A DNA stretch of 60,083 nt, counting the filler, from Porpidia crustulata (lineage: Eukaryota): the NCBI GenBank assembly GCA_964255105.1. It is 9 parts of 9 records of this genome, joined end to end, with 100 filler letters (N's around TTAATTAATTAA, not from the genome) between each part and the next. Parts side by side here need not be neighbours in the genome. Positions count along the whole stretch, not along the records: positions 6,712 to 13,318 come from CAXUWE010001501.1; 8 more parts are not named here. One strand, given 5' to 3'. Position numbers and translations under genes: made by a program. Below, piece by piece: positions 1 through 60,083 of the stretch; the first letter of the stretch is position 1, and each line of letters starts with the position of its first letter. The notes under the pieces were generated by a model that worked only from the letters and a program-made list of their open reading frames with translations, did not search any database and was not told the DNA's origin.

Positions 1-3000
1 CCCAAACACCACCCGCCGCCACCCAGACGCCTCCCGCACATCTTTCACAAACTCCATCGTCGGGAAATAATGCTCGTTCTTCTTCATCGTCGCCACCCAC
101 GGCACATTATCAAACGTCACCACTCGCAAGCGAAAATACGTATTGTCCTCGATCCGATTGACGGCGTCCAGGAAACTCGACAGCGTCGGCGTCGGCGTGT
201 CATTGATGGCCGTCAGGAAGTTGGTCGGCGAGAGGCCGTACTGGTACGCCGGCGACCCGCGCGTGCGTGCGCTGACGTAGACTTCGCTGTGCAGCTTGCT
301 AATCTGCTGGCGCACGGCGTGGTGGGGGCGGTGCAGCACGGCCCCGCAGAAGATGACGGCGCGGTCGGTTTCGAGGTCTTGGGTTGGGATGGTGGGCACG
401 TTCAGGCGGACTTCTTTGCCGCCGCGGACGACGAGGGCGTCAAGTGTGGTGTGGTCGTACATAATGTCGAGTTCCGAGACGCGCGTGATGAGTTTGTCGT
501 TGAGAGTAAGGATGATGTCACCCTCAAGGAGGGACTGGGAGTCGTAGCCTGTGCTGGGGGCGCAATCGATTTTGCGAACCATGAAGAGCTGGTGCCTTGA
601 CGAGTTTGCTTGAGCTACTTTGGCAATCCAATCTTCCGAGACACCCATGATGCGGACTTGGGACATTTGAATGGTATTGGTTTCGACGTTGAGGATTCGG
701 AGTTCGGGCACTATGCCCCTTTGGATCTGATCGATGACAGGAAGGAGAGTAGGTGTTGCGAGGCCAAGGTGATATTCGGTATCTTTTTGATTATGGGGGG
801 AGCGTTCGCCAAGGTAGCTGAGCCAGAGAGCTTCAACAGTGCCATCGTCGGCCACGAGAACACCGCTACCACACTGGCCACTTAAGCCGGTATCAACAGT
901 CACAGCGTCAAGGTTGATGGCGCGATATCTTGGCGCTGAAGCATTTGAAGGGATGGCAACGGTCGTAATGTCGGTTACTGTGGTTGGGGTCACCACCGCT
1001 CTTAGATTTTGATTGAAACCAAGAAAGGTCGTAGAGGCACCTTGCTTGATGGAATATGTTGCTAGCTTGGCGCTCTTGACCGGGGCGTCGACTAACGAGG
1101 GATCGTACTGGACGACGGCATAATTAGCTAGGGGATGCATGAAAATGACTTTCGCGTCCACAATGATTGAATCGGCTACGGTAACGGAGAGATCACACAA
1201 ATCGTATGGTACCACTGCCCTTGAAACGATGACAAGGCCCCTTTCGGCGTTAATGACCAACCCAAAGCCTATCTTCCGGGCCCTTGGGAAACCGTCAAGC
1301 TTCAGAGGCATTGTACATGACACGCGCACAAAGCTTCGGATAATGTCTGTTGCTGCGGGACTTCCAACGGTATCGAGACGGACAAAGTCTGCTTTGCATC
1401 GAACCGGAGAAGCTGCCGGCAGGGGTTCGGCCAGGTCTGTAAAGTCCCAAATGCCAGTCGTGTCGTTGCGAACCGCCATTTTCATTTTGCTACTCCAGTG
1501 CCGATCAATGTAGATTATGCTGGTATTGAGCGTGTGTAGATCTCGTAGATGCTTGTATGTCACTACCACGCGAGCCCTGTCAGGAATCTTCGACATGACT
1601 TCTATGAATGTATTCAGATCTGGAGTCTTTTTCTGGTCGACTGATTCTATGATCCATCCTGATTCGGTATTCTCAAATCTGAAAGAGCCGGCCGCTTCGC
1701 AAACGAAGACCCCTTTCACAGGGATGGCATAAAGGCGGGCCTGTTGGTAGGAAAGATCATGGAATGATCCTCCAGCAACAGTCACGAATCTATCAGGGGT
1801 AATAGCATGTAAATCTCCCACGTCTAGCTGAACCTCAAGATCTTTGCCTCCTCGCTGTATCAATAGGGTGACCGTGCGGTCGACGTTCGAGTCCAAGATT
1901 GCATCCAGGCGGATGAACTGCGTGAGTAATTCTCCATTGACTTTGACCAGAACATCTCCCTCCTGTAGCTTTCGATCCGCGGGTCCCTTTGGTAAGACGA
2001 TTTCCGCAACCAGCATTCCAGTCTCCTTGGGGAAATGTTTTCTTATCTCAGCCTCAGTCTCAGGGGTAAGACCTAATCTTCGGCACTCGTCGAATGGCTT
2101 GAGAATCCATTGGGTTTGGATCGTACCGCGTACAATGGGCTCGCCTTTTCTAATGCACTCTAAAGCTCGTAAGGGGCGATCCAAAGGGAGGAAGTAGTCC
2201 GTCGCGGCGCCATCAGCTCTGCCACCAGCTTGCAAAGCTACAGCATAGCCATCGACATTCACGACAGGACTACCAGAACTACCTCCACTGGCGGCAGCAG
2301 CAGCTTGTATGTAGTTTGTGTTGAAGTCACTATATCCTTCACCGTATTCTGGTGCATTCCTATCAAGCCTACTTATGACACCAGACAGAATACTGAGCTT
2401 CTCCCCAGCATCGTTGCCCACCACCCTGATTTCGGATCCCACTTTTGCAAGATCCGGCCTGAGCTTCAGCTCCGTGAGAGGCATGTATTTGATCGCTTTA
2501 GGGTCGAACCGAAGGATTCCAAAGTCGTGAACAGGGTCGCGATAGACAGGGTAGACATCGCACTATCACACATTAGCACACCTATTGTCAATTTGGAAGA
2601 ATCTCACATACCTCCTCGTGATTGTCAAATATGCAGTAGCCCCAGAAAGGGCCAGCCCCGACAACATGCCGATTGGTAAGGATGTAGCCTTTTTCCGCGT
2701 CAACAACGAACCCCGTTGCCTCACTCGAAATTGCAGGGTCTGTGTCGAAGGAGCAAGTTTGGCAAAAGTGTATGGAAACCACATTCCGGACAACTTTCTC
2801 TATTGTAGCTTGCCATTCCGCTGTGTCGGCAGTAGCTGCCGTGACTGGTAGTAGTCGAGTATCTTCTCCGTCACTTTCCATGCTGTATAGGCTATCGTTC
2901 GGGGTTTCTTCGCCGTCGACCAAGTCAGAAGCGGCGGGTTTGAAGAGCTTTGTTGGACGATCTAAGATCCTGACGGGACTGTTCTTTCTCTTCGTACGGG

Positions 3001-3019
3001 CATCACCGTTACATTCCAT
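1..3019 (-). CDS. NMA111: Nma111/Ynm3 HtrA-family serine protease with PDZ-like domains (3' end cut by window edge)
   Basis: Catalytic triad motifs TNRHVV, PVHDFG and [11 protein letters not shown]. Intron 2563-2611 (GTATGT...TAG). The frame stays open to the C-terminal [15 protein letters not shown] near position 50. In-frame ATGs at 3019, 3037 and 3187. Confidence 0.95.
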
Positions 3020-3857
3020 ATTGTGGAAGGTTGACATGATCCTGGATCTTGCTCCTAGCTGGCTCGATAAAGCTGTGGAAAAGAAGCTTCTTTTATAGGT
3101 AAAGGAGCAATGTTCTGTGAGTAATTGTGTGCGCAAGCTTATGACTCTCTTGGCTGCTTCTCTGCCGCTGACACACACGATTTGCATTCAGACTGACATT
3201 GAATTCGCGGTGAAGCTGTACACATTTCAGCTGTTCCTTCCCTCGAGCTTCGACACACGCTAGGCTACCTGCCGCCCGTTCAGGGCAGGGATACGTTAGG
3301 TAAGCAGCCCCTTATGACTCGGGTACCAATCATTGGTGAGCCTTGGATTTGCAGGGACTCGTACCTAAAGTGATATATCAACAATAAATGGGCCTTAACT
3401 ATCCATTGCAAAGATTACGAATGACTTATCGTATTGACCCTCTTCAATAATATTACTATCTATGTACTTGGAGAGGGGTGAGTCCGTGAAAGGAGCCGCA
3501 GATGTCATACCATGTAATATGACTTTGCCTCCTTGGATGCTGTACTCGATATCCACCCCGTGCAAAAGACCAAAGCCTGCTGAGTAGAAGAGAGCACAGT
3601 ACCCATATGTCTTGTGTCTCAAGTCAATACCCCACTTGATCTTCCGACTCCTCGCTATCCAAACGATTCTTCCAATGGAAGCAAAAGAAAAAACCCACTT
3701 CATAATGCCCTTAACGCAGTAATGCTGCAGGCGTTTCTTGCCGTGTGCTGTGTCTCCAATCGGGTATCACGAGAAAACAGTAACATACGCCTTTTCTCAT
3801 CTAAAAGGGGAAATCGAGCTCGGATCACCTCCTTCTAACCACTTCACACCTTGATAC

Positions 3858-6611
3858 TCACGCCAATATATTCTTTTTGCCTGAAATCCTCTCTCTCATC
3901 TCACCAAGTCCCTGCATACACTCCTTGTGTCTTCCCCAGCTAACGTCCCAGTGTTCCCTGACTCTAAAATCCTCTTCCACTCCCCGCATGTATTTCTTAT
4001 ACCCCCAATTCTCATTACCCTCACCAACAGCACTCATCCAATCCGGTTTAAACGTCGCTTCGATGCTCGTCTGGCGCTCGTTGAAATGTTGCAGCATCTT
4101 CGTGTTATACATGTTCCACTCAAACATGTAGGCGCGCATCTGAGCGAGGTAGCGCTCCCAGGATGTCTGCGTGAGGTTGGTAGGGACAGGTATTGATTTA
4201 GGCGGCGAAGGGAGAATGAGGGGTTGAGGGGTATGGATATTAAATGGATTGAGGGACGGACGGGATTCAAACGGTAGAGTTGTGGTAAGATCGTCAAGGT
4301 CACCAAGTCCGGATTGAGAGGGAGCGAAAGGTGCGACGTTTTTGAGGTCGCCGAGATTGAGATGAAATGGGTCTGCTTCGGTGCGCGTATTTCCATTGGA
4401 ACGTGGTGGTAATGCAGGGCCAGGGGGCCGCGGCGTTACGTCTGTCTGTGTACCCTCTCCTGGCATCTCTTCGCCTTTGGTCTTGGGCTGCTCAGCCGAG
4501 GGAGGCGTTAGTATTGGATCGATATCCATGGCACTTCCGCCACCGCTTGTTTTGCTGCTACTGATACTTGCGTTACTTTGTGCTTCGGCTTCCTCTCCAG
4601 AATCGTCAAGTGTTGCCGATATGCTTACAGCTTTAGGTGCTGTAGACCGTTTGTTGGTGATCTTTGAAGGTTTCCGTGCGGCTATTGGGCGTTTTCGACT
4701 CGTTCGAGTTGGGGATCCTGTGGGCGGGGGTGGAAGGAAGTCCCAACTTGTAGGCTTGAGGTGTTGAGCCCATTCGTCTTGGGAGCTTTGTCCTTGCTCT
4801 GCTCCTACGGCAGGGTCAGCCCGTTCTGGCGCAGACGACGAAGACGCGGTATCATTCGCAAATTGTGGCATCCTCTCGCTCCTTTCGCTGCCGATCGGAG
4901 CTTGCTGTCGCGGTTGCTGTCTTCTGACGGGCGATGTTCGCCCCCGCGGAACATTACCTCGATTCGGCGGTGGGGGCACGAAGTAGTCATTAGCGTTCCC
5001 CGTAAACTTACCATTCCAGTCGGATGGGGAGAAGTTCACATTGATGGTGTCCGAGCTATGACTTCTCAGTGGCGGTGCCCTAGGGGATACTTTGTGTCCG
5101 TCGTTCCTAGGTATTTTGAAACTACTGTGCAGTACGGTATCAGCAAAGTTCTGCATCTTGGATTCACCGCGTCTCGACAAATGAAAAGCATCATAAGGGG
5201 CGTCCTGGGCCTCTTGCTGCTTTCGGGGAGCTAAGCTTGAAGGTATAGCCCAATACGGGGGAAGAACAGACGAAGTTCTCGGCTGCTTGGGGGACTTGAA
5301 AGGCCATTGATCGGACCATTTCCGAGACAGAGATGAACTAGTAGGAGATTGGGAATACCCAGAAAAATCATACATTGGGGGCTTTGGCGCTTGATCGCCT
5401 GTCTCGCAGGTAGGGTCGTTTTCCTTGTCCTCATTTTCATTCACCGATGAAGATTTCTCGTACCAGCTTTGGGATTTCTGTACCGGACGCTGAGGGCGCC
5501 TAGAATGGTCTGGTACGGGAGAGGTACTATTGAGAGAGGACTGTTGTTGGCTGTGATCTAAGTCTCTGTTTGCTCGATGTGAATTGAAGCCTTCCGGATA
5601 ACCCGAAGTAGTTTTAAAGGATGACTCGTCCGCGTTCTGTTTGGCTGTCTCCAGGGGAACAGCGTCATCATCATCAACTTGAATAGATGGTCTAGAGCTG
5701 GGACGGATGGGCCCTCCAAAGGTATTTTGAGTCCGAGCATGAGGCGGCCCGCGAGGCTGCCTGATCGGGGCGTATGGTCTCTTTCCTCTATCAGCAACGC
5801 TTTCATCGGATGAGGAAGAAGACTCGGAGGAAAAAGAGGCTGCTGGGGGTACGGAAGTCCTCGTCTTTGGACTTGCACTATGGTGCTGCCTGCTCGACGT
5901 AGCCGATGCGGCCCGGTGATGAGGGCCGTCCGGATCGCTCTCGTACCACGGGCCATGCTCTTTACTTTCGCGAGTGCTCGCGGATCTCCCAAGTCCTGTA
6001 CTAGAAAAATATGTCTTCTCGCCGCCTGCGGTAGCGTAAGGTGTACTCACGCGATTGCTGTTTGAGAGCGGATCGTCGAATCTAGTTTGTGACTTAAATG
6101 CGCGTAACGGATCGGGTTTCGTAGGGGACGTTCCAGGTGCTGCATGAGCTGGCGCATAGGCAGTACGGGACCTTGGCGGAGGCTGATCGCCTCTGGAGAC
6201 ATTGGAGTACGCCGATTTGTATCTCATTGACGACTCGTCTAGGCTAGGGTCGAGCCCTGGCCTTGGTCTCATTGTACTCGGGAAGCGGGCGCGAGCTTCA
6301 TGATATTGGTCCCAGCCAGATCGTTTTGGTGGTGCATCACTAGGTAAGCCACTCGTACTTGGAGGACTAGGCTGATACGTGGATGTTCTCGGGCTTTTGG
6401 GGGGCATATGTCTTCCCTGGGGCGGTTGTCCAGTTCCATGCCTCATCTGATCCCACGCCTTAAACGCATTCACCTTTGCCCTTGCAGCATCTATATCGCT
6501 GTCTGTATTCACTGGTGCGGGTTTCGAGTCCCTCGTGTATCGATGAGCCCCAGAAGGAGGAGGTGGAAAGTTGGTCTTGGACGCCGGAGGAGGTGGTGGC
6601 CGGGGTGGAGG
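3858..6611 (-). CDS. Large Pro/Ser-rich protein, probably the C-terminal part of a Pezizomycotina DnaJ-domain protein (5' end missing at contig edge)
   Basis: ORF of more than 900 codons open to the contig end. The C-terminal block WERYLAQMRAYMFEW..MLQHF..R..YKKYMRGVEEDFRVREHWDVSW resembles that of fungal J-domain proteins as I recall them; the J domain itself is not in the contig. Confidence 0.65.
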   Translation of the reverse strand, partial: PPPRPPPPPASKTNFPPPPSGAHRYTRDSKPAPVNTDSDIDAARAKVNAFKAWDQMRHGTGQPPQGRHMPPKSPRTSTYQPSPPSTSGLPSDAPPKRSGWDQYHEARARFPSTMRPRPGLDPSLDESSMRYKSAYSNVSRGDQPPPRSRTAYAPAHAAPGTSPTKPDPLRAFKSQTRFDDPLSNSNRVSTPYATAGGEKTYFSSTGLGRSASTRESKEHGPWYESDPDGPHHRAASATSSRQHHSASPKTRTSVPPAASFSSESSSSSDESVADRGKRPYAPIRQPRGPPHARTQNTFGGPIRPSSRPSIQVDDDDAVPLETAKQNADESSFKTTSGYPEGFNSHRANRDLDHSQQQSSLNSTSPVPDHSRRPQRPVQKSQSWYEKSSSVNENEDKENDPTCETGDQAPKPPMYDFSGYSQSPTSSSLSRKWSDQWPFKSPKQPRTSSVLPPYWAIPSSLAPRKQQEAQDAPYDAFHLSRRGESKMQNFADTVLHSSFKIPRNDGHKVSPRAPPLRSHSSDTINVNFSPSDWNGKFTGNANDYFVPPPPNRGNVPRGRTSPVRRQQPRQQAPIGSERSERMPQFANDTASSSSAPERADPAVGAEQGQSSQDEWAQHLKPTSWDFLPPPPTGSPTRTSRKRPIAARKPSKITNKRSTAPKAVSISATLDDSGEEAEAQSNASISSSKTSGGGSAMDIDPILTPPSAEQPKTKGEEMPGEGTQTDVTPRPPGPALPPRSNGNTRTEADPFHLNLGDLKNVAPFAPSQSGLGDLDDLTTTLPFESRPSLNPFNIHTPQPLILPSPPKSIPVPTNLTQTSWERYLAQMRAYMFEWNMYNTKMLQHFNERQTSIEATFKPDWMSAVGEGNENWGYKKYMRGVEEDFRVREHWDVSWGRHKECMQGLGEMRERISGKKNILA

Positions 6612-6711
6612 NNNNNNNNNNNNNNNNNNNNNNNNNNNNNNNNNNNNNNNNNNNNTTAATTAATTAANNNNNNNNNNNNNNNNNNNNNNNNNNNNNNNNN
6701 NNNNNNNNNNN
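6612..6711. other. Artificial contig spacer (44 N + TTAATTAATTAA six-frame stop linker + 44 N); identical spacers at 13319-13418, 20017-20116, 26708-26807, 33387-33486, 40065-40164, 46741-46840, 53414-53513
   Basis: Identical 100-nt structure eight times; the intervening segments decrease monotonically in length (6611 to 6570 nt), as expected for size-sorted concatenated contigs. Confidence 0.99.
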
Positions 6712-7104
6712 CCCGAAAACCATCCTCATCGCTCCCCCGTCGCGCGCCGCAAGCATGCCGTATCGTTTGCACAGTTTTTCCCCCCAACCCGCGCACGACG
6801 GTTTTGGAAGTAAAAACAGAAGCAGAAGCGAAAGAAAGAAGAGTGGACAAGCGCGATGGCAGCTCGGCGGGTTTGGCTCGATATGCTTCTGTCACCTGCA
6901 CAAGTCGTCCTGATGCCTTTTGTTTTTGATATAAGGATTGCTGCTGCGAGGGAGCGGGACTGAAACGGGGGGATTCGGCTGTGGTGGATGGGAATGGCAT
7001 CAGTTTTGCATGGTGTGGATGCGGCGGCGATGGAGCAATGAGGATTTCCGAGGGCTTGGGCGTGGATGTGTTCTGGATGATGAGACCCCTTTCCAACCCT
7101 ACAC

Positions 7105-8694
7105 CTATACCTTCGCGATCCCCCACCCCACCTGCACCGCCCTCGCCATCACGAACAGCGCCGTCCCGGCAAACATCGAAACGCCGCAAAAACCCTGCAG
7201 ATACGTGTACCGCCCCTCATCCCGCGTGACCAGCGCCCCAGCGATTGGGTTCCCGAGCAAGCCCGCGATAGAGATAATCAGAAAATTGGTGCCAAGGCGG
7301 ACGCCGATGCGGCGGATGTCGGAGATCTGGGCGATGAGCGCGGGCACGAGGGAGACGAAGGCGCCGGAGGAGAAGCCGTAGAGGGCGGCGAAGAGGATGA
7401 TGGGGATGGCGCCGCGGGAGGGGAGCCAGAGGGCAAGGACGATAACGCTCGAAAAGGCGGTGGTGAGGATCATGATGTTGAAGCGGCCGATGTGATCGCC
7501 GGCCCAGCCGGGGAGAATGCGGCCGAAGATGCTGGGGGGAGGCAGGATTAGTCTTGGGGCAGATATATGGGGCTGGGAGGGAGAGTGGGAGGGGTGGTTT
7601 ACCTGGTTGCATTGAGGATGGCTATGAGGTAGTTGGCTAGTCATGCGGACATGCCTTCGGCTTGAGCTTGGAGGGTGATGAAGTTGAAGGGGAGGAAGGT
7701 GCCAAAGAAGAGGAAGCTTGCTAGGGCGGTGAGGAGGAATGGGACTTCCTTGAGGGGTCTGATAAATTCCATTACGACAAAGGGGCTAGGGCGAGGCTCA
7801 AGACGAGATTTGACGGTCAGGTTGGCGATGATCATGAGGCCAAGGATCATGAAGGCGGCGGTCCGCATGGTCCAGGCGAAGCCGATTTGGGGGATGAGGC
7901 GATCAATCATTATGCTGAGGCTGGTCAGTGCATGCGGTTTAGAACGAGAAATGGATCGAGCTAAAGGCTTACGGCATAATGACTCCTCCCAACGACGACC
8001 CAGAGGACACTATCCCAAAGACCAGTGCCCTCCTCCTGAAGAACCATGTTGCAATCGAGTTATTCGCCGCATAGAATATCGCACTCGCACCCAGGGCGCT
8101 ACACAGCCCCTGTGCCAGTAGGAACTGGTAGTATTGATGCGATAACGAGACCATCATCAACCCAAAGACATGGAAGAATGTGCCTCCCAGCAACAAGTAT
8201 CTCGGCCCATAACTATCAAATGCCTTGCCCAAAAACGTGCCTCCGAAGAACATTGTAAAGATCTCCAACGAAGGAATCCAAGCAACTGTGCTAGGCGGGT
8301 ATTCTTTGAGCTGATGCGTCTGATAGTAGGCCTGAAATATGCCGACGCAGTTGATCTAGCCGAAGCTGCAGAAGAGGCAGCACCACCCCCCCAGCGCGAC
8401 GGTCCATGCTTCTATACCTCCATCAGGGAAATCTGCAGGATTCACGCCTCCAGCGACAGGGCCGCCTTTGTTCTCGGATTGGGCTTCAGCCTCGATATCG
8501 GCATTGGCGATGCCTTGGGATTCGGGGAAGATGTTGGCTTCGGTGTTGTGGTGTTCTGGATCAGCCGAGTGTCTCAAGGAGGCACTGCGTGACAGAGATG
8601 TTGAATTGCGATTGGACGTCTTGTCGGCGACATTTTCAGTGCTCCTGTTCTCTGCAACTGTCGAGGTATTGGAGGAACCGACGTTAGAGACCAT
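7105..8694 (-). pseudogene. MFS monocarboxylate transporter (Mch/MCT family) with two in-frame stops
   Basis: Motifs [51 protein letters not shown] and IGVRLG. TAG at 8356-8358 replaces the conserved Trp (FCSFG*INCVGIFQ). TGA at 7641-7643 (GMSA*LANYL). Introns near 7914-7972 and 7534-7602. Confidence 0.85.
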
Positions 8695-9335
8695 CGATAA
8701 GGCTTGTTCGGACGACAATGAATTTTCCTTGGGTGATAGCCTCTCATGGGTCTTGTGGAGTATTTGAACAATATACAACGGTTATAAGGAGTCATCTTTA
8801 AGACGTCCACTGTTGTCAGAAATCGGATCCAACGGCAATTGAGACGGAAAGTGAGATGCCATTAGTAAGGCTGTGACTAACTTGATATGCAATAGGCTGT
8901 CAACTTAGTCCGGCCCGCCTGCCCGCCTTCGGCGATTTCTTAGCCATTTGTTAGGTCGGCATGAAGGTACTTTCATCACTGCTGTAAGCTGACCGTTGAC
9001 GGCTTCCGGCCTAGAATTGCTAATGCTTGTCATTGATGAAATCTCGCGAGACTCCAAGACATGCCCGCTGGAAGAGCAATGACGAGTTGTACGAGACGTA
9101 GCATGTGAAAATGATGGTGGATAGCAGGTTTTGCGCTCCAATCAACGCCTCTTTTTATGGCTGAGGACTTTATCTGCGGATCTTAGGGGTGTGTTCATGG
9201 AGCATATTTAGAGAGTAGAATAATGAAGGAAATGCTAATAGATCGACTTGACGATAATTCTATTTGCTCTTGGGACAATACTATCGTCTTTGTAAACTAC
9301 TGTGCCCCCACCGGACCGACCAAAAAACAGCAGTG

Positions 9336-10292
9336 TCACTTTTTCATGCCCATACCCTTCATCATCTCAATCATCATCCGGAAATACTTCTGCCTCGCCG
9401 GCTCGATCGCCCCGTACCACTTCTTCGCCGGTCCCACCACCACCTCCTCATCTCCGGCCACGAGGCCCTTCCAAGCCTCCTCGGTGAACATGTCAAGCGG
9501 CATGCCAATTGCGCTACCTCCTTTCAGATCAGGCTGGTGCTTCTCATCGTGCAGCTCGGCTGAGATACGTTAGTGGGGGAGTAGCCTTTGACGCTGAGGG
9601 GGAAGGGACGTTACTCTGCACAGCCGGCGGAGACAGCTCAATTACTTTGACGCTGGAACCGTGGAGTTGCTCGCGGAGGCACATGATCCAGGAGTGGAGG
9701 GCGGCTTTGCTGGCGCTGTAGTTGCCGACGCGTACCAAAGGAATAAGCGCGAGGCCGGATGTCGTGCTGTGGAATCGAATGTCAGTTGATTCTTGCCGTT
9801 ATGCTGAAAGGGCATAGGTACTAGATCAGAGCAGATTGTTCTTTCTTGCTTTGTAGGAAGGGCAAGAAAGCTTTGGTTAGAGCAAGATTGCTGAGATAGT
9901 TGGCCGTGAACTCCATCTGGACGGCCGAGAGATCAACGGTCTCTGGCTTCGCGAAATTCAAGCTTCATTGAATACCAGCGTTGAGCAGCACGCAGTCGAG
10001 GTCCGGATGATCCTTGATGACGCTGGATAGATAGATCAGTCGCATCCTGCAAATAGCCAACGTAGTCAACCGACCTCTCGGCAAAGCCGGGAATCTTCTC
10101 GAGCTCTAGGACGTCAAAGGGCACGGCACTGGCACTATCCTTGCCATATTTGTCCACGAAAGCGTCAAGTCTCTCCTTTCTTCTGCCAACGACAATAACG
10201 CGGGACTTTTCTTGAACCAATCGTGCAGCTAGGGCTTCTCCAATCCCACTGGTAGCACCTATGACGAGAACTTTCTTGTATGGGAAAGACAT
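9336..10292 (-). pseudogene. Short-chain dehydrogenase/reductase (DltE-like) with an in-frame TGA
   Basis: N-terminal KKVLVIGATSGIG, YSASKAALH active site, VIELSPPAVQ/TELHD. After intron 1 the frame reads LLNAGIQ*SLNFAKPETVDL, with TGA at 9965-9967 where the family has Arg (GIQR). Confidence 0.8.
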
Positions 10293-11151
10293 GACGATAG
10301 TAGAGTTGACAAAGATTATTAACTTACACTTCAAGATATTTTTTGATAATTGTCTTGAGAAGTACGAAGCCCAGCGCTACTTATATGAACCAGTATCGAG
10401 CAAAGCGAATTCGGCTTTAGCGGAATTAAGATAACTCATGATCTTTGACCGTCAGAAAATAGTAAGGAAGGTCAGCAATTCATGCAAGATATCTGCAAGG
10501 CACGGCAGAACAAGACAGTTGATAGTATCATTGGTGCCAGGAAAAGACTAAAACAAAAGCAGATATTGCCAGGGCCGTGCCAACAATCTTGCGGATGGCT
10601 TTGCGTCGCGCTGAAATATGTGCAAGTTGATAGGACTAGGTATGAAGACCAGATACAAAGACATGGAACAAAATCTCGCATCTACGTAGATCCATTTCAC
10701 TATACTCTGACCGGACGCCTAAGAATATAGCTAGGCCAGGAGGTCTACGCGATCCCACTCTAACCTCTATGTTAATCCAAGTTGAGAGGGAATATAGACT
10801 GTATCGGATTAAGAAGACTGCGCTGACGTCGTGGTGTATGCTTACTGGAACACTATTGCACACGATGACCATAGCGGCGTAGATCTACGTGAAGCCGTCA
10901 AGAAATGAGGCTGAAAGCTTCTCTATGCATTTCATGGTTTCCCGTTCATCATTGACCCTAATTAGAAAGCAAGTTATCGCCCTTACTGATCTCATGGCAG
11001 ATGACGCGGGCGTTTTGCGTATAGGACTCCTGGTGACGATCAAGTATTTAGGTGTATATTACTATGCGAAAAGGCGACAGACTGGCTCTCAGTAGCGAAT
11101 CAAAAACCATGCGGGTTTTGCTGCTAACATTAGAAGCGGAATATATTATTT

Positions 11152-12925
11152 TTACGACCAAGATATGCTAATGCGATTTTCAGCGTATTCTGATTAGACC
11201 GGACATGGCAGAAACTTACGCTAGCATGATACCAGCCCCAAGAGCCATTGCAGCGAACTGCATCAGTGTTTTCCTCAACTCTTTGCTCTTATTTGGTCCG
11301 GTTTCGAGAAGCTCGGGGATCACGGCCACGGTACCGACATACAGAAACGTCCCAGCTGTAAAGGGCAGAAGCATGTCACCCCAGCCCAGGCCTGTTCCTG
11401 CAAGCCCTGCATCTCCTACTCCACTATTGGCATCATGAGGCGATGTCTTGCCTAGCTTCTGGACAGCGATCCCCAAGCACGTGCCTAAAAAGGCCCCCAG
11501 AGCGGTGACGAATTGGGATGACATAGCAGCTTTCTTCGAGAAGCCGGATTGTATCAGCAAAGCGAAATCACCAACCTCGTGGGGAATCTCGTGGAAAAAG
11601 ACAGCGACGGTAGTTGTTGCACCAAGAGTTGGGGAGGCGTAGAACGATGAGGAGAGCGCGAGCCCGTCAGTAATGTTATGCGTAAAGTCAGCTATAAGAT
11701 TCAAGTAGGCTGAAAGTCGGATCGATTGGGACGCTTCTTTGCCCCTTCCTTGTACCCCGGATTTTTCCAGTCCTTTGTCGGATTCCCATTCTTGTAAGTC
11801 CATAGCTGCTCCACGCGGTCGAACGCCTTTGACAGTGAAATTCTTGTCCGATCCCTCAGTGTCTGGATAGAATTGCGGCTCGGCATCTGGAAATACGACA
11901 CTAACAAGTTTGATCAAATCCGGTGCTGCCAGGAGTGTATTAGGCTGCGTCCTATATTCATTCAAACAGGCTTCATAAGCCCGATAGAGCGCCATCTGCG
12001 TTATCTCGCTGTTCTGATCTTCTTCGAATACAGCTCGGAGCCAAATACTCGAACGCTGCGATTCATCGAAGTTTTGGAATTTGACAAGCAGATCATTGTC
12101 AATGCTAGGAACGTTCGAAGCTAAATTGACTAAGCCTTGCAAGGGAACGGGCTTCCGGTTCTTGAGTTCACTCGCTGTGATTGCTGCATCCGTACCACTT
12201 GCCTTTACAGTGGTATCCTTGCCGCTTTTGCCAACTTCATTTTCATGCGAATGCCCATGGTCGTGACCCCCACCCCCACCAGTCGCTATCCTAAGGCCCT
12301 TATCCATTGCCACAAAAGTCAAAAAGCCTATCATGATAGCCACGCCCAAGAGAAGATTCTTATTTGGTTGAACCAGGATAAAACGAGCGTGATCTGGAGC
12401 GTCTTCGCCAAGAAATATCTCCGGCAGGAGGTGAAAGAGAGTGTCTCCTAGTAAGCCACCAACGGCGAAAGCGACCATGATGGAAAGAGAGGATGGGTCA
12501 ATGTTGGGGGGACACAGAGCTAGGAGGAAATCTGATCATGTTAATTTCAGTGAAAAATGGGGACTCTAGCTCAATCGGTACTGACTAGGAGGGCCCGAAA
12601 TATATAAAGTGGCTAGAAGGGCATTGACAGCTGGACTGCCAGGGAAGAGTACTGCAAAAATCCTCGATGTCAGGCCGGAACTATGTGGATTTGTATCGAT
12701 CTTATGTCGATTGAGGTCTTTGACGATTGAGCATTGCTTGTGACGATCAATCAGTACGGAGTAATTCGAACAGCGTTCAGGAACACGTACCTGAAGGGCG
12801 TCCTCTATTTCATGAGCGTTCATCTGAGCGATCCCACTCTGTGATTTGGCAGCCACCTGGTGCACGAGACCAGTCAACGCTGCGAGAAAGCATAGCCATG
12901 TCCATATGCGTGATACCGCCATCAT
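11152..12925 (-). CDS. YKE4: ZIP-family zinc transporter (Yke4/ZIP7/KE4-like) carrying an extra ~110-aa insert in the TM3-TM4 loop
   Basis: Signal peptide; AFAVGGLLGDTLFHLLP, His-rich GHDHGHSH, LNLIADFTHNITDG, FFHEIPHEVGDF and FTAGTFLYV. Introns 12737-12790, 12532-12585 and 11168-11219. Ends ISWS-TAA at 11152. Confidence 0.93.
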
Positions 12926-13174
12926 CCAAGGATGCTGCTCTGCACCATCAAAATGGGTCGACGTGACACGTGATCGTTATATCGTCGGAGGTCGACAGGC
13001 ACGACTGGTACCTGACTGGGCTGAGAAGTGTTGCCCTAAAGACGGGAGCTAACTTCAAGCCTCCCGCCCTCCATGCAATCAGCACAGAAAATTACACCCC
13101 ACCTTCGTGTCATTCCACAATCGCTCCAAGCAAGTCATCCAACAGCAGCAGTAGTAGCAGCAGCAGCAAAAACT
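12926..13174. promoter_or_regulatory. Short bidirectional promoter between the ZIP gene and NOP16, with an ACGTGACACGTGA E-box-like element
   Basis: Divergent ATGs ~250 nt apart. CACGTGA at 12967-12973 matches the bHLH (Cbf1-type) consensus. Confidence 0.45.
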
Positions 13175-13318
13175 ATGGGCCGCGTCCTCCAAAAGAAAAA
13201 GAACAGATCCTCCATCCCCAAAGCCACGCAAAAGCCCAAATCCAAACGCCTCAACATCAAAAGTAACCCCATTGTCGCCGCAAACTGGTACATTCCCCTC
13301 TTTCCCCCCTCATTCCCC
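13175..13318 (+). CDS. NOP16: Nucleolar protein Nop16, first exon (truncated by contig end)
   Basis: MGRVLQKKKNRSSIPK...NPIVAANW followed by a GT donor; typical fungal Nop16 N-terminus. Confidence 0.85.
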
Positions 13319-16087
13319 NNNNNNNNNNNNNNNNNNNNNNNNNNNNNNNNNNNNNNNNNNNNTTAATTAATTAANNNNNNNNNNNNNNNNNNNNNNNNNN
13401 NNNNNNNNNNNNNNNNNNAGGGGTTTATGATTGCGGCTGAGATGCCCAGTCACTGATTGTGGGTGGTGGGTAATAGGTGGCAGGTGGTACTCTAGCGTTC
13501 TACGAGTATCTCCAACTTGACAGGTCCACCCACCTCATTCAGCCGTACTCTACCCGTTTTGGTGGCGGCTCAGCATGCAGCCTGCTCCTATGATATCTCG
13601 CACCCCTTGTGCTGTCTCGACATCGGCCGGCTAGGTGGACAGCGATCAACAGACCTTCATGTTACGTTCAATCAGAACATATTCGTGATCAGGATGCGAA
13701 GGAGCTGCATCACATCTAAGAACCTACAGACTTTGTGCAGACTCTGAACAAACTAGATCGAGAATGTAAATCTAAGCATTCTGCTTTTCTCGAATCATTT
13801 TTTACCAAATGAAGCGGGATGCCTCAATCCTTAAATAATAATGAGTAATCAGTCGTTAACTCTGACAAGAATACGTTGTGTATCAGCGTTAATCTTCGTC
13901 GTGTTCGTCGTATCGATGAAATGAAGTTAAGTATGAAATTGCTCTGATTGAGTGACGTAAACTGTAAAATGCGAGTGAAATCGTCGTTTTAAATCATGAT
14001 GCTTTCATGCGACGTACGTGCAATTCTTAGAGATGAGTGTTCAGTCAGAAAGCAGTCTGTAACATATAATGATGTGAGTTCAAGATCTTTAAATGCTGCA
14101 AGTATCTTGTGCTGACGAAATTAAATGATATTCCATTCATCATCAAGTCATGTCTCAAGACGTGTAATATCACAGTCGTGAGATTAGTCACGCATGTGAT
14201 CTTCAAGGCTTTGATCGTCACTTGAAAAAAGGCAAGATAAAGTCCGTTGAACCGCGTGTAGGAAAATCCTGACTCAAGATATATCGCGTTGTAATTGAGA
14301 TATATGAGGAAGGAGAAGACAGCGCAGAGGGCAATATGAATGGCGCAGCGACTCAAAGCAATTCATCTGCTGCGTCGTAGAACAGGCTTTGACAGTCCAG
14401 CCGCTGTCCACGAGCGAAGAAATATACTGAGGACTTCGAAGCCTAACGCTCGAAGCAGATACTTTGCCTAAGCAAACGAGGCGAGACGTCGCTTAGACAG
14501 CATGAGTTCAGAGAGTGATCCAGAGCGGCGATACTTTCCAGATGTAAGGAAAGAATTGAAGTCATTTTCAAGCTGCGGAGACAAGTCAACTGTGACATCT
14601 GCAGATAAGGCTGCGGTTTGGACAGCGAACAGGCTGAATGTGGCAATGCGGAAGTCGACATGATGGGGAGGAAATGATCAAGATATGCTGAAGCAAGGCG
14701 GTGATGCACGGGATCATCAAAAAATCTCAGTAGGCTGCAGATTGTATTTCTCGGTGTGTGCTGGCAGACTGTTTCCGTAATGCGCCGTGAGATCGTGGCA
14801 AGGCTGAAAGGAATTCTAACAAGGCACACCTAATGAGGTATGCAAACAAGGCGCCCAAGTTTCCTTGATTGCAGCAATTCCCATGAAATATTCACACGGT
14901 GATTGTCATGACTCATACTCGTAAGGGCGAACTGCAAAGCATTTCGTGTAATTTGCGTACGTTTAGGAACAGGATCAACCAGATAGGAACGCTGAAAGGT
15001 GCCAACGGACGGTCGTTGCCGAGAGACTCGCCCTACCTTCATGATCCTTTGCAATTCGATATCGGGATGAAGGAAAGTTTTTTCGCAAGCGAAACCTATC
15101 AAATTCCCCGAATCCAGACCACCTATTTCTCGTGGCTCAAAACCCGCACCGTGCACATAGTTCCTTTATTACCCTGGGGATCCAAGAGTCTGCATAATTA
15201 TGACAATTTTGAGAGGTCCACCGGATTGGTGACACTGTACAGCAAGCATCCCTGCTCAATGTCGAGGCAAAGTACGCTGTCCTACAGACATGGGCGAATT
15301 CTCAACACAATCTCATCCTCCCATCGACGAGTGATAGTCGGTTGTCCTTGTTGATTCAAGACATCCCATATTCATGTCACAGCTGAAATGACGAAAGTGT
15401 TAGTCGATCATCAGAGACCCCAATAATCCCCCAAGTCGCCAGCATAAGTTCGTGCAACGCGAGTATGGTTGGATCAGACTTTCGCGCGGTAGGATGCGGG
15501 AGACAGCGCGGCTGACGTCGGAATCTGCTGCACCTGCGCACTGCCTGTTTATCAAATGGACGCTCAGGATTACGCAACGGGCAGGCCTGGATCTGAAGGC
15601 AATTGAAAGGCAACTGAAAGGTAACTTGAACGCATTTTGACCAATACAGTTGCCTCTACCATCGCCATCAACTCTGAGCAAGTTTGCATACTCTGATGCA
15701 CGGCCATATGCAGTGTCGGAACCATGCCTCATCACAGAGCCTCCAACGGGGAGTTCTCGTATCTTTCCATACGCTTAGCCTAGCATAGATACCTGTGTTA
15801 TCTCTCACTTCAAGTCCCCGATCTTTCGTGCATCGGATATGAGCAAGTATTGTCGTAAAAACCTTTCCTTCCTAAATGTTTCTGGAGACTTTGGTATCCT
15901 TTAAGACTACCAGAGGATATTGTTCTGCTACATTTGAAGATAATATCGTAAATCTATGACATCCCTAAGCTACAGCCTTGTCTCCACGCCGCCGGCCGCC
16001 ATTTTCAAGTCTGCTTACTGAACCAGTGGCTTTAAAGATTGGCCACCTCTATCTCATTCGAAGGTCTCCATCCTACAAAACCCTAAC

Positions 16088-17470
16088 ATGTCCGGTAAAC
16101 AGCTTAACATTATCATCGTTTGTCTTTCCAAGGAACCCATGGGTTTGTTCCATGTGTTAACTTGCCTTCAACGCAGGTTGATGGCTCTCTCGCCGGTTTG
16201 ATGCAAGGTATCGTTATCAAACGCCTCGGCCACAATGTCACCATCCTGGAACAGCATCATTCGTCTACTCGAGAGGGTCAAGCAGCTGGGATAGTCACAA
16301 TGGAGCATTCTCACGCTTTCATACCAAGCATGATATGCTTCAAAAACAGCCATATGCTGTCGGCTGTACCGGCGTGCAGTTTCTCGACCAGAACCTTAAA
16401 GTCACGGGCGGATTCGATAGACCTATGCGGATGTCGAGCTGGAACACTCTTTATTATCGTCTCAGGGCCAATTACGACGGGCTCCCAAGTCCTTATTGCC
16501 CTATCCCACCACCTGGATCGGAAAAGAACGGCAAAGCAATTTATGATCAGGGAAAACGGGTGACTCACGTGAGCTATTCGGACGATAATGTCACGGTTGA
16601 CTTCGGAGATCTCCTGGACAAGGCATCTAGCGGCCACAAATCTCTCAAGGCAGACATGGTAATTGCAGCAGACGGCTCAACATTTCACGTACGGCAGCTC
16701 TTGCAGCCTCAACTGAAGCATACCTATACTGGCTACGTTGCATGGAGAGGGACGGTGCTGGAAAGTGACGTGTCTGAAGAGGCCAAAACACATTCAAGCT
16801 AAAGACCACTCTTCATGCGTCGCACCGCAGCTATGTTGCTCTGTTTGTTCTTTCCGAAGTATTCAGGTTCTTGCTTCTTCTAATTTCGCTGCAGCTATAC
16901 AATACCAGGCGAAAACGGTACTATCGCGCCCGGGAAACGCTTGCTCAACCATGTGTGATATACGAACATGGCCGAAGGTTCGCAAGAGCTCGCAGAGGCA
17001 ATGACTGATAATGTAGGGCGTAAGCATCGCCATACGCTTCCTATAGGCAAGATGAGACGTGATGTTTGGGATAAGCAGCGCGCTGTCGCATCTCGAACTC
17101 TGCCGCCTCCTTTTGCGGAGCTTGTCGACAAAACCACGCAGCCCTTTATCTCAGCTATAGTTGACATCGAAGTGAGTCGGCCTTCCTTTTTCGATGGCAA
17201 GCTACTTTTCGCTGGCAACGCTCTGGTTCCATTTCGACCTCATGTGGCCTACAGTACCAATCAAGCAGCATTGGACGCTTTGCTGATCGAAGAGCTTTTG
17301 AAGGGAGACATCAGTCTCTCGACCTGAGCGAGTAAGGTCACTAATTACGCGTATCTTACGCGGCTGCGGAGCATTACTTGGTGGAGCTGGTACCAACTTG
17401 GACGCATAGCCTTTCTCTTTAGTGAAGCGAGGTATACGCAAGCAGATTCCGCAAATACTGGCAGACTTGA
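16088..17470 (+). pseudogene. FAD-dependent monooxygenase (2,6-dihydroxypyridine hydroxylase-like) pseudogene
   Basis: IIIV(D)GSLAGL, SWNTLYYRLRANYDG, DMVIAADGS, YTGYVAWRGTV, PFISAIVD and FRPHVAYSTNQAA. Frameshifts near 16322 and 16793, TGA at 16956-16958 and 17325-17327, and the GD motif changed to GN. Confidence 0.88.
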
Positions 17471-18309
17471 AGGATCATTTTACATACTGTGTAGCAATCC
17501 ATAAAATTGGGCTAGTAGACAAATATTTGCTTAGCAGGAACGCAGATACGTATCGTCCTAACCTTATAGTCAACATATATTAATGTATATACACAAGTGC
17601 TTTACACCTCATCCTCACTAAACATTGTTTGAACAGAGAGGCTTCGACTAAGTCTCTGCTGGTATTGTAAATGTACCTTTCGGTAATCTTACCGGAAAAT
17701 TACTTACGAGTAGCTACTCCACTAAGGTAGGCACGTTACCTCACATACTCCCTTTCATGCTTCTTTAAGGCACATAAACACAAGGATTTGACATTGATGA
17801 AACATTCTGGATAAGCAAAGGCGCGGAGGCTTATAACTCAGGAAAACCAGGTAGCAAGGCTGACCGCGTCCGTTATTGGCGGAGAAGTGGACATCAAAGT
17901 CCAGTCTCCCACACTTTATGCAGCGCCAATATCACTGCTTCCAGGTATGAGTGTGGAGCACACCCGAGAGCTCCGCGCCGCTCGTATAGCTGCACCCAGG
18001 GAGCTGTGATGATGAAGCTGCAACAGAAGAGGCAAGTGGTATCGAACGGCCCTGTCCTGTGCATCCAGGTCAGGGCCGGCGTCATGGGCCATGCAGCCTC
18101 ACTGGTACTGTGTTAGATGCAGCCGATGACGGAATACCTGGCATTTGGTGCGCTAGCCTGAGTTCTTCGATTGAGCTTCAGCCTTGTTGTGAGAGTGAAA
18201 AGCACTCTCGTCTCTTCCTTGTTCAGTACGAAGTCACAGACTTTTCATTTTGCTGCGTCCTACTCTCTAATGGTATATATCTTATTCGAATTTCCTTTAT
18301 ACTAGAGCA

Positions 18310-19607
18310 ATGTATCAGAGATCTCTCCTTCCTCCCGGGAAAAATCCATTGGGAGTCACTGTAATCGTCCTTGATGCCTTGCTCCTTGGTATTGCAGCTA
18401 TCGCTTTGGGTATACGCTTTAGATCTAGGAGCATTCAAGGCACTTGTTTGACTTTGAATGACTATGCAGTACTGGTAGCATGGGTCTGACATCCGATTTC
18501 CATGCCAAAATTGTTCAGCTGATGGTATCAAACCCCTCACAGCGAGCCTTGTCACGACCGCCGTTCTTGGTAGGTTTCTTGGGCCAATTTGCTGTGCGTG
18601 GCTAACCTGGAGTAGCTGTGATGGGAGGAGGCGGACAACATGTGATCCATGTCAACCCATCGAATATACCGGGTATCTTAAAGGTACGTTTATTCGTCAT
18701 TTTATCTATTGACTTGGCTAGGGCTTTGTAGCTGCAGACATCGTGTGGGCTGCGGCCAACACTGCAGTCAAGATCTCGATCTTGCATCTGTATATTACAA
18801 TTTTCAAACCGAATAGAGTCTTTCGCATCAGTTCATATATGGTAATGGCTATCGTCGTGTCTTTTGATGTTGGGGTCATTTTTATGGCTTTAACGATTTG
18901 CCAACCACTTGTCAAAAACTGGGAACCGCTTCTTCCTGGTCATTGCGGATCTCTCACCGACTCTGTTCTTTGGACCAGTGTCATCAATGTGGCTGTAGAT
19001 CTAGCCATCATCATTTTGCCAATGCCGATGATATGGCGGCTACAGATGGCTACACACCGGAAAATCGCCCTCACGATCACTTTTGGTCTTGGCTCAATGT
19101 GAGTACCTCGAAGCAGGCTCCGATCCTCTTTTCTGCTAATCTTTGCATTGCAGCGTGTGCGTTATCACTATCATTCGTATTGCTAGAGCAGCTCGAATCG
19201 ACCTTACCGATTTCACCTACAATCTCGCAAAGCTAGCCATTATCACGGATCTGGAACCCTTACTCGGCATCACCATTGCGTGCCTACCTCTATTTCCACC
19301 AACGTTCAAAAAAGCTTTTCGCGCTCGCAGGGTTGGGCCAGACATGGGAAACGTTCTACAAAGCAGCCTTGCTAGACTTCGCATCAAGAAGAGCAAGAGC
19401 AAGAGCTCGACGTTCCGGAGATTCGATTATTCATACCCCCTCACCGACGTCGAAGGGTACCGAACACAGAATCACGTCGGGACCTCGGGTAGCCAGCCAA
19501 GATCTTCGTTCGAGGGACGTGTCGGAGAAGCCGACCCGGAGATGTGCATCAAACCATCGATCAAGGTCAAGCAAGGCTGGGAGGTCCGATCTGATAAAGT
19601 AACGTGA
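18310..19607 (+). CDS. PTH11-like integral membrane protein (fungal rhodopsin-like domain, no CFEM); possibly damaged
   Basis: IRFRSR..LNDY, VKISILHLY..IF, ICQPL..NW....GHC, DLAIIILPMPMIWRLQM...RKI and EPLLGITIACLP; four introns. The acceptor expected for intron 1 at 18531-18532 reads AA rather than AG. Confidence 0.8.
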
Positions 19608-20147
19608 TGCGTCTTGTGGACTATATAAAACTTGCCCTGGGACTACACAGTAGTAGAAGAGGTACCGGTCACATCACGATATGAAACAGATATCGAAGGT
19701 TATTGTCGGAAAAACGACTAGACCCTCTGCCAACGACCTCTCATAAGTTTGAGGTTGATTGATATATCGGAGGGGCAGATAGCAGTTCACCGTTGAATCA
19801 ACATCTATATCGATCTAGCATATGTGACTTGTATTGATGCTGATGATATCTAGAAAGAAGTAATGCGAAAAGATAAAGTCTCTGTCGTCGAGCTAATGTT
19901 AACGCTAAGGTAGTCTTATCAAGTATTAAATTAGGAAATCACGAACCGTCCACCCCCTTTGCATACTCGTATCACTCCCCCCCCCTCGTATGAGGTTTAG
20001 TATTACTCAAATGAAGNNNNNNNNNNNNNNNNNNNNNNNNNNNNNNNNNNNNNNNNNNNNTTAATTAATTAANNNNNNNNNNNNNNNNNNNNNNNNNNNN
20101 NNNNNNNNNNNNNNNNCGCACACCACACACCCAACCACCCTACCACC

Positions 20148-21554
20148 CTACCCCACTCTCAAACACCTCCCCACCGCTTTGCCCCCCTCGGTAGCCTCCG
20201 ATCCTTTCTCCCTCGCCCACCACTGTCTCACGCGATCCACGCTCTGCGCCCGCCTGCGCTCCCGTATCGACGCCGTTTCGGAAAATGCATCTTCGTTGTC
20301 AGCGATGACCGTAGAGTCCCGGCACGGAGTCACTGCGGGAACGACTTGCAGAGCGGCGCGGTCGGTTTTTGAGAGAGATTGTGAACGCTCGGGGATTCCT
20401 GGGTTGGCAAGGGAAACTTGTGCCATGATGGACGGCAAGGGGATGCTGCGGCTGGGCTCGTAGATGAGAGATCTCGGTCTGGCGAAAATAGCGTCGAGTG
20501 TCCAGGGGTCGTCGACCGTGATGGTGGAGGTGATAGGGGTGTTGAAGGGATTCTCCAGCATGCCGGCAGTGACAGAGAGCTGAGAGCTGTGGCTAGGGTG
20601 GCGGTCGCGGCGAAGTGCGTTCTTCAGGATCAGGGAGTCTGTGCTGTTTGGGGTGATGGGGCTGAGGTTGGCACGGGCAAGGATGGACTGAGCGGCTTTT
20701 TTGACGAGGCGCTGGCGGGCTTCTTCGGTGTCGAGGTATTGATTGAGGCTCTCGCTTCGGAAGGTGGTCAGGTCTTGATGAATGTAGTCGCGTTGGGAGA
20801 GGGCGGTTCTAATGGGTGGCTGGATCTGGATTGGGGCGTCTTTGTGCATCGTGGGCGTGATTTTCACTCCCTGTGTTATGACTTCAGCACCCGTGTTCTC
20901 TTTTCTCTCTTTGGCTCTTTGATAGCTTCGACCTCTTTCAGGCTCTACGGCGAGGTCCTGCTCTCTTCCCCTAATGGCCGCAACCCAACACTGTTCTCGC
21001 TCCCTTTCCCTCTGTTCTCTTTCTTCACGTTGTGACTGCAACCCGACAAATCCCTCCTCCAAATCTATCCTCTCTTGCCTACCCCTCTGCAGATCCCATG
21101 TCTTTAATGCACACAGCATCGCCGTCGTGACTGCCAACATGGCAATGACGACCAAAGACCATATCCTATGTCCACCCCGTCCTCTTACTCCCTTAATGGT
21201 CAAAGCAATCATAACCACCAGAACAATAAGGGAAAGGAAAAATCCTACAATCAACAACCAGAAGCGCTTTCTGTGTTTCCGAATCAACTTCTTCTGCGTC
21301 GAGGGCAGTAAAGTAAAGTCGGATGGAGGAATGGTAGACGTTGCATTATTCAAGGTCGTGTCTGTGGTGAGGTCGACGGCGATGAATTCTGACGAGGGTT
21401 CACGCATAGGTAAGGTCCGGTTCTCGTGAAGGGAGAGAATTCCATCGTCACGAGAGACATAGTAACGGGCCTGTATCGAAATAGACTCAGAACGATGGTT
21501 GTTGCGATGTGTGTTCGCCCCAAGCGGGACCAATTCCAGAGGAGATGGAAGCAT
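20148..21554 (-). CDS. Hypothetical protein with two predicted transmembrane helices, a charged coiled segment and a long low-complexity tail
   Basis: Uninterrupted 468-aa ORF from ATG; hydrophobic stretches FWLLIVGFFLSLIVLVVMIALTI and IWSLVVIAMLAVTTAMLCAL. No family recognised. Confidence 0.6.
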   Translation of the reverse strand: MLPSPLELVPLGANTHRNNHRSESISIQARYYVSRDDGILSLHENRTLPMREPSSEFIAVDLTTDTTLNNATSTIPPSDFTLLPSTQKKLIRKHRKRFWLLIVGFFLSLIVLVVMIALTIKGVRGRGGHRIWSLVVIAMLAVTTAMLCALKTWDLQRGRQERIDLEEGFVGLQSQREEREQREREREQCWVAAIRGREQDLAVEPERGRSYQRAKERKENTGAEVITQGVKITPTMHKDAPIQIQPPIRTALSQRDYIHQDLTTFRSESLNQYLDTEEARQRLVKKAAQSILARANLSPITPNSTDSLILKNALRRDRHPSHSSQLSVTAGMLENPFNTPITSTITVDDPWTLDAIFARPRSLIYEPSRSIPLPSIMAQVSLANPGIPERSQSLSKTDRAALQVVPAVTPCRDSTVIADNEDAFSETASIRERRRAQSVDRVRQWWAREKGSEATEGGKAVGRCLRVG

Positions 21555-22301
21555 GATTGAGATCCATGAACATTTGATATTATGATATTACATTTCTATT
21601 GTGCTGGCAATACTGATTAATGGTGGTAAGGGCGCAGTGTTTCAAGCAGACTTAGAAGACGAAGAGGAATTCATGGATCAGTGCTGCTTTACTCCTAAAT
21701 GCGAGTTGCAGCAAGATGAATGAATTTGCGTGATGGCGTGGGAGTCCTCATGTGAATCTAAGGCCAAGAACCGAACATCTTTGAGTCCCATTTACTCACC
21801 ATTTTGATTCTCTAACGATAAAGCCCTGACAGAGCGAGACAAACAAGAGAATCCGAGACAGACACCAGACATATAGTAAAGATGCTACACCAAAGGTGGC
21901 TGGATGTCAAAGGCCACAATGATGAATTTCGTAGGAGATCTGCTTCATGTGATAGAAATAAGGACGTTTGACATGGAGGGCTCTGTCTATGACTATTCGT
22001 TCTGTTAAGTTTATGGATATAGGCATTTCGTCCCAGAATGATTGCAGCCATGGCCGGGGTGCAACATATGTGAGATTACTTAGAGAATTATCGTCTGCGC
22101 ACACATGACAAACCATACCAAATTCTGTGCGCTCTGGATATCACGAGAATCTGCTTGGTGAAATTTAATTTTCGAAATTTGCTGCTTACCAGTAAGGGAA
22201 AATCTACAAGGCTATAGAGTCTGCATGACGAGAAGTAAAGAAGCATTGCTTTCCAATTACCGGGCTCATCCCTCTAGTATTGCATACCTTTACGCCAGCT
22301 G

Positions 22302-23957
22302 TTATACAGGCGTGAGAGCGACCTTGGTACCATTGACGGCACAAGTCAGCGTCAGCCGTTCCGTCCACGGACCCGGCTCACGGCTCTCAACACTCTTAAA
22401 CTCTTGTATCAAACGAATCGTGGTATAGCTCGCTTCAGTAAGCGCAAAATGTTCTAGACAGAAAAGTCAGCGAGGTATGACACTATCGTTGTGTATCTAC
22501 TACACTTACGGCCGATACAGATTCTAGGGCCACCGTTAAATGGCAGGTACTCCCACCCGGGCCGCAGAGTCTCCCATCTCTCGGGCTTGAACTCGTCAGC
22601 GTCTTCGCCATAGAGGTCCTTTCGTCGATGCATAGTATACACCGAGTATTGAACGTTAGTCTTTGCGGGTATGAAGAGTGGAGATTTTCCATCAGGGCCG
22701 CCACCGAGGGGCAGGACCGTATCGACAACTGACATACGCATGTTGGAGGGTACCACAGGATGTAGACGCAGCGCTACATTGACTCCTTAGTCCTTTCTGC
22801 TTTCAGACTAGCCTAGGTCACTTACATTCATTGAGTACCATCCTCAGATACTTCATGTCTTTGATTTGTGCAGAAGTCGGCTTCTCACCGTTGAGCAAAT
22901 CCACCTCATCACGTAGCTTTTTCCAGACGTCCGGCCTCTGCGCGAGTACAAACCAGACGTTACTCAACAAGCTCGCGGTCGTATCACGACCAGCGATCAG
23001 GATGTTCAGCAATTCTGATCTGATCTGCTGTGGGTCGTCTGTTGCCTTGGCCAATTCATGCGAGAACACATATCGCTCTGCTTTCAAATCTACCTTCTCG
23101 CGATGGATGTTCTTGCTATGGTCCGAGGCGCTCTGAACATAGCGATCTATGAAGTCGTGTACATACTTGACATCTGTCCAGAACTTTGCACCATAAATCC
23201 AAGAGTATATAGTACCATGACGTATCTTGAGGGACATTATCTCCTGCGACTTAGTCCAGGACTTTGCAAAGGATCGGGCTGCTTCACTTGATGAACCAGG
23301 GGCAAGCACATTGGTCGATTCGCCGAACAAGAACTCTGTAGCTGAATCAATTGTCAAACGGAAGAAGTATTCCTCGATATCGATAGTCGATCCATCACGC
23401 GGGATTGCCTGGATCAGGTGGTCTACGTGGGTCTCAAAGGTGTCGAGATCGCCGACCTGGCTGCGAACAAAATTTGGTCGGAGAAGCTCACGCGAATGTT
23501 GCCAGGCGTGCCCATCAGTGGTGAAGATGCCGGCTCCAATGACAGGGATGAATGCAGCCTTCCTACGGTCTGGCAATGACCAGTCCTTGAAGTTGAGTGC
23601 CAGCATAGTTTTCAAATTTTTAGGTTCTGCTGTGACATAAATGTCGGTAGTGAGGATTCGGGCGCGAATGGTATGACCGTTGCGCAAGGATCGGCCGCGA
23701 ATGAGATCAAGTAACCCATGCTCTTTGTAGGCCTTGGTATTCTCGAGGAATATTTTCCAGCCCACGAAGCTATCCACCCATGGATTGACTTCTGCTGAAC
23801 GCTTGATTGGCAAGCAGCCGTTGTCTCTGATCATACGACGTCGAGCAGAACCAACGGTGAATTGCCAGTAAATGTAGTAGATAGCATAGAGAAGGAATGC
23901 AGCCACAACAGCCTGAACGGGGTTTGCAATTATCTTATTGTCAAGTCGAGGAGCCAT
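22302..23957 (-). CDS. Cytochrome P450, CYP52 clan (alkane/fatty-acid hydroxylase-like)
   Basis: GIFTTDG..WQHSRELLRPNF, TIDSATEFLFGES, I-helix ILIAGRDTTA, E-x-x-R across an intron, FKPERW and heme motif LPFNGGPRICIG. Two 3' introns; ends ALTPV-TAA at 22302. Confidence 0.93.
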
Positions 23958-24113
23958 CACTAAAACAATCGAAGCAGAGGTATTGAGGGTTATTGTAGGT
24001 GAACAGTGTCAATGGTTTATCCCTTGATTCTTTAAGAAGTCTAATATTCTGTAATCTAGCAAATGGTTGGGAATGTTGATAGAAAAAGTAGCAGGATCTA
24101 AGAGGAAAGTTCA

Positions 24114-24155
24114 AGGTAGAGGTGAAGGTAAAGGTGAAGGTGAAGGTGAAGGTGA
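24114..24155. repeat. (AAGGTG)n-like hexamer microsatellite
   Basis: About 7 imperfect AGGTGA/AGGTAA units upstream of the P450; a further (CCGCAAT)x3-4 repeat at 24634-24660. Confidence 0.85.
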
Positions 24156-25067
24156 ATATGATGGGTGCAGCGTGGGGGGATATTGGAGTCAAATACAAAC
24201 ATAGCAGGAGCAATTGAGAGTGATGAGTACGAAAGACGGCCAAGTAATCATGAAGCTATGAAGGGTGAGGGTTACGAATACCACACTGATGTGGGTTTTT
24301 ACCTACACTTCTAATGGGGCAGCTCGGTCTTTCCCCTTCCGATGAGTGAGCAGACTTGGGCATCTCGGTGACCAGTCAATGTTAGTCTGTAAGTCTTATA
24401 AAGCACGATTAGTCTACATCGTTGTGAAAATAAAAATGTCTGAGGGAGCCTGGGCTGTCGTGGATTGGATTGATGTAACATATTGCGCACAATGGGATAG
24501 TCGATGGGTCTCGACGCTGCAGTCAATCCTTATATAAATCACTAGCTCGTGTGCTCGTGAAATATCACTGAAAAAGAAGAAGGAGTGAGGAAGATCCTTT
24601 CTTTCGGTAGCGAAACGCTTGATGGGCCGAGGTCCGCAATCCGCAATCCGCAATCCGCAGTTGTAACCTTGTTTGGATTAGATTCGACAGATTTCTTTGG
24701 CGGTTGCCGGTTTGAGAGGAGTAGATGTCACAAGGTGGGTTGAGTGCTGTGAACATCGGGTCTATCGAGCGCTGCAAAATGGCATGATCGAAGTATTATT
24801 GGTGTGGAAGATCCAGAATCCTGCATAGTTGAAGGTGTGGGTATGTGGATGCTTGACAACTTGTTGCAATCAGAGGGTGTCGAGGTCTAGTATATGCCCA
24901 TATGATTGGTATGTCAAACGACAAGTCGAAGGCTTTGATCTGTGGTTATGCTTGATTTCTTACCTGGACTCAAATTCTCAAATTGGGAATGGCCATTTGG
25001 TATTCACGTGATTGTCCACGTACCATCCGTAAGCCATTAATAAAGGCCTATACCTCATGGCCAATAC

Positions 25068-26391
25068 CTAGAGCTTTGCTTTCAACATCACATTCCGCAC
25101 GACTCCTTCCGCACCTCCACCTTTTCCGAACATCCTCCTCAAGTCCCCAGCCACCGCATCCGGTCGTTCCCACGCCGCGAAATGCCCACCGCGCTCGTAC
25201 TCGCTTTCAAACACCACCGGACCTAGCGTCCTGCCCCACGTCTTGGGTACCACTGAGAGTTCTTGAGGGAAATATGCCAAACCGAGTTTCACATCGGGGA
25301 TGTACTTCTGCGAGCGTGCGCGACCATAGACATCGTCATGCTGTGCTTCATAGTAGATTCGTAAAGAGGCAGCGGGGCCAGCGGTGGAGAAGTAGTAAAT
25401 AGATACCCAGGTGAGGATTTCGTCTGCGGTCCACGGGTACGAGTCTGTCCAGTCGTGCAGCTTCTCGTATATCCACGCCAACAGACCGACAGGGCTATCA
25501 GTGAGTGCGTAACCAAGCGTCTGTGGTTTTGTGCATTGTTGCGTGCGATAGCCACTGCCTTCGCGGAGAAACCAGTCGGTGCGCGCGAATCCGGCCTTTT
25601 CGCGCGGAGTGTATGGCGTAATCTTGTGGCGGAGGTACAGGAGAGGGAATGCAGCGAGAGTTGGGGCGGATCCGCGTATTAGGTTTATGTGGGAGGCCAG
25701 GACGTGCGTGGGATACAGTAGGCCCATGATGCGGGTTATCATTGTGCCCCAGTCTCCACCTTGGGTCACTGCGGGAAAACGTCATTCAGTGGTTGAGCAG
25801 AGAGATTTCTAGGGGAGGAGGACGGACCATATGTAGTATAGCCAAGAGTTTGCATGAGTCTATGACAGGTTTCCGCATATTGAGCAAGGCCAAAGCCTTT
25901 TTTGTGGGTGCCAGAGGAGAAGCCATAGTTAGGAAGGGACGGGGCGACGATGTGGAAGGCAGGCGAGTCATTGTCGCCAGATTTGAGGAGAGGGAGAAGC
26001 TTGGTAACTTCTAAGAAGCTGCCAGGCCCTGACAGGCGTTGAGCGGGATTTGAGGAGAATTGGTATGACGAAGCTTACATCCATGACAAAAGAGGAGAGG
26101 AATTGCTCCTTCAACTTCGCTTTTCTGATGGACGAAATGAATATCGAGCGTACCGAAGCCATTGACTTGGATGGGTGTCTTATAATTAGGCAACTTGTTC
26201 ATCTGCGCTTCATGCTTTCTCCAACCGTAGCTGTCCTGCCAGTACTGCGTCAAGCGTTTGATGTCGGCCAATGGGGCTCCATAACCCCAGCCAGCTTCGT
26301 CAAGTTCGTCGGGAAATGTAGCATCGGAGAGCTTGCGTGAGAGTGTCTCTAGTTGATTCTCAGGTACTGATATGGTATAGGATTCCACCAT
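25068..26391 (-). CDS. Microsomal-type epoxide hydrolase (EHN + alpha/beta hydrolase)
   Basis: [31 protein letters not shown], nucleophile [29 protein letters not shown] and [10 protein letters not shown]; two introns. Confidence 0.95.
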
Positions 26392-27272
26392 GGTTTCAAC
26401 ATGAATTATGTCGATGATTGTTTACCTACACTTGACTCCAAGTCAGGCGATCTAGAGCAACCTTGATGGTGCTCCCTTGATGCCGAACGAATATGACGTG
26501 GGGGATTTCAGTCCCCTCAGGTCAAGTACCGACCCCTCTCCTCCTACGCTTACTTTTGTGGGCTCCATACGCAGAAGGTCCCCGAATCGCACGAATCCAG
26601 CGCATAAAGTCAGGATTACTGAGAAGTAAGTGCTTCAATCGGCGTATGATTATTTAGGTGCTTGATGATTACACCGCGTATTCGGAGTACTGTAAGATGA
26701 TCTGACGNNNNNNNNNNNNNNNNNNNNNNNNNNNNNNNNNNNNNNNNNNNNTTAATTAATTAANNNNNNNNNNNNNNNNNNNNNNNNNNNNNNNNNNNNN
26801 NNNNNNNATACTTACCCGCAGCTGCAGTGATTTCGGGCGATCAACCCCCTGCTTATAGGTTATTATTTTCATCGAAATGCATGAACACGGCGGATTTTTA
26901 ACTAAGAGTACATACAACTACATAACTATTGACTGATTGCGGAACGTGAACTAAACTAAACTAAACAAGAAAAATCAATGCAGATGCAGATGCATTCATT
27001 TAGTACGAATGACGGAAATGGGCAATTATTATTGTACATATTTGATTGCCGATCCAAAGCTAGCTCTCCTATAAACAATTTTCGAAGCTTTGAATGATGG
27101 GGTTTTGAGAAAGTAGGGGATTATTGACAGGGGGCGGACTGTACAGTGTGGTTGGGCCACGAAAAAACATTGGAGGCTGCGTTTTTGTTTTCCGTTGGGC
27201 GTTCTTGATTTCTGTTCAAACGGATGGGTTTGCTCGTTATCATTCGGGCGATGGATGTATGCAGGCTTTAGG

Positions 27273-29709
27273 CTATGATACAACTCCGTTAATGGTACCA
27301 GGTATCGGAGATTTCTCAGGCGTCGAAGGTTTCGATCTCAAGGTGAGGGGGAAAGGGTAGTCGTATGGGTCTTCCTCCTCGCTGTTCACCGTCACCAAGG
27401 TTAGTAAGTATTAATCATACAGATCTCGAATCGTTCAAGACAGTCGCAATGAGGACCACTTACGGCAATTTCCAAGCTATGTAGTCCTCCGTGCTGAGGC
27501 CTTCCTTGCCCTCTTGCAGCGAGGCAAAATCGCCAGGCGTCATCATGCCGGAGCGAGTCCGAGGGGATCCTGGCACTGACAAAGGTCGAGTCAATTTGGG
27601 CTCGGATGCATCGAAGATACCGGCTTCGTCGTAGTCGTCGTCGAAAGAGGCAGGATACGCTACGGCTCCTGTCAGCATCGCTTATGGTATATGTGGGAAT
27701 AAGGCTCACCTCGTCGAAGGGCTAACTGTCTCGCCTTGACATACTCCATACCCATTCTCTTCCAGTCTAGCAAATCACTCAGTCGCTCTGTCCGATTTCT
27801 CTGATTGATGCGTTGTCGTTTGCTTTTGGAGGCGAAATCGAACATGAAGTTTGTGAGTTGGTTGACCGAGTCATCGATGCCCTTGGTTCGGCGATCCACG
27901 ATATATATCCCGTAATCGGAAGCATTTTCAATCAGTTCCTCCATATAGCATCCAAAGCCGGAGAGGTTGGTTGTGATGCTTGGCACACCCATCACGGTGC
28001 ACTCTGCGGGAGTGTATCCCCAAGGCTCATAGTAGGACGGAAACACACCCATATGTGTTCCACGAACAAAGTCATCGTAATCGAGGGGTAAGACTGGATT
28101 TGCGGAGTTGAGGAATTCCGGATGGAATACAACCTTGACGCGATCACTCGAATGATTGAATAGTTGTACACGACGTATTTGAGATAGAATAGGATCATCG
28201 CCATCGTTCGCCATGTTGTGCGTTACAACGGGTGGCAGCGTATTGCGCTTCATGGCGAAAAGTCGGCGTCGCAACATTATTCGGTCCTGGCCGCTGAGAA
28301 GATCCTTGTGTTCTGGAACATCATCCCCATCGTGCCATTGCAGCGAACGCTCAAAAAGCCGTTTTCCGACTTCATGCTCGATCACACTGACGGTATCGCG
28401 AAGTGACTTGATCACGGCCTGGCCCTTGAGCGCTTCCACAGTCAAAGATTGTGTCTGTGCTGGCATGATGATGAATGCAACGACAGTCGTCTTTGAACCT
28501 GATGTCTTCAGACGATGGTTTAGGCGCGCAAGGGATTCGATGAACATGTCTACACCCTTGTTGCGGTATTCGTATCGCCCAGCGGTGAAGAAATACAAGG
28601 TATTCTCCGGCTCAAAGTCATTGTGCCCGTAGAAGTGACCTCGAACAAAGTCGTGAATCTTCTCCTTTGACTGCTGGTGGAGATTCTGAAATTCATGCAT
28701 TGCAGAAAACTTCTTAACATTCAGACCATTGGGTAAAACGCCGTCGGGCTTCCGTTTCAACAGATGTTCACTCTCATATGCCGTGATGTGTGAAACCGTG
28801 GTGAAGACATCAGAAGAATGTGCACCTGCTCGTTCGATACAGTACCTATGATATATCCCACGTTTTCCAGCCTCGGAGTCAACGTCAAAGTATTGGAGGT
28901 TATTGTAGAAGTCGACTGACCCGGCGCAAAGGTACCGTCCTAGTAGTGTAGCGTGGGTAGTAAAGATGGTGGTTACGTCTATTCTCCGCTTCTTGGTCAA
29001 AGGTATAGCCACGGCGGCGAGCCATTCGTGGAAATGGGCGATGATTGCCTTTTTCCTCTCATGGGAGACGAACTGCAATCGTCAGCTTTGTGTACCGTAT
29101 GCGCCATTGATTTCATACCTCGCCGAGGAACCAGGCTACGAGGTATCCAAAAACCACGGCCTCGTTCGTCTCGTCGTCTCCCGGTGGGGAAGGTATTCCG
29201 GCAGTGTTCCACAAATCTGCTTTCCATTCGTCCAGCCATCGATAGCCCGATTTGGTGTCAATGAGGATGATGCGCGGTGCGCCTTCGATCAGCCATCTGC
29301 CATATACCAAGTCGATACCTCTTGCTTGCATGTTTGAGATTGACTTGGCTAACTCGGGGTTCGTAGGCGTGAGGGGTTCGACTTCAACGGCGGCCTATGA
29401 TCTAATGAGTAAAGGAAGACGAAGTTGTAATATTGCAGTAGGTACCGAAGCGCGATTCAGTGGCCCAATCAGGGTATACCTCTCACCATATTCTGCGGTG
29501 GTGACCGGAGCTTTGGACTTGATTACAGAGTAGATTCCTCCCACTGTGGTGTAGTTAGTGGTAGGTCATTTTACTTGCGCACAGCTTGCCATACCTCGGT
29601 TTGCAGCCTCTGTGGATATTTCAAAGAGCATATGATTCTTGATATCTCGATTAGAGTATTCTGCGTCCTCCATCGTCCCATTCGTATGGGAGCCCGCGAT
29701 TTCTGCCAT
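27273..29709 (-). CDS. GSY1: Glycogen synthase (GT3)
   Basis: [66 protein letters not shown] and [21 protein letters not shown]-terminal SVPGSPR phosphosites; several introns. Confidence 0.97.
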
Positions 29710-32435
29710 GGCGGAGGAATGGCGCAGCTCTACCGTCCCGGAAGCCCGAATTGGTACGTGTCAATTCTTAGGCTGGTAGAAGCCGTAGATGTGTCCTAAT
29801 TGTGATTCAAAGCATGTTAATAGATGAATTGGAGAGAAGACAGTGTTGTGGGGGGCCCGTCTCGCAAAGGCTTTACTTCCCCACATTTCCCCAGGAAAAC
29901 CTCGTGGACTAGACGGGAGCTTCACTATCGACGTACCTGCTGCAATTAGAGCCTTAAAAAGGGTTGGGCAGCAAATGCCAATGATTGTGGATTGTCAAAT
30001 AGATAAAGGACAGTGGTATAGTAGAAGAAGATTGAAACGGTATCAATTGATTGTGTAAATGCCAGTCATGTGGGGAGGTTGGGAGGGGGGGATCCGGGGG
30101 TTTTTCAGAACCGCAAGGATGTGGGGGAGTGTCTAGGGTAGCTTCCACTAGGCTTTTGTTTAAAAACAATGCCGGTCTTGAAACGCTTCCTCCGCTCCAT
30201 TCTAATCCTTCCTTCCAACTGTTGAACAGGAGGACACTATCACGCTATAGGGACACATTCTGTTGCCCCAGATGCTGCTGAAAATGTTGTCAAGTAGCTC
30301 TGAAGCGCTCTTCGGTCACACTCACCCATTTGCAGATTATGCGCTTCGACGTCAGGTTAATGCTGGTCCTGGTACCCTACCTCCCTAGCTAAACACCTAG
30401 AGTAGCAAGTAGGTAGGTAGGTACTTAGTTTAGTACCAGACTCGAGTTCATAACCCCACTTATTTGGTACGCAAAAGCCACATGCACAAAGCCCTAGCCC
30501 TAACTTCTGGCCCTAACCCTAGGTTATATGTTCGATTGAGGGGTGTAATCGACTGAGGGGTGGATATAAGTACCACTAAGCCACGAAAGGTAAGGTAAAC
30601 ACAACTTACTTCTGCCAGCGATTTCATCTAGCGCTCCTCAACTGTTGCAAAAATGGCCTATGCTTCTGAGATGCTGCCACAATCCCGTTTCCGTGGGCAA
30701 AGCAGCGATCCAATCGTTGTGTAATCCACGGTTACGGGTTGACCGGAAAGATGCAATCGTAGAATATTAAAAAAGACCAATCCAAACCATTAAAGACATG
30801 GGCATGAGATTTGACACCCAGTACAGAGGGTTTGGGTAGACGATCTGTCCGTTATTTCCACACCACATGGAAATTGTACAGAACCAGGGAAGTATCGAAT
30901 CCGGCTTCACAAGTCTGTTTACAACATTTCTTTCAGCCAAGATTCTTCATTTCTTCACGTAGCTGCATACTCTCCCGTCCTCTGATCTTTGACTCGTGCG
31001 GCTGTTCCTTTTCGCAGCAAAGATCTGTTCATCTACGGTGACCTATCCAGTCAATCGTCCTTGGACCTCTCACGCTCCTGCAATTATGACTACAGCTCTG
31101 CAAAGCACAAATGGCTTGGATTTTTATGAGAGATTTGATCGTACGTTTCAGCCGGCAGTCTTTCGCGTCTGGATGTATGTGGTCTTCGCTGTGCGATTCG
31201 ATTTCGCCAATGAATGCATAAACAAGGACAGTTCCTTTCCCGGTTACTGCCCCATTACTCTCATCCTCAAGCTCATCACGTCAACTTCCTGTCGAATACC
31301 CTTTAGACACCGGAAAACATAAAGGCCACCAATATATTGAAGGCCCTTGCCTTTGCGAGAGCCATGCTGGCAGAAGCAGACAGGCCATTCTAGATATCTG
31401 TTGCAGTGTCGAGCGGACCGCCATCGTCACGCTGGAATCAACAGACCATACAGTGGCAAGCTATTCTAGCACTCGAAAGCCCGGCGAGCTCTTGCGTGAT
31501 CCCCATCAGCTTCCACTCACAGCTCGTCTGACTAGAATCTTAGGCAAGCTAGAGAATTGGTGCTGCGAGGGCTTTTCGAACACTGACGAGCATTTTCGGA
31601 AATGGTCTTGTACAGTTCTCTCAACCTCCAAACCTCGCAGATGAAGGCATCATCCTGAGACTATCAATAATTGGCCTAGTACGCAACGTTACAGCAAATA
31701 CGAGAACTCCGCGCCTACCGCATTTTGTTGGGCATCCTATCGTTGAGGTAAGAGTAATTGTAATTGTGATTAGAAATAAAGCCTCGACAGGATGCGGGCG
31801 GCGATACCATCGACGTTGATTGTCGTAGAACCAACTCTTCGGCTGGTAAGACATCTATGGAGACCTTGTGTGGTCGGATTCTAATGGCCTCTGTACATTT
31901 GGCCGACTCTCATTTCGTGTAAGTCAACTATCAACCTAAAAACCGTTCACGAGCGGCGTACAAGATGAAATCCTCCCATATCAATACATACGCGCAATGT
32001 GGACGTTCAACATACCGATCTAAACCCAATATTAGCCATGAAGAAGATACGATTACTTCCAGATATTCGAGGCGTTTTACTGTTTCAGTTGTCTGTACTG
32101 TTGGTAGTGCAACAAAAGCATTGTCTTTCAAGAATCTCGATTGTTTTTCCCCTTTGTTCGTCCAACAATATTCATTGTGATTCGTCAATCCACTGCATGT
32201 TCTTTCTTAGTAACAAAGAAGGTCTAGGCCCTTGTTCTTTTTACTTCCCCTTGCAGAGCTTGATATATATATTTAAAGATATTAGCCTTCGTTCTATTGG
32301 ATTCGATCGCGAGCCCAGCGTTGAATCTAGGCTCTGGAATCAATCGCTCGCAAGCTGCAATCCATCATTCCCCACCTCCATCCCCATCTCCACTTGTGCA
32401 TCTTTGAACTTCAAGTGTCTTCTACTTCCGGCGTC

Positions 32436-33386
32436 ATGCTCCGGAAAGTCAAAAAGTTCGTCCGCAAGCACTTCCACACTAGTGGAGGCACACAGGAGCC
32501 ACCGAAAGGGAGCGCAAAATCCCTTCGGCAAGCACTCCAAGCAGGAAGTACCCCGGACTTCACACGGCTCGTTCCCGATCCTCAGCCTTCTAAACCAAAC
32601 CAGCGTTCAAGATCTCGGCGCAATGGCTTCTATCTCCGGAGCGGAGCAGATCGCAGCGGCAGCCCAATTGGCTATTTCCAGAGCCTAGGTGAGCTCTGCA
32701 TCACCAACCCAGATTCAGGGTCAACTGGATCCACCGCCTCCCTGGTTTCAACGCATCCGAATCTGTCATACTTTGACCCTGGCCCACTCGGTCATTTGCT
32801 CACAGCGGCAGAGTATCGCAAGCCGAGTGACCCAAGGGAATTGACACGGGAGTCTAATGTGTCCGGCTCCGCCTGCATCTCCGGTGACGATTTCTCTGCG
32901 CTGAATGATGATTTGACGGCTGCGATGTTTGTATCGGTGGACTCTGCTGAGGACGGCGAACCTAGAGAACATGAACTCGAGGCTCTGTCCCCAAGACATG
33001 CCATGGACGGCCTAAGGATGCATCCGCCAAGCTTACCGATGGGCAGCTCAGCTATACTGCTAGACACCCGAGCTCCGCCAAGCGAACTAGCTGATGAGAC
33101 AGCGTCAGTGAGACTTCCAATCCAGATAGTGGGTCGGCCGTCTCTGCATTTGCACACACGTCGAGATGACGACAAAGAGTTGGCTTTCAAGTCAGTCAAC
33201 TCCAGTGCTTCCTCAATCACATTGCAACCATCATCTCGGCTTGACTACGACGCTGAATGTGAAGAGGACTCAAATTCTGTAAGAGGCCATCTACAGAAGA
33301 GAATCGACAACCGTCGTTCCACCGATCGTTTCGGCCCCTTGACAACCGCCGAGTTCCCCGACGTCGTTCGAACCCAAGGCCCCTAT
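32436..33386 (+). CDS. Hypothetical Ser-rich protein N-terminus (truncated by contig end)
   Basis: ORF from ATG 32436 (MLRKVKKFVRKHF) open for 317 codons to the gap; no recognisable domain. Confidence 0.55.
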
Positions 33387-34397
33387 NNNNNNNNNNNNNN
33401 NNNNNNNNNNNNNNNNNNNNNNNNNNNNNNTTAATTAATTAANNNNNNNNNNNNNNNNNNNNNNNNNNNNNNNNNNNNNNNNNNNNTCCCTGCGCACGGA
33501 TGATACCAAGCTAGCAAGCTAGCTTTAAGCCCTAACAATATGTATCAGAATGAAGAATATATATATATATTAAAAAGGGGTGTACACGTATCCAGACTCT
33601 TCTCTTTGCTTAAAGTACCAAGCGTTATAGGGCTGAGGCTGAGTCAAAAGAATAGTTTGTTGATTGTATGATGCGGCCGTAGTTCAATATGCAACGATCA
33701 AAGGAGGAAGTCTAGAAGTAGAGTGTGATCTTTGAGCACGAGAAGATGTGTGAAGGAGCATTAGCTTAGCTGCTGTGATGTTAGTACAGTCCTAATTTTT
33801 AGAACTTACCTTTATTAGTTAATCTAAATTATTCTTGCTAGTAATTTTGCCTTACTTCTCTGTCCTAGAGCTTGATTCAGAGTTAAACTGGTTTTTCTAA
33901 TTTTCACTCATCTATGCATCGATATGAATGCATCGATATAGTTAAGAGGTAGGAGTACTGCAGGGCTGCAGGAGACCCCTCCTGGCGCCCGCTCCCCATC
34001 AGGGCTACACTTGAATTCGTCATTGTTTGGTACCATGGGGGAGGACAACTGGGATAAGAGGACGGCCTACCAAGAGTCCCCATTAATTGAGGGCAAAGGT
34101 TTGTGCATCAGCAACCAGAGCAGACCGAGGTGAAAACTGTGATTGGTCATAATCCAGGAGCGATAAGACTACTGGCTGACCAAGCAGGACTGCTGGAATA
34201 GGTATTGCTTTGCTTCTCTGTAGCTTAGTGGCGTAATGGGGAAAGTAGCGTTCCTTTCTCAAGCATTATGGCGTAAGGACAGGAACTCGAGCGGGTTCAA
34301 GACACGCATTTGCCTCCAATATCTATACTAATGCTGGATCCTGAACTACGAACATGCTATGCACGAAATACGATAGGTCTCACTGATGATAGCAGAA

Positions 34398-35760
34398 CTA
34401 GTGTACATGGAGTTCATCACGTAAAAGGACTTTGTGCACCGTCGCCACGTGATTTTTAAAGTGCATGATGCTCGAGAGGACCAACCCTGCTGCCTTACAC
34501 TGCGGATGAGGACACGGCACCTCAGCAGCAGGCCGATAGCTCTTCAAGTGCATTTCAGCTTCGTTCATCATCTTGTGAGGTGTAGAGTATTCAAACATCC
34601 GTCCCAGGTAAGACTTGCTCTCCTTGCCGAGGCAGAAGATGCATTATGTAGGCTTGCATACCAACGGGAAGCGGTCTTTGATATCTTCTTCAGAGTCTCC
34701 CGGCGAGGGCATCGATTCCGTGGACCGATGAGTCAACGCTGGCCGGGCGCGATACCGACTTTCCTGTCGCTCGCACAATGCAACACGGGCTCAAATCGTG
34801 TCGAGTCTCTGAGTATGCTTTTTATGATCCGTTAGATTGATAACGGGCTCGCAGGTCAGTCGGACGATCTCGCATCGTCCAGCGATATCATACTGACGGG
34901 GAGCCGCCGGCTTGACGTCTTCGTCCGAGACGGTGGCATACGAATCGGCAAATTGGGCGTCGAGTATACTTATATCGGCATTACGAAAATGCCGCTTCCG
35001 GGCTTTCTCGAGTAATCGATTTCGTCGATTGTTTTTCTCCCGGGGTAAGGCCGCATCTACCTGTTTCTTGGTCTTAACTAGAGGATCGTGTGGAGGAGCA
35101 TGTCTGACGATGCTGTACTTCCACTTGATCTTCTCCGTAAGCGCCTTGCTCTCGCGGCTGAGCTGTAGTAAACGCTTGCTGTTAGCCACCTTGTGAGACA
35201 GCTCAAGGGACAACTTGGTCGGGGCGTTGGGGTCGACGGTCAATGTCATAAGCCTGGCGAACTTTTGAACAACGTTGTCGGACGAACGGCCTAAGAAGGC
35301 AGCAATGGTATTGAACCGGACCTCGCGATCGAGGTAGTATCGGACCGAGTTCGACTGGTGATCGAAGATCTGGTCCCGAACCGATGATGGCGCCTAGTCT
35401 GTGAGTTTCATTGATAAGTATAGGGGCTACTCGAGAAGCTAAACGGTTGTGGCTGGAGGATCACTTACTGTTGACAGCATTGACCAAGCCACGTCGTGCA
35501 CAGTACTGATTGAAGGACCTCTCCAGCCCAGATTTACGACCGAGGTCTTGGAGATAGCGAAGCCATGTGCTCGAACGTAATGGCTCTGCGGGTGATGTGC
35601 GAAACCCATCGGCAGCGCGCCCGGGTGCACGGAAGACGGGGATGTCCAACGTGCTGCGTTTGATTTTCAGTTGTAGACTTTTTTTCCCCGAGGGAATTTT
35701 GGCTCAGAAAATATTGCTGACGTTACGCAATTACTCCGCGACGAAAACATCGTCGAGTCT
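34398..35760 (-). mobile_element. Degenerate DUF3435 tyrosine-recombinase gene (Starship captain-like), 5'-truncated
   Basis: DIPVFR, LGRKSGL...YCARRG..NAVN, VRDQIFDH, YYLDREVRFNTIAAFLG, MTLTVDPNAP, RKRHF, CIFCLG and C-terminal CPHPQC...HFKNHVATVH. Several in-frame stops (35731-35733, 35704-35706, 34791-34793, 34644-34646). Confidence 0.8.
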
Positions 35761-36550
35761 GTAGGTATAGCGGAGTAAATGTCTCAAGACAACGTTGCCA
35801 TCTTCTTGATCGAACGTATTGCGAAATATTTTATTCGTGCTCCTGGTATAGGCTCGTAGCTCTGTCACATCGCGGAAGGTCTGGACTCTTTCTTCGGTGT
35901 TTCCACGTCCTCATCCCCACTCAATCAAATCAACAATGTTAACATGTGTTCTTCGTACAACCTATGATTCGGATTAGCATAAATGTTCAAAGTTTCGTTG
36001 AACGCGCTCGTACTTTCTCACATTACTCACACGTTTGCGGAAGCGGCTTGACACCAATGGCACGACAAAGGGCATGCCACGCAGCCAAATCGCTCTCTGC
36101 ACCATACTACATGCGCAATTCGTTTTCTAATACATCTTGATATCTGTTCCATGCGTCTTGTGACACGGCCTCGCCACACCGCCACCGTTCATGTTCTTGC
36201 AAGTTGCCATACGACGTAGCTGGTGAGAGAGAAGGGTCGTAATTAAAAGTTGGGAAAGAGCGGAAGAAGAGATCTAAAGGGGTGTTCGGATCCTGCTGAT
36301 GAATACGAGAGTTCCGCAGGTGCTGCTCCAGAGCCTCATCCCTGCCGAAGGATCGATCGCAACTCTCATAGTCGAAGGAAGGAGCATGCGCTGGGGAGTC
36401 TCGTAGGTGCTGGTCAAGAGCCTCTTCGCTGCCAAAATGACGGTCGCACTTTGCACAGTCGAAGGCATGAACAGGTGCACCTCGTTTATGCAGCTGCAGA
36501 GCCTCGTCGCTATCGAAAGTTCGATCGCAGAGAACACAACAGCAGCTCAT
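35761..36550 (-). pseudogene. C2H2 zinc-finger repeat protein with a conserved fungal C-terminal domain, disrupted by stops
   Basis: Three C-x2-C-DR-x-F-x4-AL-x-(Q/L)H repeats (the third degenerate), then LAAWHALCRAIG, HVNIVDLIEW, LRAYT..KIF and VLRHLLR. Stops at 36107-36109 (Trp position), 36023-36025 and 35911-35913. Confidence 0.75.
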
Positions 36551-37350
36551 AATATCAGGAGTTTCATACCAGTGTAAATCTTCAAAATAAGCAGAGAGTA
36601 ATAATAATGGGAGACCATGATCGGCTAGAAGTGGTGAATCAAAAAATTCGATTGGAATGAATAGTACATGGGGAGCTATGTACCAATAACCCAAAGCTAG
36701 CTGATGATGAGCTCCCAAGATTTCGTGAAATGTAGGCATGGCAAGTCTTGGCAATATGCCTATTCAGGACTAGCTTCCGTTCTCTGTACTTTTCTCTGTA
36801 CCATAGATTAATCTCATTATTATCTATTCACATTAGCAATTCAAGAGCAGACCTTGACACTTATCTCATGGTGACTGCGCACCGTATTCTTAGTTATCTC
36901 TGCTACCAGCCCTATCCCGAATATCAATGATCCATGAGAGGAAAGGCCATCAGGTTGCCAAGACCGTCCGGACGATGGTGACCAAATAAAAATTAGGCAA
37001 CAGCTCAGCCTTTGTTGGATCTGAAACATGGGAAGTCCCCTGAATCCGGACATCTATGCAGCAGTCTAGGCTGCCATCAAGTTGTTCTGAAAATTACCGA
37101 TCGATACCGCTAGATTGATTTCGCATTTCAGGCGCTAAAAATAAAGAGTGAAAAGGCCTCGTAAAATGGCGACGGGACCATCGCGAATCGGGCGCATTCT
37201 CACCTGCACACAAACTGCTCGCGTCTCCTACCACGAGCGTGTTAGCCCTAAAATCTACAGGTTCAACTTCATAGACATGTGAAAAAGCGCCATTTCCTCC
37301 AAAAGCCGTGAAGACGATCTGGATTCGTCACGCTCCGCATCTCTGTCACC

Positions 37351-39727
37351 ATGCCGCCTCTTACAGGTCAGCGAGAAGAAAAAAAAACTCCTTTCCGAAC
37401 GCCAGTAAAAGCTAACACACTCCCCTTAGCAGCCGATACCATTCGGATCCTCGTGGCCACCGACAGCCACGTCGGCTTCAACGAGCGCGACCACGTCCGC
37501 GGCGATGACAGCTGGAAAAGCTTTCACGAGGTTATGTGCCTGGCCAAAGAACAGGATGTGGACATGGTGCTGCTCGCCGGGGATCTGTTCCACGAGAACA
37601 AGCCGTCGCGGAAGTCGATGTATCATGTCATGAGATCGCTGCGGATGAATTGTTACGGGGAGAGGCCTTGCGAGTTGGAGATGCTGAGTGATGGGAGTGA
37701 AACGTTTCAAGGGTGCGTGTGTGGGGTTTTTGAGATTCGGAGGTATATGGCTAAAATTTGGATAGGGCGTTTAACCATGTCAATTATCAAGATCCTGATA
37801 TCAATGTCGCCATACCTGTTTTCTCCATACACGGCAACCATGATGACCCGTCAGGGGTACGTTTCATACTCAGGACGAGAGATATCGAGCAGCTCACGTT
37901 TGCTAGGAAGGCCATTTAGCAGCTCTGGACTTACTACAGATCTCTGGGTTGGTCAACTACTATGGACGAACTCCAGAATCCGACAATATACAGATCAAGC
38001 CTGTTCTGCTACAAAAGGGAAACACAAAGCTTGCTCTGTACGGTATGAGCAATGTTAGAGATGAGCGTCTCTTCAGGACGTTCAGAGATGGGAAGGTAAA
38101 ATTCTTCCAACCTGGTGTGCAAAAGGACGATTGGTTTAATCTCATGAGTGTACACCAAAACCAGTAAGTCTGTAAACTTGCTGCCTCAAATTTAGCTCAT
38201 ATATATAGTCACGCGTATACCTCCACAGGATACCTACCAGAGAACTTCCTTCCGGAATTCCTTGATCTAATAGTTTGGGGTCATGAACATGAATGTCTAA
38301 TAAATCCTAGATACAATCCGGAGATGAACTTCCATGTCATGCAACCAGGTTCATCTGTTGCGACTTCACTAATGCCTTGTGAAGCCGTACCAAAACACGT
38401 GGCAGTTCTCAGCGTGACCGGAAAAGACTTCAAAGTGGAAACCATCAGATTGAAGACAGTCAGGTCATTTGTGATGAAGGAGATTGTTCTTGCCGAAGAT
38501 AAGAAAGCGCTGTCTTTCGCGAAGAAGGGAGACAATCGGACTGCGCTGACCCGACATCTTATGGACATTGTTGAGAGCATGATCAAGGAAGCAAGGGACG
38601 AATGGAAGGCAGTACAGGAAGAACCAGATCAAGTTGACGAGGCGGATATACCACTGCCGTTGATTAGACTGAGAGTTGAGTACTCGGCACCAGAAGGAGG
38701 GGCTTTTGATTGTGAAAATCCGCAACGATTTTCAAATCGATTCATTGACAAGGTTGCCAATCTTAACGATGTTGTGCAATTCTACCGCAAAAAGGCTGGA
38801 AGCGGCCGAAAAGCGCAGAATGGGGCAGATTTACCTGATGAGTCTGTCTTGGCTCAGCTTTCCATTGACTCGGTCAAGGTGGAAAAACTCGTCCGAGAGT
38901 TTCTAACCGCTCAATCGCTGACCATTCTACCCCAAAATTCTTTTGGTGATGCAGTCAGCCAATTTGTGGACAAAGACGACAAGCATGCAATGGAGATGTT
39001 TGTGGATGAAAGTCTCACGAATCAAGTCAAGCACCTGATGAGCATAGATGAGGTCGATGAAGACGAGATTTTGGCAGCGCTGGACCAGAACAAGTCTCAT
39101 CTTGAGAAGCTCTTTGCAGCTGGACTACTTAAAACAGCAAGGCGAGCTAAACGTAAGCCTCGCCCTCAGAATTGGGACTCGGAAATGGATGGGGCTTGGA
39201 GTGATGATCCGGCGTCAATCATTCGTTCGGAAGATGAGGAGGCTGAGGATGCTGAGGAAGCTCCAGCACCACCAGCCAAGGGAAGAGGAAAGGCAGCAGC
39301 AGCAGCAGCGACAAAGAGGAAGCCAGCACCAGCGAAGAAAGCAGCCCCCACCAAGACTGGTCGGAGGAAAAAGAAGGTTGTCGAGGACGAGAGTGAAGAG
39401 GAGGAGGAAGAAGACGTAGTGATGGTTGACAACGATGAAGAGGAAGAAACGAATTTGTTCGTGAGCCAAGAGCCTCCGACGCAAGTTACAAAGAAGGCAG
39501 CCCCAGCCAAAAAGTCAGCTCCTCCAGTGAAGCGTGCACCTGCTCGAGGCGCTGCAGCCAAGTCGGCGAAGCAGAGCAAGCTTGATTTCTCTCAGGCACC
39601 CAGCCAGGCCACGGCCAGAGCGAAGCAGGCGCAAGAGGTCAACGATGATGAGATTTCCGACGATGATGATGCTTTTGAACCGGCGCCGTCGATGGGAACG
39701 GTGAGGTCCACGAGGAGTCGGAGGTGA
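37351..39727 (+). CDS. MRE11: Double-strand break repair nuclease Mre11
   Basis: Phosphoesterase motifs [38 protein letters not shown] and [29 protein letters not shown]; four introns. Confidence 0.98.
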
Positions 39728-39778
39728 TGAAGCAACGAAACATGGACGAATTCTGAATGGCAGATGCAAAGGGGTAGT

Positions 39779-39816
39779 TGGGCTTGGGCTTGGGCTTGGG
39801 CTTGGGTTTGGGCTTG
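39779..39816. repeat. (GGGCTT)n microsatellite in the MRE11 3' region
   Basis: About 6 tandem TGGGCT units. Confidence 0.9.
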
Positions 39817-41535
39817 GAGGTTGAAAGTAGGTTAAGTGGATGAATGATTGACTTGCTCTGCAGCGCAGCTTTGCAATCTACCGGATTTTCCAGCATGAGA
39901 GGCGGTTATCCATTACTACACATGGCTGTTTTGTGTGCGAAGCCCTGGAGCCGATGTTGGGATATGCTGTGGACATACCTTATCCTTTTTACTGGACCAG
40001 AGACAGCAGCTGAGTCTGACGAATGAAAGTCACAGATCTTGATAGCTGGCGCTGGGGGAGGGGGNNNNNNNNNNNNNNNNNNNNNNNNNNNNNNNNNNNN
40101 NNNNNNNNTTAATTAATTAANNNNNNNNNNNNNNNNNNNNNNNNNNNNNNNNNNNNNNNNNNNNTGTGGGGGGGTTTTGCGTTGGGGTGGCGGTCCTTAT
40201 TTGTGGGTGGGGGGCGGCCCGTAATTTTGAGGGGGCGGTGGCCCGTAACCCTGCTGTGGTGGATACCCTCCGTGAGATTGTCCTGGGAAAAAAGACATTT
40301 TGGGGCTTTCAGGTAAGACCTCGGGAGGCCTCTGAAGCCAGTTGGTGACCCTGACTTCAGTCCGACTTCAATTAGCGGTAAAGGAGTACTTGTGTCAGTG
40401 CAACAATGGACTCGGATATCGAATCCGCCTTGGCACCTTCCAGCGCGCTCCGCTTTTTGATTCCCTGGTCTCTACAGAGAGGTGAACTTCTCTCGGTGGT
40501 AAGAAGGAATTAGCTCAGTATTGTGAGTAGCGAACCCGGTTGAAGAGACTTGATCCGGAATTTGTGTATTCGGTATTAGATACCCTAATGCCGTATGAGC
40601 GTATCAAGTAGTGTATGTATCGTAAGATTGATCAACTCCCCACTGATTGGCTATCTAAGCGCGATTACCTATGCTCTTGATCCTCACGTGTTTAAAACAC
40701 ACATTGCTCAAATCCACGAGGCAGCTGAAGCTCTTCGGGTGCTGAACTCCCAGCATCAGATACATCAGCAGCCGCAACTCGAACATCTATCTGGTCCGGC
40801 TTCTGTTACCCTTGCGGAGTTGAATCCTATAAACTCAATGACAAAAGTCACAGCAGAAGCATTCTCCAAACGCGACAATTGTAAGCGCACAGTCATTTTG
40901 TAGTAGACTTTCATTGGCAACGAACCACATCTGTGCGTTTCAATTGTGCGGAGGATTCGTTCGCCTGGAAACCTTCCCGGCGGGAGAAAAGCAAACCACT
41001 ACACCATTATACCAGCGCCATTAGGAATCGAACCTAATCTGATTATAACTAAACAGCTCACGCAGGGCATCTATGAGGTTCTTGTACTACTATTTTTACT
41101 GTTTCTATTACAGCAGTTTCCACGCTCGCATTTCCCTTTTCACGGTGGGAAACTGGTTCTCTAAAACATGGTAATTAGTCCGTGATTGCCGAATAACCAT
41201 TACCATGGTTCCTGATCAGAGGCCCACTGCTTGTACGGTCTACCTTGGTGTCTGCTTCGTCTCATAGGGTTGCTCATAGTGTTTGAGTTCGGATTTCAAC
41301 TTTGATAGACCCAACACCAAATCCTGCTGATGCAGCAATGTAGGTAGTGTTGCCGTACCTTATGTGACTCATTACTGTGTCTCGGAACTGACTCGATGAT
41401 TTATTGCATTCATATCTCCTTCCTTTCTTCATTCTTGACTTGTACAAACATATATAACCCAGCTGCGGGCTTCATCTCTAATTGATCAACTCTCAATATT
41501 TGTGAACAAAGTTCTTTCTGCACTTGTGAGCCAAA

Positions 41536-42975
41536 ATGCCTAAATCTTTCTTCGACCTTCCATGGGAGCTGCGGCACTTAGTCTGTCGGTCGGTCCTTCC
41601 AATCCGAACGGACGACTTTGGGAACCTTCCGGTCGTTGATACACACCTCACACTTGTATATAGGAAGTGGGCACTCAAAAAGTCTCCGAGGCACCCTGAT
41701 TTCTGTCCGCCTTCGCAAAAGATACCCGGAAGCTAAGGTGCCAGTCTCTTAAAAACCTGCCGTCAAATGAACCAGGATGTCGCGCCCCTTGTTTACGGCC
41801 AACAGCAATTTCTCTTCTATACGCCGACTGAAGCATTGAAATGGCTGATCCGCATCGGGCGCTGTAACTGGTCTTACATACATCATGTCATGCTCGGAGA
41901 GGCCCACTTACCTAAAGACGTTGAGCATACATGCCTAGGAAGAGGCAAGCCTGGCAAGGAAGCTAATCCCAAGACTCATTCTGTGACGTGGGAACACGTA
42001 CTGAGGAACATGCCTAACTTGAAAACTTTGGAATGCGGGACAACAGTGAGCATAATACATCGTTACGACAAGCGTCCAGAGCCCCACTGCCACCACGTGC
42101 GTGCACATAGTAGTCCTCGGATTCCGAACAAAATCCAATCACTACGTATTGGTTATTTCGGTCTGAGCGGCTTCTCATGGTGCTCCTCGTCGATTTCAGA
42201 GAAGAGCCTCGGTCAGGACCTCCATGAATTGAAGCACTTGTCCATTCGTTGCAACCAAAGTTCACAGAGAACGGCGTCTAGACTACCAGATAATTTCTTC
42301 ACTCAGTTTAGCCCTCTGCAGAGCTTTGATTGGCGCGGACAACTTTTCCGCAAACCAATCATCGAGAATTTCATCGGGCGCCACGGCTCGACGTTACGTT
42401 CCCTCGACTTGTGATTTGACTGGATCAGTGCCTGCGGATCAAGTTCCACTTACCAAGAAGGGGACCCAGCATACTTTTGGGGAGATCCTACACACATGTA
42501 TGAGGCTCTCGCAGACTTATTTGGCGGCTTGTCCGTCCTGACGTCTCTGCGAATGAGATACGTAAAGCTCGGCTCCAGAGTGATTCACACACTTCCTTTA
42601 ACCCTCAAAGTCCTCGATGGTTACTTTTCCGATGTAGGTAAAGAGAGCTGGGACGATAGCATTTGGAGCTTATCAGAGGTGTGTCTGGATCTACGACGCT
42701 TGCGAATAGATGTTCACGGCCATCCATCACCGTATCGGCGAAAACTCAGTTGGCATAAAGCAATCGAGAACATGACTCTGAGGGGTATCGAGGTTGTTTG
42801 CCCAAGCTGCATAATCTCCAAATGTACGTCTTCTGGCCCCGACCGAGACGCCGACGAGTCCAAAGAGTGGAGTTGTAGCGACTGGCAATGGGATTCTACT
42901 ACTGTCTACAATCGTGGGATCGGCATGGAAACTTCCTGGCAGTATCATGAAAATGAATACCGCTGGACTGGTTGA
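41536..42975 (+). pseudogene. F-box-like/LRR-like fungal protein with in-frame stops
   Basis: FFDLPWELR start, LLKTCRQ...PLVYG..F.F motif and LxxLxxL repeats. The three ORF pieces share one frame and are separated by TAA (41734-41736) and TGA (42412-42414). The first stop could lie in a weak intron; I found no phase-compatible intron for the second. Confidence 0.55.
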
Positions 42976-43739
42976 ACGCTAGGTCTGTTATTCTTATCAT
43001 TATTTTGGGTGGCACTACAGTGGTTCCTGCTGCACTGTATTTCTACCTTCACTGGATGGTGAAGACTTTGCGCCGACTGAGATGCACAATCTTGACCTAG
43101 AACAAATTGCGCACGCACTTATTGTTTGCTAATCCACCATGAAAAGCGGGCAATAGCAAATGGGTATGCGGGTGGCTGGACGTCTTTACGGATCAAACTT
43201 GACTCGAACAGCTCCGGATCTTTGTGTTGATGAAGTGTATAACCAAAGCAGTATGCATTAGATTTTCTACCAATGCTCTGTAAATTCGAAACCTTGTATC
43301 TAGAATTTCAATGGCGTGTCTATGATAGAAAAGCATAGAGGAGCCTTCTGAGTATCATACGTATTTTCTCTGAATGGTACCTCATGCTAGTTGACTAGAT
43401 ACTCGCACTTAGGAGGCGATCTTTGCCGCGCGGCTGGTGGATTTTTGCCACGAACATCAGACATTAGAAGTGGGTAGAGTAAAGTAGATCTTGTCTTTCA
43501 TACATTTAGCTGATTATTCGACTTCCTTATCCACAACTTGCTAGAGCCTCTCAAATATGTGATTTTAGGTTGACTGCCTTAGTCATGTCATGTTGAGATT
43601 CGTCAGCAGTCAGCCGATTAAGAAGGTAGCGAGCTGCAGTCCAGTCGTTGCTGCATAATGATGACTACCCAAAGGCATCAAAGTAAAATCTCTTTCCTCT
43701 TCCCGATAATTGTATCCTTTCAGCGAGACCAAATACAAG

Positions 43740-44947
43740 ATGGAAGCGGCAACGTCAGGTATTCCGATCGTTGACTTTGGAGGATGGGCGACATCTACAC
43801 CAGAGCAAAAGTCTCTTATGGCTTCTCAGTTGATTGATGCTTGCAAGGACGTTGGCTTTGTCTACATCATAAATCATAAGATCTCACCAGACAGACTAGC
43901 TCAAGCGTTTGACTGGTCGAAGCGACTTTTTGATCTCAAACATGAAGAAAAGATGCTTGCGCCTCATCCAAGCGGATCCGCTGTCCACCGCGGATACTCG
44001 TGGCCTGGTCTCGAGAAAGTTTCAAATGCCATGGGAGACGAGAAGGATCCAGACCTTACCGCTAAGTTACGACAGGTCTCGGACGTCAAGGTATGTGCGA
44101 TTTTTGACGAGGTATATTGAGTGGTCTGACTGTAGTAGGAAAGTTACGAAGTTGGGAGTGAAAAGAATGACAACCAACCTAATGTCTGGCTCCCTGAAAT
44201 GGTTCTCCCTGGATTTCGAAAATTTATGAATGACTTTTACTGGGAATGTAATGAGAACGCCAAGATGCTTTTGAGAGCTATGGCGATTGGTATAGGCCTC
44301 GAGAATGAGGAATACTTCCTGAGGACGCATTCGGGCAACAACAATCAGCTCCGGCTACTTCACTATCCTCCAGTCCCAGCAGCCGAAATTGAGGGCAAAT
44401 CCATGTCGAGAATGCCGGCCCACTGTGATTGGCCGACACTCACTATGTTGTTCCAAGACGAATGTGGAGGTCTCGAGGTAAACTGCCTTCAAATTATATC
44501 AGTCTCCAGCTAAGCCTCCCAAGGTCGAGAACCCGCACAAGAAGGGGGAGTTCATCACCGCCCCGCCTTTGAAAAATGCTATAATCATGAATGTTGGCGA
44601 CCTCCTACAGCGATGGAGCAATGGTGAGGATCATGACTTGATCTCGCGATTACTACTGCGATTTAATTCTAATCCTCGAATCAGATACCCTCAAGTCGAC
44701 TATGCATCGCGTTGGCTTACCCCCACGCAAAGACCGTTATACAGGTGATGATCGAATGACCCAAGCACGGTATTCTATACCGTACTTTGTCTCACCGGAA
44801 GGACCGACAATAGTTGAGTGTCTCCCGAGCTGCGTAGATGTGGAACATCCTGCCAAACACAAACCTATCCGTTGGAACGATTATATGCTCATGCGGGCAA
44901 GCATGCAATACGAAGATAAACCAGCTTCAGTCGAAGTCTTGGGCTGA
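43740..44947 (+). CDS. 2-oxoglutarate/Fe(II)-dependent dioxygenase (IPNS/thymine-dioxygenase-like, DIOX_N)
   Basis: IPIVDF, ACKDVGFVYIINH, HRGYS..GLEKVS, LRLLHYP, HCD iron motif, NVGDLLQRWSN, STMHRV and RYSIPYF; three introns. Confidence 0.93.
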
Positions 44948-45749
44948 GTGGGGAAACATGCCCCTGAGCACGCTTCATTGGTAGTCGTTCTAAGTCTAAA
45001 AACTCCAGCACATCATTGAGTTGTATTTGGAAATGAGAGAAGTGATGTTCAGTGCAAGCGTCCCACATGATGGGGACCGTGGTCTCAGATGAGGATTATT
45101 TCCTCTCCTCTCGATTCACTACTGCTTGAATGACTGAAACACGTACTTATTTACAGGCTTGAGAAGGGCTAACCATTGTTTCGATAGTGTTCTGTGAATG
45201 ATGTTCACTTTCAAAATTTCGATTCTCATCACACCGTTTCAATTACTGATGCTTGGACATCTGGAGCAGCTGTTACGCAACAATTTGGAGGAAACAGTTT
45301 TCGTGGAGATGGCCTCATGAGGCAAGTCTTCATGAAGTTCCATCACTTACAGGATATATTTGGAAAGGGTTACTCAAATCGCAATGCAGTCATCGACGTG
45401 CTACTGCTCTTACAATTACTATTATTTCTACTACTTACAACACTTTTGCTTTGTCGCTCCTTTATTAGCATCACAATACAATACATCTTTTGAACAATAA
45501 CAGTTGTTCTATGAAAGATACTCCCGTCAAACAAGCAAAGCTATTGTCAGACGTTTCTTTCTTCTCCTTATTTCTTTGTTATTGGGTTTGAAGATATTCG
45601 ACAACTTTGCTAAAGAACAATGCGAAATTGACCCTCTATTGTCTTTCCTCATTTATTCTGTGACTCGATCTTTCAGGCAAAGATTACTACATTCTTTTGA
45701 GTGAACGAAACCACAAATCAACCAAAAAATTCACGCAAGCAACCTCAAA

Positions 45750-46740
45750 ATGTCTCTTCGCAGACTTACCGCGCTGGTCGCCAGTACCACCCTCATCACC
45801 TCAAGCATAGCTGGCTATGCCCTCACTGATGACTACTCTGGCGATAACTTCTTCAGCAAGTTCAACCACTTCACCGACGCTGATCCCACCAACGGCTTTG
45901 TCAAATATCTCGACCACAATATCGCTGCCAAGCAATCCCTGATCGGCATGGTCGCCAAGGAGAACAACTCCGTCTATATCGGCGTCGACTACAACTCTAC
46001 TCTCACTCCCGGTGGTGGCGCCGGTCGCTCTTCCGTCCGCCTCACTTCCATAAAATCATACAACCACGGCCTCTTCATCGCAGACATCCTTCACATGCCA
46101 TATGCCTGCGGCGTATGGCCCGCCATGTGGCTCCTCGGCCAGCAAGAATGGCCGCAAGGCGGCGAAATCGACATTGTCGAAGGCGTCAATCTCGCTGGCA
46201 ACAACAGCATGACGCTGCACACTACCGCTGGTTGCGCCATCCAGAACACCGGCTTCTCTGGCAACGCGACCACCACCAACTGCGACATCAAAGACCCCGG
46301 CCAGCCCGAGAACGCCGGCTGCGGGATCTCGGCCAAGGAACCCAATTCCTTTGGTGAGCGCTTCAACGCCAACCGCGGCGGCGTCTACGCGACCGAATGG
46401 ACCTCGCACGCCATCAAAATCTGGTTCTTCCCCCGCCAACAGATCCCCGCCGACATCGCCGCGGGTAACACCCCGGACCCGAGCAAGTGGGGCCAGCCCA
46501 CGGCCCAGTTCGCGGGCGCCTGCGACATCGACAAGCACTTCGTCAACCACAACCTCATCTTCAACACGGCCTTTTGCGGGCAGTGGGCTGGGCGCGTGTG
46601 GAAGGAGGGCGCGTGCGCGGCCAAGGCGGCGACGTGCGAGGAGTACGTGGCGAAGAATCCGCAGGCGATGAGCGAGGCGTATTGGTTGGTTAGGGGGGTG
46701 AGGGTTTATGAGGATAAGGTGAAGGTGGGGGGAATGAGGG
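45750..46740 (+). CDS. GH16 endo-1,3(4)-beta-glucanase, secreted (stop codon lost at contig end)
   Basis: Signal peptide, DPTNGFVKY, GRSSVRL, CGVWPAMW, catalytic GEIDIVEG, GGVYATEW and FCGQWAG. Confidence 0.95.
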
Positions 46741-47496
46741 NNNNNNNNNNNNNNNNNNNNNNNNNNNNNNNNNNNNNNNNNNNNTTAATTAATTAANNNN
46801 NNNNNNNNNNNNNNNNNNNNNNNNNNNNNNNNNNNNNNNNCCGCTAAGGTTAGCGCTAAGCCCCTTTGGGAAGTTGGGGAAGCGGGATCGTAACAGTAAT
46901 AGTTTTTTAATTTATTTCATTAATAGTTAAATTATAATTTATCTATTAATTAAATAGTAGTAAATTAAGATTGAAAAAACATTTTATTTAAAAAGATCGA
47001 AAATTAAATTCGATTTAAGCGTCATGATTCGAGCGCTCGAGTCACTTGTCTTTAAGTCACGTGAGTCTCGATCCGTGCGTCATCTCTTGATGCGCCGAGC
47101 CCTCCCGCGCTAGGGTCCTATAAGGGGGCTTGTGCTACGACCACCCCTAGGGGTATTGGTTTACCCGGGTGAGGAAGCTAGGTGGGGTGGGCGCAATCCA
47201 CATGAGGGGCGCAATACCCAACTGCACCACCTAAAAGGCGAAATACCAAGTTGGAAGACTTGGTCCAATACTATTAGATATGGTGGGTATGGCCGTAACA
47301 GCTTGGGAGGTCTGATCGTGACAGTTCTTTCGATTCTTTAATAAATTAATGAATTAGTCATCTTCCGCATCTGAAAGAATATAAATTTCGACTAATGCCC
47401 GAACATCCTAATGACTGCTTCATCATTAGCTTAAAGGGAATATACGATTGAAAATTACTCTTTTGCACGAGACCTAACATTCTCGGAAGGCTTAGA

Positions 47497-48395
47497 ATGC
47501 AGGTCAGCAAACACTACAGTGACTTGGCCGAGGTGCCATGGGATATTCAGAAGTTGTGACAGGCATAGTAACCTAGGGATTCTGCTTATCTATTCAGATA
47601 TTTCCATCAGCGTTACAGCATATTTTCCAAATACGACGAAGGGGTATGGATGACAGATGACGCGTGGTTTGGCGTAACGCCAGAACCTGTCGCAGAGTAT
47701 GGTAAGGTGTTGTAAGTTTGTGATATTCTTGCTGATTGTATGAAAGGAAAATAGCACAGCACTTCGTCGAAGCAGCTCCAAAGGACAAGTCTATTATGAT
47801 CGACTGCTTTTCTGGTGTTGGTGGCAATGCTATAGCATTTGCCAACTCTAATCGGTGGAACAGAGTTTATGCCATTGAAAAAGATCCTGATGTGCTTGCT
47901 TGCGCTAAGCACAATGCGAAAATCTATGGATGTCAAGATAAGATATCGTGGTATGAAGGTGATTGCTTCGCCGTATTGTTGCGAAGAGAATTCGAGGGAT
48001 TGAGGACGGAAAGTGTTGTCTTTGCTAGTCCTCCTTGGGGTGGTCAGTAAACGAAGGATCGGTAACAATTTTCCATCTTCTAACTACCCTAGGTCCTGGC
48101 TATCGATCTGACATCGTCTTTGATCTCTCGAAGATGACACCGTATTCATTGTCGGATCTATTAGGGCCTCTAAGAGAAATAACCGACGACATTGCATTGT
48201 ATTTACCACGAACTTCTGATCTTCGGCAACTGAGGACGTCAGCTGACAAAAATGAGCAAATCAAAGCTGTCCACTATTGCATGGCTGGTGCAAGTAAGGT
48301 ACTAAATCTAGTCATTCTACGGTCTCACAACTTCTAAAAAGCTAAAGTAGGCGCTTTGCATATATTTTGGGGGCCTCGCTATGGTTCGAAGTTAG
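47497..48395 (+). CDS. TGS1: Trimethylguanosine synthase Tgs1
   Basis: VPWDIQK/YFHQRYSIFSKYDEGVWMTDDAWFGVTPEPVA, SAM motif IDCFSGVGGNAIAFA, FASPPWGG/PGY, LYLPRTSD and HYCM.GASK/ALCIYFG; four introns. The start may lie further upstream. Confidence 0.93.
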
Positions 48396-48828
48396 GTGAT
48401 ACATGGCATGGTGAGGAGTGTGATAGTCAGGCAAATCGTAGAATCCTGTCACTGTGTATGGCATTATCTGGTAAAGGCTCACCTGCATTGATCAACTCAA
48501 TTTTAATATTTGATTTCTTAGTGCTAGGGTAGACCTGTAAGGCGCTCATGACTCATCTCACTCTTCATCACGACCTTACTTATTCGTTCTCACCCCTGAA
48601 CGAAACAGCAGACCTGGGGTTAGGGTTGTTATCACTAGTTTGCGCCTAATTGTTCCGTTGAGGGGAGTATTCGAGCTTTGATTAAGCGCTCAATCCTAAG
48701 CGCAACGAAGATTATTGGGTCCTTGTAACAACCACTTTGCAGATATACATTCCAAGCCGTCCACGTCCACATCTTGAGTCTCTCGCCAGGGATTAGATTG
48801 CTCCTGTTAGCCAACGAGTAAAGGCAAC

Positions 48829-51800
48829 ATGCCTCATGCAACAAGCCCTCGCAAATCTCAAGAAGAGCAAGATGATATTTTGATTCAACTAGCGCTTGAT
48901 CCAGAAAACGCCTTAGACTTTTCTCGTGATCTAGAGCCAGGTGAGAAGGCGGATGACGCAATTGATTTCGGTGACCTGGGTGATGATGATCTTGCCGATG
49001 ACGATGAGGAAAATAATGTACCGCTTGGTCCGGTGACTCACACGAGGGACGCTGAAGATTCTTTCGGCGACCAGGGGACCCTCCTCGAAGACGGGAGTCT
49101 GCCGCTGTTGACCTACGAAAACGACCTAAATGCAGATGGTGATGAGCTCGAGGACCTGTTTGGAGATGCAATTTCTTCTCCCATAAATGTAGGTGATGAA
49201 ACCAGAGAAGACCAGCTACCAACAACATCGGACGATGTGGATATACCCTATACACTTGGAGACGTTGCGTCTAGAGGCTCGTCGATATTATCCTCTCGTC
49301 AGCCACGAGAAGATTTCATAGTCCAATCTCGGGACTTTTTCCGACCGGTTGCTTTTAGCTCCGACGATACTGCACTTTCAAAGGAGCAACAATTACAGCA
49401 GGATCTTTTTGCGATGTCGAATTCTGGCCCGGGCATGACGGATACCTTACCCTTTAATGCACAATATAGCGAGAATCAAATTGCAAGCATCTGGCCAAAA
49501 TTCGAGCGAAATACTATCCTACGATTCATGGACTTGATTCCACACAAGATAGCTCATTTTACCGGCAAGAAACCTGTAAAGGCCCCCAAACCTGTACACC
49601 CGACCAGATTGAGCCTGGAAGTGGCTCCAGACCAAGAGAAGAATTTTAGGCTACCTTCGAGTTCACGCAGAACAAAGCAAGAGGACATGGACCAATCAGG
49701 TCTGGTAACAGTACAGAGAACCTCGCCTGACGAGAGGCACATTGACCATAGCTTAGAGATAGGCTCGGACTCTGAGTATGAGCCAGTTGGAGGGGTTACG
49801 TGGCAGGATTTACAGCTCGTGTGCGAAGATTGGGAGTATTACCATGCGGAAGGACCTCAAAGCCAGGAGGAAAATCAGGATCCTTGGATCGGCACATACG
49901 AAGATCGCACTTTCGGTCTTGATCAAGAGACGAAGGACCATCAAAGTAGGCATCTTAGAAAGGTACGCATTACCCAAGCGTTCAAAGTTTTCTCATCGGC
50001 TTAGAAGCGTGTAGAGACGTAAGCTAGAACATTCTGGGATGAACATATTTAAAACCCTGCGCTTCTCTTGTCCTTCCTTAGATGATCTCGAGGGAGCTAC
50101 TGCGATAATTGCACGAAAGGTAACCCTGGATCTGAACGATTTGCGGCTTCTAATAGACAGTGATCATACCAAACGTATCTCTGGCAAACCATCCGTTGGC
50201 CAAGACCTGAACAAAGAGCAGCGTGGATCGTTTCAAAAAAGTTTGAGCCAGCGATACAACATCTCTAACGATGAGGCGTATGACTTGCTCAAAGAGAATC
50301 ACCAAAGTAGAGTCCGGAGTACACTCGGTAACCTCACCGTGGATCACAGCTTGCCAGCGATAAGGTTGCAGTGGCCTTTTGTAAGTTTAGATTGATTAAC
50401 CATATACGACGAAATAGACCTTTACTAAACCTCCCTAGTACAAGACCAAGTTGGAGAAAACAGAGGCTCGATCGTTCCATAGACCTACCATAAGGTTCAT
50501 GCGTAACGAGCATATCACGTTCAGCAAACCACGTATCGTGAAAAGGAAGCACTTAAAAGGTAGAGATACAAAAAGTATATTTGGATCCTCCAAAGACCTC
50601 TCACTGGGTGATAATTCCAATATGCTCCTGATGGAATATTCTGAGGAGTACCCGACGATGATGTCAAATTTCGGTATGGGTAGTCGGTTGATCAATTATT
50701 ATCGTCGAAAGAATATGGAAGATAATTCTCGGCCAAAGCTCGACGTTGGAGAAACCATGGTGCTTCTGCCGCAGGATAAGAGTCCTTTATCTACATTTGG
50801 CCACATTGACCCTGGACAGATCACGCCTGCTCTGTATAATGCTATGTACAAGGCGCCAATATTCAAACACAAAGCCAGGCCGTCAGACTTTTTGGTAATT
50901 CGAAACAGCACAGGGATTAGTGGTCACACTTATCATGTCAGGAACATTGAGAACCTTCACGTGGCCGGGCAGGAACTCCCCTCCATTGACGTCCCAGGAC
51001 CACACTCCAGGAAAGTTACGACAGCGTCCAAAAACCGTCTGAAGATGATCTCCTACCGCCTCATCCGACACGGAAAGGCTCACCGTGTGGGCGTCGACCA
51101 GATCACCAAGCACTTCGTAGATACGACTGATATGCAGAACCGACAAAAAATGAAGGAATTCATGCAATTCTCGAAAGAGCACAAACAGTGGGTAATGCGG
51201 CCAGGCGATGAGGTTCCGGACGAAGTCGTAATACGAGCTATGGTGAAACCTGAGGATGTCTGTCTACTTGAGTCCATGCAAGTTGGCCAGCAACATCTGC
51301 AAGATGCAGGCTTCAGCAAAGGGGACGACGATTCTGAAGATGATGACGCTAAGGAAGGGCAAAGCGTTGAGCAGCAGCTTGCGCCGTGGTTCACATCTAG
51401 AAATTTCCTTAACGCTGCGCAGGGAAAAGCTATGCTGCAGCTCCATGGGGAGGGTGATCCATCAGGCCGGGGCGAGGCGTTCAGCTTTATCAAAACATCA
51501 ATGAAAGGCGGGTTCAAAGCTATGGGCGAAAGTGTCGAAGACAAGCTGGACGCGAAGAAGCTCAAGGAGCTTGGTGGACACAGCTACAATGTCGCCCGGC
51601 AACAAAAAAAGTATGAAGAATCGATACGCCGGATCTGGGACGCCCAAAAGCAAAGTCTTTCGTCAGGACTTGAGCAATCTGATACTGACATGGATGCCGA
51701 TCATAACGAGGAAGCAGATGATTTCATTGCTAACGCAAGGACTCCACGATCTGAAGTGCAGACACCTGCTACGCTACGTCGTCGGGACGATGAGACTGCG

Positions 51801-52569
51801 AGCCAATTCAGTAAATTCAGTACCGACAGTCACAGTGGCAAAATTCTTAGAATAGTGCGCCACGTCCGAGATAGCCATGGCACCCTTGAGCGAGTTGAAG
51901 ACACCATACGTGACCCTCGAGTTATACGTCAGTACCTTAAGCGGAGACATGCCAAGGAAGCTGAAAGCACAATGTATATTCCACTTGCTCGAGGTCGGAG
52001 GGTATTAGACTAACAGCGTCGAGGTTATCAGAAATCGAGCCCACAGGGGATGCGGAGCAGGATCGTCGTAACCAGCAGAGGTAGCTTTCCATCCATTGTG
52101 AAGGTAGCCTTGCAGCCTGTTCATTGACTGTTTTCAAGGGTTCAAAAAGAGCTCGAGCGCCTTGAACGCAATAGAGATCGCCGACTCGCTCGCGACAAGC
52201 AAAAAGGCCTACATATTGGCTCGCATGCGGATGGTGCAGCCGATGCCACAAGTGCGCCGGATTCTCCTACTATTACTATGGCGCCAAAAAATGCAGGCAC
52301 TCAACGCAAATGCAATGTCTGCGGCCAAGTCGGCCACATCAAAACCAACAAAAAGTGCCCCAAACAATCTCATCTATCATCTATCCCCAGCTTTCTTTAG
52401 TTTCCTTCCGTAATTGTTTCACTCTCTTTCTGCTTCGATAAATTAAGAATGATGTCGCTGACATGAACATTCGTTCGTTCCTAGACTTTGCCCTGCGCTT
52501 AACGGTACCATGAAGCAAGAGGATGGCTTCAGCGATTCAGCATTTGCGATAGGTGCGCCCAAAGTATAA
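48829..52569 (+). CDS. TAF1: TFIID subunit Taf1
   Basis: RDLEPGEKADDAIDF, RYNISNDEAYDLLK, LLMEYSEEYP..MSNFGMG, GPHSRKVT, LAPWFTSRNF, LHGEGDPSGRGEAFSFIK and C-terminal zinc knuckle CNVCGQVGHIKTNKK; several introns. Confidence 0.96.
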
Positions 52570-53513
52570 GCTCTACGCAGGAATATTTTCGCCTACTCCT
52601 GGTATCACGTTTGCTCTAGAAATCCACAAATGGGGATTCTGCGCGTTCTTTCCCAACGCGATTGTGGGTTTGTTAGTAGAGAATGCCAAGGTAGTGAGGA
52701 ATCCCAGGTTTGCTGAAGGGGCGAGCTTGCTTGACTGGTATGACTCTCAGAGATCGTGAGAGGGGCCTCCAGTCTGATGCTCAATGATACTAGCCATGTT
52801 CGGCCATTGTCGCTAGTCTCTATGTCCTTAAATGGGTGACCTAGGATGAGCCGCTTCATACAGTATCGTATGCAGATGTGTATGTAAATATCGTGTAAGT
52901 TTTGAGACTCGAATGGAACGAGCCGTGAGGGTCGATTGGTAGCCTCGGTACCTCAGACATGTATCTGACGTAGCTGCGCCATATACAGGATTCCTTCAAC
53001 TATCAGTATCTTACCTTATGCTTCCGAGTCTAAAGTCATGTAAATTACGAGATATACATTATTAACGACGTGTAAAAGTCCGAATCACAACAAAGATATG
53101 CCAGCTTTATTTTTTGCGCGTGGACTTTTCTCTTTAAATCTATATCGATTTAATTACGGGAACTACTGATCGTACACCCCCCCATATGAAGGATTAGTGT
53201 TAGGGTTATAAACCTTCTCATTATCAAATCGCTTCTTCATCATCTGCTTGAAAATTATCGAGCAATTGCACCCTGTTCTAAATCGATCAAGAAATGCCCC
53301 TTTCAAAATTGAAATGTCGTTCAAAGACCTACTACAGTCCGTCTAGAAGGTGTAATTGCCTCCTCTTGATCCTCGCGCCACTGCCCGCTTCCCACTTTCA
53401 CTCCCCCCTCCCTNNNNNNNNNNNNNNNNNNNNNNNNNNNNNNNNNNNNNNNNNNNNTTAATTAATTAANNNNNNNNNNNNNNNNNNNNNNNNNNNNNNN
53501 NNNNNNNNNNNNN

Positions 53514-54843
53514 AGGTGGGCGGCAGGGAGGGACTGGAAGTAGCGGCGTTTCTGGCGCGGAGCGGGTAGTTAGAATATTTTGTTCCATAGAACTCGGGAG
53601 CTGACATGGAGTTTCTCGACAGACATACCTCCACAAGATTCATCCCCTCCGCTCTGACCTTTCCTTTCAAATGCACACTCTCTTCCCTCAACACTCCACA
53701 GTCCGCACAGTACCATTCCTGTTCCTCGATTCGCACCACGTCCCACGGTATTGGCGGGTCATGGCAATACTGGTGCCAAGGCGTATTACACCCATCACAA
53801 AACACAATCACATTACTCGCTGGGCTGTGGCCTCGCCCGCAATTCTTACATACGCTTGCTTCACCTGGCTTCCTGTATCGTTTCTTCCCGTTTGCCTTCT
53901 TTTCGTTACTTGTTCTTTCTATCGTTTTCGGGCCAACTGTAGGTGTCGCCTCAGTAGTTGACTCGAGATCAATGACCGTCCTGGACACAGGCGTGAATGC
54001 AGTGGCTTGACTGATTTTTCTGCCTGATCTTGACTGGGTTGGCAAGGGCATGAATGTCTCACTGACGTCCGTGTCGTCCTTGTCGCCTTCTTCTTCATCC
54101 TTCCTCTTCCTCTTGATCCCTTTATTAAGCCCCTTATCCAGCGATGTCACAGTCCTAGGTCCCCTACTTGCCGAAGTTCCAGCTCTGCTTCCTCTTGGTC
54201 TCCCCCCTCCGAAACCTCTTCCCCTTCCAATATTTGTTCCCTTCCTTTTCCCTCTCTGGCTACCAATCGGCGTTATTCCGTCGCTCGTTCCCGTCGGATT
54301 ATCCACAGCGGCTTCAACCTTGACCTTTGGTGGCCTACCACCTGTATTTCTGCCACCTCTCCCTCTCCGTCCTCCAGTCTTGGCTCTTTTCATTTGAGGT
54401 ACTGTAGCGGGAGTGTCTGGACCCTGTGTTGTGACCATCGGATCAAGCACAGAATTTCGAACTGCTTCCCAGGTAGCGCTAGGTGGCAACAGGGTTTCCA
54501 CTACGAACAGAGGAGGTGCAGTAGCTGCAGGTATGATATTGGCTGGGGCCGTCAAAGGGGGAGCAGGAGTAAAGGTCACCTTCGGCGTTATGGGCTCAGG
54601 CGGCAGGGTTGCTGCTGTTGGTATAACATGTTCATACTCTTGGATCGGATGAGCTGCACGAGCTTTACCGCTCCGTTTAGGAGGATGCTGCGGGGTAAGG
54701 TTGCGCTGCGGGGAGAAGCGGATTTCTTTCCTTGGTTGCTCTAAGCTGTGGATATGGGGATTTGCGGGTTTGAGCCTGGGATAAGAAGGGGCGTTCCAAT
54801 CAGACTCGTCCGTTGTAGAACCCATTGGAAGAGGCGTTGCCAT
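53514..54843 (-). CDS. PHD-finger chromatin protein (S. pombe Phf1/Phf2-like), 3' truncated
   Basis: PHD CKNCGRGHSPASNVIVFCDGCNTPWHQYCHDPPI...WYCADC, AT-hook-like GRPPK and GRPRG, and SRSGRKI motif. Confidence 0.85.
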
Positions 54844-55164
54844 TCGATTGATACAAGTAGTGGGAAGGTGCAGCTTTGTGCCACTGCTTATCGAACTTCG
54901 TATGAATTCAGTACGAAAACCAGCCTTGCAAGGCGACAATGCAGGAAGCACTTACTTGCGCCCTATAAGGCAACAAGGCAATAAAATTAAGGTGGTAGTA
55001 TACACCCCTAGTTCGGTCACTGTGCAAAGGGTTAGGGTTACAAGATCGTTTCACAGCTAGCGTGACCGAACTAGGGGTGGATAGTGCATCGGTGTTTGCT
55101 TGAATAGAGGATTACCATTTCTGCTTTAACTTTTCTCCTTCATTCATGCAATGACTATCTAAAA

Positions 55165-56801
55165 CTACGCTACTATGCCATCAGTCTTCAGCTTGACTAT
55201 GTCTGTCTCACTCATACCCAATATACCCCCGAGAACCTCATCAGTATGCTGACCTAACAGCGGTGGGGGCGTTCTTATACTAGGCTCTGAATACGAATAC
55301 TTCACAGGTGTATTGACCAGCTTCATGGGCCCGCAGACCGGGTGCTCAACTTCTTTCACCATATCACGGGCCAGAACTGCAGGTTTCTATCAATGCGATG
55401 GATCTTGGATTGGTCTAGGACCATAACTTACCGTGCTCGTGGTTCAACGTCCCTTGGATATCATTTACTGCGGCGTAAGGCATACCGCTCTCGTCTAGAA
55501 GTTCCAGCCACTCCGTCGTTGTTCTCTTCCGGGTTTCCTCTTCGATAAGGGCTTCGAGGGCAACTCGGTTTTTGACTCTTACGGTATTATTGTTGAATCT
55601 ATCATCTGTCTTCCACTCTGGTTTTCCGATTTTGTCGCAAAGGATGCCAAAAAGTCGATCATTGCCACCCCCAATTAGAACATCGCCGTCCTTGGTTTTG
55701 AAGCCTTGATATGGAACGATGGACGCTAAGAAGTGTTAGGATTAAAAAAATATCAGACTATGGGCATTGAGACATACGATGCGCGGTTCCCCACCTCCCC
55801 GAATCAGGCTGACCACTGATCAAAGCGGAACTCGCCAGATTAGCTAAAGTCGCTACTTGACAGTCACTCAGAGCTACGTCAATGTGTTGCCCCTTGCCCG
55901 TCCTTGCCCGACTCAGAAGCGCTGCCATGATTGAGTTGGAGGTGTACAGCCCAGTTGTCAAATCCGTAACAGCAACTCCAACCTTTACCGGTGGACCATC
56001 TCTTGAACCCGTAATATGCATGAGTCCCATCTCGGCCTCGACCATGACATCGTAGCCTGCTCGTCTTCGGTATGGACCCGTTTGGCCATAACCAGTAATG
56101 CTTGCATAGATCAAACCCGGATTTATCTCACTAATAGTCTGATAGTCCATGCCATATTTCTTTAGAGTATCCGGAAGATAATTCTCCACCAAAATGTCAC
56201 AATCTTTTGCCAGTTTGTGCAGGATCTCAACTCCTTCGGGTTTGGCAAAAGAAAGTCCTAACGACTTCTTATTCCGATTTACCTATACAAGTTGCCCTTA
56301 ATAAATTACTCCAATAGTCGACCGCACAAAGTCTTACCGACAAGAAGTAGGCGCTCTCTCCAGGGCCGTCCACATGATTTCCCCGAATGTGCTTCGCGTA
56401 CGGCGGTCCCCATGCTCTTGTATCATCGCCTCTCGTAGGATGCTCTATTTTGATGACTTCTGCACTGAGAGACTACTATGTAAGCTTTCTCGAAGCCTAA
56501 AGTCGTCGCCGTCCTCTTGGGAGGTGCATACTGGGTTTGCGGTCGCCTACCCCAGGTCTCCAAGAATTTGCGTACAATACGGCTGCAGAAGTATTCAGCT
56601 AAGTCTTACAAACCAATCGAGGAAGCTTACCCCTGCCAGAACCCTAGTCATATCCAAAACCCGTATACCGGCCAGTGGCAGCGTGGGGAAGTTTGCGGCT
56701 GCCATGGCCATCCCCTGATATCTCTTGAGATGAGGGCCATTGGGAGCCCTAAGAAATTTCCAATGTCTCCCAAGACACTGGAAAGATCTGCTTGAGCTCA
56801 T
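55165..56801 (-). CDS. CoA-transferase family III (CaiB/BaiF, SUGCT-like), mitochondrial
   Basis: [77 protein letters not shown] and PPPLLGQHT; Arg/Ser-rich presequence; several introns. Confidence 0.95.
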
Positions 56802-57005
56802 TGTACCTTTGTAAAGTTATGATTGTGGAAGGAAACAAGTGAAGACAAGGCGAAAACAAAAGTGGAGCATCATTGGGCGCGGAATTGATGCCCCGCAGCC
56901 GAGGTTCCACGTCATTGCTGTCACTCGATAGTCCATCGATAAATGAACATCTCCATTATTCATCATTTCATCTCCTACTTTTCCAAACCCGCTACCTAAT
57001 CAGCC

Positions 57006-57837
57006 ATGTTCACTGGTATCGTCGAAACCATCGGCAGTAAGTCCACGCTCCACATCATGACCTCGACTGAGCTGCCCAGCTAAGCTGACATAGCCAGCTG
57101 TCTCCGCCCTCGAGCAACAGGATGACACTGCCAGCGGCGGCGGCGGTACGTCGCTGACCATATCCGACTGCGCCGACATTCTCACAGACGCCCACCTTGG
57201 CGACAGCATCAGTATCAATGGTAATATTGTTTTGTCCCCGCTCGCATTGATTCTATAACTTATAGCTAATCATTGATCCGTGATCCAAGGCACCTGTCTA
57301 ACCATAACGTCCTTCACCCCCAACGACTTCAAAGTCGGCGTCTCTCCAGAAACGCTTCGCCGAACAAATTTGGGGTCCCTCGCTCGCACCTCTGGTGTGA
57401 ACCTCGAGCGCGCCGTCTCTGCCTCGACCCGCATGGGTGGCCATTTCGTTCAAGGCCATGTTGATACCGTCGCCAAGATTGTTTCGATAACGCCCGATGG
57501 CAATTCACTAGTATTTCGATTGCAGCCCCGTGAGAAAGAGGTACTGAGATATATCGTGGAGAAAGGATATGTCACGCTTGACGGAGCGAGCTTGACGATC
57601 ACGAAGGTGGATGATGCGGAAGGTTGGTGGGAGGTCATGCTGATTGCCTACACGCAAGAAAGGGTCGTCATGGCGGGGAAGAAGGCTGGAGAGGGGGTGA
57701 ATGTGGAGGTGGATATGGTAGGGAAGTATGTGGAGAAGAGCGTGAAAGGGTACTTCGAGGGGGAGGGGGGTGGTGAGATTGGCGTATTGGAGAAGATGGT
57801 AAGCAGGATAGTAGAGAAGAAGATGGCTAAAGCATGA
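57006..57837 (+). CDS. RIB5: Riboflavin synthase
   Basis: MFTGIVE N-terminus, GDSISING/TCLT, VNLERA, MGGHFVQGHVD, KGYVTLDGASLT and VNVEVD; two introns. Confidence 0.97.
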
Positions 57838-58497
57838 ATGTCAGCAGATTTGAAGGGGGACGCCGGCCGTCATCGAAGTAGACAAATCACAAATGGGTAG
57901 GTAACAAAACTGTTTTCTGGACGTCAGTAGACCTTGTATAGAAGAATCTGCATAGAATGTATGGTTGTCAGAGCCAAACCTGATGTGAAATTAGAAAACG
58001 CTGGAACGTCATTCCTTGATCTAATACATAATATTTTGCTCATCACAACGCTTTCAATTCTCCAAGTAGCGCCATTTCAGATTTCATGCAAACGAAAAAC
58101 GCAAGATGTGAGTGGTGAAATGATGTGGATACTCAAAGTGTATGTGATACAAATTATTGTATCTATGAATATGATATACTCGACATGTAATCTTCCTTGA
58201 CTGTAAAAATCTCAAAAAGGGATATTTGCGTATAATCGAAAAAGGAGACGTCCAAACCCCGTAGACTGGTCTGTAATCATTTCCAATACGTCTTGGGGAT
58301 CTCGAAGCCTTACTGCTTGGGTCTTCTTTGAGCTCTGTTGTCCGACATCTTTGAAGTTGCAGTAATGAGCTACTCTTATGCCGGGTAGTGGTTTTCCTGA
58401 TATTAGCAAGAGACACAATATATGGTCGAGAGGACAAGCCAATGATCAAGTCGAAACTAAACAATCGGATCCAATTTACGACCAGGCCAGTCAATTA

Positions 58498-59308
58498 TCA
58501 AGGGGCGCGTGACCTACGATTACCGTCTCTCACAATCTGGCACGGTGAGTCGTCCAGAGCTGATTCCTCGCAATTGGATTGGAAATGGAGGATGAGTTGA
58601 AAATAACTTGGCCTTGAGATTGTTTTGACAGGCTGCAGCGCCGGAATCTCATCCAGAACCCACTCCGAATAATGCATAGGAAGAACGCGCAGGAAAACAC
58701 TCAGCCAACAAAGCACTTCCATGCTAGAGATATTGTGCTATATCTGGCTCCATACACGAGCATCGATGGCGGATTCAGGGATATCTCTATTCTTCTCGAA
58801 TATGGGAGGGCCGCTGAGGATCCACGTGAAGCACAAGTTACGAATTGCATGGAAACGGTGCCGCAGAATTATATTCGGGAGATAGAGCATACAAGTTTGA
58901 AGTCTAGTTGAAAAAAAATTGCAAGAGTAAAGATATTCAATAGCTTCGGAGTACCTATGGTGTGTCAGAAATGCATAGATTTGAACTGGACTCCACGCCT
59001 ACACCTGGCGACAAGTTCGAAGGACTGCGAGGAGATTATCGCCATGTGGTAAGATACAGCCATGAGGTAGACTACGAGCAGAGACGCCCTTTGCGCACGC
59101 TAAGATCATAGGAATGACCACCTTGCCGCAATTCCATACGGAGCTTTATAAGAAGCGTAGACCCTAGTTGATGAGAAGCTTCTTCTTTGTTGCGCCCATT
59201 TGCCTGGGACGTTATGCTCAAAGATCGCTTCCGAGGCTTCAGCAGGTCTGGCTCTTGAATAAATGGCTCCAGCTCGTAATCGAAGTCATCATTGCGGTTA
59301 GTATCCAT
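58498..59308 (-). pseudogene. Degenerate fungal F-box-like (DUF7730-type) gene
   Basis: Reconstructed by hand: LLIKLRMELR, LLAVLRTCRQV-intron-YSEAIEYLYSCNFF, RFHAIRNLCFTW and WSQI*HNISSMEVL, with TAG at 58738-58740 at a Trp position. The first exon is frameshifted. Confidence 0.65.
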
Positions 59309-59767
59309 AAAGGGAAAATTCTGTGAGAAATAGAGTATAGGTATTTTGAAGGGCATGCAGCAGATCGATTAGCAGTTGCAATTTGCCTATTACAGTCTCG
59401 AGAGATTGATATGATTTACTTCTGACAATTATTGCGCGACTGAAAGGACATGCATCATCATGCCATGTTGAAATCCATTGACATAGGGCTGGGATCTTCG
59501 TCGTGCTTTAGTCAGCCAGTCTACGCAAGGTCATTGGCCAATGTCAGACCCTGGCATTCGTCATCCCCCCTGAGCTCGGGTAAGGAGCCCAGTAGCGCAC
59601 TTCGGCTCCCCGAGATCAAGGTACGACAGATCTACCTACTATTACTACTTGTAAGCTTCCCGCGACCTCAGCTCCCTTCCCAACTGCAACCACTCTGCCA
59701 TTTCCATCCGCACAACCAATTGACCCAAATTTAAATCCCATTATCCCAAAATCCTTTACTTATTATC

Positions 59768-60083
59768 ATGTCTACCCGTAAGAGAAAGCAGGAGGAGGAG
59801 GAAGAGCTGCAGGCACTTCCTAGCGACGAAAGTGACGAGGAAGAAGAGTAAGCAAGGCTACCCATCTTGACGTCATGCCCCTTTCCCGCGCATCCAGTAC
59901 GCAAAGCACGGCGAAAGCATGTCGGCGATGATCCACCAACGCGCCAATTGCGCGCTCTCTATCATCTCCAATGCTTTAAATCTCTTCTTGCAGTATACAT
60001 TGAACCCAACAACTTATCGCATACCAACAGATACGAAGCTTCCGACGCCTCCGACGTCGACGACGAAGAAGCATCTTCCGAAG
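59768..60083 (+). CDS. Small acidic nuclear protein, N-terminus (truncated by window end)
   Basis: MSTRKRKQEEEEELQALPSDESDEEEE, intron 59848-60030 (GTAAGC...CAG), then YEASDASDVDDEEASSE; NLS-like RKRK. Confidence 0.7.

Follow-up and report, generated by a model that had tools for sequence, protein, structure and literature searches.

A captured winged helix of the Rsc9 RFX type within the TM3-TM4 loop of a Yke4/ZIP7-type zinc transporter of lichen fungi

Introduction

ZIP7/Yke4-type transporters govern the release of zinc from the ER, and the loop between their transmembrane helices TM3 and TM4, which in the ZIP family is small and faces the cytosol or nucleoplasm, is a phospho-regulated gate thought to be the site of their regulation. 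To our knowledge this loop is disordered in the characterised ZIP7/Yke4 members. The window analysed here, a stretch of 60,083 nucleotides from Porpidia crustulata (GCA_964255105.1), contains a gene of this type whose loop appears to hold a winged helix resembling that of the chromatin remodeller subunit Rsc9, as an earlier note made from the sequence alone had proposed. We asked whether this fusion is real, where the domain came from, and what a remodeller-derived fold might do in a transporter.

Results

A four-exon gene for a Yke4/ZIP7-type transporter

The gene occupies one contig of the window, and its parts are as follows.

6712-13318, no strand assigned: contig carrying the ZIP gene, 6607 bases, one of nine spacer-joined contigs in the window
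11152-12925, minus strand: whole ZIP gene in four exons, Yke4/ZIP7-type by sequence
12791-12925, minus strand: exon 1, with the ATG at 12925; 45 codons encoding a signal-peptide-like N-terminus; donor GTACGT begins at 12790
12737-12790, minus strand: intron 1, 54 nt
12586-12736, minus strand: exon 2, 151 nt, encoding ...QCSIVKDLN...FPGSPAVNALLATLYISGPP
12532-12585, minus strand: intron 2, 54 nt, donor GTCAGT
11220-12531, minus strand: exon 3, 1312 nt, encoding TM2-TM8 of the ZIP core and the entire TM3-TM4 loop with the insert
11216-12478, minus strand: open reading frame of 420 residues, whose gene-caller start is an internal ATG of exon 3 at 12478
11168-11219, minus strand: intron 3, 52 nt, donor GTAAGT
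11152-11167, minus strand: terminal mini-exon, giving the C-terminus ...IMLAISWS, its splice predicted from sequence
12242-12271, minus strand: His-rich stretch GGHDHGHSHE opening the TM3-TM4 loop, ORF residues 70-79
12152-12169, minus strand: loop motif ELKNRK, ORF residues 104-109, just upstream of the insertion point
11663-11680, minus strand: TM4 metal-site motif HNITDG, invariant in 36 of 36 aligned sequences
11567-11593, minus strand: TM5 motif HEIPHEVGD (LIV-1/ZIP7-type HExPHExGD), likewise invariant in 36 of 36

The N-terminus predicted for the window protein is colinear with that of the annotated orthologue P0169, the product of exon 2 agrees with the P0169 segment '...FPGSPAVNALLATLYISGPPNFLLALCPPNID', and tblastn searches found the upstream ZIP exon kept in 75 loci. 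At the other end, the Letharia orthologue has the same ending as the mini-exon and P0169 closes with GAGIMLAISWS; without the last splice the protein would end ...IMLA, with a stop at 11216-11218. The three predicted introns measure 52-54 nt.

The ORF scored 179.9 bits against the Pfam ZIP family (PF02535; cut-off 35.1, E 9.9e-53), and it carries both HEIPHEVGD and HNITDG, instances of the TM5 (HExPHExGD) and TM4 (HNxxDG) motifs that we take to define the LIV-1/ZIP7-Yke4 subgroup. The Letharia orthologue, 63% identical, has 'Zn(2+) transporter YKE4' as its closest Atlas cluster (score 0.80, structure TM 0.84), and the exon structure and N-terminus are colinear, which supports orthology to fungal YKE4. 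Judged by its sequence, the window gene therefore encodes a predicted ER-type Yke4/ZIP7 zinc transporter, zinc transport and ER location both being predictions, and its transport core looks intact.

An in-frame segment absent from ordinary orthologues

The segment that sets this protein apart lies within the TM3-TM4 loop.

11780-12133, minus strand: inserted segment, ORF residues 116-233, 118 residues, 354 nt, absent from 34 insert-less orthologues

In an alignment of the window protein with the 34 insert-less orthologues, column occupancy across residues 116-233 was 0.00. The loop motifs on both sides are retained in the insert-less proteins, placing the insertion point between ELKxRK and (E)KE..S(I/V)(R/K)L; the ELKNRK motif is common to orthologues with and without the insert, and the His-rich stretch is also found in those without it. 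The segment is in frame and free of stops. The earlier note had put an in-frame, stop-free insertion of about 110 residues at 11789-12121, a span that falls wholly within the mapped segment, and the Yke4 orthologue alignment that it called for confirms both the insertion and its absence from the 34 orthologues. A corresponding size difference separates the Letharia orthologue (536 residues) from the usual Ascomycota YKE4 cluster (412 residues).

The same architecture recurs well beyond this genome. All 121 ZIP relatives examined have the insert, in a list that was ranked by an insert-containing query and so favours insert-bearing proteins, and it is present in 22 of 77 metagenome loci; in both sets it is in frame and occupies the same site. 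Of the carriers, four are named, all of them Lecanoromycetes (lichen fungi). The fusion itself thus stands as proposed, whereas its reading as a feature of this genome alone does not, given that it is clade-wide.

Because the assembly is fragmented, the window comprising nine spacer-joined contigs of roughly 6.6 kb, we considered whether misassembly or contamination had fused a piece of RSC9 to the ZIP gene. A separately built contig from a public run, which may be the assembly's own source and hence not independent, is identical to the window over 11100-13061 and crosses both junctions without a difference. That 121 proteins of varied origin and 22 loci of other assemblies share the architecture is hard to reconcile with an artefact, and the insert is only 44-46% identical to aligned Rsc9 domains, which argues that it is no recent paste. 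A chimera is accordingly extremely improbable.

A second way of explaining the segment away is that splicing takes it out of the transcript, whether constitutively as one long intron or by alternative skipping, leaving an ordinary Yke4. GT and AG dinucleotides do occur within the loop region; however, the segment is 354 nt long in a gene whose predicted introns are 52-54 nt, and an intron would not be expected to preserve a coding frame, fold-defining residues and a low dN/dS. Moreover, annotated proteins of Letharia, Lecanora and Psora contain it. We consider removal by splicing very unlikely, and translation of the insert is strongly supported by the sequence. Together, these findings indicate that the fusion is real, being neither an artefact nor private to the Porpidia crustulata genome.

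The insert is predicted to fold as an Rsc9-type RFX winged helix

We next turn to the identity of the domain. Against the Pfam family RFX_DNA_binding (PF02257), the match was significant (E 2e-5; profile positions 5-58 of 79) but at 25.6 bits remained slightly under the curated cut-off of 27; a bona fide Rsc9-like protein, P0012, likewise falls just below the cut-off at 26.7 bits. The anticipated Rsc9 match was far clearer. Among PDB sequences, phmmer returned yeast RSC9 residues 375-489 (E 4.2e-13) and the Chaetomium-type RSC protein 23cp_R (E 9.1e-10), and a profile built from 10 domain sequences extended these to E 1.4e-25 and E 5.8e-28, respectively, with RFX5 at 9.6e-4 and ARID2 at 0.064. 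This significant homology to the RFX region of Rsc9 identifies the insert as an Rsc9/ARID2-type RFX module. The ORF shows ZIP and RFX signals only, and on either side of the insert lie loop motifs of the transporter; since neither an Armadillo body nor a zinc finger was found, the window protein is not itself an Rsc9.

11816-12097, minus strand: winged-helix core of the RFX type, folded in the model, ORF residues about 128-221, ending in KGVRPR

An AF2 model of the domain (pLDDT 85, pTM 0.80) orders the core as an N-terminal helix, H1, beta1, H2, H3, beta2, wing and beta3. Foldseek matched it to RFX5 (8zjr_M, E 2.3e-4) and RFX1 (1dp7_P, TM 0.82) with probability 1.00, and VIA-align placed RFX5 first (Z 10.4, rmsd 2.1, 82 of 82 residues), followed by the DNA-binding domain of RFX1 (Z 8.6, 76 of 76 residues), the next row scoring 6.5. 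The model thus has the RFX-type winged-helix fold. No Rsc9 or ARID2 chain appeared in the Foldseek and VIA-align listings, which is uninformative, because the structure papers describe the RFX domain of Rsc9 as mobile or as left unmodelled. A homodimer prediction scored 0.01 and counts neither way.

The model of the whole exon-3 ORF was poor (pLDDT 51.5, pTM 0.33), probably because TM1 lies in the upstream exons and the alignment held only 36 rows, and it was used solely for the contrast between domain (pLDDT 73-86) and linkers (below 50, up to residue 120 and over 236-250). The models strongly support a domain that would fold on its own, hung on disordered linkers. Collectively, sequence, profile, fold and orthologue evidence support the reading of an Rsc9-type winged helix captured into the TM3-TM4 loop of a Yke4-like transporter.

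The trees fit a single capture from the lineage's own Rsc9

An RFX domain of its own is retained by every Rsc9-like protein examined (118 of 118), including that of Lecanora helva, a species in which the ZIP fusion is present as well. Because Rsc9 keeps its domain, the ZIP insert is a duplicate. In the first domain tree the ZIP inserts grouped with two very long Rsc9 rows at a weak support of 80. When the tree was repeated without five long-branch rows and P0014, the inserts were set apart together by a single branch (SH-aLRT 83), and this branch nests in a starred group containing 18 of 20 Lecanoromycete-like Rsc9 rows.

A further tree, computed on the TM columns alone, put each of the 29 rows with an insert in one starred clade. 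Four insert-less rows (L052, L054, L056 and L057) nest within it, suggesting that the domain may be dispensable. The hypothesis that all insert-bearing rows form one clade was not rejected by the AU test (p 0.10), with which gain plus loss and a single gain are both possible. Window ORFs at 7644-8781 matched four loci only, those of the closest species group (L002, L003, L004 and L007). Collectively, the trees fit a capture that would have occurred once, from the lineage's own Rsc9, with one later loss possible, and most likely in an ancestor common to Porpidia crustulata and the Lecanorales.

Purifying selection on the inserted domain

We then assessed how the insert has been maintained. Between the window and L003 (77% nucleotide identity), pN was 0.10 and pS 0.65, giving a dN/dS of about 0.07 for the core and 0.007-0.015 for the TM parts; these values are rough, as dS is saturated (at least 1.5, and infinite in short linkers), and represent essentially one species pair, L001-L007 being 99-100% alike. 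The estimate of selection sought by the earlier note is therefore low, if coarse. Among 10 close relatives, identity stands at 79% in the core as against 57-60% in the linkers, and E, R, W, Q, Y and G residues that define the fold are invariant in 72 ZIP and Rsc9 rows.

These data bear on the possibility that the domain is a tolerated passenger, a domain-sized fragment sitting harmlessly in a disordered loop with no function of its own. Such tolerance would suit a loop that is variable and low-complexity in insert-less orthologues, and one lineage within the clade does lack the domain. The core also diverges fast between deep ZIP clades, where its identity is only 36% and that of the TM parts 83-89%, so that the transporter is held under far tighter constraint than the core. 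A passenger, however, would be hard pressed to show the low dN/dS, the invariant fold residues, the better conservation of core than linkers among close relatives, and the complete lack of stops and frameshifts across 121 proteins and 22 loci. We regard a passenger as unlikely, though not negligibly so, and the sequence comparisons strongly support an insert kept by purifying selection.

The basic wing of RFX domains is missing

Given that the fold is that of a DNA-binding family, we examined the basic wing W1, which on the RFX1-DNA structure we take to be the DNA-contacting part of RFX domains. RFX5 KARRLGGRGQSKY aligns with the profile SAQVIDGAKKKF, and the window residues at that place are EPQFYPDTEGSDKNF; the basic wing is thus missing from the window domain. 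The net charge is -8 for the window's copy and that of its clade, and averages 0.0 over the 121 ZIP inserts. Because the wing is missing and the charge is -8, the insert is probably not a classical RFX reader, and the sequence leans against DNA reading of that type.

Two sources (10.1101/800508; PMC6959994) portray the RFX domain of Rsc9 as mobile and as a putative DNA-binding domain, and on that description (10.1101/800508) nucleic-acid binding by the insert is possible. The description also lends something to the earlier note's proposal of a nuclear-envelope tether, in which the transporter would diffuse out of the ER into the inner nuclear membrane and its winged helix would contact DNA, chromatin or a partner linked to RSC, so coupling zinc flux at the nuclear envelope to chromatin or anchoring loci. 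The domain does derive from a chromatin remodeller, has the RFX DNA-binding fold and, like Rsc9, retains the basic motif K-G-x-R-P-R, and by the established topology of the ZIP family the loop is a small one on the cytosolic or nucleoplasmic face. The arginines of the RFX wing are nevertheless absent, the charge runs from neutral on average to acidic in the window copy, and the same sources call DNA binding putative even for Rsc9's own domain. We find the tether, along with its consequences for zinc flux or anchoring, quite unlikely.

Two further candidates were set aside. As a cleavable transcription factor the domain is an unlikely fit: it lies between two transmembrane helices, TM3 and TM4, which disfavours release by cleavage since two cuts would be needed. 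Metal sensing by the domain itself was rejected, as the window insert has no His and a single Cys, neither of them among the invariant columns.

Discussion

Our preferred explanation is that a copy of the Rsc9 winged helix was captured in frame into the cytosolic TM3-TM4 loop of a Yke4/ZIP7 transporter, where it would be translated, fold by itself on its linkers and be maintained by purifying selection. We infer that it would face the cytosol and act in docking or regulation, its ligand being a protein or possibly a nucleic acid bound irrespective of sequence, and that such docking would tune the activity, stability or location of the transporter. This role is the most likely one on the domain's position and composition, because the loop is the regulatory hub of ZIP7, the basic wing is missing and the copy is neutral to acidic. 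We favour a docking or regulatory module over a transcription factor, a sequence-specific one being unlikely, and hold the explanation as a whole, from captured winged helix to probable module, to be probable by a modest measure.

If this is so, a group of fungi keeps a folded, remodeller-derived domain under selection in a ZIP7-type loop, and comparing versions with and without the insert, or finding the domain's partner, would be a natural way to learn how this loop governs a ZIP transporter. The fusion also provides a clean and datable case of domain capture into the loop of a membrane protein, with no flanking introns, and may help to recognise the lineage of lichen mycobionts in metagenome data. 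A full-text literature search returned no paper describing a ZIP-RFX fusion, in keeping with the earlier note's statement that none was known, although one orthologue has been named 'RFX-type winged-helix domain-containing protein' automatically in a database, which flags the domain.

Should the domain still bind nucleic acid or RSC partners, it would form an unforeseen link between metal homeostasis and chromatin. The boldest version, a lichen-fungal innovation that physically couples an ER/nuclear-envelope zinc channel to chromatin or RSC-associated factors, strikes us as a long shot. If true, zinc release at the nuclear envelope would be tied directly to chromatin state or gene position, through a membrane-tethered, zinc-linked chromatin contact that has no described counterpart.

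Comparison with known systems places these readings in context. The LEM/HeH proteins of the inner nuclear membrane (Heh2/Src1), an analogy only, likewise put a small nucleic-acid-binding type of fold on an ER/nuclear-envelope membrane protein; they share no homology with the fusion, in which the module interrupts a polytopic transporter at one of its loops and DNA binding is doubtful. The DNA-binding domains of RFX1 and RFX5 (PDB 1dp7 and 8zjr) are the best fold matches of the insert, with full-length coverage at Z 8.6-10.4, but identity is about 20%, and neutral or acidic residues replace the arginine- and glycine-rich wing of RFX5. Closer is the RFX winged helix of Rsc9 in RSC (ARID2/BAF200 in PBAF), where homology spans the whole domain, including the helix preceding the Pfam core, and where the motifs (D/E)EPxRSxxWL, EED, TQ, AY and KGxRPR are shared. 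Net charge is near neutral in Rsc9 too, with a mean of -0.4 over 127 domains. Unlike Rsc9, the ZIP copy consists of the winged helix only, without the ARID, armadillo repeats and C2H2 finger, and it lies within a membrane-protein loop, evolving faster on long stem branches. With the LIV-1 ER zinc transporters Yke4 (S. cerevisiae) and ZIP7 (SLC39A7), the window protein shares the ZIP Pfam domain, both metal-site motifs, the His-rich TM3-TM4 loop and a signal-peptide-like N-terminus; where the loop of the usual fungal orthologues consists of about 70 low-complexity residues, that of the window protein holds a folded domain of 118 extra residues.

The insert lies in a ZIP transporter gene with four predicted exons

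The window is made of nine contigs, running from 6611 down to 6570 bases in order of falling length, and is not one chromosome stretch; every spacer (N44, TTAATTAATTAA, N44) stops all six reading frames. Genes separated by a spacer are not neighbours, and the true context of the ZIP gene is only 6712-13318. Of 6712-10400 on this contig, only 7644-8781 recurs in the closest species group, in four of its loci. The 420-codon ORF at 11216-12478 (minus strand) contains the insert and is the main exon of the zinc-transporter gene, with residues 2-419 matching Zip (PF02535, E 9.9e-53) in Pfam. Using an annotated orthologue from Letharia lupina (P0169, 536 aa) for comparison with the window DNA, together with scripted splice landmarks, we built a four-exon model predicted to encode about 537 aa, with predicted introns of 54, 54 and 52 bases.

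Features of the window
12925-12791, minus strand: exon 1 (P0169 comparison, splice landmarks)
12736-12586, minus strand: exon 2 (same basis)
12531-11220, minus strand: exon 3 (same basis)
11167-11152, minus strand: exon 4, terminal, 16 bases (C-terminus AISWS exactly as in P0169)
9936-10376, minus strand: short-chain dehydrogenase fragment (adh_short, E 8.7e-11)
about 7108-8355, minus strand: MFS/sugar-type transporter gene fragments (MFS_1, E 1.7e-13)
6612-6711, 13319-13418, 20017-20116, 26708-26807, 33387-33486, 40065-40164, 46741-46840, 53414-53513: spacers

At 11152-11219, a predicted 52-base intron (GTAAGT...TAG) leading to the 16-base exon would bypass the stop at 11216-11218. The 420-aa proteins in databases come from ORF-based gene calls and lack the two upstream exons as well as the terminal one. 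All the transporter hallmarks are present and unchanged in every one of 36 aligned relatives: the His-rich GGHDHGHSHE after TM3, HNITDG in TM4 and HEIPHEVGD in TM5. In a protein atlas, the usual Ascomycota 'Zn(2+) transporter YKE4' cluster measured 412 aa, compared with 536 aa for the Letharia protein.

When the ORF was aligned with 34 insert-less orthologues, residues 116-233 had zero occupancy, and loop motifs common to both forms flanked them (...SELKNRKP upstream, ...KE..SIRLSAYLNLIADFTHN downstream), which defines an insertion of 118 residues at window 11780-12133. The earlier note had placed an Rsc9-like RFX domain at 11789-12121, a span contained within this insertion. Searching metagenome contigs with conserved ZIP peptides, we recovered 77 loci: 22 carried an insert-like domain, 45 had orthologous, uninterrupted exons of 282-302 aa without it, and the remaining 10 were partial or had stops in straight translation, with no domain visible. 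A contig from a public run, which may be the assembly's own data, showed no difference across 11100-13061. The insert has no flanking introns. We consider it very unlikely that the segment is spliced out or an artefact.

The insert is an Rsc9-type RFX winged helix

The excised piece matched RFX_DNA_binding (PF02257) in Pfam over residues 144-200 with an E of 2e-5, a sub-threshold hit at 25.6 bits against a curated 27. A phmmer search of all PDB sequences returned yeast RSC9 residues 375-489 (E 4.2e-13) and the RSC9-type chain 23cp_R (E 9.1e-10) as the only significant matches to the segment. With a profile built from 10 rows, ZIP inserts together with Rsc9 domains, the same two scored 1.4e-25 and 5.8e-28, and this profile extended to RFX5 (9.6e-4) and the RFX region of ARID2 (0.064). 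Among 1.84 billion representative proteins, 188 matched the segment at E 1e-3 or better, headed by Rsc9-like proteins at 45-46% identity; P0068 was the only ZIP protein in the best 150 of the 188.

AlphaFold2 modelled a 131-residue fragment from a 72-row alignment with pLDDT 85 and pTM 0.80, and the predicted elements ran helix, H1, beta, H2, H3, beta, wing, beta. Foldseek gave only two strong matches, RFX5 (8zjr_M, E 2.3e-4) and the RFX1 DNA-binding domain (1dp7_P, TM 0.82, rmsd 2.2), and exhaustive VIA-align scored these at Z 10.4 and 8.6 with full target coverage, against a background of 6.5 for the next row and 5.0 or lower for the others. Sequence, profile and structure comparisons thus bear out the likeness to Rsc9 proposed in the earlier note, and both the presence of the insertion and the identity of the inserted domain are confirmed.

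The domain was probably copied from Rsc9

A search with P0012, the best Rsc9-like match, yielded 118 further proteins, including named Rsc9 from Letharia columbiana, Alectoria fallacina, Cornicularia normoerica, Lecanora helva, Protoblastenia rupestris and two Xylographa species. The RFX-like domain was kept in all 118, indicating that the ZIP insert is a duplicate rather than a relocated original; the ZIP fusion and Rsc9 occur together in Lecanora helva. In a domain tree of 84 sequences, from which five long-branch rows and the database protein P0014 were left out, all 23 of its ZIP inserts formed one side of a branch (SH-aLRT 83) inside a starred (95) group with 18 of 20 Lecanoromycete-like Rsc9 rows. 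An earlier 91-row domain tree agreed with this, two long Rsc9 rows joining with weak support.

In a 65-row transporter tree built from TM columns only, all 29 insert-bearing rows fell in one starred clade of 33, which also held the insert-less loci L052, L054, L056 and L057; the fewest changes were two, one gain and one loss, and an AU test did not reject monophyly of the insert-bearing rows (p 0.10). Named Parmeliaceae, Psoraceae and Lecanoraceae fall in a subclade that does not include the window's clade, so the capture is older than that split. Together with L055, these four loci have insert-less Yke4 exons of 300 aa (matches at about 3001-3900, or 1389-2288 in L057), TM sequence within the insert-bearing clade, the SIRLSA motif common to that clade, and a locus GC of 0.55-0.57 versus 0.42-0.53 for insert-bearing loci. 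They may represent secondary domain loss, a paralogue or a near outgroup.

The window's insert was closer to Rsc9 (41-46%) than to other aligned ZIP inserts (30-36%). Three residues of its H2-H3 loop have been lost from the aligned inserts of L008-L015. The window's copy has evolved more slowly than those, and rates after the capture were very unequal between lineages. In P0012 the domain (320-421) is part of a single Rsc9 sequence 657 aa long, which we assumed, judging from the protein alone, to be a single uninterrupted reading frame; if so, the absence of introns flanking the insert is more in keeping with a captured DNA or cDNA fragment than with exon shuffling through introns. Separately, P0015 (374 aa) has an Rsc9-like RFX module at residues 107-211, 45% identical to the window's insert. 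Its N-terminal region is acidic and it lacks an armadillo part; this protein may reflect another type of capture, or its gene may be mis-called.

Possible role and constraint

In ZIP transporters the TM3-TM4 loop faces the cytosol, and in a nuclear-envelope pool it would face the nucleoplasm. In a whole-ORF model that was otherwise poor (pLDDT 51.5), the domain reached pLDDT 73-86 and both linkers fell under 50, a picture suggestive of a folded module on flexible leashes beside the retained His-rich stretch. Our preferred, though tentative, reading is that the insert serves for docking or regulation on the cytosolic side, within the loop through which the transporter is regulated.

Opposite the arginine-rich RFX5 wing KARRLGGRGQSKY, the profile reads SAQVIDGAKKKF and the window EPQFYPDTEGSDKNF, and the window insert has a net charge of -8, against means of 0.0 over 121 ZIP inserts and -0.4 over 127 Rsc9 domains. 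The E, R, W, Q, Y and G that stay unchanged in all 72 ZIP and Rsc9 rows seem to be structural, and together these features argue against classical RFX-type DNA reading; KGxRPR is the only conserved basic feature of these rows. For RSC, the consulted portions of 10.1101/800508 and PMC6959994 call the RFX domain of Rsc9 no more than mobile and putatively DNA-binding, with a probable place in the unmodelled 'tail', and those of PMC13580576 held nothing further on it. That the insert tethers the transporter to chromatin or the nuclear envelope seems improbable.

L001-L007 form one species group, 99-100% alike, with 77% DNA and 86% protein identity to the window. Between the window and L003, Nei-Gojobori counts gave pN 0.10, pS 0.65 and dN/dS of about 0.07 for the insert core, 0.09 for the first linker and 0.007-0.015 for the TM parts, values that are rough because dS is saturated and effectively a single pair was compared; the excess of silent changes is nonetheless plain. 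Identity within the close clade was 79% for the core, 57-60% for linkers and 92-96% for TM parts, and against distant ZIP-RFX proteins 36%, 18-35% and 83-89%. The domain is under constraint, though far weaker than that on the transporter core. We give a neutral passenger about the same small chance as a chromatin or nuclear-envelope tether.

Distribution and relation to known proteins

Homology searching with the insert alone turned up 10 more proteins, 74-83% identical over it, and a whole-protein search gave 120 ZIP proteins among the matches listed. All 121 (the 120 and P0068) contained the domain at E 5.4e-9 or better, in a list that favours insert-bearing members because it was ranked with an insert-bearing query. 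The four organism-named ZIP rows (Alectoria sarmentosa, Letharia lupina, Psora testacea, Lecanora helva) are all Lecanoromycetes. Full-text literature searches found no description of a ZIP-RFX or Yke4-Rsc9 fusion. ZIP-RFX proteins are already in public databases, and the Letharia protein bears the automatic UniRef name 'RFX-type winged-helix domain-containing protein', so the architecture had already been flagged automatically. Collectively, a known transporter and a known domain are joined here in a combination that is undescribed, clade-wide and selected.
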